Shown here: in pieces, positions 1-10,684 of the stretch | Layout of the letters: the number at the start of each line of letters is the position of its first letter | Position numbering within the stretch: the first letter of the stretch is position 1 | Origin: a virus | Taxonomy: Duplodnaviria; Heunggongvirae; Uroviricota; Caudoviricetes | Reading direction: 5' to 3' (one strand) | Length of the DNA stretch: 10,684 bases | Virus record (IMG/VR): IMGVR_UViG_2671180643_000008 | Translations under genes and position numbers: made by a program | Notes under the pieces: generated by a model | Database searches by the model: none | What the model was told of the DNA's origin: nothing | The model's input: only the letters and a program-made list of their open reading frames with translations

Positions 1-1
1 G

Positions 2-172
2 ACGTTTTATAAACGAATTAATGCAGGCGATCGAAAAGGTGCCTGTGAGGCGATTCGCTGGTGGATTAAGGACGGTGGCAGAGACTGCCGTATCCGTTCA
101 AATAATTGCTACGGTCAGGTCTCACGGCGTGACCAGGAGAGCGCGCTGGCGTGCTGGGACATCGACAGATAG
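2..172 (+). CDS. Phage endolysin, C-terminal fragment (T4-lysozyme-like GH24, P21 R / RrrD type); 5' end lies outside the window
   Basis: Frame 2 is open from the window edge to TAG 170-172 and translates to ...TFYKRINAGDRKGACEAIRWWIKDGGRDCRIRSNNCYGQVSRRDQESALACWDIDR. This resembles the C-terminus of enterobacterial prophage lysozymes (recalled). It sits directly upstream of Rz/Rz1, as in a lysis cassette. Confidence 0.7.
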   Translation, partial: TFYKRINAGDRKGACEAIRWWIKDGGRDCRIRSNNCYGQVSRRDQESALACWDIDR

Positions 173-261
173 CAGAATATTTTCCTGAAAAATGACGTTG
201 GCCAACGCGGGTGGATAACACGAAATCCTGAAAACTGGTAAAACCTAAGTGAATAAAAGTA

Positions 262-300
262 AAAACCCCGTTTGTTGGCAGCAAGCGGGGTTTTGTGTTT
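262..300 (+). terminator. Intrinsic-terminator-like hairpin downstream of the endolysin gene
   Basis: AAAACCCCG (262-270) pairs perfectly with CGGGGTTTT (286-294), extendable to about 13 bp with one mismatch, and is followed by TTTTGTGTTTT. Seen directly in the sequence. Confidence 0.4.
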
Positions 301-392
301 TCTGACCTTGAGTAAGGCAAGGGAGAAATTATGGGTAGGGAGGTACTTTCCCTGTGAGGAAGTATAAAAGATTCTTTCTGAGGTTGTCCATT

Positions 393-506
393 ATGAAAGG
401 CATTGAAGTGGAGACGCCAGCCAGTCTGGATTTAACAAGAGCGGCAGCTTTTGCCATTCGTATTGTGGCCATTGCTGTTCTGGTCTGGGCAATCCGTTGG
501 TGGTGA
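393..506 (+). CDS. Hypothetical small membrane protein (37 aa) between endolysin and Rz
   Basis: ATG 393 to TGA 504-506 encodes MKGIEVETPASLDLTRAAAFAIRIVAIAVLVWAIRWW: a polar N-terminus followed by a hydrophobic helix-like segment. GAGG lies 9 nt upstream. The stop overlaps the Rz start (TGATATG). No homolog recognised. Confidence 0.25.
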   Translation: MKGIEVETPASLDLTRAAAFAIRIVAIAVLVWAIRWW

Positions 507-507
507 T

Positions 508-975
508 ATGAACCGTGTTCTGTGCGTGGTTATCATTGTCCTGCTGGTGGCCTGTGGTGCGCTTAGTCTGGGGCTGAATCATTACCGTGATCACGCCATC
601 ATCTACAAAGAGCAGCGCGATAAAAAAGCCAGTGAGCTGGAGCTGGCGAACGCGACAATTACTGATATGCAGATACGCCAGCGTGATGTCGCTGCATTTG
701 ATGCCAGATACTCGAGGGAATTAGCCGATGCGAGAGCTGAAAATGAAACTCTGCGTGCTGATGTTGCCGCTGGTCGTAAGCGCCTGCGGATCAACGCCAC
801 CTGCCCCGGTACCGTGCGTGAAGCCACCGGCACCTCCGGCGTGGATAATGCAACCGGCCCCCGACTGGCAGACACCGCTGAACGGGATTATTTCATCCTC
901 AGAGAACGGCTGATGGCAATGCAGAAGCAACTGGAAGGAGCACAGGAATATATCCGTACCCAGTGTATACCGTGA
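508..975 (+). CDS. Rz: Rz i-spanin (inner-membrane spanin subunit)
   Basis: Translation MNRVLCVVIIVLLVACGALSLGLNHYRDHAIIYKEQRDKKASELELANATITDMQIRQRDVAAFDARYSRELADARAENETLRADVAAGRKRL... has an N-terminal TM helix, a coiled-coil periplasmic domain, and the conserved NHYRD and PRLADTAERDYF motifs of lambda Rz. The ORF tool's upstream Met at 451 is rejected in favour of ATG 508, which sits just before the TM segment. Confidence 0.85.
   Translation: MNRVLCVVIIVLLVACGALSLGLNHYRDHAIIYKEQRDKKASELELANATITDMQIRQRDVAAFDARYSRELADARAENETLRADVAAGRKRLRINATCPGTVREATGTSGVDNATGPRLADTAERDYFILRERLMAMQKQLEGAQEYIRTQCIP
728..913 (+). CDS. Rz1: Rz1 o-spanin (outer-membrane lipoprotein), embedded in the +1 frame of Rz
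   Basis: Encodes MRELKMKLCVLMLPLVVSACGSTPPAPVPCVKPPAPPAWIMQPAPDWQTPLNGIISSSENG: a signal peptide with lipobox LVVSAC and a proline-rich mature part, very similar to lambda Rz1. GAGGGA lies 8 nt upstream of ATG 728. Entirely inside Rz in another frame. Confidence 0.8.
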   Translation: MRELKMKLCVLMLPLVVSACGSTPPAPVPCVKPPAPPAWIMQPAPDWQTPLNGIISSSENG

Positions 976-1261
976 TGTTTTGTTATGAAGGTGTTACTGG
1001 TAACGTTAAGGTAATTTAACAAAGAGTCAGTTCCGGACTTTATAGTGTGCTCAGTTCATGGCCAAAAACGATTTCTGTGATAAATATTTTGAATATTATT
1101 TACAGGTAAATGGAGTGGGGCACATGGATAGAAATATTACAATAGAGAATGAAGTATATGCCCGTATTGTATGGGCAGAGAAGGCAAAAACACGGTAATT
1201 CCGTGTGTTGCCATGATACCTGATTGGCAGAATAGTTGTTTGGTTTTGAGTATATAGTCAG

Positions 1262-1420
1262 CGTTTTTTGTTCAGTAATTGCTCCCTCAAAAAATAATAA
1301 AATAAGGTGATTATTTTTGTTTATTATTTAGTTTTTTTTGTGTGTTGTTTTATTGTTTTTGCGTGGTTTGTTTTTTATTGTTATTTCATTAAGGGAAGGT
1401 AAATTCAGGATGGCAGTCTG
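1262..1420 (+). promoter_or_regulatory. AT-rich, T-tract-rich upstream region of the PerC-like gene with a candidate sigma70 promoter
   Basis: Phased T-tracts (TTTTTTGT, TTTTATTGTTTTTG, etc.) suggest curved DNA. Candidate -35 TTGTTA (1378-1383), 16-bp spacer, -10 TAAATT (1400-1405). GGAGG at 1430-1434 lies 6 nt before ATG 1441. Confidence 0.3.
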
Positions 1421-1440
1421 TAGATAATCGGAGGTCACTT

Positions 1441-1755
1441 ATGCTACATGATCACGTGGCAGAATGTCTGGAGAAAAAAGGACTGTACCGGAGAGCAGCT
1501 GAACGATGGGCAAAAGTGATGGTACAGCTAAGTGATGACCAGAAAAGAAAAGTGGCGGCACAGAAACGAGCAGAGTGTTTGCGTAAGGCGCGCCGGACTC
1601 CGGTTTCACCGGTGAACCTGACCGAAATAAAACAAGCGGTCAACAGACTACATTCTGAGTTGGGAATGGGATTTGAAGAGCGGCGGGTATTCCGACGATA
1701 TAAAGGGACAGGAGAACAGAATACGTCCGGAAACGCGCGGTCAAAAAAATGCTAA
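1441..1755 (+). CDS. PerC-family transcriptional regulator (Pch-like, 104 aa); accessory moron gene
   Basis: Translation MLHDHVAECLEKKGLYRRAAERWAKVMVQLSDDQKRKVAAQKRAECLRKARR... carries the N-terminal A-E-x-L-E-x-K-G-L-(Y/W)-R-R-A-A-x-R-W signature that I recall for PerC and prophage Pch proteins. The 104-aa length matches Pch. Strong SD, AT-rich upstream DNA, and a position between lysis genes and cos. Confidence 0.72.
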   Translation: MLHDHVAECLEKKGLYRRAAERWAKVMVQLSDDQKRKVAAQKRAECLRKARRTPVSPVNLTEIKQAVNRLHSELGMGFEERRVFRRYKGTGEQNTSGNARSKKC

Positions 1756-1791
1756 AAAATATCTGAGAGAGTTATTGCCTGTTACCATAAG

Positions 1792-1820
1792 AAAAAGCGA
1801 CTTTAGTGGTCGCTTTTTGT
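1792..1820. terminator. Bidirectional intrinsic terminator between convergent genes
   Basis: AAAAAGCGAC (1792-1801), loop TTTAGTG, GTCGCTTTTT (1809-1818): a 10-bp perfect stem flanked by an A-tract 5' and a T-tract 3', so it can act on either strand. Lies between the stop of the PerC-like gene (1755) and the 3' end of the minus-strand gene (1837). Confidence 0.55.
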
Positions 1821-1836
1821 GTCATATATAAGTCGT

Positions 1837-2061
1837 TTAAGTAAACCTGTCTGAACAGGTGCTCTGGTCGTGTTTGTCTTTGTTGGGTACAAATTGAGAA
1901 TATTTTTCATTAATTAATCTTCTTCTGCAGGCTTCAATAACCCACGCTGAAAAATTACCTGAACCTTTCAGGTCAAGAGCGATGTTAATTTGTTCAATTA
2001 TCTGGTTTGGAAATCGGATGTTGCGGGTTGTTGTTCTGCGGGTTCTGTTCTTTGATGACAT
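1837..2061 (-). CDS. Hypothetical ribbon-helix-helix (Arc/MetJ/CopG-like) DNA-binding protein next to cos
   Basis: Translation MSSKNRTRRTTTRNIRFPNQIIEQINIALDLKGSGNFSAWVIEACRRRL... has a basic N-terminal tail, then a beta-strand (IRFP) and two helices, the typical RHH pattern. I recall a similar ORF in the equivalent position at the right end of lambda. Confidence 0.6.
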   Translation of the reverse strand: MSSKNRTRRTTTRNIRFPNQIIEQINIALDLKGSGNFSAWVIEACRRRLINEKYSQFVPNKDKHDQSTCSDRFT

Positions 2062-2268
2062 AATGTTGCCCCGTATTCAGTGTTGCTGATTTGTATTATC
2101 TGAAGTTGCTTTTACGCTAATTTGATGCAGATCAATTAATACGATACCTGCGTAATAATTGATTATTTCTCGTGGTTTGATGGCGTACACACATGTCGTG
2201 ATAAACCTCATGTAGATGATAATTATTATCATTTTCGTGGGTCCTTTCCGGCGATCCGACAGGTTACG

Positions 2269-2280
2269 GGGCGGCGACCT
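2269..2280. other. cosN cohesive-end site (12-nt GGGCGGCGACCT); cosQ expected just upstream (about 2230-2268)
   Basis: GGGCGGCGACCT followed by CGCGGGTTTTCGCTATTTATGAAAATTTTCCGG matches the first 45 nt of the lambda genome as I recall them. The upstream ...GGTCCTTTCCGGCGATCCGACAGGTTACG resembles the lambda right end. Lies immediately upstream of the terminase genes. Confidence 0.8.
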
Positions 2281-2314
2281 CGCGGGTTTTCGCTATTTAT
2301 GAAAATTTTCCGGG

Positions 2315-2416
2315 ATCCATGTCCGGTTTCTCTTCAAGTTAACTATATGAAAAATATAAAAACAGGTCTTCTGTGAACCGGACATGAACAAAAAACAGAC
2401 ATGTAAACCGGACATG
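2315..2416. repeat. cosB-like region: three copies of AAACCGGACATG (one inverted, two direct) flanking an AT-rich putative IHF bend site
   Basis: Copy A is inverted (CATGTCCGGTT, 2318-2328); copy B is 2376-2386 and copy C is 2406-2416 (AACCGGACATG). The AT-rich segment 2335-2365 between A and B parallels the lambda R3-I1-R2-R1 layout. Located between cosN and the small-terminase start. Confidence 0.45.
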
Positions 2417-2463
2417 ACCGGTTTTGTTGTGATTGTGAGGTGAGAGTTTTTGCGAGGTGAGGA

Positions 2464-2973
2464 GTGGCTACGCAGACTGAAGTTGCCAGGCATTTAAGTC
2501 TGACCGATCGCCAGCTTCGCAGATTGCAGAAATTGCCGGGTGCCCCGATATCAAATAAGCGAGGGCAACTGGATCTGGATGCCTGGCGCGATTTTTACAT
2601 ATCGTATCTGAGGAGAAGTAAAAACGATGTGCCTGATGGCGATAGCGAAGACGACTATGAGGAGAAATTGCTTATTGCCAGATGGGAACTGACAGCAGAA
2701 CAGGCTGTTACACAGCAGTTAAAAAATGAGGTGTCAAAAGGAAAACTTATTGACACCGGGTTCTGTATTTTTGCCCTCAGTAAGCTGGCAATGGCGTTAT
2801 CCAGTACGCTTGATTCCATCCCTTTATCCATGCAGCGACAGTTTCCTGATTTAACACCGCGCCATCTTGACCATCTGAAAACCCTTATTGCTAAGGGGGC
2901 AAATCAGTGTGCGCGGGCAGGGGATAAATTACCGGATTTACTCGATGAATATATCAGAGCAACAACTGAATAA
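2464..2973 (+). CDS. nu1: Terminase small subunit (gpNu1 family)
   Basis: The C-terminal two-thirds (...TGFCIFALSKLAMALSSTLDSIPLSMQRQFPDLTPRHLDHLK...LPDLLDEYI) is strongly similar to lambda gpNu1 as recalled; the N-terminal HTH region (MATQTEVARHLSLTDRQLRRL...) is divergent. GTG start at 2464 follows an in-frame TGA at 2458-2460 and an AGG-rich SD. The 3' end overlaps the A start by 29 nt. Confidence 0.85.
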   Translation: MATQTEVARHLSLTDRQLRRLQKLPGAPISNKRGQLDLDAWRDFYISYLRRSKNDVPDGDSEDDYEEKLLIARWELTAEQAVTQQLKNEVSKGKLIDTGFCIFALSKLAMALSSTLDSIPLSMQRQFPDLTPRHLDHLKTLIAKGANQCARAGDKLPDLLDEYIRATTE

Positions 2974-4874
2974 TATGATGGCTGCCGTTTCGGTTGCGCT
3001 GCAGCCTCTGGTCAGGGTTGTACCAATGACGGCAGTTGAATGGGCTGATCAAAATTATTATCTGCCTAAAGAATCCTCATACGGTGAGGGCGAATGGAAA
3101 ACGCTGCCATTCCAGATCGCCATCATGAACAGCATGGGGAATGATCAGATCCGCACTGTTAATCTGATTAAATCTGCCCGTGTTGGCTATACAAAGATGT
3201 TGCTGGGGGGTGGTCGGGTATTTTATTGAGCATAAATCCCGAAACAGTCTGCTTTTTCAGCCCACGGATTCTGCCGCTGAAGATTTTATGAAGTCTCACG
3301 TGGAGGCGACGATTCGGAACGTGCCATGCCTGAAAGACCTTTCCCCATGGCTGGGGCGTAAACATCGTGACAATACTCTCACGCTGAAACGCTTTTCATC
3401 GGGCGTCGGTTTCTGGTGCCTGGGCGGCGCTGCCGCCAAAAACTACCGTGAAAAATCCGTGGACGTGGTCTGCTATGACGAACTTTCCTCGTTCGAGCCG
3501 GATGTCGAAAAAGAGGGCTCGCCAACCCTGCTGGGGGATAAGCGTATTGAGGGGTCGGTGTGGCCAAAATCCATTCGCGGCTCGACGCCTAAAATCAAAG
3601 GCACCTGCCAGATCGAAAAAGCCGCTAACGAGTCGGCGCATTTTATGCGTTTTTATGTGCCCTGCCCGCACTGTGGGGAGGAGCAGTATCTGAAATTTGG
3701 CGATGAGTCCACGCCTTTTGGGCTTAAATGGGAGAAGGACAGCCCTGAAAGTGTTTTCTACCTCTGTGAACATCATGGCTGCGTGATCCATCAGTCTGAA
3801 CTGGACCAGAGCAACGGGCGGTGGATCTGTGAAAACACGGGCATGTGGACCCGTGACGGTCTGACGTTTTTCAGCGCCCGGGGTGATGAAATTCCGCCGC
3901 CGCGCTCCATCACGTTCCATATCTGGACGGCGTACAGTCCGTTCACCACCTGGGTACAGATTGTCTATGACTGGCTGGATGTACTGAAAGATCCCAACGG
4001 CCTGAAAACCTTTGTGAACACCACGCTGGGCGAGACCTGGGAAGAGGCCGTGGGCGAAAAACTCGATCACCAGGTACTGATGGATAAGGTGGTGCGTTAC
4101 ACGGCGGCGGTGCCTGCCCGGGTGGTTTATCTGACGGCGGGCATTGACTCGCAGCGAAACCGTTTTGAGATGTATGTCTGGGGATGGGCTCCGGGAGAGG
4201 AAGCCTTTCTGGTGGATAAAATCATCATTATGGGGCGTCCTGATGAGGAAGAGACGCTGTTACGTGTGGATGCGGCGATCAACAAAAAATACCGCCATGC
4301 GGATGGCACCGAAATGACTATTTCCCGTGTCTGCTGGGACACCGGGGGGATCGATGGTGAAATTGTTTATCAGAGATCAAAAAAACACGGTGTTTTCCGG
4401 GTGCTGCCGGTAAAAGGCGCATCTGTCTATGGCAAGCCGGTGATCACCATGCCAAAAACCCGCAATCAGCGGGGCGTGTATCTGTGTGAAGTGGGAACGG
4501 ACACCGCAAAAGAAATTCTCTATGCCCGTATGAAAGCCGATCCCTCGCCTGCGGATGAAGCCACGTCGTATGCCATCCGTTTTCCTGATGATCCGGAGAT
4601 TTTTTCGCAGACAGAGGCGCAGCAACTGGTGGCGGAAGAGCTGGTGGAGAAGTGGGAAAAAGGAAAGATGCGTCTGCTGTGGGATAACAAAAAGCGGCGT
4701 AACGAAGCGCTGGACTGCCTGGTGTATGCCTACGCGGCATTACGTGTGTCCGTGCAACGCTGGCAGCTTGATCTGGCTGTACTGGCAAAATCCCGGGAAG
4801 AAGAGACGACCCGGCCAACCCTGAAAGAACTGGCAGCGAAGCTGTCCGGAGGAGTGAATGGTTACAGTCGCTGA
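2945..4874 (+). pseudogene. A: Terminase large subunit (gpA family), interrupted by a +1 frameshift at a G6 run (3205-3210)
   Basis: ATG 2945 gives MNISEQQLNNMM...TAVEWADQNYYLPKESSYGEGEWKTLPFQIAIMNSMG...VGYTKMLLGGGRVFY and stops at 3227-3229. The remaining roughly 550 aa (WGVVGYFIEHKSRN...CPHCGEEQYLKFGD... to TGA 4872-4874) are in the next frame. Both parts are colinear with lambda gpA as recalled. Removing one G from GGGGGG restores K-M-L-L-G-V-V-G-Y-F-I-E-H-K. Confidence 0.8.
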
Positions 4875-5064
4875 ACTGCAGGCGCTGCGTCAGGCGCGCC
4901 TTGATTTATTAACCGGTAAACGGGTGGTGTCTGTCCAGAAAGATGGACGAAGAATTGAATATACGGCGGCCTCTCTGGATGATCTTAACCGGGCGATCAA
5001 TGATGCGGAGTCAGTGCTGGGGACAACAAGCCGCCGCCGTCGTCCGCTGGGAGTGAGGTTATGA
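4858..5064 (+). CDS. W: Head-tail joining / head completion protein gpW
   Basis: The 68-aa product MVTVAELQALRQARLDLLTGKRVVSVQKDGRRIEYTAASLDDL... resembles lambda gpW (recalled motif TGKRV-x-VQKDGRR). GGAGGA SD. Overlaps the A stop and the B start (ATGA). Confidence 0.8.
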   Translation: MVTVAELQALRQARLDLLTGKRVVSVQKDGRRIEYTAASLDDLNRAINDAESVLGTTSRRRRPLGVRL

Positions 5065-6653
5065 AACGAACGCCTGTCCTGATTGATGTGAACGGTGTTC
5101 CGCTTCGGGAGAGCCTCAGCTACAACGGGGGCGGTGCAGGATTTGGCGGGCAAATGGCGGAGTGGTTGCCACCGGCGCAGAGTGCCGATACGGCCCTGTT
5201 GCCCGCGTTGCGTCTGGGCAATGCCCGTGCAGATGATCTGGTGCGCAATAACGGGATAGCGGCCAATGCGGTGGCACTGCATAAGGATCATATTGTCGGG
5301 CATATGTTTCTGATCAGCTACCGTCCGAACTGGCGCTGGCTGGGGATGCGGGAGACTGCAGCAAAAAGTTTTGTCGATGAGGTGGAGGCGGCCTGGTCGG
5401 AATACGCCGAAGGGATGTCTGGCGAGATCGACGTGGAAGGGAAACGCACGTTTACGGAATTTATCCGTGAAGGTGTGGGCGTTCATGCGTTTAACGGCGA
5501 AATCTTTGTGCAGCCGGTCTGGGATACGGAGAGCACGCAACTGTTTCGTACGCGTTTTAAAGCCGTGAGTCCGAAACGGGTAGACACGCCAGGACACGGT
5601 ATGGGGAACCGTTTTCTGCGGGCCGGGGTGGAGGTCGATCGATATGGCCGTGCCGTTGCGTACCATATCTGTGAGGATGATTTTCCGTTCTCTGGTAGTG
5701 GACGATGGGAACGGATCCCGCGTGAACTACCCACCGGGCGTCCGGCCATGCTGCATATTTTCGAGCCGGTGGAGGACGGGCAGACCCGTGGGGCTAATCA
5801 GTTTTACAGCGTCATGGAACGGCTGAAGATGCTGGATTCCCTGCAGGCAACACAGCTTCAGTCGGCCATTGTGAAAGCCATGTATGCAGCGACGATTGAA
5901 AGTGAACTTGATACCGAAAAGGCCTTTGAATATATCGCCGGTGCGCCGCAGGGGCAGAAGGATAATCCGCTTATTAATATTCTGGAGAAGTTCTCCACCT
6001 GGTATGACACGAATAACGTGACGCTGGGCGGTGTCAAAATTCCGCACCTTTTCCCCGGTGATGATCTGAAACTGCAGACTGCGCAGGATTCAGACAATGG
6101 ATTTTCGGCGCTTGAACAGGCGCTGCTGCGGTATATCGCCGCCGGTCTTGGCGTTTCCTACGAACAGTTGTCCCGGGATTACTCGAAGGTCAGTTATTCA
6201 AGTGCCCGCGCCTCCGCCAATGAGTCGTGGCGCTATTTTATGGGACGACGAAAATTTATTGCGTCCCGGCTGGCCACGCAGATGTTTTCCTGCTGGCTGG
6301 AAGAGGCACTTCTTCGGGGGATTATTCGTCCGCCACGGGCGCGTTTTGATTTTTATCAGGCGCGATCAGCCTGGTCACGGGCTGAGTGGATTGGAGCCGG
6401 AAGAATGGCCATTGACGGGCTCAAGGAAGTCCAGGAATCAGTGATGCGCATTGAGGCCGGACTGAGCACGTATGAGAAAGAGCTGGCGCTGATGGGCGAG
6501 GATTATCAGGACATTTTCCGCCAGCAGGTCAGGGAATCTGCTGAGCGACAAAAAGCCGGACTCTCACGTCCGGTGTGGATAGCGCAGGCGTATGAGCAGC
6601 AGATAGCGGAGAGTCGCAGGCCGGAAGAGGAGACAACACCACGTGAGACGTAA
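5061..6653 (+). CDS. B: Portal protein (gpB family)
   Basis: The 530-aa product shows long near-identical blocks to lambda gpB as recalled (ARADDLVRNNG, FEPVEDGQTRGANQFYSVME, LQSAIVKAMYAATIESELDT, LLRYIAAGLGVSYEQLSRDY, GRMAIDGLKEVQE). Synteny A-W-B. Confidence 0.9.
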   Translation: MKRTPVLIDVNGVPLRESLSYNGGGAGFGGQMAEWLPPAQSADTALLPALRLGNARADDLVRNNGIAANAVALHKDHIVGHMFLISYRPNWRWLGMRETAAKSFVDEVEAAWSEYAEGMSGEIDVEGKRTFTEFIREGVGVHAFNGEIFVQPVWDTESTQLFRTRFKAVSPKRVDTPGHGMGNRFLRAGVEVDRYGRAVAYHICEDDFPFSGSGRWERIPRELPTGRPAMLHIFEPVEDGQTRGANQFYSVMERLKMLDSLQATQLQSAIVKAMYAATIESELDTEKAFEYIAGAPQGQKDNPLINILEKFSTWYDTNNVTLGGVKIPHLFPGDDLKLQTAQDSDNGFSALEQALLRYIAAGLGVSYEQLSRDYSKVSYSSARASANESWRYFMGRRKFIASRLATQMFSCWLEEALLRGIIRPPRARFDFYQARSAWSRAEWIGAGRMAIDGLKEVQESVMRIEAGLSTYEKELALMGEDYQDIFRQQVRESAERQKAGLSRPVWIAQAYEQQIAESRRPEEETTPRET

Positions 6654-8148
6654 TCTTTCACACATTATTGCCGCAGCATTCAATGAACCGCTGCTTCTGG
6701 AGCCCGCCTATGCGCGGGTTTTCTTTTGCGCGCTCGGGCGCGAGATGGGGGCATCAAGTCTTTCGGTACCACAACAGCAGGTACAGTTTGATGCTCCCGG
6801 AATGCTGGCTGAAACGGACGAGTACATGGCCGGAGGTAAACGACCGGCCCGTGTTTACCGGGTGGTGAACGGTATTGCTGTACTGCCGGTGACCGGCACG
6901 CTGGTGCACCGGCTGGGGGGTATGCGGCCATTTTCCGGAATGACAGGCTATGACGGCATTGTCGCCTGTCTTCAGCAGGCAATGGCGGATAGCCAGGTGC
7001 GGGGCGTACTGCTGGACATTGACAGTCCGGGCGGGCAGGCCGCCGGCGCGTTTGACTGCGCTGACATGATTTACCGCCTCCGTCAGCAGAAGCCGGTCTG
7101 GGCACTGTGCAATGACACGGCCTGCTCTGCAGCCATGCTGCTGGCGTCGGCCTGCTCCCGACGGCTGGTTACCCAGACATCCCGTATCGGCTCCATTGGC
7201 GTGATGATGAGCCATGTCAGCTATGCCGGTCATCTGGCGCAGGCCGGTGTTGATATCACGCTGATTTACTCAGGGGCGCACAAGGTGGATGGCAATCAGT
7301 TTGAAGCGTTGCCGGCAGAGGTTCGCCAGGACATGCAACAGCGCATTGATGCGGCGCGCCGGATGTTTGCTGAAAAAGTGGCGATGTATACCGGTCTGTC
7401 TGTTGATGCTGTCACGGGAACAGAGGCCGCCGTTTTTGAAGGTCAGTCCGGCATTGAGGCCGGGCTGGCGGATGAATTAATCAATGCGTCGGATGCCATC
7501 AGTGTGATGGCCACGGCGCTGAACAGTAATGTCAGAGGAGGCACTATGCCGCAATTAACTGCAACGGAAGCCGCCGCGCAGGAGAACCAGCGAGTGATGG
7601 GGATCCTGACATGCCAGGAAGCGAAAGGACGTGAACAGCTTGCCACGATGCTGGCAGGACAACAGGGCATGAGCGTTGAACAGGCCCGGGCGATTCTGGC
7701 CGCGGCGGCACCACAGCAGCCGGTGGCATCCGCGCAGAGTGAAGCCGATCGCATTATGGCGTGTGAAGAAGCGAAAGGTCGTGAACAACTGGCGGCAACG
7801 CTGGCGGCGATGCCGGAGATGACGGTGGAAAAAGCCCGCCCGATCCTGGCTGCTTCACCGCAGGCGGATGCCGGACCCTCACTCCGTGATCAGATCATGG
7901 CACTGGATGAGGCAAAAGGGGCTGAGGCGCAGGCTGAACAGCTGGCTGCCTGCCCGGGAATGACTGTGGAGAGCGCCCGGGCTGTGCTGGCTGCGGGATC
8001 AGGTAAGGCAGAACCGGTCTCTGCATCCACAACCGCCATGTTTGAACGCATCATGGCGAACCATTCACCGGCAGCGGTACAGGGTGGCGTGCCACAGACG
8101 TCAGCAGACGGTGATGCGGACGTGAAAATGCTCATGGCCATGCCATGA
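6643..8148 (+). CDS. C: Head maturation protease / minor capsid protein C (S49 ClpP-like family)
   Basis: GTG start overlaps the B stop (GTGAGACGTAA). The N-terminus MRRNLSHIIAAAFNEPLLLEPAYARVFFCAL matches lambda gpC as recalled. Also conserved: GIAVLPVTGTLV, GAFDCADMI, KPVWAL, LLASACSRRLVTQTSRIGSIGVMM and ITLIYSGAHKVDGN. Confidence 0.85.
   Translation: MRRNLSHIIAAAFNEPLLLEPAYARVFFCALGREMGASSLSVPQQQVQFDAPGMLAETDEYMAGGKRPARVYRVVNGIAVLPVTGTLVHRLGGMRPFSGMTGYDGIVACLQQAMADSQVRGVLLDIDSPGGQAAGAFDCADMIYRLRQQKPVWALCNDTACSAAMLLASACSRRLVTQTSRIGSIGVMMSHVSYAGHLAQAGVDITLIYSGAHKVDGNQFEALPAEVRQDMQQRIDAARRMFAEKVAMYTGLSVDAVTGTEAAVFEGQSGIEAGLADELINASDAISVMATALNSNVRGGTMPQLTATEAAAQENQRVMGILTCQEAKGREQLATMLAGQQGMSVEQARAILAAAAPQQPVASAQSEADRIMACEEAKGREQLAATLAAMPEMTVEKARPILAASPQADAGPSLRDQIMALDEAKGAEAQAEQLAACPGMTVESARAVLAAGSGKAEPVSASTTAMFERIMANHSPAAVQGGVPQTSADGDADVKMLMAMP
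7546..8148 (+). CDS. nu3: Putative Nu3-like scaffolding protein from an in-frame internal start within C
   Basis: GAGGAGG (7535-7541) precedes in-frame ATG 7546, giving a 200-aa product co-terminal with C. This mirrors the lambda C/Nu3 arrangement, where Nu3 is the C-terminal roughly 200 aa of the C frame. The internal start is inferred, not demonstrated. Confidence 0.35.
   Translation: MPQLTATEAAAQENQRVMGILTCQEAKGREQLATMLAGQQGMSVEQARAILAAAAPQQPVASAQSEADRIMACEEAKGREQLAATLAAMPEMTVEKARPILAASPQADAGPSLRDQIMALDEAKGAEAQAEQLAACPGMTVESARAVLAAGSGKAEPVSASTTAMFERIMANHSPAAVQGGVPQTSADGDADVKMLMAMP
7591..8060 (+). repeat. Three diverged tandem copies of a roughly 47-50-aa module in the C/Nu3 C-terminal region
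   Basis: Protein repeats: RVMGILTCQEAKGREQLATMLAGQQGMSVEQARAILAAAAP... / RIMACEEAKGREQLAATLAAMPEMTVEKARPILAASPQ... / QIMALDEAKGAEAQAEQLAACPGMTVESARAVLAAGSG..., plus a partial fourth start (ERIMANH). Consensus IM-x3-EAKG-x-E-x6-LA-x2-P-x-MTVE-x-AR-x-ILAA. The nucleotide copies are diverged, so the duplication is old. Confidence 0.5.
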
Positions 8149-8184
8149 AGCCAGTGCTGACCATCAACAGGAGGTTTTTACAAT

Positions 8185-8532
8185 ATGGTGACGAAAACTA
8201 TCACTGAACAGCGTGCGGAAGTACGTATTTTTGCCGGTAATGATCCGGCTCATACCGCCACAGGCAGCAGCGGGATTTCCTCGGCAACACCGGCACTGAC
8301 GCCCCTGATGCTGGATGAGGCCACCGGGAAACTGGTGGTCTGGGACGGACAAAAAGCCGGTAGTGCGGTTGGCATACTGGTACTGCCGCTTGAAGGCACA
8401 GAGACGGCGCTGACCTATTACAAGTCGGGGACCTTTGCGACGGAGGCAATCCGCTGGCCTGACAGTGTGGATGAACACAAAAAGGCAAATGCCTTTGCCG
8501 GCAGTGCCCTGAGTCACGCGGCGCTGCCGTAA
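8185..8532 (+). CDS. D: Head decoration protein (gpD family)
   Basis: The 115-aa product carries the motifs DPAHTAT, TPLMLD, KLVVWDG, AVGIL, YYKSGTF and AFAG shared with lambda gpD as recalled. AGGAGG SD 10 nt before ATG 8185. Confidence 0.85.
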   Translation: MVTKTITEQRAEVRIFAGNDPAHTATGSSGISSATPALTPLMLDEATGKLVVWDGQKAGSAVGILVLPLEGTETALTYYKSGTFATEAIRWPDSVDEHKKANAFAGSALSHAALP

Positions 8533-8540
8533 CACGTTAT

Positions 8541-8560
8541 CAGGCCACCGCGGTGGCCTG
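8541..8560. repeat. Perfect 20-bp palindrome in the D-E intergenic spacer
   Basis: CAGGCCACCG|CGGTGGCCTG is its own reverse complement, 9 nt after the D stop and 29 nt before the E start. It can form a 10-bp hairpin with no loop or a cruciform. Confidence 0.6.
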
Positions 8561-8589
8561 ACTGATTTCTGAATGAAAGGAACTGATTT

Positions 8590-9618
8590 ATGGGATTGTT
8601 TACGACCCGCCAGTTACTCGGTTATACCGAACAAAAAGTGAAATTTCGTGCGCTGTTTCTGGAGCTGTTTTTCCGCCGTACGGTGAATTTCCATACCGAA
8701 GAGGTGATGCTGGACAAAATTACCGGAAAAACGCCGGTGGCGGCCTATGTCTCCCCGGTTGTTGAAGGAAAAGTGCTGCGTCATCGCGGTGGTGAAACCC
8801 GCGTGTTACGTCCGGGCTACGTCAAGCCGAAACACGAATTTAATTACCAGCAGGCGGTTGAGCGTCTTCCCGGTGAAGATCCGGCTCAACTGAACGACCC
8901 GGCCTACCGTCGTCTGCGTATCATCACCGATAACCTCAAACAGGAAGAGCATGCCATTGTCCAGGTGGAAGAAATGCAGGCGGTGAATGCCGTGCTGTAT
9001 GGCAAATACACCATGGAAGGGGATCAGTTTGATACTGTCGAGGTGGATTTTGGACGCTCTGAAGGAAATAACATTGAGCAGGCCGACGGTAAAAAATGGT
9101 CTGAGCAGGACCGTGATACGTTTGATCCGACGCATGATATTGACCTCTACTGCGATCAGGCCAGCGGTCTTGTGAATATTGCCATTATGGACGGTACTGT
9201 CTGGCGTCTGCTGAATGGTTTTAAGCTGTTCCGCGAAAAACTGGATACCCGTCGCGGCTCAAATTCACAACTCGAAACGGCAGTGAAAGACCTGGGGGCG
9301 GTGGTGTCTTTCAAAGGGTATTACGGCGATCTGGCCATTGTGGTGGCGAAAACGTCTTATGTGGCAGAGGACGGTACCGAAAAACGTTATCTGCCGGAGG
9401 GCACGCTGGTCCTGGGAAATACGGCTGCAGATGGGATCCGTTGTTACGGTGCCATTCAGGATGCGCAGGCGTTGTCCGAAGGTGTGGTGGCTTCTTCCCG
9501 TTACCCGAAACACTGGCTGACCGTGGGCGATCCGGCCCGTGAATTTACCATGACGCAGTCCGCACCGCTGATGGTGCTGCCGGATCCGGATGAGTTTGTG
9601 GTGGTACAGGTGAAATAA
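8590..9618 (+). CDS. E: Major capsid protein (gpE family)
   Basis: The 342-aa product shows extended identity blocks to lambda gpE as recalled (PGYVKPKHE, DPAYRR-RII, QVEEMQAV-AVL-GKYTM, KLDTRRGSNS-LETAVKDLG, REFTM-QSAPLM-L-DPDEFV). Synteny D-E-FI. Confidence 0.9.
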   Translation: MGLFTTRQLLGYTEQKVKFRALFLELFFRRTVNFHTEEVMLDKITGKTPVAAYVSPVVEGKVLRHRGGETRVLRPGYVKPKHEFNYQQAVERLPGEDPAQLNDPAYRRLRIITDNLKQEEHAIVQVEEMQAVNAVLYGKYTMEGDQFDTVEVDFGRSEGNNIEQADGKKWSEQDRDTFDPTHDIDLYCDQASGLVNIAIMDGTVWRLLNGFKLFREKLDTRRGSNSQLETAVKDLGAVVSFKGYYGDLAIVVAKTSYVAEDGTEKRYLPEGTLVLGNTAADGIRCYGAIQDAQALSEGVVASSRYPKHWLTVGDPAREFTMTQSAPLMVLPDPDEFVVVQVK

Positions 9619-9625
9619 TCCGTGA

Positions 9626-9656
9626 GCGGGGGCGAAATGCCCCCGTGTCTTTTTTC
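9626..9656 (+). terminator. Intrinsic-terminator-like hairpin immediately after the major capsid gene
   Basis: GCGGGGGC (9626-9633), loop GAAAT, GCCCCCG (9639-9645), then TGTC and TTTTTT (9650-9655). Located 8 nt after the E stop and 14 nt before the FI start. Confidence 0.5.
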
Positions 9657-9669
9657 ACAGGGGGATGAT

Positions 9670-10044
9670 ATGGCAACGAAAGAGCAAAATCTGAAACGGC
9701 TTGATGAACTGGCCCTGATTCTGGGGCGTGAGCCGGATATATCCGGGAGTGCCGCAGAGATAGCGCAGCGGGTGGCAGAATGGGAAGAGGAAATGCAGTC
9801 ATCCGGCGATGATGTACAGGTTATGAATATGGATATCCGGGAGAGGGAAAACGCGGCTCATGATGTTCGTGAGGAAACATCCGGCGCGTTAACGCGCATC
9901 AGAGTTCTGACCTGCCTCCATCTCTGTGGCGTTGATGGTGAAACGGGGGAATCCGTTGAGCTTGCGGATGTTGGTCGGGTGATTCTGATTATGTCCTCAG
10001 ATGCAAAAACACACGTTGATGGTGGAATGGCTGTTTATGCGTGA
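9670..10044 (+). CDS. FI: Probable gpFI-like DNA-packaging / head assembly protein
   Basis: A 124-aa acidic protein (MATKEQNLKRLDELALILGREPDISGSAAEIAQRVAEWEEEM...) in the FI position between E and FII. AGGGGGA SD 5 nt upstream. The stop overlaps the FII start (ATGCGTGA). The call rests mainly on synteny and size; sequence similarity to lambda FI is only loosely recalled. Confidence 0.6.
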   Translation: MATKEQNLKRLDELALILGREPDISGSAAEIAQRVAEWEEEMQSSGDDVQVMNMDIRERENAAHDVREETSGALTRIRVLTCLHLCGVDGETGESVELADVGRVILIMSSDAKTHVDGGMAVYA

Positions 10045-10390
10045 TTTTCAGAATGCCTTTGATGCCGCCCTTGCCGGGGTGGACAGTACGATTGTTGAAG
10101 TGATGGGCATCAGTGCGCAGTTCACCTCCGGTGCACAGCGTGGCGGCGAAGTTCAGGGGGTTTTTGACGATCCGGAGTCGCTGGGGTTTGCCGGTAGCGG
10201 GGTCCGTATTGAAGGAAGCTGCCCGTCATTATTTGTACGGACGGATACGGTTCGTGCTGTGCGGCGTGGTGACACGCTGACCATTAATGGTGAGACATTC
10301 TGGGTGGATCGTGTTTCTCCGGATGACGGGGGCAGTTGTTATCTCTGGCTCAACCGTGGGCAACCACCGGCAGTTAACCGGCGACGATAA
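10037..10390 (+). CDS. FII: Head-tail connector / head completion protein gpFII
   Basis: Translation MRDFQNAFDAALAGVDSTIVEVMGISAQFTSGAQRGGEVQGVFDDPESLGFAGSGVRIEGSCPSLFVRTDTVRAVRRGDTLTINGETFWVDRVSPDDGGSCYLWLNRGQPPAVNRRR is 117 aa and closely matches lambda gpFII as recalled (GVFDDPE, PSLFVRTD, RRGDTLTI, FWVDRVSPDDGGSC, PPAVNRRR). Confidence 0.8.
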   Translation: MRDFQNAFDAALAGVDSTIVEVMGISAQFTSGAQRGGEVQGVFDDPESLGFAGSGVRIEGSCPSLFVRTDTVRAVRRGDTLTINGETFWVDRVSPDDGGSCYLWLNRGQPPAVNRRR

Positions 10391-10404
10391 ACGCAGGGTG
10401 AATT

Positions 10405-10684
<280 letters not shown>

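Follow-up and report, generated by a model that had tools for sequence, protein, structure and literature searches.

The window examined here (the whole stretch of DNA that was analysed, 10,684 nucleotides) comes from the late region of a lambdoid prophage of pathogenic E. coli and is 98.7% identical over its entire length to prophages of other E. coli isolates. It opens on the plus strand with the 3' end of an endolysin gene (2-172, stop TAG at 170-172) for a GH24-type lysozyme, which matches Pfam Phage_lysozyme and PHROG 7 (endolysin) and is labeled 'lysozyme' by PGAP (WP_001003118.1). The next annotated lysis gene on the same strand is Rz, the i-spanin (508-975, ATG at 508; Pfam Phage_lysis, 1.9e-48), within which the o-spanin gene Rz1 is embedded on the plus strand (728-913; Rz1 profile match, 1.7e-21). 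A class II holin gene is found upstream in the same prophage type. The endolysin-Rz spacer thus occupies 173-507, and its 335 bp, counted from the TAG at 170-172 to the ATG at 508, agree with the distance given in an initial annotation made from the sequence alone. The contrast drawn there with lambda is a fair one, as lambda R and Rz overlap by 4 nt, but the description of the gap as unusually long does not hold among E. coli lambdoid prophages, where the R-Rz gap is commonly filled: it measures about 1 kb in VT2-Sakai, where it holds ant and a 44-aa ORF, 642 bp in Ecol_AZ146 and 496 bp in 2014C-4135, and two to four small ORFs occupy it in other E. coli strains. The exact spacer is present in 674 of 5426 complete E. 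coli genomes and is 100% identical in many O157:H7 genomes; those with the small gene include O157:H7 Sakai, in its prophage Sp4.

The first part of the spacer (173-261, plus strand) is an AT-rich 3' flank of the endolysin gene with 38% GC, which travels with the endolysin and not with the small-gene cassette that follows it. The stretch 173-258 is kept beside R in 320 phage records and about 2000 E. coli genomes, and the same flank is found in Stx phages without the hairpin and the ORF described below, with the homology to VT2-Sakai stopping at about position 258. The cassette itself (262-507) consists of a terminator-like hairpin, a structured leader and a small gene; its GC content is 47%, as against 53-55% in the flanking genes.

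The small ORF runs from ATG393 to TGA506 and encodes MKGIEVETPASLDLTRAAAFAIRIVAIAVLVWAIRWW. It is present at 393-506 just as first described, although the overlap of its stop with the Rz start was a misreading: the TGA lies at 504-506 and is followed by T507 and then by the Rz ATG at 508-510. Nor is the gene unannotated, as had been supposed, for it is listed by RefSeq/PGAP as the hypothetical protein WP_000675931.1 and corresponds to ECs_1094 of the Sakai prophage Sp4. Among its relatives in IMG/VR (276 found, 80 loci kept), one clade has an ORF that differs at about 19% of its bases. Comparison of the window ORF with this diverged clade yields 18.5 synonymous (Sd) and 4.5 non-synonymous (Nd) differences, the latter being without exception I/L/V exchanges. 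In this comparison dN/dS is 0.03-0.05 (about 0.04), and 0.04-0.07 for the longer form of the gene described below; codon position 3 holds 25 of the 31 variable sites (p = 9e-8), and the other two frames have dN > dS and contain stops. The initial annotation had proposed conservation of the frame among relatives as a check on the ORF; none of the 31 distinct variants breaks the frame with a frameshift or a stop. One record with a frameshift in a single sequence (P0006) looks like an error. By its pattern of substitutions, the small ORF is a real protein-coding gene under strong purifying selection.

Profile comparisons place this gene in a phage family annotated without function, PHROG 4493/1115/3246: the 50-aa form of the protein (see below) matches phrog_4493 with E = 1.4e-24 over profile positions 1-54 of 56, phrog_1115 at 2.1e-11 over positions 8-52 of 67, and phrog_3246 at 9e-5 in the C-terminal part only. 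Two protein searches returned 66 and 108 cluster matches, while a profile search of 1.8 billion proteins recovered only 31 representative clusters (at 50% identity); the family is present in only 14 of 50,697 phage records, all labeled hypothetical. No similarity to the small protein was detected in Pfam, NCBIfam, PADLOC, a PDB sequence search or a Foldseek search of BFVD, and when the GTDB representative genomes were scanned, the sole match, in Streptomyces, was spurious, the family being absent there at the patterns used. E. coli K-12 YmfR, from the e14 prophage, was tested and is not a member. The literature yielded nothing relevant on WP_000675931, ECs1094 or a gene between R and Rz, and no description of this family was found in publications on small proteins of lysis cassettes.

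The product was initially described as a 37-aa peptide, and the ATG393 ORF (393-506, plus strand) is indeed real and is the form annotated in RefSeq. However, the frame opens at GTG354, and comparison across the family makes this the likely start, giving a 50-aa protein (MRKYKRFFLRLSIMKGIEVETPASLDLTRAAAFAIRIVAIAVLVWAIRWW; 354-506, plus strand). The 13 extra residues add 27 bits to the PHROG 4493 match relative to the 37-aa form. Codon 354 is ATG in two independent variants (L006 and L059), TTG in L105 and ATG in most distant relatives, and the N-terminal motif Y-K/R-K/R-x-F/L-R-L-S/T-M-K-x-G is kept at only 30-45% identity and despite differing GC. The Shine-Dalgarno sequence of GTG354 has the best pairing of the region (-13.2 kcal/mol), yet it is sequestered in a stem at 336-354. 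ATG393 in turn looks like a conserved second start: the internal Met is present in every relative, and a GAGG (380-383), which makes use of the rare Arg codon AGG, precedes it in 11 of 13 diverse relatives. In L091, where the amino acids are changed to Glu-Val, a GGAGG is nonetheless kept, which suggests that an internal ribosome-binding site has been conserved here. Synonymous-codon identity at identical residues is 0.63-0.71 in codons 2-13 versus 0.32-0.42 elsewhere. On this comparative evidence, the gene has two conserved in-frame starts 13 codons apart, each with its own Shine-Dalgarno sequence, and it is plausible that both the 50-aa and the 37-aa products are made.

AlphaFold2 models the 50-aa protein with helices at residues 3-18 and 22-49 and a pLDDT of about 90 at residues 31-50. 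Analysis of hydropathy and charge gives residues 1-16 a net charge of +6 and the character of an amphipathic helix, and places the hydrophobic maximum at residues 29-47; the C-terminus is RWW with no charged tail, the charge being N-terminal. The predicted product accordingly begins with a positively charged amphipathic helix and continues into a long hydrophobic helix that closes with RWW at the C-terminus. The earlier suggestion of a small membrane protein fares well, in that the gene is real and the model predicts the C-terminal hydrophobic helix with confidence. Such a product would probably be tail-anchored in the inner membrane with its N-terminus in the cytoplasm, the latter because of the positive-inside rule. 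Relatives keep a basic residue at position 36, and the hydrophobic stretch between R36 and R48 is just 11 residues long, short for a membrane span; a classical span would therefore need R36 inside the membrane or some unusual arrangement. The protein matches no holin family profile in Pfam, NCBIfam or PHROG. It was also considered as a spanin and rejected, given that the hydrophobic helix is C-terminal with only 3 residues after it, that it has no Cys or lipobox, and that the true Rz/Rz1 pair lies directly downstream. A two-part spanin formed by the small protein together with the 60-aa lipoprotein encoded beside it in L061 and L070 was likewise rejected on predicted topology, because of the +6 charge of the N-terminus and the mere 3 residues past the hydrophobic helix.

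The 3' end of the small gene is closely knit with Rz. Its last codons, CGT TGG TGG TGA T, read UGGUGGUGAU, so that the Trp-Trp-stop codons (498-507, plus strand) double as the Shine-Dalgarno sequence of Rz: they match the extended Shine-Dalgarno AGGAGGUGAU at 8 of 10 positions directly before the Rz AUG, and their duplex with the 16S 3' end has an energy of -11.5 kcal/mol, within the top 8% of random 22-mers from the window. One reason for the conservation of the RWW-stop would hence be that these codons form the Rz Shine-Dalgarno. The TGGTGGTGAnATG junction also precedes Rz in L099, a methylase gene in L105, the lipoprotein gene in L061 and L070 and a sheath-initiator gene in L094; since the same junction stands before unrelated downstream genes, the cassette supplies the ribosome-binding site for whatever lies downstream, and translation of the downstream gene is probably coupled to that of the small gene by termination and reinitiation. 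The initial annotation had offered a coupling leader for Rz as one role of the ORF. This part stands, given the strong Rz Shine-Dalgarno within the last codons and the stop only 1 nt away, but coupling is not the sole role, because the peptide is under purifying selection and because relatives exist without an abutting gene. In its pure form, the idea would be that the ORF merely delivers ribosomes to Rz and that the peptide is functionless, in keeping with the overlap of the WW-stop codons with the Rz Shine-Dalgarno, the single nucleotide between the stop and the Rz ATG, and the persistence beside Rz, in many genomes, of a truncated 28-aa version comprising the C-terminal part only. The substitution pattern contradicts it: a dN/dS of 0.03-0.05 bespeaks amino-acid selection along the whole ORF, the N-terminal and central motifs are kept at 30-45% identity, and in L087, L088, L102 and L104 there is no abutting downstream gene at all. 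We regard a pure leader as very improbable.

At the 5' boundary of the cassette stands an intrinsic-terminator-like hairpin on the plus strand, with a stem of 15 pairs (262-294) and a T-tract (291-300). The strong hairpin and T-run initially noticed at 262-300 are confirmed by folding, with an energy of -21.1 kcal/mol against -10.3 +/- 2.5 for shuffles (z -4.4; none of 200 shuffles as stable), and the A-tract 5' of the hairpin makes it read as a terminator on the minus strand also. A GC-rich hairpin is found 22-64 nt before the first start of the small gene in 15 of 15 diverse relatives, with energies of -13 to -30 kcal/mol; every one of these hairpins is bordered by A-rich sequence on the 5' side and by T-rich sequence on the 3' side. 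The base of the stem, CCCCG/CGGGG, is often common to the relatives while the inner stems differ, and the aligned inner stem contains compensatory pairs (for example UA in 9, AU in 2, CG in 2 and GC in 1) with zero breaks. In L089, L091 and L092 there are two tandem terminators, of which the first is the upstream gene's own and the second that of the cassette.

The placement of the hairpin just behind the endolysin gene invites the view that it terminates the holin-endolysin unit, or forms the 3' end of an endolysin-derived sRNA, and that the ORF is a chance or decaying frame. The hairpin does begin 90 nt past the endolysin stop, and the intervening 173-261 are conserved with the endolysin. 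Yet it accompanies the ORF family after unrelated genes, and in VT2-Sakai, which shares the endolysin flank, no comparable hairpin follows that flank and the cassette is absent; the ORF, moreover, is clearly coding. Because the hairpin co-occurs with the small gene and is missing where the cassette is missing, it is, by this comparison, part of the small-gene cassette and not of the endolysin gene, and the reading of it as an endolysin terminator, implicit in the initial annotation, is not supported. As to an sRNA, the EHEC prophage sRNAs AsxR, AgvB, EcOnc and Pas were considered and set aside, their published sites being upstream of the holin gene, between the coding sequence of a moron or an esterase gene and the holin gene, and not in the R-Rz gap. 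HnrS was discarded for the gap too, with a published location elsewhere or none given near R-Rz, and for StxS neither an Rfam match nor a published location pointing to the gap was found. The Rfam search (E <= 1) gave no match in positions 1-1500 of the window and only a truncated isrC-like match at the far end of the whole window. The comparative data thus already contradict a terminator of the endolysin unit beside a meaningless frame, and we find it barely credible.

Between the hairpin and the small gene, the leader is predicted to fold around its ribosome-binding sites. A small stem-loop on the plus strand (306-322; CCUUG-AGUAAGG-CAAGG) extends with its 3' arm into an ancestral Shine-Dalgarno, AAGGGAG, and equivalent stem-loops of other sequence that include the Shine-Dalgarno occur in L004, L087, L088, L094 and L104. 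A second, with a 7-bp stem (336-354, plus strand), pairs the Shine-Dalgarno GGGAGG (338-343) with the bases before and into GTG354; the corresponding AGGGAGG...UUCCCU-NUG element recurs in L105. An eight-codon mini-ORF, MGREVLSL (331-357, plus strand), has its stop TGA (355-357) overlapping the GTG (354-356). Alignment with L004 shows it to be what an insertion of about 26 nt relative to the 60-aa subfamily has left behind, and the ATG equivalent to that of the mini-ORF starts the gene in L004; it may have some relevance to expression. Across subfamilies, conservation of the DNA is concentrated in two islands, the hairpin and codons 2-13, and the sequence that separates them varies. Neither a consensus scan nor inspection by eye revealed a sigma-70-like sense promoter between hairpin and ORF (295-353), and none is seen in the L088 leader either; a consensus scan of this kind may let a weak or non-sigma-70 promoter escape.

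On the minus strand, a sigma-70 promoter-like site is found at 361-390 (TGGACA-18 nt-TATACT, 10 of 12 consensus positions), within the first 13 codons of the small gene and pointing at the hairpin. This candidate raises the possibility of a type I toxin-antitoxin-like arrangement, in which a membrane-harmful peptide would be held off by a constitutive cis-antisense RNA, paired with the leader and the start region, until late transcripts exceed that RNA. The candidate antisense RNA would be about 95 nt long, extending from 353 to about 258 and ending at the bidirectional hairpin. Several features are consistent with it: a site similar to the 10/12 one stands at the equivalent alignment position in 8 of 10 diverse relatives, the hairpin always comes with an upstream A-tract and hence with a minus-strand terminator, the conserved DNA islands coincide with the hairpin and codons 2-13, the synonymous-codon identity is elevated in these same codons, the Shine-Dalgarno is paired in the leader stem-loops, and the candidate RNA folds with a z of -3.2. 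Such an RNA would also explain why a terminator is placed upstream of a promoterless gene. The same features nevertheless allow other accounts, for the -35 hexamer largely follows the conserved Leu-Ser/Thr codons, the -10 is weak in high-GC relatives, the conserved internal GAGG accounts for part of the synonymous constraint, and G-U pairs in several of the hairpins favor the plus strand. Rfam finds nothing for the antisense candidate; on the side of the toxin, the consensus scan gives no promoter for its mRNA, there is no similarity to known type I toxins, and PADLOC has no match. We think this arrangement unlikely.

The cassette is not confined to one place in phage genomes. The family follows endolysins of five kinds, among them GH24 endolysins (the window, GER2, L003, L004 and L105), an M15 peptidase endolysin (L061), GH108 endolysins (L070 and L099) and a PG_binding_1 protein (L102), and the next gene after these endolysin-linked copies is Rz/Rz1, a 60-aa lipoprotein gene, or a DNA methylase gene and then Rz. 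Other members come after major capsid genes (L088 and L090), between tail tube and tail chaperone genes (L104), after tail-fibre genes (L089 and L091-93) or between baseplate genes (L094-96). About a third of the distinct contexts lie outside lysis cassettes. Every copy of the gene points the same way as the late genes around it, and the stop is often just 1-3 nt short of the following start; the four relatives named above (L087, L088, L102 and L104) have no abutting downstream gene. To judge by these neighborhoods, the cassette sits at many late-operon junctions of unrelated tailed phages, most often just after the endolysin. The R-Rz slot also takes other small hydrophobic ORFs, namely a 43/44-aa 'MSDKLI...' family and the 70-aa WP_001043230.1.

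This distribution recalls a lysogenic-conversion moron, whose protein would be made in the lysogen from an unrecognised promoter and would benefit host or prophage, for instance by superinfection exclusion. The cassette does sit between genes that are adjacent in lambda, has a lower GC than its neighbors, is associated with an intrinsic terminator and takes a mosaic, promiscuous position among phages; other small membrane ORFs share its R-Rz slot, and some relatives adjoin tail-fibre genes, beside which exclusion genes such as cor are often found. However, the terminator is upstream of the gene and not downstream, no sigma-70-like sense promoter is seen between hairpin and ORF in the window or in L088, a leader of only 22-64 nt offers little room for a promoter and a 5' UTR, and the gene invariably has the orientation of the late genes and often lies flush against the one that follows. 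Expression as a moron in the lysogen strikes us as decidedly unlikely.

Our preferred reading, to which we assign a probability of roughly 0.55, is that 262-507 constitutes a self-contained, horizontally exchanged small membrane-protein cassette placed between endolysin and Rz and read late. It would comprise, in this order, a hairpin of the intrinsic-terminator type, a folded leader in which the ribosome-binding sites are paired, and the small membrane-protein gene. As no sense promoter was found, we infer that expression depends on Q-antiterminated late transcription; the leader is, besides, too short to hold a promoter comfortably. In lambda, late RNA polymerase that carries the Q modification is not stopped by intrinsic terminators. 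Passage of intrinsic terminators by Q-modified late RNA polymerase is likewise described for Stx phages (PMC7547250). In the lysogen, the hairpin would block stray transcription and the gene would be silent; after induction, it would be read in the late transcript through the hairpin and its product would appear late in lytic growth. The paired ribosome-binding sites may keep translation low or regulated, and ribosomes ending the small ORF would be handed over to Rz. The peptide would then enter the inner membrane late in infection, alongside Rz and Rz1. There it would probably serve as an auxiliary factor of the late phase, its most plausible task being to help disrupt the envelope or to set the timing of lysis, a role also suggested in the initial annotation; the 50-aa and 37-aa forms might be unequal in activity, in the manner of holin and antiholin. 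Because of the frequent place after endolysin genes and the two starts, a lysis-accessory role is perhaps our best guess for the small protein, a tentative one drawn from gene neighborhood only. Some relatives lie in myovirus-like operons, where Q-type antitermination is not expected, and the hairpin there must therefore be leaky or serve another purpose.

A bolder version, which we hold to be unlikely, would make the hairpin, the leader and the dual-start micro-gene a self-regulating mobile unit, with the bidirectional terminator and a cis-antisense RNA, transcribed from a promoter within the gene's own first codons, silencing a membrane-active peptide. Were it true, the peptide would be released only when antiterminated late transcription swamps the antisense RNA, and the cassette would be a portable lysis-clock or membrane-toxin element that gives the next gene its ribosome-binding site.

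That the gene is an annotated hypothetical was already known; what is new is the anatomy of the cassette, the earlier start codon, the signs of a dual start and the wide range of sites at which the cassette is inserted. The cassette is one of the small accessory genes inserted in phage late operons, and the R-Rz junction of Shiga-toxin and related prophages emerges as a hot spot that collects small membrane-protein genes, whose location would have them expressed together with the lysis genes responsible for the release of phage and toxin. The start-site result would shift the annotated product from 37 aa to 50 aa. With a gene of about 150 bp that is common in E. coli and a simple lysis-time readout, the family is easy to test, and should the peptide turn out to alter the timing of lysis or the integrity of the membrane, it would represent an accessory layer atop the pathway of holin, endolysin and spanin.

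Among known systems, the type I toxin-antitoxin loci, such as hok/sok, ldr/rdl and tisB/istR, share with the late-read cassette proposed here a hydrophobic peptide of <=60 aa, a leader that pairs the Shine-Dalgarno, an opposite-strand promoter-like site overlapping the 5' end of the gene, and the character of a compact mobile unit. Most of their toxins have an N-terminal hydrophobic helix and a C-terminal charge. The cassette shows the reverse, with its hydrophobic helix C-terminal and its charge N-terminal; it also lacks a toxin promoter and homology to these loci, and its antisense RNA is a candidate only.

Examples of morons in lambdoid phages are lambda bor and lom and HK97 gp15. Set against the moron definition of Juhala/Hendrix, in the form in which it is cited in PMC4104026, the cassette is an insertion between otherwise adjacent genes, whereas an upstream promoter of its own and a downstream terminator of its own are not seen. 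The likeness lies in extra DNA between late genes that are adjacent in related phages, in lower GC and mosaic distribution, and in the carriage of a factor-independent terminator along with a gene for a small membrane protein. Unlike in morons, the terminator is upstream, no sense promoter was found, and the gene is tied to the late gene downstream of it in translation; on account of these three differences, expression of the cassette in the lysogen is not expected.

The dual-start holins, lambda S105/S107 and phage 21 S68/S71, are small membrane proteins of lysis cassettes, as the product of the cassette gene is predicted to be; what they would have in common with it are two in-frame starts, a longer product bearing extra N-terminal positive charge, and RNA structure at the first start. 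The annotation of lambda lists S and S' as separate products. In contrast to these, the starts of the cassette gene are separated by 13 codons rather than 2-3, its single hydrophobic helix is C-terminal and has no charged tail behind it, sequence and profile similarity are lacking, a class II holin is already present upstream, and the family occurs outside lysis cassettes too. The 43/44-aa and 70-aa ORFs of the R-Rz gap, for their part, are unrelated to the small gene in sequence, and in VT2-Sakai the 43/44-aa ORF comes without a hairpin of its own; they nonetheless resemble it in occupying the same slot on the same strand, in encoding single-helix proteins that are hypothetical or unannotated, and in adjoining Rz.

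In the annotation of the Sakai record, Rz (ECs_1092, 'endopeptidase') is 525 bp long (174 aa; 19146-19670 of the prophage Sp4 locus L086), and in the window an ORF opening at TTG451 (451-975) is equal to it in length. Annotated at 525 bp, the Sakai Rz overlaps ECs_1094, the Sakai version of the small ORF. PGAP instead starts Rz at ATG508, giving a product of 155 aa, and this start agrees with the Shine-Dalgarno sequence identified in the window. One block of Sp4 (L086 17131-21376) comprises the holin and endolysin genes, the small ORF, Rz and pchA; it is oriented opposite to the adjoining late genes and has IS629 copies alongside.

Downstream of Rz, the window codes for a PerC/Pch-family regulator of 104 aa (1441-1755), directly preceded by a T-rich stretch of 33% GC (976-1440) that contains a terminator-like site on the minus strand (1206-1190). 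The far end of the window (10652-10684) partially matches positions 1-33 of the 123 in the Rfam model of isrC, an Hfq-binding sRNA; the match is below the gathering score (E = 0.028), and the window end cuts through the matched region.

Among the loci carrying small-ORF relatives, L061 and L070 (both at 1649-1831) specify a predicted 60-aa lipoprotein with the lipobox LVGC, belonging to PHROG 7528 (unknown function). Its gene lies immediately 3' of the small ORF, at the expected place of Rz/Rz1, and no spanin gene was seen in either 3-kb locus. Two high-GC metagenomic phage contigs display tandem arrays of 2-5 small ORFs (L087 325-737 and L088 3001-3903), several of which share the RWW C-terminus.

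Phage VT2-Sakai (NC_000902.1; L107), which lacks the small-ORF cassette, has an unannotated hydrophobic ORF of 44 aa at 2450-2584, MISDKLITLVKSLCVLVGISFLVMLVAIFFSTAWRVLTLSGLVG, ending 7 nt 5' of the Rz ATG. Its 43-aa homologs, annotated as hypothetical, occur in L003 (2293-2424) and L004 (2354-2485), two further loci with small-ORF relatives. The gap between the endolysin gene and Rz is thus a place where several unrelated small membrane ORFs gather.

Follow-up and report, generated by a model that had tools for sequence, protein, structure and literature searches.

We consider it highly probable that the stretch of DNA analysed here (the window, 10,684 bp) carries a copy of pchA as a moron, that its product Pch displaces H-NS at LEE1 and switches on ler, and that the host is LEE-positive. 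The window is the entire contig CYBI01000078.1 of the draft E. coli assembly GCA_001283725.1 and has no host genes aboard. Gene identity, position, composition contrast and distribution come from the present analysis, while the mechanism and its control by host signals rest on published work with the identical protein.

Identity of the gene

A first-pass annotation of the window had noticed a 104-aa ORF with the PerC/Pch N-terminal signature, and had proposed searches of its product against PerC/Pch profiles and proteins. The ORF (1441-1755, plus strand) comprises 104 codons from ATG to TAA, and residues 10-23 of its product read LEKKGLYRRAAERW, in agreement with the quotation in that annotation. 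The product matches the Pfam PerC profile (PF06069) over its full length (positions 1-89 of 90) with E 3.8e-44 and 149.3 bits, where the cut-off is 22.6; the match is far above chance level, and the observation is confirmed as real. The interpretation offered in the first-pass annotation is supported as well.

The protein comparison gives the same picture. All 104 residues (104/104) are shared with PchA (ECs_1091, NP_309118.1), which is encoded on prophage Sp4 of E. coli O157:H7 Sakai. The identity extends to the DNA: window positions 990-1769, i.e. the pch ORF with 450 bp of 5′ sequence, have the same base as the Sakai pchA locus throughout, and the longer segment 1-1918 and the Sakai lysis-pchA segment disagree at five positions only, namely: 525, 697, 805, 989 and 1770. 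The same protein is listed in RefSeq as WP_001303878.1 (‘PerC family transcriptional regulator’), and UniRef names it ‘PchABC family transcriptional regulator’, with the exact sequence present on at least 1000 contigs. Furthermore, the perC1 (= pchABC) PCR primers match the window exactly at 1479-1727 and delimit 249 bp, which is the published amplicon size (PMC3491183). The gene is thereby identified, on its sequence, as the known pchA allele and not as a novel Pch-like gene. The pchA gene, its prophage position, mechanism, regulation and LEE association are all published and already known.

Position of pch in the prophage

The gene is encoded on a lambdoid prophage between Rz/Rz1 and cos, as the first-pass annotation had claimed: Rz/Rz1 lie 5′ of it, and GGGCGGCGACCT and Nu1 lie 3′ (Table 1). 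The Rz ORF opens at a TTG at 451, and its annotated ATG is at 508; PGAP calls the equivalent of Rz in the annotated genome L001 (19509-19976) a lysis protein. The flanks of cosN agree with the lambda ends. From their place between cosN and Nu1, the repeats containing CCGGACATG would be cosB-like R sites, that is, putative binding sites of the terminase small subunit. Nu1 is followed, in order, by gpA, W, the portal gene, the S49 prohead protease gene, D, E, FI, FII and a Z-like tail gene, and annotated prophages share the gene order of the window.

Table 1. Features of the pch region, with base composition.
Feature	Position	Strand	GC (%)	Evidence or remarks
Rz spanin gene; end of lysis cassette	508-975	+	54.7	Pfam Phage_lysis E 2.8e-48
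Rz1 lipoprotein gene, inside Rz	728-913	+		Pfam Rz1 E 1.7e-21
AT-rich spacer and pch upstream regulatory region	976-1440	+	33.3	990-1440 same as Sakai pchA upstream
Shine-Dalgarno GGAGG, strong	1430-1434	+		six bases 5′ of pch ATG
pch gene (group-1 Pch, pchA allele; PerC-family regulator)	1441-1755	+	49.2	PF06069, PchA identity, RefSeq, UniRef, perC1 primers
Segment	1756-1836		34.6	
Hairpin AAAAAGCGAC-TTTAG-...-GTCGCTTTTT	1792-1818			RNA fold: 11-bp stem, centroid -14.2 kcal/mol, z -2.2
DUF3950 / YlcI-YnfO family gene, 74 aa, convergent with pch	1837-2061	-	38.7	Pfam DUF3950 E 1.3e-17, NCBIfam YlcI_YnfO_N, phrog_949
Segment	2062-2463		40.8	
cosN cohesive-end sequence GGGCGGCGACCT	2269-2280	+		direct reading of sequence
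Three repeats containing CCGGACATG (2318-2329 inverted, 2372-2387, 2402-2417)	2318-2417	+		repeat families D1 and I4
Terminase small subunit (Nu1-like); head module start	2464-2973	+		Pfam Phage_Nu1 E 1e-18, PGAP ‘terminase small subunit’
Head genes			55.5	

The window had also been described as containing an AT-rich island around the gene. This holds for the flanks of pch (33-41% GC), and the ORF itself, at 49.2% GC, does not share it; the contrast in composition between these flanks and the GC-rich head genes (55.5%) that had been pointed out is evident. The DUF3950 gene, just 5′ of cos, shares the low-GC segment with the pch flanks. Phage 21, ev017 and lambda-like phages match the window in the head module only, from 3019 on, and pch is absent there. 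It is, then, an extra gene between conserved modules that close relatives do not have, and its composition is unlike that of its neighbours. We classify pch as a moron, an accessory gene that the lambdoid prophage carries at its right end, in the interval between Rz/Rz1 and cos.

State of the prophage

The gene for the large terminase subunit (gpA, window 2945-4874) contains, in a G-run near 3205-3212, one G more than intact homologues, and is thereby split into ORFs of 94 and 528 aa. The 528-aa fragment is the same in GCA_001283725.1, in GCA_001277675.1 and in Logan ERR134513, the last of which was made by an independent assembler. An assembly error is rejected on this account, and the frameshift, being shared across the three assemblies, is probably real and inactivating. 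The prophage would then probably be unable to package DNA.

At positions 10584-10684 the contig closes with an IS3-family element, of which the left end is included (TGTAGTGGCACAC...); of 5426 E. coli genomes, 2088 have this IS end. The element interrupts the Z-like minor tail gene at 10583, after codon 60, and four codons from the IS bring the remaining ORF to 64 aa. A sister contig, CXZX01000063.1, which is 99.93% identical, has no IS insertion; there the Z-like gene is intact and the sequence continues into the tail genes. An exact search of a collection of species-representative genomes for the prophage-IS junction gave no match. A match to the Rfam isrC sRNA at 10652-10684 lies inside the IS end; it is sub-threshold (26.9 bits against a gathering cut-off of 39) and 3′-truncated, and probably reflects IS-related sequence in the Rfam model.

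Expression signals of pch

The interval given for pch in the first-pass annotation opens at 1262, which is the start of a T-rich tract 5′ of the gene (about 1262-1400) and lies outside the ORF. Within it, positions 1310-1386 form an imperfect T-rich tandem with a period of 21-25 bp, about three copies and 72-74% matches, which may plausibly be a putative curved or H-NS-binding tract. Between Rz and pch there is in addition a 46-aa ORF (1058-1198, plus strand) with a full-length match to phrog_2157, a family of unknown function (E 2.7e-37); in the identical region of NZ_CP027550.1 PGAP leaves this ORF without annotation.

A scan with the sigma-70 consensus found two sites where 4.0 are expected by chance, and the sole sigma-70-like site in the spacer 976-1440, at 1208-1236, is no better than chance; no promoter is claimed. 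On the 3′ side, the hairpin at 1792-1818 is flanked by an A-run and a T-run on direct reading. It was found by folding, and the terminator scan left it unflagged. This hairpin is a probable bidirectional intrinsic terminator that would serve both pch on the plus strand and the DUF3950 gene on the minus strand. The pch region gave no match to any RNA family in Rfam.

Taken in isolation, the terminase frameshift, the IS insertion and the want of a convincing promoter in the consensus scan would suit a silent relic, i.e. an intact-looking pch ORF that sits unexpressed in a decaying prophage. We give next to no credence to this, given that the ORF and its 450 bp of 5′ DNA are the same as those of the functional Sakai pchA and that the gene has a strong Shine-Dalgarno sequence. 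In addition, identity to the pch gene is at least 99% in 687 of 688 records from complete E. coli genomes, and the gene shows no trace of decay across them.

Distribution of pch and association with the LEE

Of 5426 complete E. coli genomes, 673 have group-1 pch (three copies at the median) and 697 have the LEE escN-escV segment (taken from Sakai). Co-occurrence of the two was judged from these overall counts and from the overlap of sampled genomes: 3 of 30 sampled pch genomes are also among 60 sampled LEE genomes, where an overlap of 2.6 is expected if every pch host is LEE-positive and of 0.33 if the two are independent. Three genomes, namely MEI003, 2013C-3492 and LSU61, match the window and are LEE-positive. 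The published survey of Steyert et al. agrees with these figures: all EHEC had perC1, as did 24/24 of the LEE-positive, stx-negative isolates outside EPEC1; of the LEE-negative isolates 1/25 had it, and the only ECOR strain with perC1 was the LEE-positive one. Of the perC1-positive isolates, 43/44 are LEE-positive (PMC3491183). Because of the counts and sample overlap, the LEE-positive genomes that match the window and the perC1 survey, the host of the window very probably carries the LEE.

These data bear directly on two other views of the gene. The first is that it encodes a genuine Pch whose main targets in this host are outside the LEE (curli/csgD, flagella, acid resistance or other H-NS-silenced islands), the host being without a LEE or the main role of Pch being elsewhere. 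Many chromosomal Pch sites, including K-12 backbone loci and acid-resistance genes, are mentioned in PMC4456613, citing Abe 2008, and in PMC4764244; over-expression of PchA reduces csgD and biofilm (PMC6265319); and a LEE-negative isolate with perC1 does occur in the survey above. This view is nevertheless very improbable, for group-1 pch and the LEE have nearly equal prevalence, the sampled overlap fits full co-occurrence, only one of the 44 perC1-positive isolates is not LEE-positive (PMC3491183), and the biofilm effect of PchA is itself ler-dependent (PMC6265319).

The second view is that pch serves the phage as a small activator or anti-silencer, which would keep AT-rich late or cos-proximal genes expressible, with LEE activation as a side effect. 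It would account for the orientation of pch, which is that of the late operon, and for its place directly 3′ of the lysis genes; in Salmonella, Klebsiella, Serratia and Pantoea, which lack the LEE, PerC-family genes are likewise present on prophages and plasmids, and PHROGs lists the family among phage proteins. We see only a very slim chance for it. The relatives of the head module (phage 21, ev017, lambda) do without pch, and the group-1 allele, which is nearly clonal, follows the LEE-positive lineages, both in the counts given here and in PMC3491183. Moreover, pch is perfectly kept in a prophage whose terminase gene is frameshifted, and this points to the host, rather than the phage, as the source of selection.

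A protein at least 99% identical to the window Pch is also encoded on nine plasmid records of 59-420 kb (e.g. NZ_CP027549.1, 41195-41506). One of these records is apparently from strain 2015C-4136CT1, the chromosome of which has pch as well.

Sequence conservation and predicted structure of Pch

The PerC family is recognised here by the motif L-E-x-x-G-[LF]-[YW]-R-R-A-A-x-R-W and a conserved Cys about 23 residues later. In an alignment of 47 sequences, R17, A19, A20 and W23 are invariant, and L10, E11, G14, R18, R22 and C46 are at least 90% conserved; the window protein has all of them. A word-indexed protein search found close relatives only, and the wider family was reached by an exhaustive HMMER search, which returned 82 clusters (at 50% identity) at E <=1e-3 and only 14 at <=1e-10. 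The family is thus small. By tblastn, Pch matches plasmid genes with 46-47% identity over residues 2-88, and one of these lies directly 3′ of a gene for ‘protein PerB’. In NCBIfam no model matches Pch, and a sequence search of the PDB with Pch gave no relative at E up to 10.

The AlphaFold model of Pch (pLDDT 82) has four helices and a disordered basic tail, and resembles TPR/MIT-type helical hairpins only. Such hairpins are typical protein-protein adaptors. It may be, then, that Pch is not a conventional DNA-binding activator and that it would remodel the H-NS complex by way of a partner protein or by contacting DNA in an unconventional manner, and further that a pristine pch in a packaging-dead prophage would represent domestication by the host. 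We regard this combined reading, which draws on the predicted model, as unlikely.

Relation to known systems

The closest counterpart is PchA of Sakai prophage Sp4, which has in common with the window the entire protein, the ORF with its 5′ DNA and the position 3′ of Rz/Rz1 in a lambdoid prophage. In Sp4 (NC_002695.2, 33202-35119), however, the lysis-pchA block is inverted with respect to the head genes and abuts IS629, and ISEc8 separates it from the small terminase gene, which ISEc8 truncates. Thus, the reference pchA, too, resides in a rearranged, defective prophage. The window, unlike Sp4, keeps the canonical order Rz-pch-DUF3950-cos-Nu1, and has lesions of its own in the gpA frameshift and the IS3-family insertion.

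PerC of EPEC, encoded by perABC of the EAF plasmid and the founder of PF06069, belongs to the same family and has the same N-terminal motif (LEEKGFYRRAADRW in PerC, LEKKGLYRRAAERW in the window), with about 46% identity to the window Pch over residues 2-88. PerC and Pch are both described as LEE1 activators in PMC4764244. PerC differs in that it is plasmid-borne, lies in an operon 3′ of perA and perB, and has 89 aa without the basic C-terminal tail; in addition, under many conditions EPEC can express the LEE without it, whereas in EHEC Pch is indispensable (PMC4764244).

PchD and PchE of O157:H7 (groups 2 and 3) likewise belong to the PerC family, and their genes lie on prophages or prophage-like elements. 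The LEE is little affected by them, and PchE acts as a repressor of csgD/curli and flagella (PMC6265319, PMC7369912). The window protein is a group-1 allele by its identity to PchA, and is set apart from PchD and PchE by their descriptions. The first-pass annotation had compared the locus with that of bor in lambda, and rightly so: bor is found directly 3′ of lambda Rz/Rz1, and similarly occupies the interval between Rz/Rz1 and cos as an accessory gene from which the lysogen profits. It encodes an unrelated outer-membrane lipoprotein, however, and is on the strand opposite to the late operon.

Proposed mechanism and significance

In a lysogen, pch would be transcribed from a promoter of its own in the AT-rich spacer and transcription would stop at the hairpin at 1792-1818. 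After SOS induction, Q-antiterminated late transcription would also read through pch, since the gene is co-oriented with the late operon (S-R-Rz). Such read-through would come without phage spread, because the prophage looks defective. An increase of group-1 pch expression in the SOS response has been reported (PMC6265319), and transcription of pchA is known to integrate host signals through LrhA, Lrp/butyrate/LeuO and NtrC/sigma-S (PMC4456613, PMC10714755, PMC13012123).

The product, small and mostly helical, would bind AT-rich, H-NS-silenced DNA at the LEE1 promoter and displace H-NS, StpA and Hha there, so that ler would be switched on. Together, Pch and Ler would then lift silencing from non-LEE effector genes and from the rest of the LEE, a type III secretion island. 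That prophage Pch proteins activate ler in EHEC, as the first-pass annotation had stated, is well documented (PMC4764244, PMC6265319, PMC4456613). According to Fukui et al., Pch activates LEE1 only under silencing by H-NS/StpA/Hha(/YdgT), lowers H-NS occupancy both in vivo and in a reconstituted complex, and co-activates Ler-dependent promoters; the same authors found no interaction of Pch with H-NS or with Ler (PMC4764244). Full expression of ler and espA and adherence of O157:H7 need group-1 Pch (PchA/B/C) and not PchD or PchE, as summarised in PMC6265319 from Iyoda and Watanabe 2004 and Porter 2005. For the copy in the window we infer the same activation of LEE1/ler via relief of H-NS silencing.

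For the window itself, the value of recognising pch is one of annotation, and the gene raises no new question. Genes of the pchA type are master inputs to LEE expression in EHEC and in atypical EPEC, and the presence of one therefore marks a strain as probably LEE-positive and attaching-and-effacing.

What the first reader, a model, noticed from the sequence alone, without database searches (positions are those of the whole stretch)
1262..1420. Phased T-tract (curved-DNA-like) region upstream of the regulator gene
About 130 bp of T-rich sequence with repeated TTTTTTGT / TTTTATTG motifs at roughly helical spacing precedes the PerC-like gene. Such intrinsically curved AT-rich DNA is a typical H-NS nucleation site on horizontally acquired genes. 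A candidate sigma70 promoter (-35 TTGTTA 1378-1383, -10 TAAATT 1400-1405) sits at its 3' edge. This suggests the regulator is silenced and conditionally expressed independently of phage late transcription.
Basis: inference. Interest (0 to 1): 0.4.

Follow-up and report, generated by a model that had tools for sequence, protein, structure and literature searches.

The report
T-rich promoter region of pchA
The T-rich stretch is the already studied promoter region of the prophage virulence regulator gene pchA of enterohaemorrhagic E. coli; the T-richness is real and extreme, but the claimed helical phasing and DNA curvature are no more than chance gives.

Summary
The window is the late region of a lambdoid prophage. 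It runs Rz, a PerC-family gene, a DUF3950 gene, Nu1 and terminase. Positions 941-1755 differ from O157:H7 Sakai pchA and its upstream DNA by one base, and 1262-1420 is identical. The T-rich tract is real: 67% T over 86 bp, far above anything else in the window or in 50 kb of Sakai prophage Sp4. The phasing is not supported. Tract centres show no 10.5-bp phase (Rayleigh R 0.05). The best fit over 9.5-12 bp is matched by 44% of random placements. Predicted curvature (17 degrees per turn) equals that of shuffled sequence. The tract lies inside the published PpchA reporter fragment (window 941-1440), which drives butyrate-responsive expression from plasmids. An independent, conditional promoter is therefore already known. 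TTGTTT-17-TATTGT (1353-1381) is better conserved across diverged homologues. H-NS binding is plausible from composition (about 30% GC) but untested. One new detail emerged: the tract is the diversity hot spot among pchA/B/C alleles (73% identity against 98-99% in the flanks), while T-richness is retained. Verdict: a known element, of low interest.

The parts
941..1440 (+). Published PpchA promoter fragment (end of Rz to the base before the pch ATG)
   Evidence: The primers of PMC10101121 match 941-961 and 1420-1440 exactly. There is one SNP against Sakai pchA upstream DNA, at 989.
1262..1390 (+). T-rich tract (core 1305-1390: 67% T, 79% A+T)
   Evidence: Composition. It is an extreme outlier against the window and 50 kb of Sp4. 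It is also the diversity hot spot among alleles.
1310..1386 (+). Degenerate tandem repeat, period 21 or 25 bp
   Evidence: Tandem Repeats Finder: 3.3 copies at 74% matches, or 2.8 copies at 72%.
1332..1339 (+). T8 homopolymer that varies in length between alleles
   Evidence: T8 in 48 loci, T7 in 26, T6 in 1. It is T7 in Sakai pchB and pchC in the finished Sakai genome record.
1353..1381 (+). Candidate promoter A: TTGTTT (1353-1358), 17-bp spacer, TATTGT (1376-1381); predicted start near 1388
   Evidence: Score 9.1. Hexamers and the 17-bp spacing are kept in pchA, pchB, pchC and L084 even though the spacer sequence is replaced. The -10 form [T/C]ATT[G/A]T is kept in E. albertii, L086 and L003. 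This is inference; no start site was mapped here.
1378..1405 (+).
   Evidence: Score 9.5. The spacer shrinks to 15 bp in the pchB allele (my count of the pchB/L083 sequence). The -10 is TGAATT in E. albertii.
1389..1434 (+). Most conserved upstream block: TTAAGGGAAG ... GTAGATAATCGGAGG, including the Shine-Dalgarno GGAGG at 1430-1434
   Evidence: Conserved in E. albertii and in the diverged E. coli alleles.
1441..1755 (+). PerC-family regulator gene, pchA allele (104 aa)
   Evidence: PF06069, E = 3.8e-44. Identical to Sakai pchA.
1792..1818 (.). Two-way intrinsic terminator hairpin between pch and the DUF3950 gene
   Evidence: AAAAAGCGAC-loop-GTCGCTTTTT, -14.7 kcal/mol, z = -3.6.
1058..1198 (+). 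46-aa ORF inside the PpchA fragment, upstream of the tract
   Evidence: Full-length match to phrog_2157, E = 2.7e-37. It is not annotated in RefSeq.

Best explanation
The T-rich tract is the promoter-proximal part of the native regulatory region of a group-1 pch gene (the pchA allele). This gene forms a promoter-gene-terminator 'moron' between Rz and the packaging genes of a lambdoid prophage. A weak sigma-70 promoter lies at the 3' end of the tract or overlaps it. Candidate A is TTGTTT-17-TATTGT, with a start near 1388. Candidate B is TTGTTA-16-TAAATT, with a start near 1412. The A/T-rich DNA just upstream most likely acts through its composition rather than a specific sequence. It could contact the RNA polymerase alpha subunit like an UP element, and it could serve as a platform for nucleoid proteins and regulators such as H-NS and Lrp. 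It also carries most of the sequence differences between pchA, pchB and pchC. Shown: gene identity, promoter activity of the fragment (published), extreme T-richness, and conserved composition despite sequence divergence. Inferred: which hexamers are used, the UP-like and nucleoid-protein role, and any effect of allele differences on expression.
For: The gene is PerC-family and sits between Rz and Nu1. The locus occurs in 673 of 5426 complete E. coli genomes, median three copies, and the tract always accompanies pch (1876 against 1881 places). It is identical to Sakai pchA upstream DNA. The PpchA reporter fragment equals 941-1440 and is active and butyrate-responsive on plasmids. Published regulators are summarised. 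The Sp4 inversion makes an own promoter necessary. A terminator follows pch. The tract stays with pch whatever the terminase type. T-richness at -140 to -51 is kept in diverged homologues: 52-66% T in E. albertii, L066, L084 and L086. pchB-type alleles are 73% identical over 1305-1390 but keep 69% T and 85% A+T, while the flanks are 98-99% identical. Candidate A keeps its hexamers and spacing across lineages. With a start at 1388, the T8 run would fall at -56 to -49, the UP-element position (sequence reading).
Against: No transcription start could be retrieved. Nakanishi 2006, Honda 2009 and Melson & Kendall 2019 are not held. No promoter candidate exceeds chance by score. The match to the UP consensus is only partial. 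One natural allele (L062) lacks about 40 bp of the tract, so the whole tract may not be essential. High diversity could simply reflect weak constraint.
Confidence: 0.7

Rival explanations
1. One reading: phased T-tracts make intrinsically curved DNA that nucleates H-NS and silences pch until an anti-silencer acts.
For: GC is very low, 29.5% over 1201-1400. The gene was acquired horizontally. Pch and Ler targets elsewhere are H-NS-bound. LrhA is reported to activate pchA and pchB. From memory of Honda 2009, its sites lie about 400 bp upstream, which would fit an anti-silencing geometry.
Against: There is no helical phasing. Predicted curvature equals that of shuffled sequence. No high-affinity H-NS-like motif lies in the tract. 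PpchA has high basal activity in an hns+ host, although on a multicopy plasmid. No accessible report shows H-NS acting at pch.
Confidence: 0.3
2. The tract is transcribed as a U-rich 5' leader and acts at the RNA level, for example through Hfq or RNase E. The transcript would come from an upstream promoter such as TTGCCA-17-AATAGT (1208-1236) or from the late transcript.
For: That upstream candidate has the best score, 10.8. Late read-through must cross the tract during prophage induction. pchA is known to be controlled after transcription by DicF and Hfq.
Against: An RNA of 1243-1445 folds no better than shuffles, z = +1.17. There is no Rfam match. The sequence is hypervariable, which is unlike a structured leader. 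The published DicF mechanism involves the Shine-Dalgarno region and the coding sequence, not an upstream leader.
Confidence: 0.1
3. The tract is functionally neutral low-complexity filler at a moron junction. T-richness and repeats would then arise from slippage and mutational bias, and the diversity from lack of constraint.
For: Diversity is highest in the tract. Homopolymer length varies. The repeat is degenerate. A 40-bp deletion allele exists.
Against: T-richness and strand bias are retained in alleles 27% diverged and in E. albertii. The tract overlaps or abuts the conserved promoter hexamers. It lies within a fragment with demonstrated promoter activity.
Confidence: 0.15

Closest known systems
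PpchA, the promoter region of pchA (ECs_1091) of E. coli O157:H7 Sakai prophage Sp4
   Same: The sequence is identical over 990-1755, with one SNP in 941-1755. The published reporter fragment has the same boundaries.
   Different: Only the downstream context differs. The window has an intact DUF3950 gene, Nu1 and terminase. Sakai Sp4 has an IS629 insertion and an inversion after pchA.
Lambdoid phage morons (promoter-gene-terminator insertions in the late operon, such as bor or stx)
   Same: The unit sits between Rz and the packaging genes. It has its own promoter activity (published) and a terminator after the gene. It travels as a unit with different terminase modules.
   Different: The upstream region is unusually long (about 240-465 bp) and extremely T-biased.
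UP elements of strong sigma-70 promoters (such as rrnB P1)
   Same: A/T-rich DNA, including a T-run, lies at about -40 to -60 if candidate A is the promoter.
   Different: The match to the consensus is only partial. Dependence on the alpha C-terminal domain is untested and the promoter assignment is unproven.
H-NS-silenced curved promoters (virF, proU, hns)
   Same: GC is very low, the gene is horizontally acquired, and activators are reported (from memory of Honda 2009, acting from sites about 400 bp upstream).
   Different: There is no phased A-tract curvature beyond what composition gives, no high-affinity motif, and no binding data.

Membership tests
Group-1 pch (pchA/B/C) promoter region | Lies directly upstream of a PerC-family gene of the PchABC group in a lambdoid prophage | tested here: met
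   PF06069, E = 3.8e-44, with Rz upstream and Nu1 downstream. The coding sequence is identical to Sakai pchA.
Group-1 pch (pchA/B/C) promoter region | Sequence identity with the experimentally used PpchA fragment | tested here: met
   Both primers match exactly at 941-961 and 1420-1440. There is one SNP against Sakai.
Group-1 pch (pchA/B/C) promoter region | Mapped transcription start within the fragment | not testable with these tools
   The primary papers are not held. Only reporter activity of the whole fragment is documented.
Intrinsically curved DNA (phased A/T-tracts) | A/T-tracts of 4 nt or more repeated in phase with the helix (10-11 bp) | tested here: not met
   Rayleigh R is 0.05 at 10.5 bp. 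The best R over 9.5-12 bp is reached by 44% of random placements.
Intrinsically curved DNA (phased A/T-tracts) | Predicted curvature above sequences of the same composition | tested here: not met
   17.2 degrees per turn against 16.1 +/- 3.4 for shuffles. Phased A6 controls give 27. The wedge parameters were recalled from memory.
Intrinsically curved DNA (phased A/T-tracts) | Anomalously slow gel migration at low temperature | not testable with these tools
   This needs an experiment.
H-NS nucleation site | A/T-rich DNA well below genome GC | tested here: met
   29.5% GC over 1201-1400 and 79% A+T over 1305-1390.
H-NS nucleation site | High-affinity motif resembling TCGATAAATT | tested here: not met
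   No site with two or fewer mismatches lies in 1199-1445. The single site in 941-1445 is at 1013-1022. The motif was recalled from memory.
H-NS nucleation site | H-NS occupancy and derepression in an hns mutant | not testable with these tools
   No list of H-NS sites covering pch was found in the held literature or supplements.
UP element | A/T-rich sequence at -59 to -38 matching the consensus NNAAAWWTWTTTTNNNAAANNN | tested here: inconclusive
   With a start at 1388, positions 1329-1350 match 8 of 14 specified positions by reading the sequence. The start site is unproven.
Phage moron | Own promoter and terminator inside the late operon, inherited as a unit | tested here: met
   Promoter activity is published. 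The terminator has z = -3.6. The same unit occurs with lambda-type and with HNH-type terminase modules.
Homopolymer contingency (phase-variation) locus | Length-variable homopolymer inside a promoter spacer or coding sequence that switches expression | tested here: inconclusive
   T8, T7 and T6 variants exist. The run lies upstream of both candidate -35 hexamers, not in a spacer. Within-strain switching was not assessed.

The most novel reading that the evidence does not exclude
The T-rich tract is a module constrained in composition but free to vary in sequence, and it sets paralogue-specific expression of the LEE master regulators. Selection would keep it T-rich, for UP-like or nucleoid-protein function. 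A block of about 130 bp, 27% diverged, together with T-run length differences, would distinguish pchA, pchB and pchC while recombination keeps their flanks nearly identical. This would be a regulatory cassette that lets otherwise identical prophage copies respond differently.
Probability: 0.2. Interest if true: 0.45.

Novelty: already known. Interest (0 to 1): 0.2.

Why it matters
PchA, PchB and PchC switch on the LEE type III secretion island of enterohaemorrhagic E. coli, so their promoters are entry points for host signals such as butyrate, the stringent response and oxygen. That this region carries an independent, conditional promoter is established and is already used in biosensors. What remains open is narrow. 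Which hexamers are used? Does H-NS bind here? Do the allele-specific differences concentrated in the tract explain the reported differential regulation of the paralogues? Answers would refine a known circuit rather than reveal a new one.

Tried and rejected
- **Rfam:** no match in the whole window at gathering thresholds.
- **Exact-seed repeat search:** no direct-repeat families. It found only A-rich/T-rich inverted matches that composition explains.
- **RNA folding of a putative U-rich leader (1243-1445):** no structure beyond shuffles, z = +1.17.
- **Antisense small RNA:** I considered a minus-strand promoter-like site at 1323..1294 with a terminator-like hairpin at 1206..1190 (z = -1.84). 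I rejected it as weak. Its -10 hexamer and the hairpin stem are both altered in the pchB-type allele.
- **Consensus scans for H-NS, Lrp, IHF and Fis:** nothing decisive.
- **GATAAT (1423-1428) as a -10 hexamer:** rejected, because the start would fall inside the Shine-Dalgarno sequence.
- **cos or packaging function:** rejected. The tract is 1 kb from Nu1 and stays with pch whatever the terminase type.
- **Phage collection:** only two unannotated fragments were found.
- **Plasmid PerC homologues:** perC in the perABC operon and others at 35-52% identity are in different contexts and uninformative.
- **Literature on the start site and on H-NS at pch:** the primary papers are not held and text searches found nothing.

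Full report
**What the window is.** Pfam assigns 451-975 to Rz, 1441-1755 to PerC (PF06069, E = 3.8e-44) and 1837-2061 (minus strand) to DUF3950. It assigns 2464-2973 to Nu1 and 3180-4874 to terminase large subunit. Positions 1000-1800 are 100% identical in many O157, O26 and O145 genomes. The locus occurs in 673 of 5426 complete E. coli genomes, with a median of three copies. The upstream 246 bp alone gives almost the same count, 1876 against 1881 places, so the tract always accompanies this gene. Compared with the Sakai genome, the window carries the pchA allele. There is one SNP, at 989, across 941-1755, and 1262-1420 is identical. pchB and pchC are the two other common upstream haplotypes.

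**Checking the observation: what holds.**
- Positions 1262-1390 are 57% T.
- The core 1305-1390 is 67% T and 2% C.
- No other 86-bp stretch exceeds 48% T in the window or 55% in 50 kb of Sakai Sp4.
- The named motifs and hexamers are at the stated coordinates.
- Tandem Repeats Finder finds a degenerate repeat of period 21 or 25 bp over 1310-1386.

**Checking the observation: what does not hold.** The claim of helical phasing fails.
- The motif pairs lie 70 and 25 bp apart.
- A/T-tract centres give Rayleigh R = 0.05 at 10.5 bp.
- The best R over 9.5-12 bp is 0.67, and 44% of random placements reach it.
- AA/TT Fourier power peaks at 11.25-11.5 bp but is only marginal.

I implemented the BEND curvature algorithm with Bolshoy wedge angles recalled from memory. 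Phased A6 and kinetoplast-like controls gave 27 degrees per turn. The tract gives 17, seven other places in the window give the same, and shuffles of the same segment give 16.1 +/- 3.4. The DNA is therefore extremely T-rich, but it is not phased or curved beyond what its composition predicts.

**What it is.** Primers published for the PpchA reporter (PMC10101121) match 941-961 and 1420-1440 exactly. PMC7279287 uses the same 5' end. That fragment drives sfGFP in E. coli BL21, with high basal and butyrate-increased activity. Reviews describe control of pchA by Lrp/butyrate, LrhA and LeuO. They also describe translational activation by DicF, which opens a pairing between the Shine-Dalgarno region and an anti-Shine-Dalgarno sequence. 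SOS and prophage induction also raise group-1 pch transcripts, so late read-through and the gene's own promoter coexist. In Sakai Sp4 the holin-endolysin-Rz-pchA block is inverted relative to the antiterminator gene, which makes an own promoter necessary there. A strong hairpin terminator follows pch. The unit occurs with lambda-type and with HNH-type terminase modules. This is the architecture of a phage moron.

**Which promoter.** A position-weight scan gives four weak plus-strand candidates:

| Candidate | Position of -35 / -10 | Score |
|---|---|---|
| TTGCCA-17-AATAGT | 1208 / 1231 | 10.8 |
| TTAACA-19-TATAGT | 1016 / 1041 | 10.1 |
| TTGTTT-17-TATTGT | 1353 / 1376 | 9.1 |

Shuffled sequence yields a best score of 11.4 +/- 1.7, so none is significant. 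Comparison across 38 upstream haplotypes and diverged homologues helps more. The homologues include E. albertii, a 79%-identical plasmid copy and an Escherichia sp.
- TTGTTT-17-TATTGT keeps both hexamers and its 17-bp spacing in pchA, pchB, pchC and L084, although the spacer sequence between them is replaced.
- Its -10 form [T/C]ATT[G/A]T persists in every lineage.

I therefore slightly prefer candidate A, with a start near 1388. That would place T8 at -56 to -49, the UP-element position. This is inference. The mapped start site may be in papers I could not access.

**H-NS.** Composition fits an H-NS target, at 29.5% GC over 1201-1400. No high-affinity-like motif lies in the tract. Basal activity in an hns+ host is high. 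I found no accessible data on H-NS at pch. The idea remains plausible and untested.

**An additional finding.** Among 54 haplotypes spanning -480 to +375, diversity is 0.11-0.16 across 1261-1410. It is 0.01-0.08 in the upstream non-coding flank and at most 0.007 through most of the coding sequence. pchB-type alleles are 73% identical to the window over 1305-1390 but 98-99% identical in 961-1260 and 99.7% in the gene. They still keep 69% T and 85% A+T. T8 is T7 in Sakai pchB and pchC, and across loci the counts are 48 with T8, 26 with T7 and 1 with T6. One allele lacks about 40 bp of the tract. Composition is conserved while sequence is not. This fits a composition-dependent role and may underlie the reported differential regulation of the paralogues.

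**Verdict.** This is a known regulatory region. The extreme T-richness is confirmed. The phasing and curvature claims are rejected. An independent, conditional promoter is already published. The H-NS role is open.

Noticed in passing
window 1261-1410: Sequence diversity among pchA/B/C alleles is concentrated in the T-rich tract: 0.11-0.16, against 0.01-0.08 in the upstream flank and at most 0.007 through most of the gene. pchB-type alleles are 27% diverged here but about 1% diverged in the flanks, and T-richness is retained.
   Followed up: partly
window 1332-1339: The T8 homopolymer varies in length: T8 in 48 loci, T7 in 26, T6 in 1. It is T7 in Sakai pchB and pchC, so it is probably not a sequencing artefact.
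   Followed up: partly
L062 (IMG/VR contig), equivalent to window about 1335-1372: A natural allele has about 40 bp deleted inside the T-rich tract. The proximal conserved block and the gene remain intact.
   Followed up: no
window 1058-1198 (+): A 46-aa ORF between Rz and pch matches phrog_2157 over its full length (E = 2.7e-37), but RefSeq does not annotate it. Its stop codon sits in the loop of the hairpin at 1186-1215. An internal ATG at 1124 has a GGAG upstream.
   Followed up: partly
window 1185-1323 (-): The minus strand has a terminator-like hairpin (1206..1190 plus a U-run) and a promoter-like site (1323..1294). Together they could give an antisense RNA of about 100 nt (fold z = -1.84). 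Both elements are altered in the pchB-type allele, so the evidence is weak.
   Followed up: partly
window 1792-1818: A two-way intrinsic terminator hairpin (AAAAAGCGAC / GTCGCTTTTT, z = -3.6) lies between the convergent pch and DUF3950 genes. The simple terminator scan missed it.
   Followed up: yes
L089 (Sakai Sp4) 5732-5783 (-); window 1538-1544: Sakai Sp4, the prophage that carries pchA, also encodes DicF (RF00039, 76.9 bits). The DicF 5' end UUCUGGU is complementary to ACCAGAA in the pch coding sequence. Next to it, TAAGTGA (1529-1535) complements TCACTTA (1435-1441) at the start codon. This fits the published DicF anti-Shine-Dalgarno mechanism.
   Followed up: partly
L089 (Sakai Sp4) 22130-26400: In Sakai Sp4 the holin-endolysin-Rz-pchA block is inverted relative to the antiterminator gene and abuts IS629. 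Homology with the window ends near window 1918.
   Followed up: no
window 1420-1434: GTAGATAAT just before the Shine-Dalgarno GGAGG is conserved from E. coli to E. albertii and in the 79%-identical homologues (as GGATAA[TC]). GGA motifs recur at 1394, 1408 and 1431. This may mark a site for a 5'-UTR-binding factor.
   Followed up: no

What the first reader, a model, noticed from the sequence alone, without database searches (positions are those of the whole stretch)
1792..2268. Ribbon-helix-helix gene transcribed from the cos region, convergent with the PerC-like gene
The minus-strand RHH ORF (1837-2061) starts about 200 bp from cosN, so its promoter must lie in the cosQ-proximal DNA (2062-2268). 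One weak candidate on the minus strand is -35 TTGATC with -10 TAAAAG, near 2100-2140. Its transcript converges on the PerC-like gene at a shared bidirectional terminator (1792-1820). An RHH protein here could be a small repressor or antitoxin-like regulator. Its function is unknown, although I recall an ORF at the equivalent position in lambda.
Basis: partly seen in the sequence, partly recalled or inferred. Interest (0 to 1): 0.4.

Follow-up and report, generated by a model that had tools for sequence, protein, structure and literature searches.

The report
YlcI/YnfO-family small gene beside cos
The minus-strand ORF next to the prophage cos site is a real, conserved, already-annotated small gene (YlcI/YnfO family, DUF3950), most likely a ribbon-helix-helix DNA-binding regulator; phage lambda carries an unannotated copy, and nobody has tested what the family does.

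Summary
ORF 1837-2061(-) encodes 74 aa, and its ATG lies 207 nt from the lambda-type cohesive end (2269-2280). It converges on a PerC-family gene (1441-1755) at a hairpin with A5/T5 flanks (1792-1818).

The protein belongs to Pfam DUF3950 and NCBIfam YlcI/YnfO, and RefSeq annotates the same DNA that way. About 85% of complete E. coli genomes match this 1.2-kb region. Phage lambda has an unannotated 64-aa homologue at 48109-48303(-).

The gene is under purifying selection: variable sites by codon position are 7/5/30. It also occurs in phages without a lambda cos. The RHH fold is supported but not proven. AF2 gives an unstructured N-terminal stretch (residues 1-18) followed by two helices. hhalign against Arc finds the correct register (P 4e-4, probability 35%). 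There are PHROG cross-hits to HicB-like and Arc-like families, but Foldseek found nothing.

The promoter claim is not supported. cos is sealed in a prophage, no good sigma-70 site exists, and the proposed site is poor. The window holds no toxin partner.

Distant relatives sit alone on the opposite strand in PICI satellites and other integrase-bearing elements, and some are fused to a TerS-type HTH. The most likely role is a small repressor made in the lysogen. This is already known as a gene family, with its function untested.

The parts
1837..2061 (-). YlcI/YnfO-family (DUF3950) gene, 74 aa. Codons 1-49 (2061-1915) form the conserved module. Codons 50-74 form a variable tail specific to the PerC-type context.
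   Evidence: Pfam PF13132 E 1.3e-17. NCBIfam NF041551 scores 34.5 bits against a cut-off of 30. phrog_949 E 6e-31. RefSeq annotates a 'YlcI/YnfO family protein' at this position on DNA that is 100% identical over window 1300-2500. Variable sites by codon position are 7/5/30.
1912..2034 (-). Predicted ribbon-helix-helix core (about residues 10-50). The proposed strand is T-R-N-I-R-F, followed by helix A (19-32), the turn GSGN, and helix B (37-55).
   Evidence: AF2 places helices at 19-32 and 37-55 with block pLDDT 82-87. hhalign against the Arc family aligns NIRFP...G in the RHH register (P 3.9e-4, probability 35%). There are PHROG cross-hits to HicB-like and Arc-like families.
1792..1818 (.). 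Hairpin with A5 and T5 flanks between the two convergent genes; a candidate bidirectional intrinsic terminator.
   Evidence: inverted repeat I8, 10 of 10 complementary. Invariant or nearly so in 55 of 57 loci with this tail type.
1441..1755 (+). PerC-family transcriptional regulator gene (Pch-like), convergent with the small gene.
   Evidence: Pfam PerC E 3.8e-44. RefSeq annotation.
2062..2268 (-). Leader and upstream DNA of the small gene; the promoter is unresolved. Contains inverted repeat 2131-2143/2151-2163, the AT palindrome 2216-2232 and cosQ 2239-2245. The 51-aa ORF 2077-2232 here is not conserved as an ORF.
   Evidence: About 89% identical to the right end of lambda.
2269..2280 (+). 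cosN 12-nt cohesive-end sequence GGGCGGCGACCT.
   Evidence: Identical to the left end of lambda. The lambda record ends at the base aligned to window 2268.
2464..2973 (+). Terminase small subunit (Nu1-like C-terminal part with a different N-terminus), the first late packaging gene to the right of cos.
   Evidence: Pfam Phage_Nu1 E 1e-18 over residues 49-150. phrog_57 and phrog_1790.

Best explanation
The ORF is a genuine protein-coding gene of the YlcI/YnfO (DUF3950) family. This is the same gene as ylcI of DLP12, ynfO of Qin and an unannotated 64-codon ORF at the right end of phage lambda.

Its conserved N-terminal ~50 residues most likely form an Arc/Mnt/CopG-type ribbon-helix-helix domain. 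The layout would be a basic N-terminal arm, a strand around T-R-N-I-R-F, and two helices. Such a domain would dimerise and bind DNA through a two-stranded beta-sheet. The C-terminal 25 residues are a disordered tail that is swapped by recombination.

The gene lies antisense to the late (pR') transcript, between the lysis/moron region and cos. It is therefore expected to be transcribed on its own, mainly in the lysogen or before late transcription floods the region. Its transcript would end at the hairpin it shares with the PerC-family gene. The most likely job is a small sequence-specific repressor, probably autoregulated, with an unknown further target.

Shown here: the gene is real, its family, its selection, its synteny, and a terminator-like hairpin. 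Inferred: the RHH fold (about 85%), DNA binding and repression (about 50-60%), and the timing of expression. Unknown: the promoter and the operator.
For: **Family and annotation**
- Family membership. Identical DNA in 11 listed genomes carries a gene annotated as 'YlcI/YnfO family protein'.
- The 1.2-kb query matches 4631 of 5426 complete E. coli genomes.
- K-12 synteny is ybcW > < ylcI ... nohD and nohA < > ynfO.
- Lambda homologue.

**Selection on the protein**
- Variable sites by codon position are 7/5/30 in codons 1-49, across 21 distinct coding sequences.
- The ORF persists with unrelated flanks in HNH/Terminase_2 phages. There, homology stops at the ATG and a strong GAGGA Shine-Dalgarno sequence is present.

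**Fold**
- AF2 gives an unstructured stretch at residues 1-18, then helices 19-32 and 37-55, with core block pLDDT 82-87.
- hhalign of the family profile against an Arc-family profile aligns NIRFP..G to NLRWP..G (P 3.9e-4, probability 35%). Single-sequence Arc and Mnt give the same register.
- 11 of 21 members hit phrog_497 'HicB-like' (best 8.3e-5). Two hit phrog_228 'Arc-like repressor' (best 6.8e-4); where the match was inspected, in P0187, it covers the DUF3950 region.

**Transcription of that strand**
- K-12 ybcW-ylcI is listed as a convergent excludon seen in at least 50% of RNA-seq samples (PMC12288877).

**Repressor-like placement in relatives**
- Relatives are lone genes on the strand opposite their neighbours, beside integrases, in PICI-like satellites and other integrase-bearing elements.
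- One satellite copy has two perfect TGGTACGTACCA palindromes bracketing a TATAAT just upstream of its start codon.

**Terminator**
-.
Against: - **No structural match.** Foldseek against PDB gave 0 hits and BFVD gave nothing meaningful. HMMER against PDB gave no RHH hit.
- **Weak homology statistics.** The hhalign probability is only 35% and covers just the strand and helix A.
- **Strand not modelled.** The AF2 monomer does not form the beta-strand. Overall pLDDT is 68.5.
- **No promoter.** No convincing sigma-70 promoter lies upstream, and the Shine-Dalgarno sequence in this context is weak (GGGG).
- **No operator.** No operator motif shared between the cos-type and HNH-type contexts was found. 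One shared 12-mer is not conserved.
- **No experiments.** No experimental paper on YlcI/YnfO function was found.
Confidence: 0.62

Rival explanations
1. It is the DNA-binding half of a two-gene module (antitoxin-like or operon regulator) whose partner has been lost here. In the ancestral layout the RHH gene is followed on the same strand by a DUF1398 gene (ynfO-ydfO). In this window that partner was replaced by the PerC cassette, leaving an orphan.
For: - In 18 YnfO-type loci a co-oriented DUF1398 gene starts 57-58 nt after the stop. In lambda and DLP12 it follows at about 657 nt, with ybcW inserted between.
- The C-terminal tail type co-varies with the downstream neighbour.
- There are weak PHROG hits to HicB-like antitoxins.
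- ydfO is a strongly regulated transcript in K-12 (PMC4077768).
Against: - The window has no co-oriented downstream gene; the hairpin begins 19 nt after the stop.
- The upstream 51-aa ORF is broken by indels in relatives.
- Nothing indicates that DUF1398 proteins are toxic. YdfO overexpression is reported to raise oxidative-stress resistance (as cited in PMC4077768).
- There are no PADLOC hits.
- The RHH module is kept under selection in three different downstream contexts.
Confidence: 0.13
2. It acts in packaging or in helper-satellite conflict rather than as a generic repressor. In this reading it is a cos/terS-proximal DNA-binding protein that modulates terminase access, late read-through into the packaging genes, or satellite (PICI) induction.
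For: - The gene keeps the same place, between the lysis genes and terS on the antisense strand, in phages with two unrelated packaging modules: lambda cos/Nu1 and HNH/Terminase_2.
- PICI-like satellites carry paralogues. In two satellite types the DUF3950 domain is fused to the N-terminal HTH of Terminase_2 small subunits. Pfam scores are 45.4 and 29.1 bits against a cut-off of 26.1, and the profile aligns to TerS structures 4zc3, 2cmp and 3zqp.
Against: - The Rz-cos interval is a general moron and recombination hotspot, and cos cutting stimulates recombination on its left side (PMC3945230). The position may therefore reflect history rather than function.
- Other family members sit beside fimbrial/restriction-modification genes, cytochrome bd genes or cdt genes.
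- The satellite palindrome and repeat motifs are absent from the window.
- From my own recollection of the cos literature, not checked with a tool here: DNA to the left of cosQ is not needed for lambda packaging.
Confidence: 0.1
3. It is not a functional gene. On this view the reading frame is preserved passively, because the DNA beside cos is conserved for cis-acting reasons or is homogenised by frequent recombination.
For: - The whole 340 bp left of cosN is about 89% identical to lambda, including the non-coding part.
- There is no clear promoter and only a weak Shine-Dalgarno sequence.
- Many database 'variants' look like sequencing noise from lambda DNA (my inference).
Against: - Variation is biased to third codon positions, 7/5/30.
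- The ORF is retained intact with unrelated flanks, and distant homologues (about 31-55% identity to the window protein) occur in Proteus, Providencia, Salmonella and Rouxiella in non-cos contexts.
- By contrast, the neighbouring 51-aa ORF, which shares the same conserved DNA, is broken by indels.
Confidence: 0.05

Closest known systems
E. coli K-12 YlcI (DLP12, b4589) and YnfO (Qin, b4533); Pfam DUF3950 / NCBIfam NF041551
   Same: Same family by curated cut-offs. Same position and orientation next to the Nu1-like gene (nohD/nohA) and cos. The N-terminal 49 residues are nearly identical.
   Different: The C-terminal tail and the downstream neighbour differ. Here it is the PerC-family gene plus a shared hairpin; in K-12 it is ybcW/ybcV or ydfO. 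The K-12 genes are themselves uncharacterised (PMC11551758).
Unannotated 64-codon ORF of phage lambda, 48109-48303 minus strand
   Same: Orthologous position about 200 nt left of cosN. Four of the first 49 residues differ. The DNA is about 89% identical from codon 45 to cos.
   Different: It has a different tail (TSEKRAYTSIKSDEE) and is followed by lambdap79 and lambdap78. It is not in the RefSeq annotation. It is not the gene called orf-64 in lambda, which is lambdap73, upstream of S.
P22 Mnt and Arc (Arc/MetJ/CopG ribbon-helix-helix repressors)
   Same: Small size. The motif N-[IL]-R-[FW]-P is followed by two helices in the same register. From general knowledge of P22: mnt is likewise a small repressor gene embedded in a late region and expressed in the lysogen.
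   Different: Homology is not statistically secure (hhalign probability 35%). No antirepressor or other obvious target gene lies next to it. No operator has been identified.
HicB-type antitoxins (C-terminal RHH DNA-binding domain)
   Same: Weak profile similarity of the DUF3950 region to phrog_497 in 11 of 21 family members.
   Different: There is no HicB N-terminal domain and no HicA-like or other toxin gene adjacent.
DUF3950 genes of Gram-negative PICI and helper-embedded PICI satellites
   Same: Same domain. They are lone genes on the strand opposite the element's main operon, near the integrase and an AlpA-like gene. The satellite layout is described in PMC10111431.
   Different: The strand residues diverge (K-N/G-I-R-F). 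Some copies are fused to a TerS-type HTH. They have their own palindromic or repeated upstream motifs, which are absent from the window.

Membership tests
DUF3950 / YlcI-YnfO family | Score above the curated cut-offs of Pfam PF13132 and NCBIfam NF041551 | tested here: met
   Pfam scores 63.8 bits against 25. NCBIfam scores 34.5 bits against 30.
DUF3950 / YlcI-YnfO family | Synteny of the founding members: next to cos and the Nu1-like terS gene, on the opposite strand, in a lambdoid prophage | tested here: met
   Window layout compared with K-12 DLP12 and Qin. cosN lies 196-207 nt upstream in 40 of 54 distinct loci.
Ribbon-helix-helix (Arc/MetJ/CopG) superfamily | A strand-helix-turn-helix layout of about 45 residues | tested here: inconclusive
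   AF2 gives helices 19-32 and 37-55 after an unstructured N-terminus. Foldseek found no match.
Ribbon-helix-helix (Arc/MetJ/CopG) superfamily | Significant sequence or profile similarity to an established RHH family | tested here: inconclusive
   hhalign against the Arc family gives P 3.9e-4 and probability 35% over 25 columns in the correct register. PHROG hits are HicB-like 8.3e-5 and Arc-like 6.8e-4 for some members. Pfam and PDB HMMER searches found none.
Ribbon-helix-helix (Arc/MetJ/CopG) superfamily | Dimerisation through an antiparallel beta-ribbon that reads the major groove; operator binding | not testable with these tools
   Needs a multimer prediction, a solved structure or EMSA.
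Type II toxin-antitoxin system (RHH antitoxin) | An adjacent co-transcribed toxin gene | tested here: not met
   The hairpin begins 19 nt after the stop, and the next gene is convergent. The upstream 51-aa ORF is not conserved. There is no PADLOC hit. Relatives have a co-oriented DUF1398 gene, but it has no known toxicity.
Bidirectional intrinsic terminator | A G+C-containing stem-loop followed by a U-run on both transcribed strands, placed just after both stop codons | tested here: met
   GCGAC/GTCGC stem extended by A5/T5. Energies are -14.7 and -12.3 kcal/mol with z -3.8 and -3.6. It lies 37 nt and 19 nt after the two stops. Actual termination was not tested.
   No site reaches 9 of 12 on the minus strand. 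The best lenient candidates score 8 of 12. The proposed TTGATC-15-TAAAAG lacks T6.

The most novel reading that the evidence does not exclude
DUF3950 proteins are a so-far unrecognised class of lysogeny-phase RHH repressors shared by lambdoid phages (lambda included) and their PICI satellites. On this reading the phage copy beside cos and the satellite copies, some fused to a TerS-type HTH, take part in helper-satellite cross-regulation or in control of packaging-gene expression and cos recognition.
Probability: 0.12. Interest if true: 0.6.

Novelty: already known. Interest (0 to 1): 0.3.

Why it matters
The gene family is one of the commonest prophage genes in E. coli. The region matches about 85% of complete genomes, often in several copies, and the family is present in phage lambda itself. 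Even so, it remains in the K-12 'y-ome', and lambda's copy is not in the reference annotation.

Showing what a small RHH protein encoded antisense to the late operon beside cos actually binds would close a small gap in the best-studied phage. Because paralogues sit in the regulatory zone of PICI satellites, it might also bear on how Gram-negative satellites stay silent.

As it stands, the finding is a correct re-discovery of a known but uncharacterised gene. It is not a new kind of element.

Tried and rejected
- **Foldseek** of the AF2 monomer against PDB and BFVD gave no usable hits. A two-helix monomer of a dimeric fold is not informative for this search.
- **HMMER against PDB**, using the protein, two family profiles and a distant member, found no RHH structure.
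- **Profile search of 5.8 billion proteins.** The listing is capped at the 120 best hits, all of them DUF3950, so it gave no bridge to other Pfam RHH families.
- **Shared operator search** between the cos-type and HNH-type upstream regions found one 12-mer (AACACTGAATAC). It is not conserved among the HNH-type loci, so I treat it as chance.
- **Satellite motifs** (TGGTACGTACCA, GTTTAACAC) are absent from the window and from lambda.
- **Rfam** found nothing in 1-3000.
- **PADLOC** found nothing relevant.
- **51-aa ORF 2077-2232 as a partner or toxin** was rejected because relatives and lambda carry frameshifting indels in it.
- **The name 'orf-64'** for the lambda copy was rejected. That name belongs to lambdap73.
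- **TSS supplement look-ups** did not work: one paper is not held and the other has no supplement text.

Full report
**What is in the window.** The window is the late region of an E. coli lambdoid prophage. In order it holds:
- the end of an endolysin gene, then Rz/Rz1 (451-975);
- an AT-rich gap;
- a PerC-family gene (1441-1755, +; Pfam PerC E 3.8e-44);
- the minus-strand ORF 1837-2061;
- a lambda-type cos;
- a Nu1-like small terminase gene (2464-2973), large terminase, portal, protease/scaffold, decoration and major capsid genes.

Region 1300-2500 is 100% identical to 11 listed complete E. coli chromosomes. Of 5426 complete genomes, 4631 hold a match to some part of it, at a median of 2 places per genome and up to 13.

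**Checking the observation.**
- The ORF has the stated coordinates and encodes 74 aa.
- The lambda cohesive-end sequence GGGCGGCGACCT is at 2269-2280, and the last base of the lambda record aligns to window 2268. cosQ (GGGTCCT) is at 2239-2245. The ATG is 207 nt from cosN.
- The hairpin AAAAAGCGAC-N7-GTCGCTTTTT at 1792-1818 folds on both strands well beyond shuffled controls (z -3.8 and -3.6). It sits 37 nt after the PerC stop and 19 nt after the minus-strand stop.
- The hairpin is invariant or nearly so in 55 of 57 related loci with the same C-terminal tail.
- The simple terminator scanner missed it. My guess is that the A/T flanks extend the stem and use up the T-run.
Lambda 48109-48303 (minus strand) encodes a 64-aa protein that differs at 4 of the first 49 residues. 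It is not annotated in NC_001416.
- That ORF should not be called orf-64. In lambda that name belongs to lambdap73, upstream of S.

**What it is.**
- The protein passes the curated thresholds of Pfam DUF3950 (63.8 bits against 25) and NCBIfam YlcI_YnfO_N (34.5 against 30), and it matches phrog_949.
- RefSeq annotates a 'YlcI/YnfO family protein' at this position on DNA identical over window 1300-2500.
- In K-12, ylcI lies between ybcW and nohD in DLP12, and ynfO lies next to nohA in Qin. Position and orientation match the window.
- The family is small: 101 clusters at 50% identity among 1.84 billion representatives. Many apparent variants sit on about 3.5-kb ENA contigs, which look like error-laden copies of lambda DNA.
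- I found no functional study. ynfO is still listed among uncharacterised K-12 genes in 2024.

**Is it a real gene, or just conserved DNA beside cos?** Three lines favour a real gene.
- Across 21 distinct coding sequences, variable sites in codons 1-49 fall 7/5/30 by codon position.
- The 147-nt module also occurs in phages with an HNH/Terminase_2 packaging module. There the homology stops exactly at the ATG, the ORF diverges from the HNH gene across a 41-nt gap, and it has a strong GAGGA ribosome-binding site.
- Distant homologues (about 31-55% identity to the window protein) exist in Proteus, Providencia, Salmonella and Rouxiella.

By contrast, the neighbouring 51-aa ORF (2077-2232) lies in equally conserved DNA and forms its own PHROG. 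It is broken by 7-nt and 1-nt indels in relatives and in lambda, so it is not coding.

The C-terminal tail is mosaic and co-varies with the downstream neighbour, with the junction near codon 50. This fits the reported stimulation of recombination on the left side of cos (PMC3945230).

**The RHH assignment.** Evidence in favour:
- AF2 on a 21-sequence alignment gives an unstructured N-terminus (1-18), helix 19-32, a four-residue turn and helix 37-55. Block pLDDT is 82-87 in the core and low in the tail. That is what an RHH monomer looks like without its partner strand.
- hhalign places N-I-R-F-P...G of the family on N-L-R-W-P...G of Arc and N-F-R-M-P...G of Mnt.
- With an Arc-family profile, the pairwise P-value is 3.9e-4 and the probability is 35% over 25 columns.
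- 11 of 21 family members hit the 'HicB-like' phrog_497 (best 8.3e-5). Two hit the 'Arc-like repressor' phrog_228 (best 6.8e-4). In P0187, the member I inspected, both matches cover the DUF3950 region.

Evidence against or missing:
- Foldseek and HMMER found no solved RHH structure.
- A dimer could not be modelled.

I put the RHH fold at about 85%. It is the best reading but is not proven.

**Promoter and transcription.** That does not hold, for four reasons.
- cos is sealed in a prophage or a circular genome, so transcription could start to its right.
- The family has no conserved upstream module.
- No sigma-70-like site reaches 9 of 12 on the minus strand between 2062 and 2500. A lenient scan finds only 8-of-12 candidates, including one that overlaps cosQ (AGGACC-18-TATCAT).
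- The proposed TTGATC (2135-2130) and TAAAAG (2114-2109) pair has a 15-nt spacer and lacks the final T of the -10.

Two symmetric elements in the leader are conserved in lambda and could be protein-binding sites. They are ATCAATTAATACG-N7-CGTAATAATTGAT (2131-2163) and ATGATAAT-A-ATTATCAT (2216-2232). This is only a lead.

The one piece of expression evidence I could find is indirect. K-12 ybcW-ylcI is listed as a convergent excludon in at least half of the RNA-seq samples analysed (PMC12288877). This implies that the ylcI strand is transcribed there.

**Partner gene.** The window has none. The hairpin follows the stop directly and the next gene is convergent.

In the YnfO-type context, a co-oriented DUF1398 gene (ydfO; solved structure 2HH8, function unknown) starts 57-58 nt downstream in all 18 such loci. 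In lambda and DLP12 the DUF1398 gene follows after an inserted ybcW/lambdap79. So the older arrangement may be a two-gene unit, and the PerC cassette has replaced the second gene here. Nothing suggests that DUF1398 proteins are toxins.

**Relatives elsewhere.** More distant DUF3950 genes are typically lone genes on the strand opposite their neighbours, in integrative elements beside an integrase.
- Several of these elements are PICI-like satellites: integrase, an AlpA-like gene, primase, and late genes such as a small terminase or capsid. This matches the organisation described in PMC10111431.
- Two satellite types carry a fusion of the DUF3950 domain to the N-terminal HTH of Terminase_2 small subunits. 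Both are above the Pfam cut-off, and the profile aligns to TerS structures 4zc3, 2cmp and 3zqp.
- One satellite copy has two perfect TGGTACGTACCA palindromes, 33 nt apart start to start, bracketing a TATAAT immediately upstream of its start codon. That is a classic autoregulated-repressor layout.
- Other members sit next to cdt, fimbrial/restriction-modification or cytochrome bd genes.

These contexts support 'small DNA-binding regulator of mobile elements'. They leave open a more specific link to packaging or to helper-satellite interplay.

**Most likely mechanism.** I propose a dimeric RHH protein made from its own weak or regulated promoter, on the strand antisense to the pR' late transcript.
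- It would be expressed in the lysogen, or early, and then be shut down by head-on late transcription.
- Its transcript would terminate at the hairpin shared with the PerC-family gene. Q-modified polymerase would read through that hairpin in the other direction.
- It would act as a sequence-specific repressor with an unknown operator.

Shown: gene, family, selection, synteny, hairpin. Inferred: fold, DNA binding, timing. Unknown: promoter and target.

The rivals are an orphan of a two-gene module (0.13), a role in packaging or satellite conflict (0.10), and a non-functional frame (0.05).

**Verdict.** The exceptions are the promoter argument and the antitoxin suggestion. The element is already known as a gene family and is annotated in RefSeq on identical DNA, so the novelty is low. 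What remains of interest is that the family, including lambda's own unannotated copy, has no tested function, and that paralogues occur in satellite regulatory zones.

Noticed in passing
window 3205-3210 (terL, 2888-4874): The large terminase gene is frameshifted by an extra G in a G-run (CTGGGGGG against CTGGGGG in CP027550). This splits it into ORFs 2888-3229 and 3180-4874. Either this prophage copy is defective or there is a sequencing error.
   Followed up: partly
window 2310-2424: The cosB region differs from lambda's. It holds three to four copies of AACCGGACATG/CATGTCCGGTT in both orientations. The small terminase matches Pfam Phage_Nu1 only from residue 49 on, which suggests a different cosB-recognition specificity.
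   Followed up: no
window 2077-2232 (-): This 51-aa ORF forms its own PHROG family (phrog_9395, E 1.6e-35). It is interrupted by 7-nt and 1-nt indels in close relatives and is split in lambda. It is probably a recurrent gene-caller artefact.
   Followed up: yes
window 2216-2232 and 2131-2163: Two symmetric AT-rich elements lie between the small gene and cosQ, and both are conserved in lambda. They are ATGATAAT-A-ATTATCAT (resembling Fur-box hexamers) and ATCAATTAATACG-N7-CGTAATAATTGAT. Their function is unknown.
   Followed up: partly
L083 6001-6363; L087 4714-5103: PICI-like satellites encode fusions of a DUF3950 domain to the N-terminal HTH of Terminase_2 small subunits. The fusion genes lie on the strand opposite the satellite operon, between the integrase/AlpA-like genes and the primase module.
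   Followed up: partly
L083 5545-5589 and 5890-5980: Two perfect TGGTACGTACCA palindromes bracket a TATAAT just upstream of a satellite DUF3950 gene. A run of GTTTAACAC-like repeats lies upstream of the fusion gene. Both are candidate operators.
   Followed up: partly
L083 6400-9800: The satellite sits beside a 61-aa Terminase_2 fragment and an HNH gene of a prophage, and that prophage has its own DUF3950 gene (9576-9776). This looks like a helper-embedded PICI as described in PMC10111431.
   Followed up: no
L097 2257-2958; 18 IMG/VR loci: YnfO-type copies are always followed 57-58 nt later by a co-oriented DUF1398 gene (ydfO, PDB 2HH8), a possible two-gene unit. The C-terminal tail of the DUF3950 protein co-varies with the downstream neighbour, with the junction near codon 50.
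   Followed up: partly
protein hits P0024-P0118 and others (ENA contigs of about 3.5 kb); P0043, P0238, P0060: Many error-laden YlcI variants sit on about 3.5-kb contigs, and some are labelled Staphylococcus aureus or Klebsiella on tiny contigs. They look like lambda control DNA carried over into assemblies, and they inflate the apparent diversity of the family.
   Followed up: no
window 1441-1755 and 1260-1400: The PerC-family gene is preceded by a very T-rich, AT-rich stretch. A PICI-encoded PerC-family protein was reported to repress, not activate, LEE1 (PMC11773190). The direction of regulation by this copy should therefore not be assumed.
   Followed up: no

What the first reader, a model, noticed from the sequence alone, without database searches (positions are those of the whole stretch)
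2200..2465. Mosaic cos site: lambda-type cosN/cosQ joined to a divergent cosB with a matching divergent Nu1 DNA-binding domain
The cosN 12-mer GGGCGGCGACCT and the following 33 bp match lambda as I recall it. Immediately after, the sequence diverges and carries three copies of AAACCGGACATG (one inverted at 2318-2328, two direct at 2376-2386 and 2406-2416) around an AT-rich putative IHF site. In parallel, the small terminase has a lambda-like C-terminal (gpA-interacting) part but an unrelated N-terminal HTH region. This is the pattern expected for a packaging-specificity swap, as between lambda and phage 21, with the recombination joint about 33 bp past cosN.
Basis: partly seen in the sequence, partly recalled or inferred. 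Interest (0 to 1): 0.55.

Follow-up and report, generated by a model that had tools for sequence, protein, structure and literature searches.

The report
Lambda-type cos with swapped cosB/terminase cassette
This is the DNA-packaging start site of a lambda-like E. coli prophage, and its recognition repeats and the matching DNA-binding head of the small terminase belong to a common but, as far as I could find, undescribed specificity class that differs from both lambda and phage 21.

Summary
cosN starts at 2269. Bases 1-45 from the nick are 100% identical to lambda, and similarity then drops to random. An 11-mer, AACCGGACATG, occurs exactly three times (2318-2328 inverted, 2376-2386, 2406-2416), with a one-mismatch fourth copy at 2413-2423. 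Shuffles give 0.24 matches on average.

The copies sit at bp 50-61 and 108-118, which are the R3 and R2 positions annotated in phage 21. An IHF-like site lies at bp 72-84.

In 28 related loci, three small-terminase N-terminal classes each go with their own repeat at those positions:
- Type A (this window): TCCGGTT.
- Type B: GGTTGTTGT.
- Lambda/21-like: lambda-like or 21-like repeats.

Within type A, TerS residue 20 tracks base 53 in all 17 loci examined: Arg goes with G, and Asp/Asn/Ser/Thr go with T. Two of these loci were blind predictions.

The rest of the window (3019-10583) is 94.6% identical to phage 21. The swapped cassette is therefore cosB, all of terS and about 25 codons of terL.

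The N-terminal domain is not "unrelated". It is predicted to be a winged helix-turn-helix of the same fold class.

The cassette occurs in 1167 of 5426 complete E. coli genomes.

The parts
1914..2268 (+). Segment left of the cos nick that resembles the right end of lambda and the K-12 Qin and DLP12 prophages
   Evidence: blastn gives 88% identity to lambda 48156-48502 plus 1-45. The same sequence lies upstream of cos in K-12 DLP12 and Qin.
2239..2245 (+). cosQ (GGGTCCT), at -30 to -24 from the nick
   Evidence: Same sequence and offset as the cosQ feature annotated in the phage 21 record (42902-42908 of 42931). GGGTCCTTTC is invariant in the alignment of eight enteric type A loci and is kept in the other classes.
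2269..2280 (+). cosN cohesive-end 12-mer GGGCGGCGACCT
   Evidence: Identical to bp 1-12 of lambda and phage 21.
2281..2313 (+). I2 spacer (bp 13-45), including TATGAAAATTTT
   Evidence: 100% identical to lambda and 88% to phage 21. The TATGAAAATTTT motif is kept in all three TerS classes.
2318..2329 (+). R3-equivalent site CATGTCCGGTTT (bp 50-61)
   Evidence: The TCCGGTT core starts at bp 54-55 on the plus strand in all ten enteric type A loci and at bp 56-58 in Pseudomonas and Aeromonas type A loci. None of its 12 positions varies among 24 distinct close relatives. Phage 21 R3 is annotated at bp 50-65.
2340..2352 (+). I1-equivalent, IHF-like site TAACTATATGAAA (bp 72-84), followed by an A-rich tract
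   Evidence: It has two mismatches to YAANNNNTTGATW. Most relatives carry sites with 0-1 mismatch starting at bp 72-74. A perfect match arises in 0.3% of shuffles. Phage 21 I1 is annotated at bp 74-86.
2376..2386 (-). R2-equivalent site (bp 108-118), inverted relative to R3
   Evidence: The core starts at bp 108-109 on the minus strand in all ten enteric type A loci, always 54 bp from the R3 core. Phage 21 R2 is annotated at bp 107-122 in the opposite orientation to R3.
2405..2424 (.). Third site: an exact copy in R2 orientation (2405-2416, bp 137-148) overlapping a one-mismatch copy in R3 orientation (2413-2424, CATGACCGGTTT)
   Evidence: A third site is present in five of ten enteric type A loci, at bp 138-151, always on the minus strand. 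It is absent in L027, L028, L029, L128 and L129.
2464..2973 (+). terS (small terminase, 169 aa, GTG start). The DNA-binding domain is aa 1-56 (2464-2631). The Nu1-like core and TerL-binding part run from about aa 60.
   Evidence: ORF list; Pfam Phage_Nu1 over aa 49-150; phrog_57 over the full length; homologs; winged-HTH model.
2945..3018 (+). First ~25 codons of terL. They belong to the swapped cassette and vary together with the TerS C-terminus.
   Evidence: The phage 21-like similarity starts only at 3019. The TerL N-terminus MNISEQQLNNMM... is shared by loci whose TerS C-terminus is of the ...LLDEYIR type, and it differs from phage 21.
3019..10583 (+). Phage 21-like terL body, W, portal, protease/scaffold, D, E, FI, FII and tail completion genes. 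terL carries a +1 frameshift at about 3205.
   Evidence: 94.6% nucleotide identity to phage 21 bp 783-8343. There is an extra G in a G-run relative to an intact E. coli homolog.

Best explanation
Region 2239-2424 is a working-type lambda-family cos site. cosQ, cosN and the I2 spacer are the universal parts that the large terminase reads. The sequence from bp 46 onward is a cosB of a different specificity class, here called type A. Its conserved core is two inverted copies of (C)ATGTCCGGTT, at bp 50-61 (R3) and bp 108-118 (R2), which flank an IHF-like bend site at bp 72-84. A third, dispensable copy lies at bp 137-148. [quoted passage not shown] The TerS C-terminus holds the large terminase through its first ~25-48 residues and positions it to nick cosN. 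Relative to phage 21, whose head genes this prophage otherwise shares, the whole recognition cassette has been exchanged: cosB, terS and the 5' end of terL (2314-3018). The left joint falls in the conserved cosN-I2 patch. The sequence anatomy, the positional conservation and the co-variation of repeat class with protein class are shown here. TerS binding, IHF bending and a packaging specificity distinct from lambda, 21 and N15 are inferred.
For: 1. Anatomy: cosQ, cosN and I2 match lambda and 21 exactly. The repeats lie at the R3 and R2 coordinates annotated in phage 21, with four 11-mer matches against 0.24 expected.
2. Conservation: in ten enteric type A loci with TerS 60-99% identical, the TCCGGTT core starts at bp 54-55 (plus strand) and bp 108-109 (minus strand) in every one. 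The spacers between are unconserved and carry indels. Among 24 distinct close relatives, none of the 12 R3 positions varies, against 9 of 23 and 10 of 18 in the flanking spacers.
3. Class switching: 16 type A loci plus Aeromonas phage phiARM81ld carry TCCGGTT; type B loci carry GGTTGTTGT at bp 50-51, 110 and 188; lambda/21-like loci carry lambda-like or 21-like repeats. No cross-occurrence was found inside cosB.
4. Within type A, TerS residue 20 tracks base 53 in all 17 loci: Arg with G in 5, Asp/Asn/Ser/Thr with T in 12. This includes two loci fetched after the prediction was made. The Arg/G loci fall in two separate clusters of a tree built from the DNA-binding domain.
5. The three N-terminal classes are fused to C-terminal parts that are 70-95% identical.
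6. The N-terminal domain is predicted as a winged HTH (pLDDT 85.6). Its structural neighbours are terminase DNA-binding domains 7lwr/7lw0, Rpp 6hlk (TM 0.81), the lambda TerS/Rpp complex 6hn7_B, and MerR and excisionase folds.
7. Mosaic: 88% identity to lambda left of bp 46 and 94.6% to phage 21 from 3019, with no nucleotide match between. The TerL N-terminus varies together with the TerS C-terminus.
8. PhiR12 phages, deposited as complete phage genomes with K-12 MG1655 or E. coli C as host, carry a cos/terS region that is 96% identical.
Against: There is no direct evidence of TerS binding, IHF binding, cos cleavage or packaging specificity. The window's own I1 site is a weak match (two mismatches; 41% of shuffles do as well). 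The third repeat has the opposite orientation to lambda and 21 R1, and it is not conserved. Foldseek E-values for the 56-residue domain are all above 0.1, and profile-profile similarity to the lambda-type N-terminus is weak (probability 11%). Common fold is therefore predicted, not proven. The residue 20 / base 53 association rests on related sequences and a poorly resolved 50-residue tree. In this copy terL is frameshifted, so this prophage may not package itself.
Confidence: 0.85

Rival explanations
1. The cassette is functional but does not define a separate specificity. Type A terminase and phage 21 terminase cross-recognise each other's cosB in one or both directions, as N15 terminase packages lambda DNA.
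For: The phage 21 R core is TCATGTCGG (bp 52, 112, 152). The window core is (C/T)CATGTCCGG, which is the same CATGTC..GG with one extra C. The prophage otherwise carries phage 21 head genes. Asymmetric cross-packaging is documented for N15 and lambda (PMC4669245).
Against: The recognition helices are unlike each other (21: PRTIERWQ; window: DRQLRRLQ). The Pfam Nu1 profile does not match the window's N-terminus. An extra base shifts the register of the half-site. The T-subtype of type A (ATTTCCGG) has no resemblance to the 21 sites.
Confidence: 0.1
2. The repeats bind some other protein, for example a late-gene or host regulator, and TerS recognises something else.
For: No binding data exist. 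The palindromic third site (2405-2424) looks like a dimeric regulator operator.
Against: The repeats sit at fixed distances from the nick (54 and 108 bp), not from the terS start, which varies from bp 148 to 196 in the enteric loci. The repeat class switches with the TerS N-terminal class while the flanking genes differ. In Pseudomonas and Aeromonas relatives the single site lies about 20 bp upstream of terS, at the same distance from the nick.
Confidence: 0.04
3. The conservation reflects the minus-strand ORF 2293-2493 (66 aa), which is annotated as a hypothetical protein in PhiR12, or an RNA or terminator structure, and not protein-binding DNA sites.
For: The ORF exists in the window, and PhiR12_1 annotates a minus-strand hypothetical CDS over the corresponding cosB region.
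Against: The ORF is not conserved in length or sequence among type A loci and is absent in L029. Conservation is confined to 7-12 bp islands separated by variable spacers with indels.
Confidence: 0.01

Closest known systems
Phage lambda cos (cosQ-cosN-I2-cosB with R3-I1-R2-R1) and gpNu1
   Same: cosQ, cosN and I2 are identical. R3 and R2 are inverted sites at about bp 50-65 and 100-120 around an IHF site. terS starts at bp ~191-196. TerS has an N-terminal winged HTH, a helical core and a C-terminal part that binds TerL. The TerS C-terminal two-thirds is 46% identical.
   Different: The R sequence is CATGTCCGGTT, not CGTTTCCTTTCT. The N-terminal 48 residues are not matched by the Nu1 Pfam profile. 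The third site is in R2 orientation at bp 137-148 and is not conserved.
Phage 21 cos and gp1/gp2 (the classical alternative specificity)
   Same: Same architecture and the same site coordinates (R3 50-65, I1 74-86, R2 107-122). terL from codon ~25 through the head genes is 94.6% identical in nucleotides. The R cores share CATGTC..GG.
   Different: terS is only 32% identical overall, and the N-terminus belongs to a different class. The first ~25 TerL residues differ. The R core has an extra C and different flanks.
Phage N15 'simple' cosB (single R3 plus an inverted rR2 inside gene 1 at bp 249-260; PMC4669245)
   Same: Pseudomonas and Aeromonas type A relatives have this geometry: R3 at bp 52-62, terS starting at bp 78-90, and in five of the seven an inverted copy (exact or one mismatch) inside terS at bp ~250.
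   Different: The window itself has the complex three-site cosB with an IHF site. The N15 DNA-binding domain and R sequence belong to another class: N15 TerS aligns only over aa 59-164.
PICI cos sites with Rpp (EcCICFT073; PMC6739421, PMC9026076)
   Same: Lambda-like cosQ and cosN are joined to a non-lambda cosB that is read by a different winged-HTH domain. The predicted type A domain superposes best on Rpp (6hlk, TM 0.81).
   Different: The window encodes its own full-length TerS with a TerL-binding C-terminus, plus TerL and all head genes. It has no rpp gene, and there is no sequence similarity to Rpp.

Membership tests
Lambda-like cos site | 12-nt cohesive-end sequence (cosN) with flanking symmetry | tested here: met
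   GGGCGGCGACCT at 2269-2280 is identical to bp 1-12 of lambda and phage 21.
Lambda-like cos site | cosQ 7-mer about 30 bp upstream of the nick | tested here: met
   GGGTCCT at 2239-2245 (-30 to -24), the same as the annotated cosQ of phage 21.
Lambda-like cos site | Conserved I2 spacer between cosN and cosB | tested here: met
   bp 13-45 are 100% identical to lambda.
Lambda-like cos site | R3 site at bp ~50-65 and an inverted R2 at bp ~100-122 | tested here: met
   CATGTCCGGTTT at bp 50-61 and its reverse complement at bp 108-118. The positions are the same in ten enteric relatives.
Lambda-like cos site | IHF site (I1) between R3 and R2 | tested here: inconclusive
   The window site at bp 72-84 has two mismatches to the consensus, and 41% of shuffles do as well. 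Most relatives have sites with 0-1 mismatch starting at bp 72-74.
Lambda-like cos site | R1 in the same orientation as R3, downstream of R2 | tested here: not met
   The exact third copy is in R2 orientation. Only a one-mismatch overlapping copy has R3 orientation. The third site is absent in five of ten enteric relatives.
Lambda-like cos site | Terminase nicks here and virion DNA ends map to the site | not testable with these tools
   This needs end-mapping of virion DNA from a PhiR12-type phage.
Lambda packaging specificity (cosB-lambda / Nu1) | R sites of consensus CGTTTCCTTTCT and a Nu1-type DNA-binding domain | tested here: not met
   There are no lambda-type R sites after bp 46. Pfam Nu1 profile positions 1-61 are unmatched.
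Phage 21 packaging specificity | R sites of core TCATGTCGG and a gp1-type DNA-binding domain | tested here: not met
   The cores differ by an inserted C and in their flanks. TerS is 32% identical overall, with a different N-terminal class.
Pfam PF07471 Phage_Nu1 (small terminase) | Score above the gathering threshold | tested here: met
   67.9 bits against a cut-off of 30, but only aa 49-150 match profile positions 62-163. phrog_57, which also holds lambda Nu1 and 21 gp1, matches the full length.
Winged helix-turn-helix (MerR/excisionase-like) terminase DNA-binding domain | Helix-turn-helix plus beta wing plus third helix, superposable on solved TerS DNA-binding domains | tested here: inconclusive
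   AlphaFold model with pLDDT 85.6 and the expected topology. TM 0.6-0.8 to 7lwr, 6hlk, 6hn7_B, RacA and RdfS, but all Foldseek E-values are above 0.1. hhalign probability to the lambda-type N-terminus is 11%.
PICI (phage-inducible chromosomal island) cos | An rpp gene next to cos, with no own terminase or head genes | tested here: not met
   Full-length terS, terL, portal, protease, D and E genes follow cos.

The most novel reading that the evidence does not exclude
Type A is a fourth packaging specificity among lambda-like cos phages, incompatible with lambda, 21 and N15, and type B (GGTTGTTGT) is a fifth. Type A also has two sub-specificities set by one contact: TerS Arg20 with G53, against Asp/Asn/Ser/Thr20 with T53. 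The recognition apparatus would be built from three separately exchangeable modules: cosB with the DNA-binding domain, the TerS core and C-terminus with the TerL N-terminus, and the TerL body. E. coli genomes carry up to four copies of the same type A cosB. Defective prophages such as this one, with its frameshifted terL, could then be packaged in trans by sibling prophages, which would shape the mobilisation of virulence genes.
Probability: 0.55. Interest if true: 0.55.

Novelty: new member of a known kind. Interest (0 to 1): 0.38.

Why it matters
Only three packaging specificities (lambda, 21, N15) have been documented for lambda-like cos phages. The specialists note that these three do not probe how far specificity swapping can go (PMC4669245). 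The class described here uses a DNA-binding domain that the Nu1 family profile does not recognise. It is present in about a fifth of complete E. coli genomes, often in several copies, including Shiga-toxin-producing strains. It also comes with a ready-made natural experiment: phage 21 head genes joined to a foreign recognition cassette. A single-residue, single-base co-variation gives a directly testable recognition code. Knowing which prophages share a cosB predicts which can cross-package or interfere with one another, and with satellites. The mechanism itself is the established lambda one, so this extends a known system and does not reveal a new one.

Tried and rejected
- **K-12 Qin/DLP12.** Several homologs are named "prophage Qin DNA packaging protein NU1-like", so I tested whether the K-12 cryptic prophages carry this class. 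They do not. nohD, nohA and their cos sites are lambda-type.
- **Sequence search of the PDB** with TerS found nothing relevant. NCBIfam had no hit.
- **Fold search with the full-length TerS model** (pLDDT 69) gave only insignificant matches. The isolated N-terminal domain gave consistent fold neighbours, still with weak E-values.
- **IMG/VR scan with the N-terminal alignment** returned 80 near-identical loci (96-98%). These were useless for co-variation and were used only for micro-diversity.
- **DNA-pattern scan for the T-subtype R3** returned three E. coli loci of a type already seen, plus chance matches inside epimerase-like genes of AT-rich contigs.
- **Genome-contig scan** gave only 18 loci.
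- **Literature.** One search was wasted on ambiguous terms and one failed on a term that was too short. Searches on cosB/cosN/cosQ, packaging specificity and PhiR12 found no description of this class. Subscription-only papers were not searchable, notably the 2015 Virology paper on N15 cosB and its prophage survey.
- **Minus-strand ORF 2293-2493** was rejected as the source of conservation.
Full report
**What the window is.** The 10.7-kb window is the late-gene junction of a lambdoid E. coli prophage. It runs from the end of the lysis genes through a PerC-family gene and a YlcI/YnfO-family gene. It then continues through cos, terS, terL, W, portal, protease/scaffold, D, E, FI and FII into the first tail genes. 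At least 80% of the window is found in 1126 of 5426 complete E. coli genomes. The best matches, at 98.7% identity, are clinical E. coli isolates from humans.

**Checking the observation.**
- GGGCGGCGACCT begins at 2269.
- Without gaps, bp 1-12 and bp 13-45 counted from that base are 100% identical to lambda. The next ten bases are 10% identical, and the remainder is 28% identical, which is random.
- Upstream, GGGTCCT at 2239-2245 lies at -30 to -24, exactly where the phage 21 record annotates cosQ.
- The 11-mer AACCGGACATG occurs at 2318-2328 (minus strand), 2376-2386 and 2406-2416 (plus strand). A one-mismatch copy on the minus strand lies at 2413-2423.
- That makes four matches against 0.24 expected, and none of 200 shuffles reached four.
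- The finding's coordinates and sequences are therefore correct. The only detail to correct is that the 12-mer with a leading A is exact in two copies, not three.

**Position of the repeats relative to known cosB sites.** The deposited phage 21 genome annotates R3 at bp 50-65, I1 (IHF) at 74-86, R2 at 107-122 in inverted orientation, and R1 at 150-166. Here the repeats lie as follows:
- bp 50-61 in one orientation;
- bp 108-118 in the other orientation;
- bp 137-148 in the same orientation as the second copy.

TAACTATATGAAA lies at bp 72-84. It is a two-mismatch match to the reverse complement of the IHF consensus. According to PMC9026076, NMR places the lambda TerS contacts at bp 55-63 of R3. 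The TCCGGTT core here spans bp 54-60.

**Comparative test.** Homologs of the 169-aa small terminase fall into three N-terminal classes joined to very similar C-terminal parts. The join lies near residues 60-65, around the motif YEEKLLIAR.
- Type A begins MATQTEVARHLSLTDRQLRRLQK. This is the window's class.
- Type B begins MxFLLNKSDMASSIGISVQAFDKWGV.
- The third class is lambda/21-like and begins MKVNKKELADFFGADVRTITAWQ.

I fetched the DNA around members of each class from Klebsiella, Salmonella, Citrobacter, Enterobacter, Escherichia, Edwardsiella, Erwinia, Pseudomonas, Halomonas and an Aeromonas phage. Nearly all of them keep cosQ, a cosN-like sequence and the I2 motif TATGAAAATTTT. Immediately after that, each class has its own repeat at the R3, R2 and R1 positions:

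| TerS class | Repeat | Positions (strand) |
|---|---|---|
| Type A | TCCGGTT core | bp 54-55 (+), bp 108-109 (-) in enteric loci |
| Type B | GGTTGTTGT | bp 50-51 (+), 110 (-), 188 (+) |
| Lambda-like (L033) | AGATCC(G/T)TTCTT | bp 53 (+), 106 (-), 143 (+), 196 (-) |
| Lambda | CGTTTCCTTTCT | bp 53 (+), 109 (-), 155 (+) |
| Phage 21 | TCATGTCGG | bp 52 (+), 112 (-), 152 (+) |

No class's core occurs in another class's cosB. The single TCCGGTT found in lambda lies in I2 at bp 41.

In all ten enteric type A loci, the R3 and R2 cores are exactly 54 bp apart. The spacers between them are unconserved and contain indels. Among 24 distinct close relatives from IMG/VR, none of the 12 R3 positions varies. 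By contrast, 9 of 23 and 10 of 18 positions vary in the two flanking spacers. The minus-strand ORF that overlaps cosB is not conserved. This is the pattern expected for protein-binding sites read by the TerS N-terminal domain.

**A finer co-variation.** Within type A, TerS residue 20 lies in the predicted recognition helix, aa 15-22.
- It is Arg in five loci, and all five have ATGTCCGG, with G at bp 53.
- It is Asp, Asn, Ser or Thr in twelve loci, and all twelve have A(T/C)TTCCGG or (G/C)(T/C)TTCCGG, with T at that position.
- Two of the twelve (P0014 and P0027) were fetched after the rule had been formulated, and both obeyed it.
- In a neighbour-joining tree of the domain built without residue 20, the Arg/G loci fall in two separate clusters. 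That argues for more than one co-transition, but the tree rests on only 50 residues.
- The geometry agrees with the published lambda orientation, in which the C-terminal end of the recognition helix faces the 5' side of R3 (PMC9026076).

I regard this contact as a good hypothesis, not an established fact.

**The N-terminal domain.**
- Pfam's Phage_Nu1 profile matches only aa 49-150, while lambda Nu1 and 21 gp1 match end to end.
- Profile-profile comparison of type A with lambda-type N-termini aligns the helix-turn-helix in register, but with only 11% probability. Type B against lambda-type gives 75%.
- AlphaFold on eleven type A N-termini gives a confident model (pLDDT 85.6) with a strand, two helices, a wing and a long third helix.
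- Its nearest solved structures are an excisionase, RacA, terminase DNA-binding domains (7lwr, 7lw0, 7lxs), the satellite protein Rpp (6hlk, TM 0.81), a chain of the lambda TerS/Rpp complex (6hn7_B, TM 0.69) and MerR-family regulators. All E-values are above 0.1 because the domain is short.

The domain is thus best described as a very divergent member of the same winged-helix fold class, not as "unrelated".

**The mosaic.**
- blastn against lambda shows 88% identity from 1914 to 2313, that is, through cosN and I2. The next match is only a 69% match in terL.
- Against phage 21, 2269-2309 matches at 95%. From 3019 to 10583 the window is 94.6% identical to phage 21 bp 783-8343.
- The interval 2314-3018 has no nucleotide match to either phage.
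- This interval contains cosB, all of terS and the first ~25 codons of terL. Those TerL residues (MNISEQQLNNMM...) are shared by loci whose TerS C-terminus is of the ...LLDEYIR type, and they differ from phage 21.
- From my own knowledge of lambda-21 hybrid genetics, which I did not test here, the N-terminal ~48 residues of gpA carry the specificity for binding Nu1. That would explain why the right-hand joint falls where it does.

The prophage is therefore a natural counterpart of the laboratory lambda-21 hybrids. It has phage 21 head genes, a left-of-cos segment like lambda, Qin and DLP12, and a foreign recognition cassette between them.

**How it most likely works.** By analogy with lambda, the steps would be as follows:
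- IHF bends the DNA at I1.
- A dimer of TerS winged-helix domains docks on the inverted R3 and R2 sites across the bend.
- The TerS C-terminus holds TerL by its N-terminus.
- TerL nicks cosN 12 bp apart.
- Packaging proceeds rightward and ends at the next cosQ-cosN.

The third site is present in only half of the enteric relatives, and it is oriented like R2. It is probably an accessory site.

**Distribution and prior knowledge.**
- The cosB-plus-DNA-binding-domain segment (2314-2660) occurs in 1167 of 5426 complete E. coli genomes, with a median of two and up to four copies per genome.
- Among 50,697 phage records, only the five PhiR12 phages carry it. More distantly, Aeromonas phage phiARM81ld does too, at 35% identity.
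- The K-12 cryptic prophages Qin and DLP12 are lambda-type, despite the "Qin NU1-like" names given to some homologs.
- The searchable literature documents three specificities (lambda, 21, N15) and does not describe this class. I could not search subscription-only papers.

**Verdict.** This is an ordinary lambda-family mechanism with a new recognition class: a new member of a known kind. It is of moderate interest mainly to DNA-packaging and prophage-interaction specialists.

Noticed in passing
window 3200-3229 (terL, 2945-4874): terL carries one extra G in a G-run at about 3205 compared with an intact E. coli homolog (L002). This splits the gene into ORFs 2888-3229 and 3180-4874. It is either a genuine inactivating frameshift in this prophage or a homopolymer sequencing error.
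   Followed up: partly
window 3019-10583: The terL body, W, portal, protease/scaffold, D, E, FI, FII and tail completion genes are 94.6% identical in nucleotides to phage 21 bp 783-8343. The prophage is essentially a phage 21 head module with a different cos/terS cassette.
   Followed up: yes
L031, L032, L034, L009 (enteric) and L020-L023 (Erwinia, Pseudomonas, Vreelandella, Halomonas): A second class that I found undescribed (type B TerS N-terminus, MxFLLNKSDMASSIGISVQAFDKWGV) pairs with the repeat GGTTGTTGT. In three of the four enteric loci (L031, L032, L009) the repeats are exact, at bp 51 (+), 110 (-) and 188 (+); L034 has one-mismatch copies at the first two positions. The TerS C-terminal part is nearly the same as in the window.
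   Followed up: partly
L013, L014, L017, L018 (Pseudomonas), L130 (Aeromonas phage phiARM81ld bp 251-261), L020, L021, L023 (type B): Loci with a 'simple' cosB have one R3 and a terS start at bp 64-90. Most of them carry an inverted copy of their own R sequence inside terS at bp 250-252. This is the position reported for rR2 of N15 (bp 249-260). It recurs in type A and type B loci here as well as in N15, which suggests that the ~200-bp spacing is functional.
   Followed up: partly
window 2318-2329 versus L003 (phage 21) bp 52-60, 112-120, 152-160: The phage 21 R core TCATGTCGG and the window core (C/T)CATGTCCGG differ by one inserted C, although the two TerS recognition helices are unlike. This may be coincidence, convergence or a hint of partial cross-recognition.
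   Followed up: no
window 2433-2444 and 2450-2461: There is a direct repeat, TTGTGAGGTGAG / TTGCGAGGTGAG. The second copy is the Shine-Dalgarno region of terS, so the first looks like a duplicated ribosome-binding site. PhiR12 has the same repeat. Other type A loci have a single copy.
   Followed up: no
window 2293-2493, minus strand: A 66-aa ORF overlaps cosB, and PhiR12_1 annotates a minus-strand hypothetical protein over the corresponding region. It is not conserved in diverged type A loci and is probably a spurious gene call.
   Followed up: yes
L035 (K-12 DLP12, nohD) and L036 (K-12 Qin, nohA): Both K-12 cryptic prophages keep lambda-type cosQ, cosN, cosB and Nu1. Database names such as 'prophage Qin DNA packaging protein NU1-like' attached to type A proteins are therefore misleading about the N-terminal class.
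   Followed up: yes
window 1441-1755 (+) and 1837-2061 (-): A PerC-family transcriptional regulator gene and a YlcI/YnfO-family (DUF3950) gene lie just upstream of cos. ylcI and ynfO lie at the corresponding position upstream of cos in K-12 DLP12 and Qin.
   Followed up: no

What the first reader, a model, noticed from the sequence alone, without database searches (positions are those of the whole stretch)
3195..3230. Terminase large-subunit gene split by a single extra G in a G6 homopolymer
The gpA-like frame starting at ATG 2945 terminates at TGA 3227-3229 (...KMLLGGGRVFY*). The remaining roughly 550 codons continue in the +1 frame to 4874. Removing one G from GGGGGG (3205-3210) yields ...KMLLGVVGYFIEHK..., colinear with the gpA family. 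There is no slippery heptamer or known recoding precedent for terminases. So this is either a genuine inactivating mutation, meaning the prophage cannot package DNA, or a homopolymer-length sequencing error.
Basis: partly seen in the sequence, partly recalled or inferred. Interest (0 to 1): 0.6.

Follow-up and report, generated by a model that had tools for sequence, protein, structure and literature searches.

The report
Frameshifted prophage terminase gene (pseudogene)
One extra G really does break the DNA-packaging (terminase large subunit) gene of a lambda-like prophage in a small group of E. coli isolates, which is an ordinary case of a resident virus decaying.

Summary
The run at 3205-3210 is G6. 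The gpA-like frame from ATG 2945 stops at TGA 3227-3229 after 94 codons. The rest of the gene (Gly88 onward, 3207-4874) continues in the +1 frame.

Deleting one G gives a 642-aa protein. It is 638/642 identical to an intact E. coli prophage terminase and 67% identical to lambda gpA, with no gap at the site.

The window is a whole contig, CYBI01000078.1 of draft E. coli assembly GCA_001283725.1. All close relatives carry G5: about 2,000 places in 5,426 complete E. coli genomes and at least 120 IMG/VR contigs.

G6 is nonetheless not an assembly slip. Two other read sets with distinct SNP haplotypes carry it (GCA_001277675.1 and an independent Logan assembly of run ERR134521). The other 75 homopolymers of 5 nt or more in the window match those of relatives.

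No recoding signal is present. The best reading is a real, inherited slippage mutation that makes the prophage unable to package its own DNA. cosN, Nu1 and eight head genes are intact, so a co-resident lambdoid prophage could package it in trans. This isolate also has an IS3-family insertion in tail gene Z.

Interest is low. In passing, I found that this G-rich spot loses frame repeatedly in other E. coli prophages.

The parts
2269..2280 (+). cosN, the 12-nt cohesive-end sequence GGGCGGCGACCT. The following 33 nt are also identical to lambda; the cosB region after that differs.
   Evidence: Exact match. Alignment with lambda 1-210 and with the E. coli relative. It lies 195 nt upstream of the Nu1 start; the lambda distance is 190 nt.
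2464..2973 (+). Terminase small subunit (Nu1), intact, 169 aa.
   Evidence: Pfam Phage_Nu1 match. It is 169/169 identical to WP_000235436.1 of three other prophages.
2945..3229 (+). N-terminal fragment of the terminase large subunit (gpA type), 94 aa. Residues 1-88 are homologous. GGRVFY is out-of-frame read-through ending at TGA 3227-3229.
   Evidence: GpA_ATPase profile positions 4-45.
3205..3210 (+). G6 run. Relatives have G5, so one G has been inserted.
   Evidence: The exact G6 context is absent from complete E. coli genomes, IMG/VR, metagenome contigs and GTDB representative genomes. The G5 context is in at least 120 IMG/VR contigs.
3207..4874 (+). Remainder of the large-subunit gene in the +1 frame (Gly88 to the stop). 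It holds the rest of the ATPase domain and the nuclease domain.
   Evidence: GpA_ATPase positions 45-247 and GpA_nuclease positions 3-286. The repaired protein is 638/642 identical to the L122 protein and 67% identical to lambda gpA.
4858..10390 (+). Intact head module: W 4858-5064, portal B 5061-6653, protease/scaffold C 6643-8148, D 8185-8532, major capsid E 8590-9618, FI 9670-10044, FII 10037-10390.
   Evidence: Gene calls and Pfam families. Lengths equal those of the relative and there are no internal stops.
10405..10583 (+). First ~60 codons of minor tail gene Z, cut off by an insertion.
   Evidence: Pfam Minor_tail_Z on a 64-aa product. The gene is 177 aa and intact in L123. The sequences diverge after 10583.
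10584..10684 (+). Left end of an IS3-family insertion sequence (TGTAGTGGCACAC...). The contig ends inside this repeat.
   Evidence: (thousands of places annotated as IS3 family transposase).

Best explanation
A replication-slippage insertion of one G (G5 to G6) occurred in the gpA-type terminase large-subunit gene of a lambdoid prophage. It has been inherited by a small clade of E. coli isolates.

Translation from ATG 2945 leaves the correct frame after Gly88 and stops at 3227-3229. The break comes just after the KSARVGYTK segment, which aligns with lambda gpA KSARVGYSK. From my own knowledge of the lambda literature, that is the Walker-A region of the packaging ATPase.

The 94-aa product keeps only the Nu1-binding N-terminus and the Walker-A segment. 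The rest of the ATPase domain and the whole nuclease domain are left untranslated. At best they could be made from an internal start without the N-terminus.

Shown: the lesion, its inheritance, and the intactness of the neighbouring genes. Inferred: the prophage cannot cut cos or package DNA with its own enzyme. Because cosN, Nu1 and the head genes are intact, a co-resident lambdoid prophage with the same Nu1/cos specificity could still package it. In the isolate that gave this window, an IS3-family insertion in tail gene Z is a second, later lesion. The element is a decaying prophage.
For: - **Lesion.**. Against the nearest genomes it is the only frame-breaking indel in 10.6 kb.
- **One gene.** The Pfam profile is contiguous at position 45 across the frame change. 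The repaired ORF is 638/642 identical to intact WP_101972865.1. It is 67% identical to lambda gpA over 639 aa with no gap at the site.
- **Derived state.** The homologous segment occurs at 2,023 places in 5,426 complete E. coli genomes, and none has G6. IMG/VR has 0 with G6 and at least 120 with G5.
- **Not an artefact.** The same 94-aa product and the same nucleotides occur in GCA_001277675.1 and in a Logan assembly of ERR134521. The three sequences differ from one another by 2-7 SNPs, so they come from different read sets. 75 of 76 homopolymers of 5 nt or more have the length seen in relatives. In contrast, assembly GCA_026134715.1 also shows G6 but has +1 errors in nearly every homopolymer and fragmented genes.
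- **Relaxed constraint (one observation only).** One G6 carrier (L125) has A-to-V in the FHIWTAYSPF motif, which is invariant in the other 124 copies fetched.
- **Second lesion.** The IS3-family element in gene Z is present here and absent in L123.
- **Trans-packaging.** cosN is exact and Nu1 is identical to a widespread allele. Sp4 is packaged by the Sp14 terminase in O157 Sakai (PMC2669165).
- **Routine annotation.** RefSeq annotates frameshifts at this same site in other strains as pseudogenes.
Against: - No reads could be inspected. Support for G6 rests on three consensus assemblies. At least two appear, from their accession prefixes, to come from one sequencing centre. The platform was not verified.
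- Loss of packaging is inferred from homology with lambda gene A, not measured.
- Low-level frame restoration cannot be excluded. Routes include +1 slippage of tRNA-Gly on GGG-G, of tRNA-Phe on UUU-U at 3221-3224, or RNA polymerase slippage.
- Whether the same genome holds a helper terminase is unknown, because only this contig was available.
Confidence: 0.9

Rival explanations
1. Homopolymer-length sequencing or assembly error: the real genome has G5 and an intact terminase.
For: The site is a homopolymer. G6 is absent from all complete genomes, IMG/VR and metagenome contigs. An error-prone long-read assembly shows exactly this G6 as an artefact at two prophages.
Against: Three assemblies with different SNP haplotypes share G6, and one was built independently by Logan from raw reads. 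Only 1 of 76 homopolymers of 5 nt or more deviates from relatives. All 8 neighbouring head genes are intact. More than a thousand other assemblies with the identical flanks report G5, so the motif does not systematically cause an extra G.
Confidence: 0.05
2. Programmed recoding: a +1 ribosomal frameshift or transcriptional slippage at the G run produces full-length terminase, so the split is a regulatory feature.
For: tRNA-Gly can re-pair perfectly one base downstream on GGG-G, and tRNA-Phe can do so on UUU-U (3221-3224). A shift anywhere between 3206 and 3226 would give a full-length protein differing by at most 4 residues (read from the sequence).
Against: The arrangement is not conserved: G5 and a single ORF occur in about 2,000 homologous places. 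There is no hungry or stop codon at the candidate P-site positions. The G-rich Shine-Dalgarno-like stretch lies about 10 nt upstream of UUU-U, not the 3 nt used in prfB (my own knowledge). The downstream RNA folds no better than shuffles, z = +0.45. There is no Rfam match. No terminase precedent turned up in the papers read.
Confidence: 0.02
3. Reversible on/off switch (contingency locus): the G run toggles between G5 and G6 to switch prophage packaging on and off.
For: The same codons carry other length variants elsewhere. G4 is exact in 3 complete genomes. O157-type prophages have poly-G alleles: G8 in 34, G9 in 194 and G10 in 174 complete genomes.
Against: G6 interrupted by T is short for high-frequency slippage (my own knowledge of mismatch-repair-proficient E. 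coli). All three carriers have G6 despite 2-7 SNPs of divergence, so the state is stable. An IS then accumulated in gene Z, as expected for decay rather than switching.
Confidence: 0.03

Closest known systems
Phage lambda gpA (terminase large subunit; Pfam GpA_ATPase PF05876 + GpA_nuclease PF20454) and its phage 21 gp2 and E. coli prophage homologues
   Same: Same two domains in the same order, 67% identity to lambda gpA over 639 aa once one G is removed, and 99% identity to intact E. coli prophage copies. Same cos-Nu1-A-W-B-C-D-E-FI-FII context.
   Different: The reading frame is broken after residue 88, so no full-length protein is encoded.
Defective lambdoid prophages of E. coli O157:H7 Sakai (Sp4 and others; Asadulghani et al. 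2009, PMC2669165)
   Same: A lambdoid prophage with a single lesion in the terminase module but an intact cos. Sp4 has no intact terminase, yet its DNA is packaged, most likely by the Sp14 terminase, which has the same cos and Nu1. The Nu1 protein here is identical to the allele found in O157-type prophages.
   Different: In Sp4 the lesion is an IS insertion in nu1. Here it is a 1-nt insertion in A. Helper-dependent packaging has not been shown for this element.
RefSeq 'frameshifted' terminase pseudogenes at the same G-rich codons (e.g. NZ_CP028110.1 with G4; NZ_CP030767.1 with poly-G G10)
   Same: Same gene, same codons 87-92, and loss of frame by a change in G-run length. PGAP flags them as pseudogenes.
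   Different: Different alleles: a -1 in G5, or a G8/G10 tract created by two T-to-G changes. The +1 (G6) allele of this window is not in any complete genome searched.

Membership tests
gpA-type terminase large subunit (lambda A) | N-terminal GpA_ATPase domain | tested here: met
   Profile positions 4-45 match in the frame of ATG 2945 and positions 45-247 match in the +1 frame.
gpA-type terminase large subunit (lambda A) | C-terminal GpA_nuclease domain | tested here: met
   PF20454, E = 2.6e-71, profile positions 3-286 of 294.
gpA-type terminase large subunit (lambda A) | Colinear full-length alignment to lambda gpA | tested here: met
   After deleting one G: 425/639 identical, with no gap at the site. 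638/642 identical to an intact prophage copy.
gpA-type terminase large subunit (lambda A) | One uninterrupted ORF encoding both domains (a functional gene) | tested here: not met
   Stop at 3227-3229 after 94 codons, with the remainder in the +1 frame. It is therefore a pseudogene of the family.
gpA-type terminase large subunit (lambda A) | Position directly after cos and Nu1 and before W and the portal gene | tested here: met
gpA-type terminase large subunit (lambda A) | cos cleavage and ATP-driven packaging activity | not testable with these tools
   Needs induction or packaging assays.
Programmed frameshift / transcriptional slippage site | The shifted arrangement is conserved among homologues | tested here: not met
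   The G6 context is in 0 complete E. coli genomes, 0 IMG/VR contigs and 0 metagenome contigs. G5 is in at least 120 IMG/VR contigs and about 2,000 genomic places.
Programmed frameshift / transcriptional slippage site | Stimulatory element (downstream structure, or a curated recoding RNA family) | tested here: not met
   Fold of 3211-3300 gives z = +0.45 against shuffles. No Rfam match in the window.
Homopolymer sequencing artefact | Not reproducible across independent read sets or assemblies | tested here: not met
   G6 is present in three distinct haplotypes from GCA_001283725.1, GCA_001277675.1 and Logan ERR134521.
Homopolymer sequencing artefact | Many homopolymer-length discrepancies in the same assembly | tested here: not met
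   1 of 76 runs of 5 nt or more differs from relatives. Compare GCA_026134715.1, where dozens differ.
Homopolymer sequencing artefact | Raw reads disagree with the consensus | not testable with these tools
   No read access.
Simple-sequence contingency (phase-variable) locus | Tract length varies among very close relatives | tested here: not met
   All three members of the G6 clade have G6. Length variation is seen only in the separate O157 poly-G allele.

The most novel reading that the evidence does not exclude
The G-rich codons 87-92 of lambdoid gpA (CT-GGGGG-TGGTC-GGG) may be a recurrent site where E. coli prophages lose, and perhaps regain, terminase function. The alleles are G6 here, G4 in other strains, and the G8/G9/G10/G11 tract of O157:H7 Sp4/Sp14-type prophages. 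On this reading, run-length changes would act as a heritable on/off switch for self-packaging. A lineage could then hold a prophage in a helper-dependent state, or the retained 94-aa Nu1-binding fragment could interfere with the terminases of related phages.
Probability: 0.05. Interest if true: 0.55.

Novelty: already known. Interest (0 to 1): 0.12.

Why it matters
It matters little beyond annotation. The two CDSs deposited for this contig (CTT21806.1-type 94 aa and CTT21844.1-type 528 aa) are one terminase pseudogene. The prophage should be scored as defective for autonomous packaging, but it may still be mobilisable by a helper.

The finding adds one more example to the well-documented pool of defective lambdoid prophages in pathogenic E. 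coli. The side observation might deserve a population-level look: the same G-rich spot is hit repeatedly, and O157 prophages carry a length-variable poly-G tract there.

Tried and rejected
- **Exact-pattern scans for the G6 context** in GTDB representative genomes, IMG/VR and metagenome contigs all found nothing. The source was instead found by exact look-up of the truncated protein.
- **Second G6 allele.** It is protein P0002, which differs from the window's 94-aa product at two residues. It first looked like independent recurrence. Its assembly, GCA_026134715.1, has +1 errors in almost every homopolymer and fragmented genes, so it was rejected as evidence.
- **Literature search** for the accessions (ERR134521, GCA_001283725, GCA_001277675, CYBI01, CXZX01) gave only irrelevant hits. 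The strain background and sequencing platform stay unverified.
- **PDB search** with the repaired protein found no solved structure by sequence. PMC9410871 also states that the lambda gpA structure is unknown. No structural mapping of the break was attempted.
- **Search for a paper quoting the Walker-A motif KSARVGYS** did not find the string. The placement of the break relative to Walker A rests on my own knowledge plus the alignment.
- **Recoding** was considered and rejected: no conservation, no structure, no Rfam family.
- **Helper terminase in the same genome** could not be tested, because only this contig is accessible.

Full report
**1. The observation**

The window reads ...AAG ATG TTG CTG GGG GGT GGT CGG GTA TTT TAT TGA in the frame of ATG 2945. 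The six G occupy 3205-3210 and the stop is at 3227-3229. The product is 94 aa and ends ...KMLLGGGRVFY. The +1 frame is open from 3180 to 4874 and reads W-GVVGYFIEHK... from 3207 onward. Removing one G gives a single 642-codon ORF.

**2. One gene, two frames**

Pfam GpA_ATPase matches profile positions 4-45 in the 94-aa piece. It matches positions 45-247 in the +1 piece, followed by GpA_nuclease. The break is therefore exactly contiguous in the family model.

The repaired protein is 638/642 identical, without gaps, to the intact terminase WP_101972865.1 of E. coli 14EC007. It is 425/639 (67%) identical to lambda gpA, again with no gap at the site.

The break falls right after KSARVGYTK, which aligns with lambda KSARVGYSK. 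From my own knowledge of the lambda literature, that segment is the Walker-A region of the packaging ATPase. I could not find the motif string in the paper library. No solved structure matches by sequence. PMC9410871 says the gpA structure is unknown.

**3. Where the window comes from and what surrounds it**

An exact look-up of the truncated protein shows that the window is the entire contig CYBI01000078.1 of E. coli draft assembly GCA_001283725.1.

The region is a lambda-type late operon with these parts:
- the end of the lysozyme gene, Rz, and a PerC-family gene;
- cosN (GGGCGGCGACCT, exact, at 2269-2280);
- Nu1, the broken A gene, W, portal, protease/scaffold, D, E, FI, FII and the start of Z.

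Nu1 is 169/169 identical to the widespread WP_000235436.1. The eight head genes have the same lengths as in the closest complete genome and no internal stops.

**4. Ancestral state**

The best complete-genome matches are 98.4-98.7% identical over 10,583 bases. Against two of them, the extra G is the only frame-breaking indel.

The 76-nt segment around the site occurs at 2,023 places in 1,280 of 5,426 complete E. coli genomes, and none has the G6 context. IMG/VR has no G6 context but at least 120 contigs with G5. Metagenome contigs and GTDB representative genomes have none with G6. G5 is therefore ancestral and G6 is a rare derived state.

**5. Real mutation or sequencing error**

The same 94-aa product, encoded by the same nucleotides, is found on two other records:
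- contig CXZX01000063.1 of GCA_001277675.1 (L123);
- a Logan assembly of run ERR134521 (L125).

The three sequences are not copies of each other. L123 differs from the window by 7 SNPs. L125 differs from the window by 2 SNPs and from L123 by 3. Three read sets, one assembled by an independent pipeline, therefore agree on G6.

Within the window, 76 homopolymers of 5 nt or more lie in the aligned part. Only the one at 3205 differs in length from the relatives.

A useful negative control turned up by chance. Assembly GCA_026134715.1 also has G6 here, at two prophages. But it has +1 insertions in nearly every run of four to five or more identical bases, and almost all its phage genes are fragmented. 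That is what the artefact looks like, and the window does not look like it.

One G6 carrier (L125) also has an A-to-V change in the FHIWTAYSPF motif, which is invariant in the 124 other copies I had fetched. This is a single observation. It fits relaxed constraint after inactivation.

I put the probability that G6 is real at about 0.9-0.95. I could not inspect reads, and I could not verify the sequencing platform or strain background (one search was a dead end).

**6. Recoding**

Full-length protein would need a +1 shift somewhere between 3206 and 3226. Perfect re-pairing is possible for tRNA-Gly on GGG-G and for tRNA-Phe on UUU-U (3221-3224).

However, several things argue against a programmed event:
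- no slow or stop codon sits in the A site at those positions;
- the G-rich Shine-Dalgarno-like stretch is about 10 nt upstream of UUU-U, not the 3 nt seen in prfB (my own knowledge);
- the downstream RNA folds no better than shuffled sequence, z = +0.45;
- Rfam finds nothing;
- above all, the arrangement is not conserved.

Programmed recoding is rejected. Background-level leakiness cannot be excluded.

**7. Consequence**

These steps are inferred. Gene A is essential for cos cleavage and packaging in lambda (established knowledge). A product ending at residue 88 plus six wrong residues lacks most of the ATPase domain and the whole nuclease domain. Any internal re-start, such as ATG 3288 as called by the gene finder, would lack the N-terminus and the Walker-A segment. 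The prophage therefore cannot package itself.

Because cosN, Nu1 and the head genes are intact, packaging by a helper prophage with the same specificity is plausible. In O157 Sakai, Sp4 has no intact terminase, yet its DNA is packaged, most likely by the Sp14 terminase, which shares its cos and Nu1 (PMC2669165).

**8. A second lesion**

The last 101 bases of the window (10584-10684) are the left end of an IS3-family element present at thousands of places in E. coli. It interrupts tail gene Z after about 60 codons. In L123, which also carries G6, Z is intact at 177 aa.

The order of events is therefore the frameshift first and the IS insertion later, in this isolate's line. That is the pattern of a decaying prophage.

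**9. Side observation: the site is a hot spot**

The protein search with the 94-aa fragment returned many other truncated N-terminal products that break at the same codons.
- In complete genomes, the G4 allele is exact in 3 records. RefSeq flags it as a 'frameshifted' pseudogene.
- O157:H7-type prophages carry a different allele in which two T-to-G changes turn GGGGGTGGTC into a pure G tract.
- G9 is in frame (VV becomes GG), occurs in Sakai Sp4 and EDL933, and is exact in 194 records.
- G8 is exact in 34 records and G10 in 174 records. Both are out of frame, and the G10 place inspected is flagged as 'frameshifted'.
- One strain can have G9 in one prophage and G8 or G10 in the other.
- G8 is also seen in three Logan (public sequencing-run) assemblies.
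- I did not resolve how much of this variation is real.

**10. Verdict**

The feature is a terminase pseudogene made by a one-base homopolymer insertion. It is inherited in a small clade and sits in a lambdoid prophage that is decaying but may still be mobilisable by a helper. This is an ordinary, well-known kind of event, so interest is low.

Noticed in passing
window 10584-10684 (junction at 10583/10584): The contig ends in the left end of an IS3-family insertion sequence that interrupts minor tail gene Z after about 60 codons. The other G6 isolate (L123) has an intact 177-aa Z, so this is a later, isolate-specific second lesion.
   Followed up: yes
same codons as window 3203-3220, in L128-L140, L142 and complete O157:H7 genomes (e.g. 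NC_002695.2 at 1190258-1190377): O157:H7 Sp4/Sp14-type prophages have a pure poly-G tract here (CT-Gn-CGGG). Its length varies between genomes and between the two prophages of one genome. G9 (in frame) is exact in 194 complete records, G10 in 174 and G8 in 34. G11 and a G5-C allele (deletion of TGGT) appear in protein hits. Out-of-frame lengths are annotated as 'frameshifted'. Whether this is true phase-like variation or partly long-read error was not resolved.
   Followed up: partly
homologues of window 3205-3209: NZ_CP028110.1 at 1385054-1385127, NZ_CP024155.1, NZ_CP101310.1: The opposite slip (G5 to G4) at the same run is present in three complete genomes. At least one is flagged as a frameshifted pseudogene.
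   Followed up: partly
proteins P0003, P0006, P0007, P0009, P0010, P0013, P0030: Many draft-assembly contigs end or begin exactly at this G run. Partial terminase products stop at ...KMLL...KMLLG or ...KMLLGV, and one starts GGGGGYFIEHK. Assemblies therefore often break here, presumably because co-resident prophage copies differ at this spot.
   Followed up: no
L126 and L127 (GCA_026134715.1, JAOWNY010000040.1): This 4.9-Mb contig carries systematic +1 insertions in most runs of four to five or more identical bases, so nearly every phage gene is fragmented. Its 94-aa terminase fragment is the representative of the 90% protein cluster that also holds the window's product.
   Followed up: yes
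window 2281-2463: cosN plus the next 33 nt are identical to lambda. The cosB region is unrelated to lambda's and contains three copies of CCGGACATG (read from the sequence). These may be the Nu1-binding sites of this specificity group.
   Followed up: no
L125 position 1378 (= window 3931): One G6 carrier has a C-to-T change that turns the otherwise invariant FHIWTAYSPF motif of gpA into FHIWTVYSPF. The motif is unchanged in the other 124 fetched copies.
   Followed up: partly
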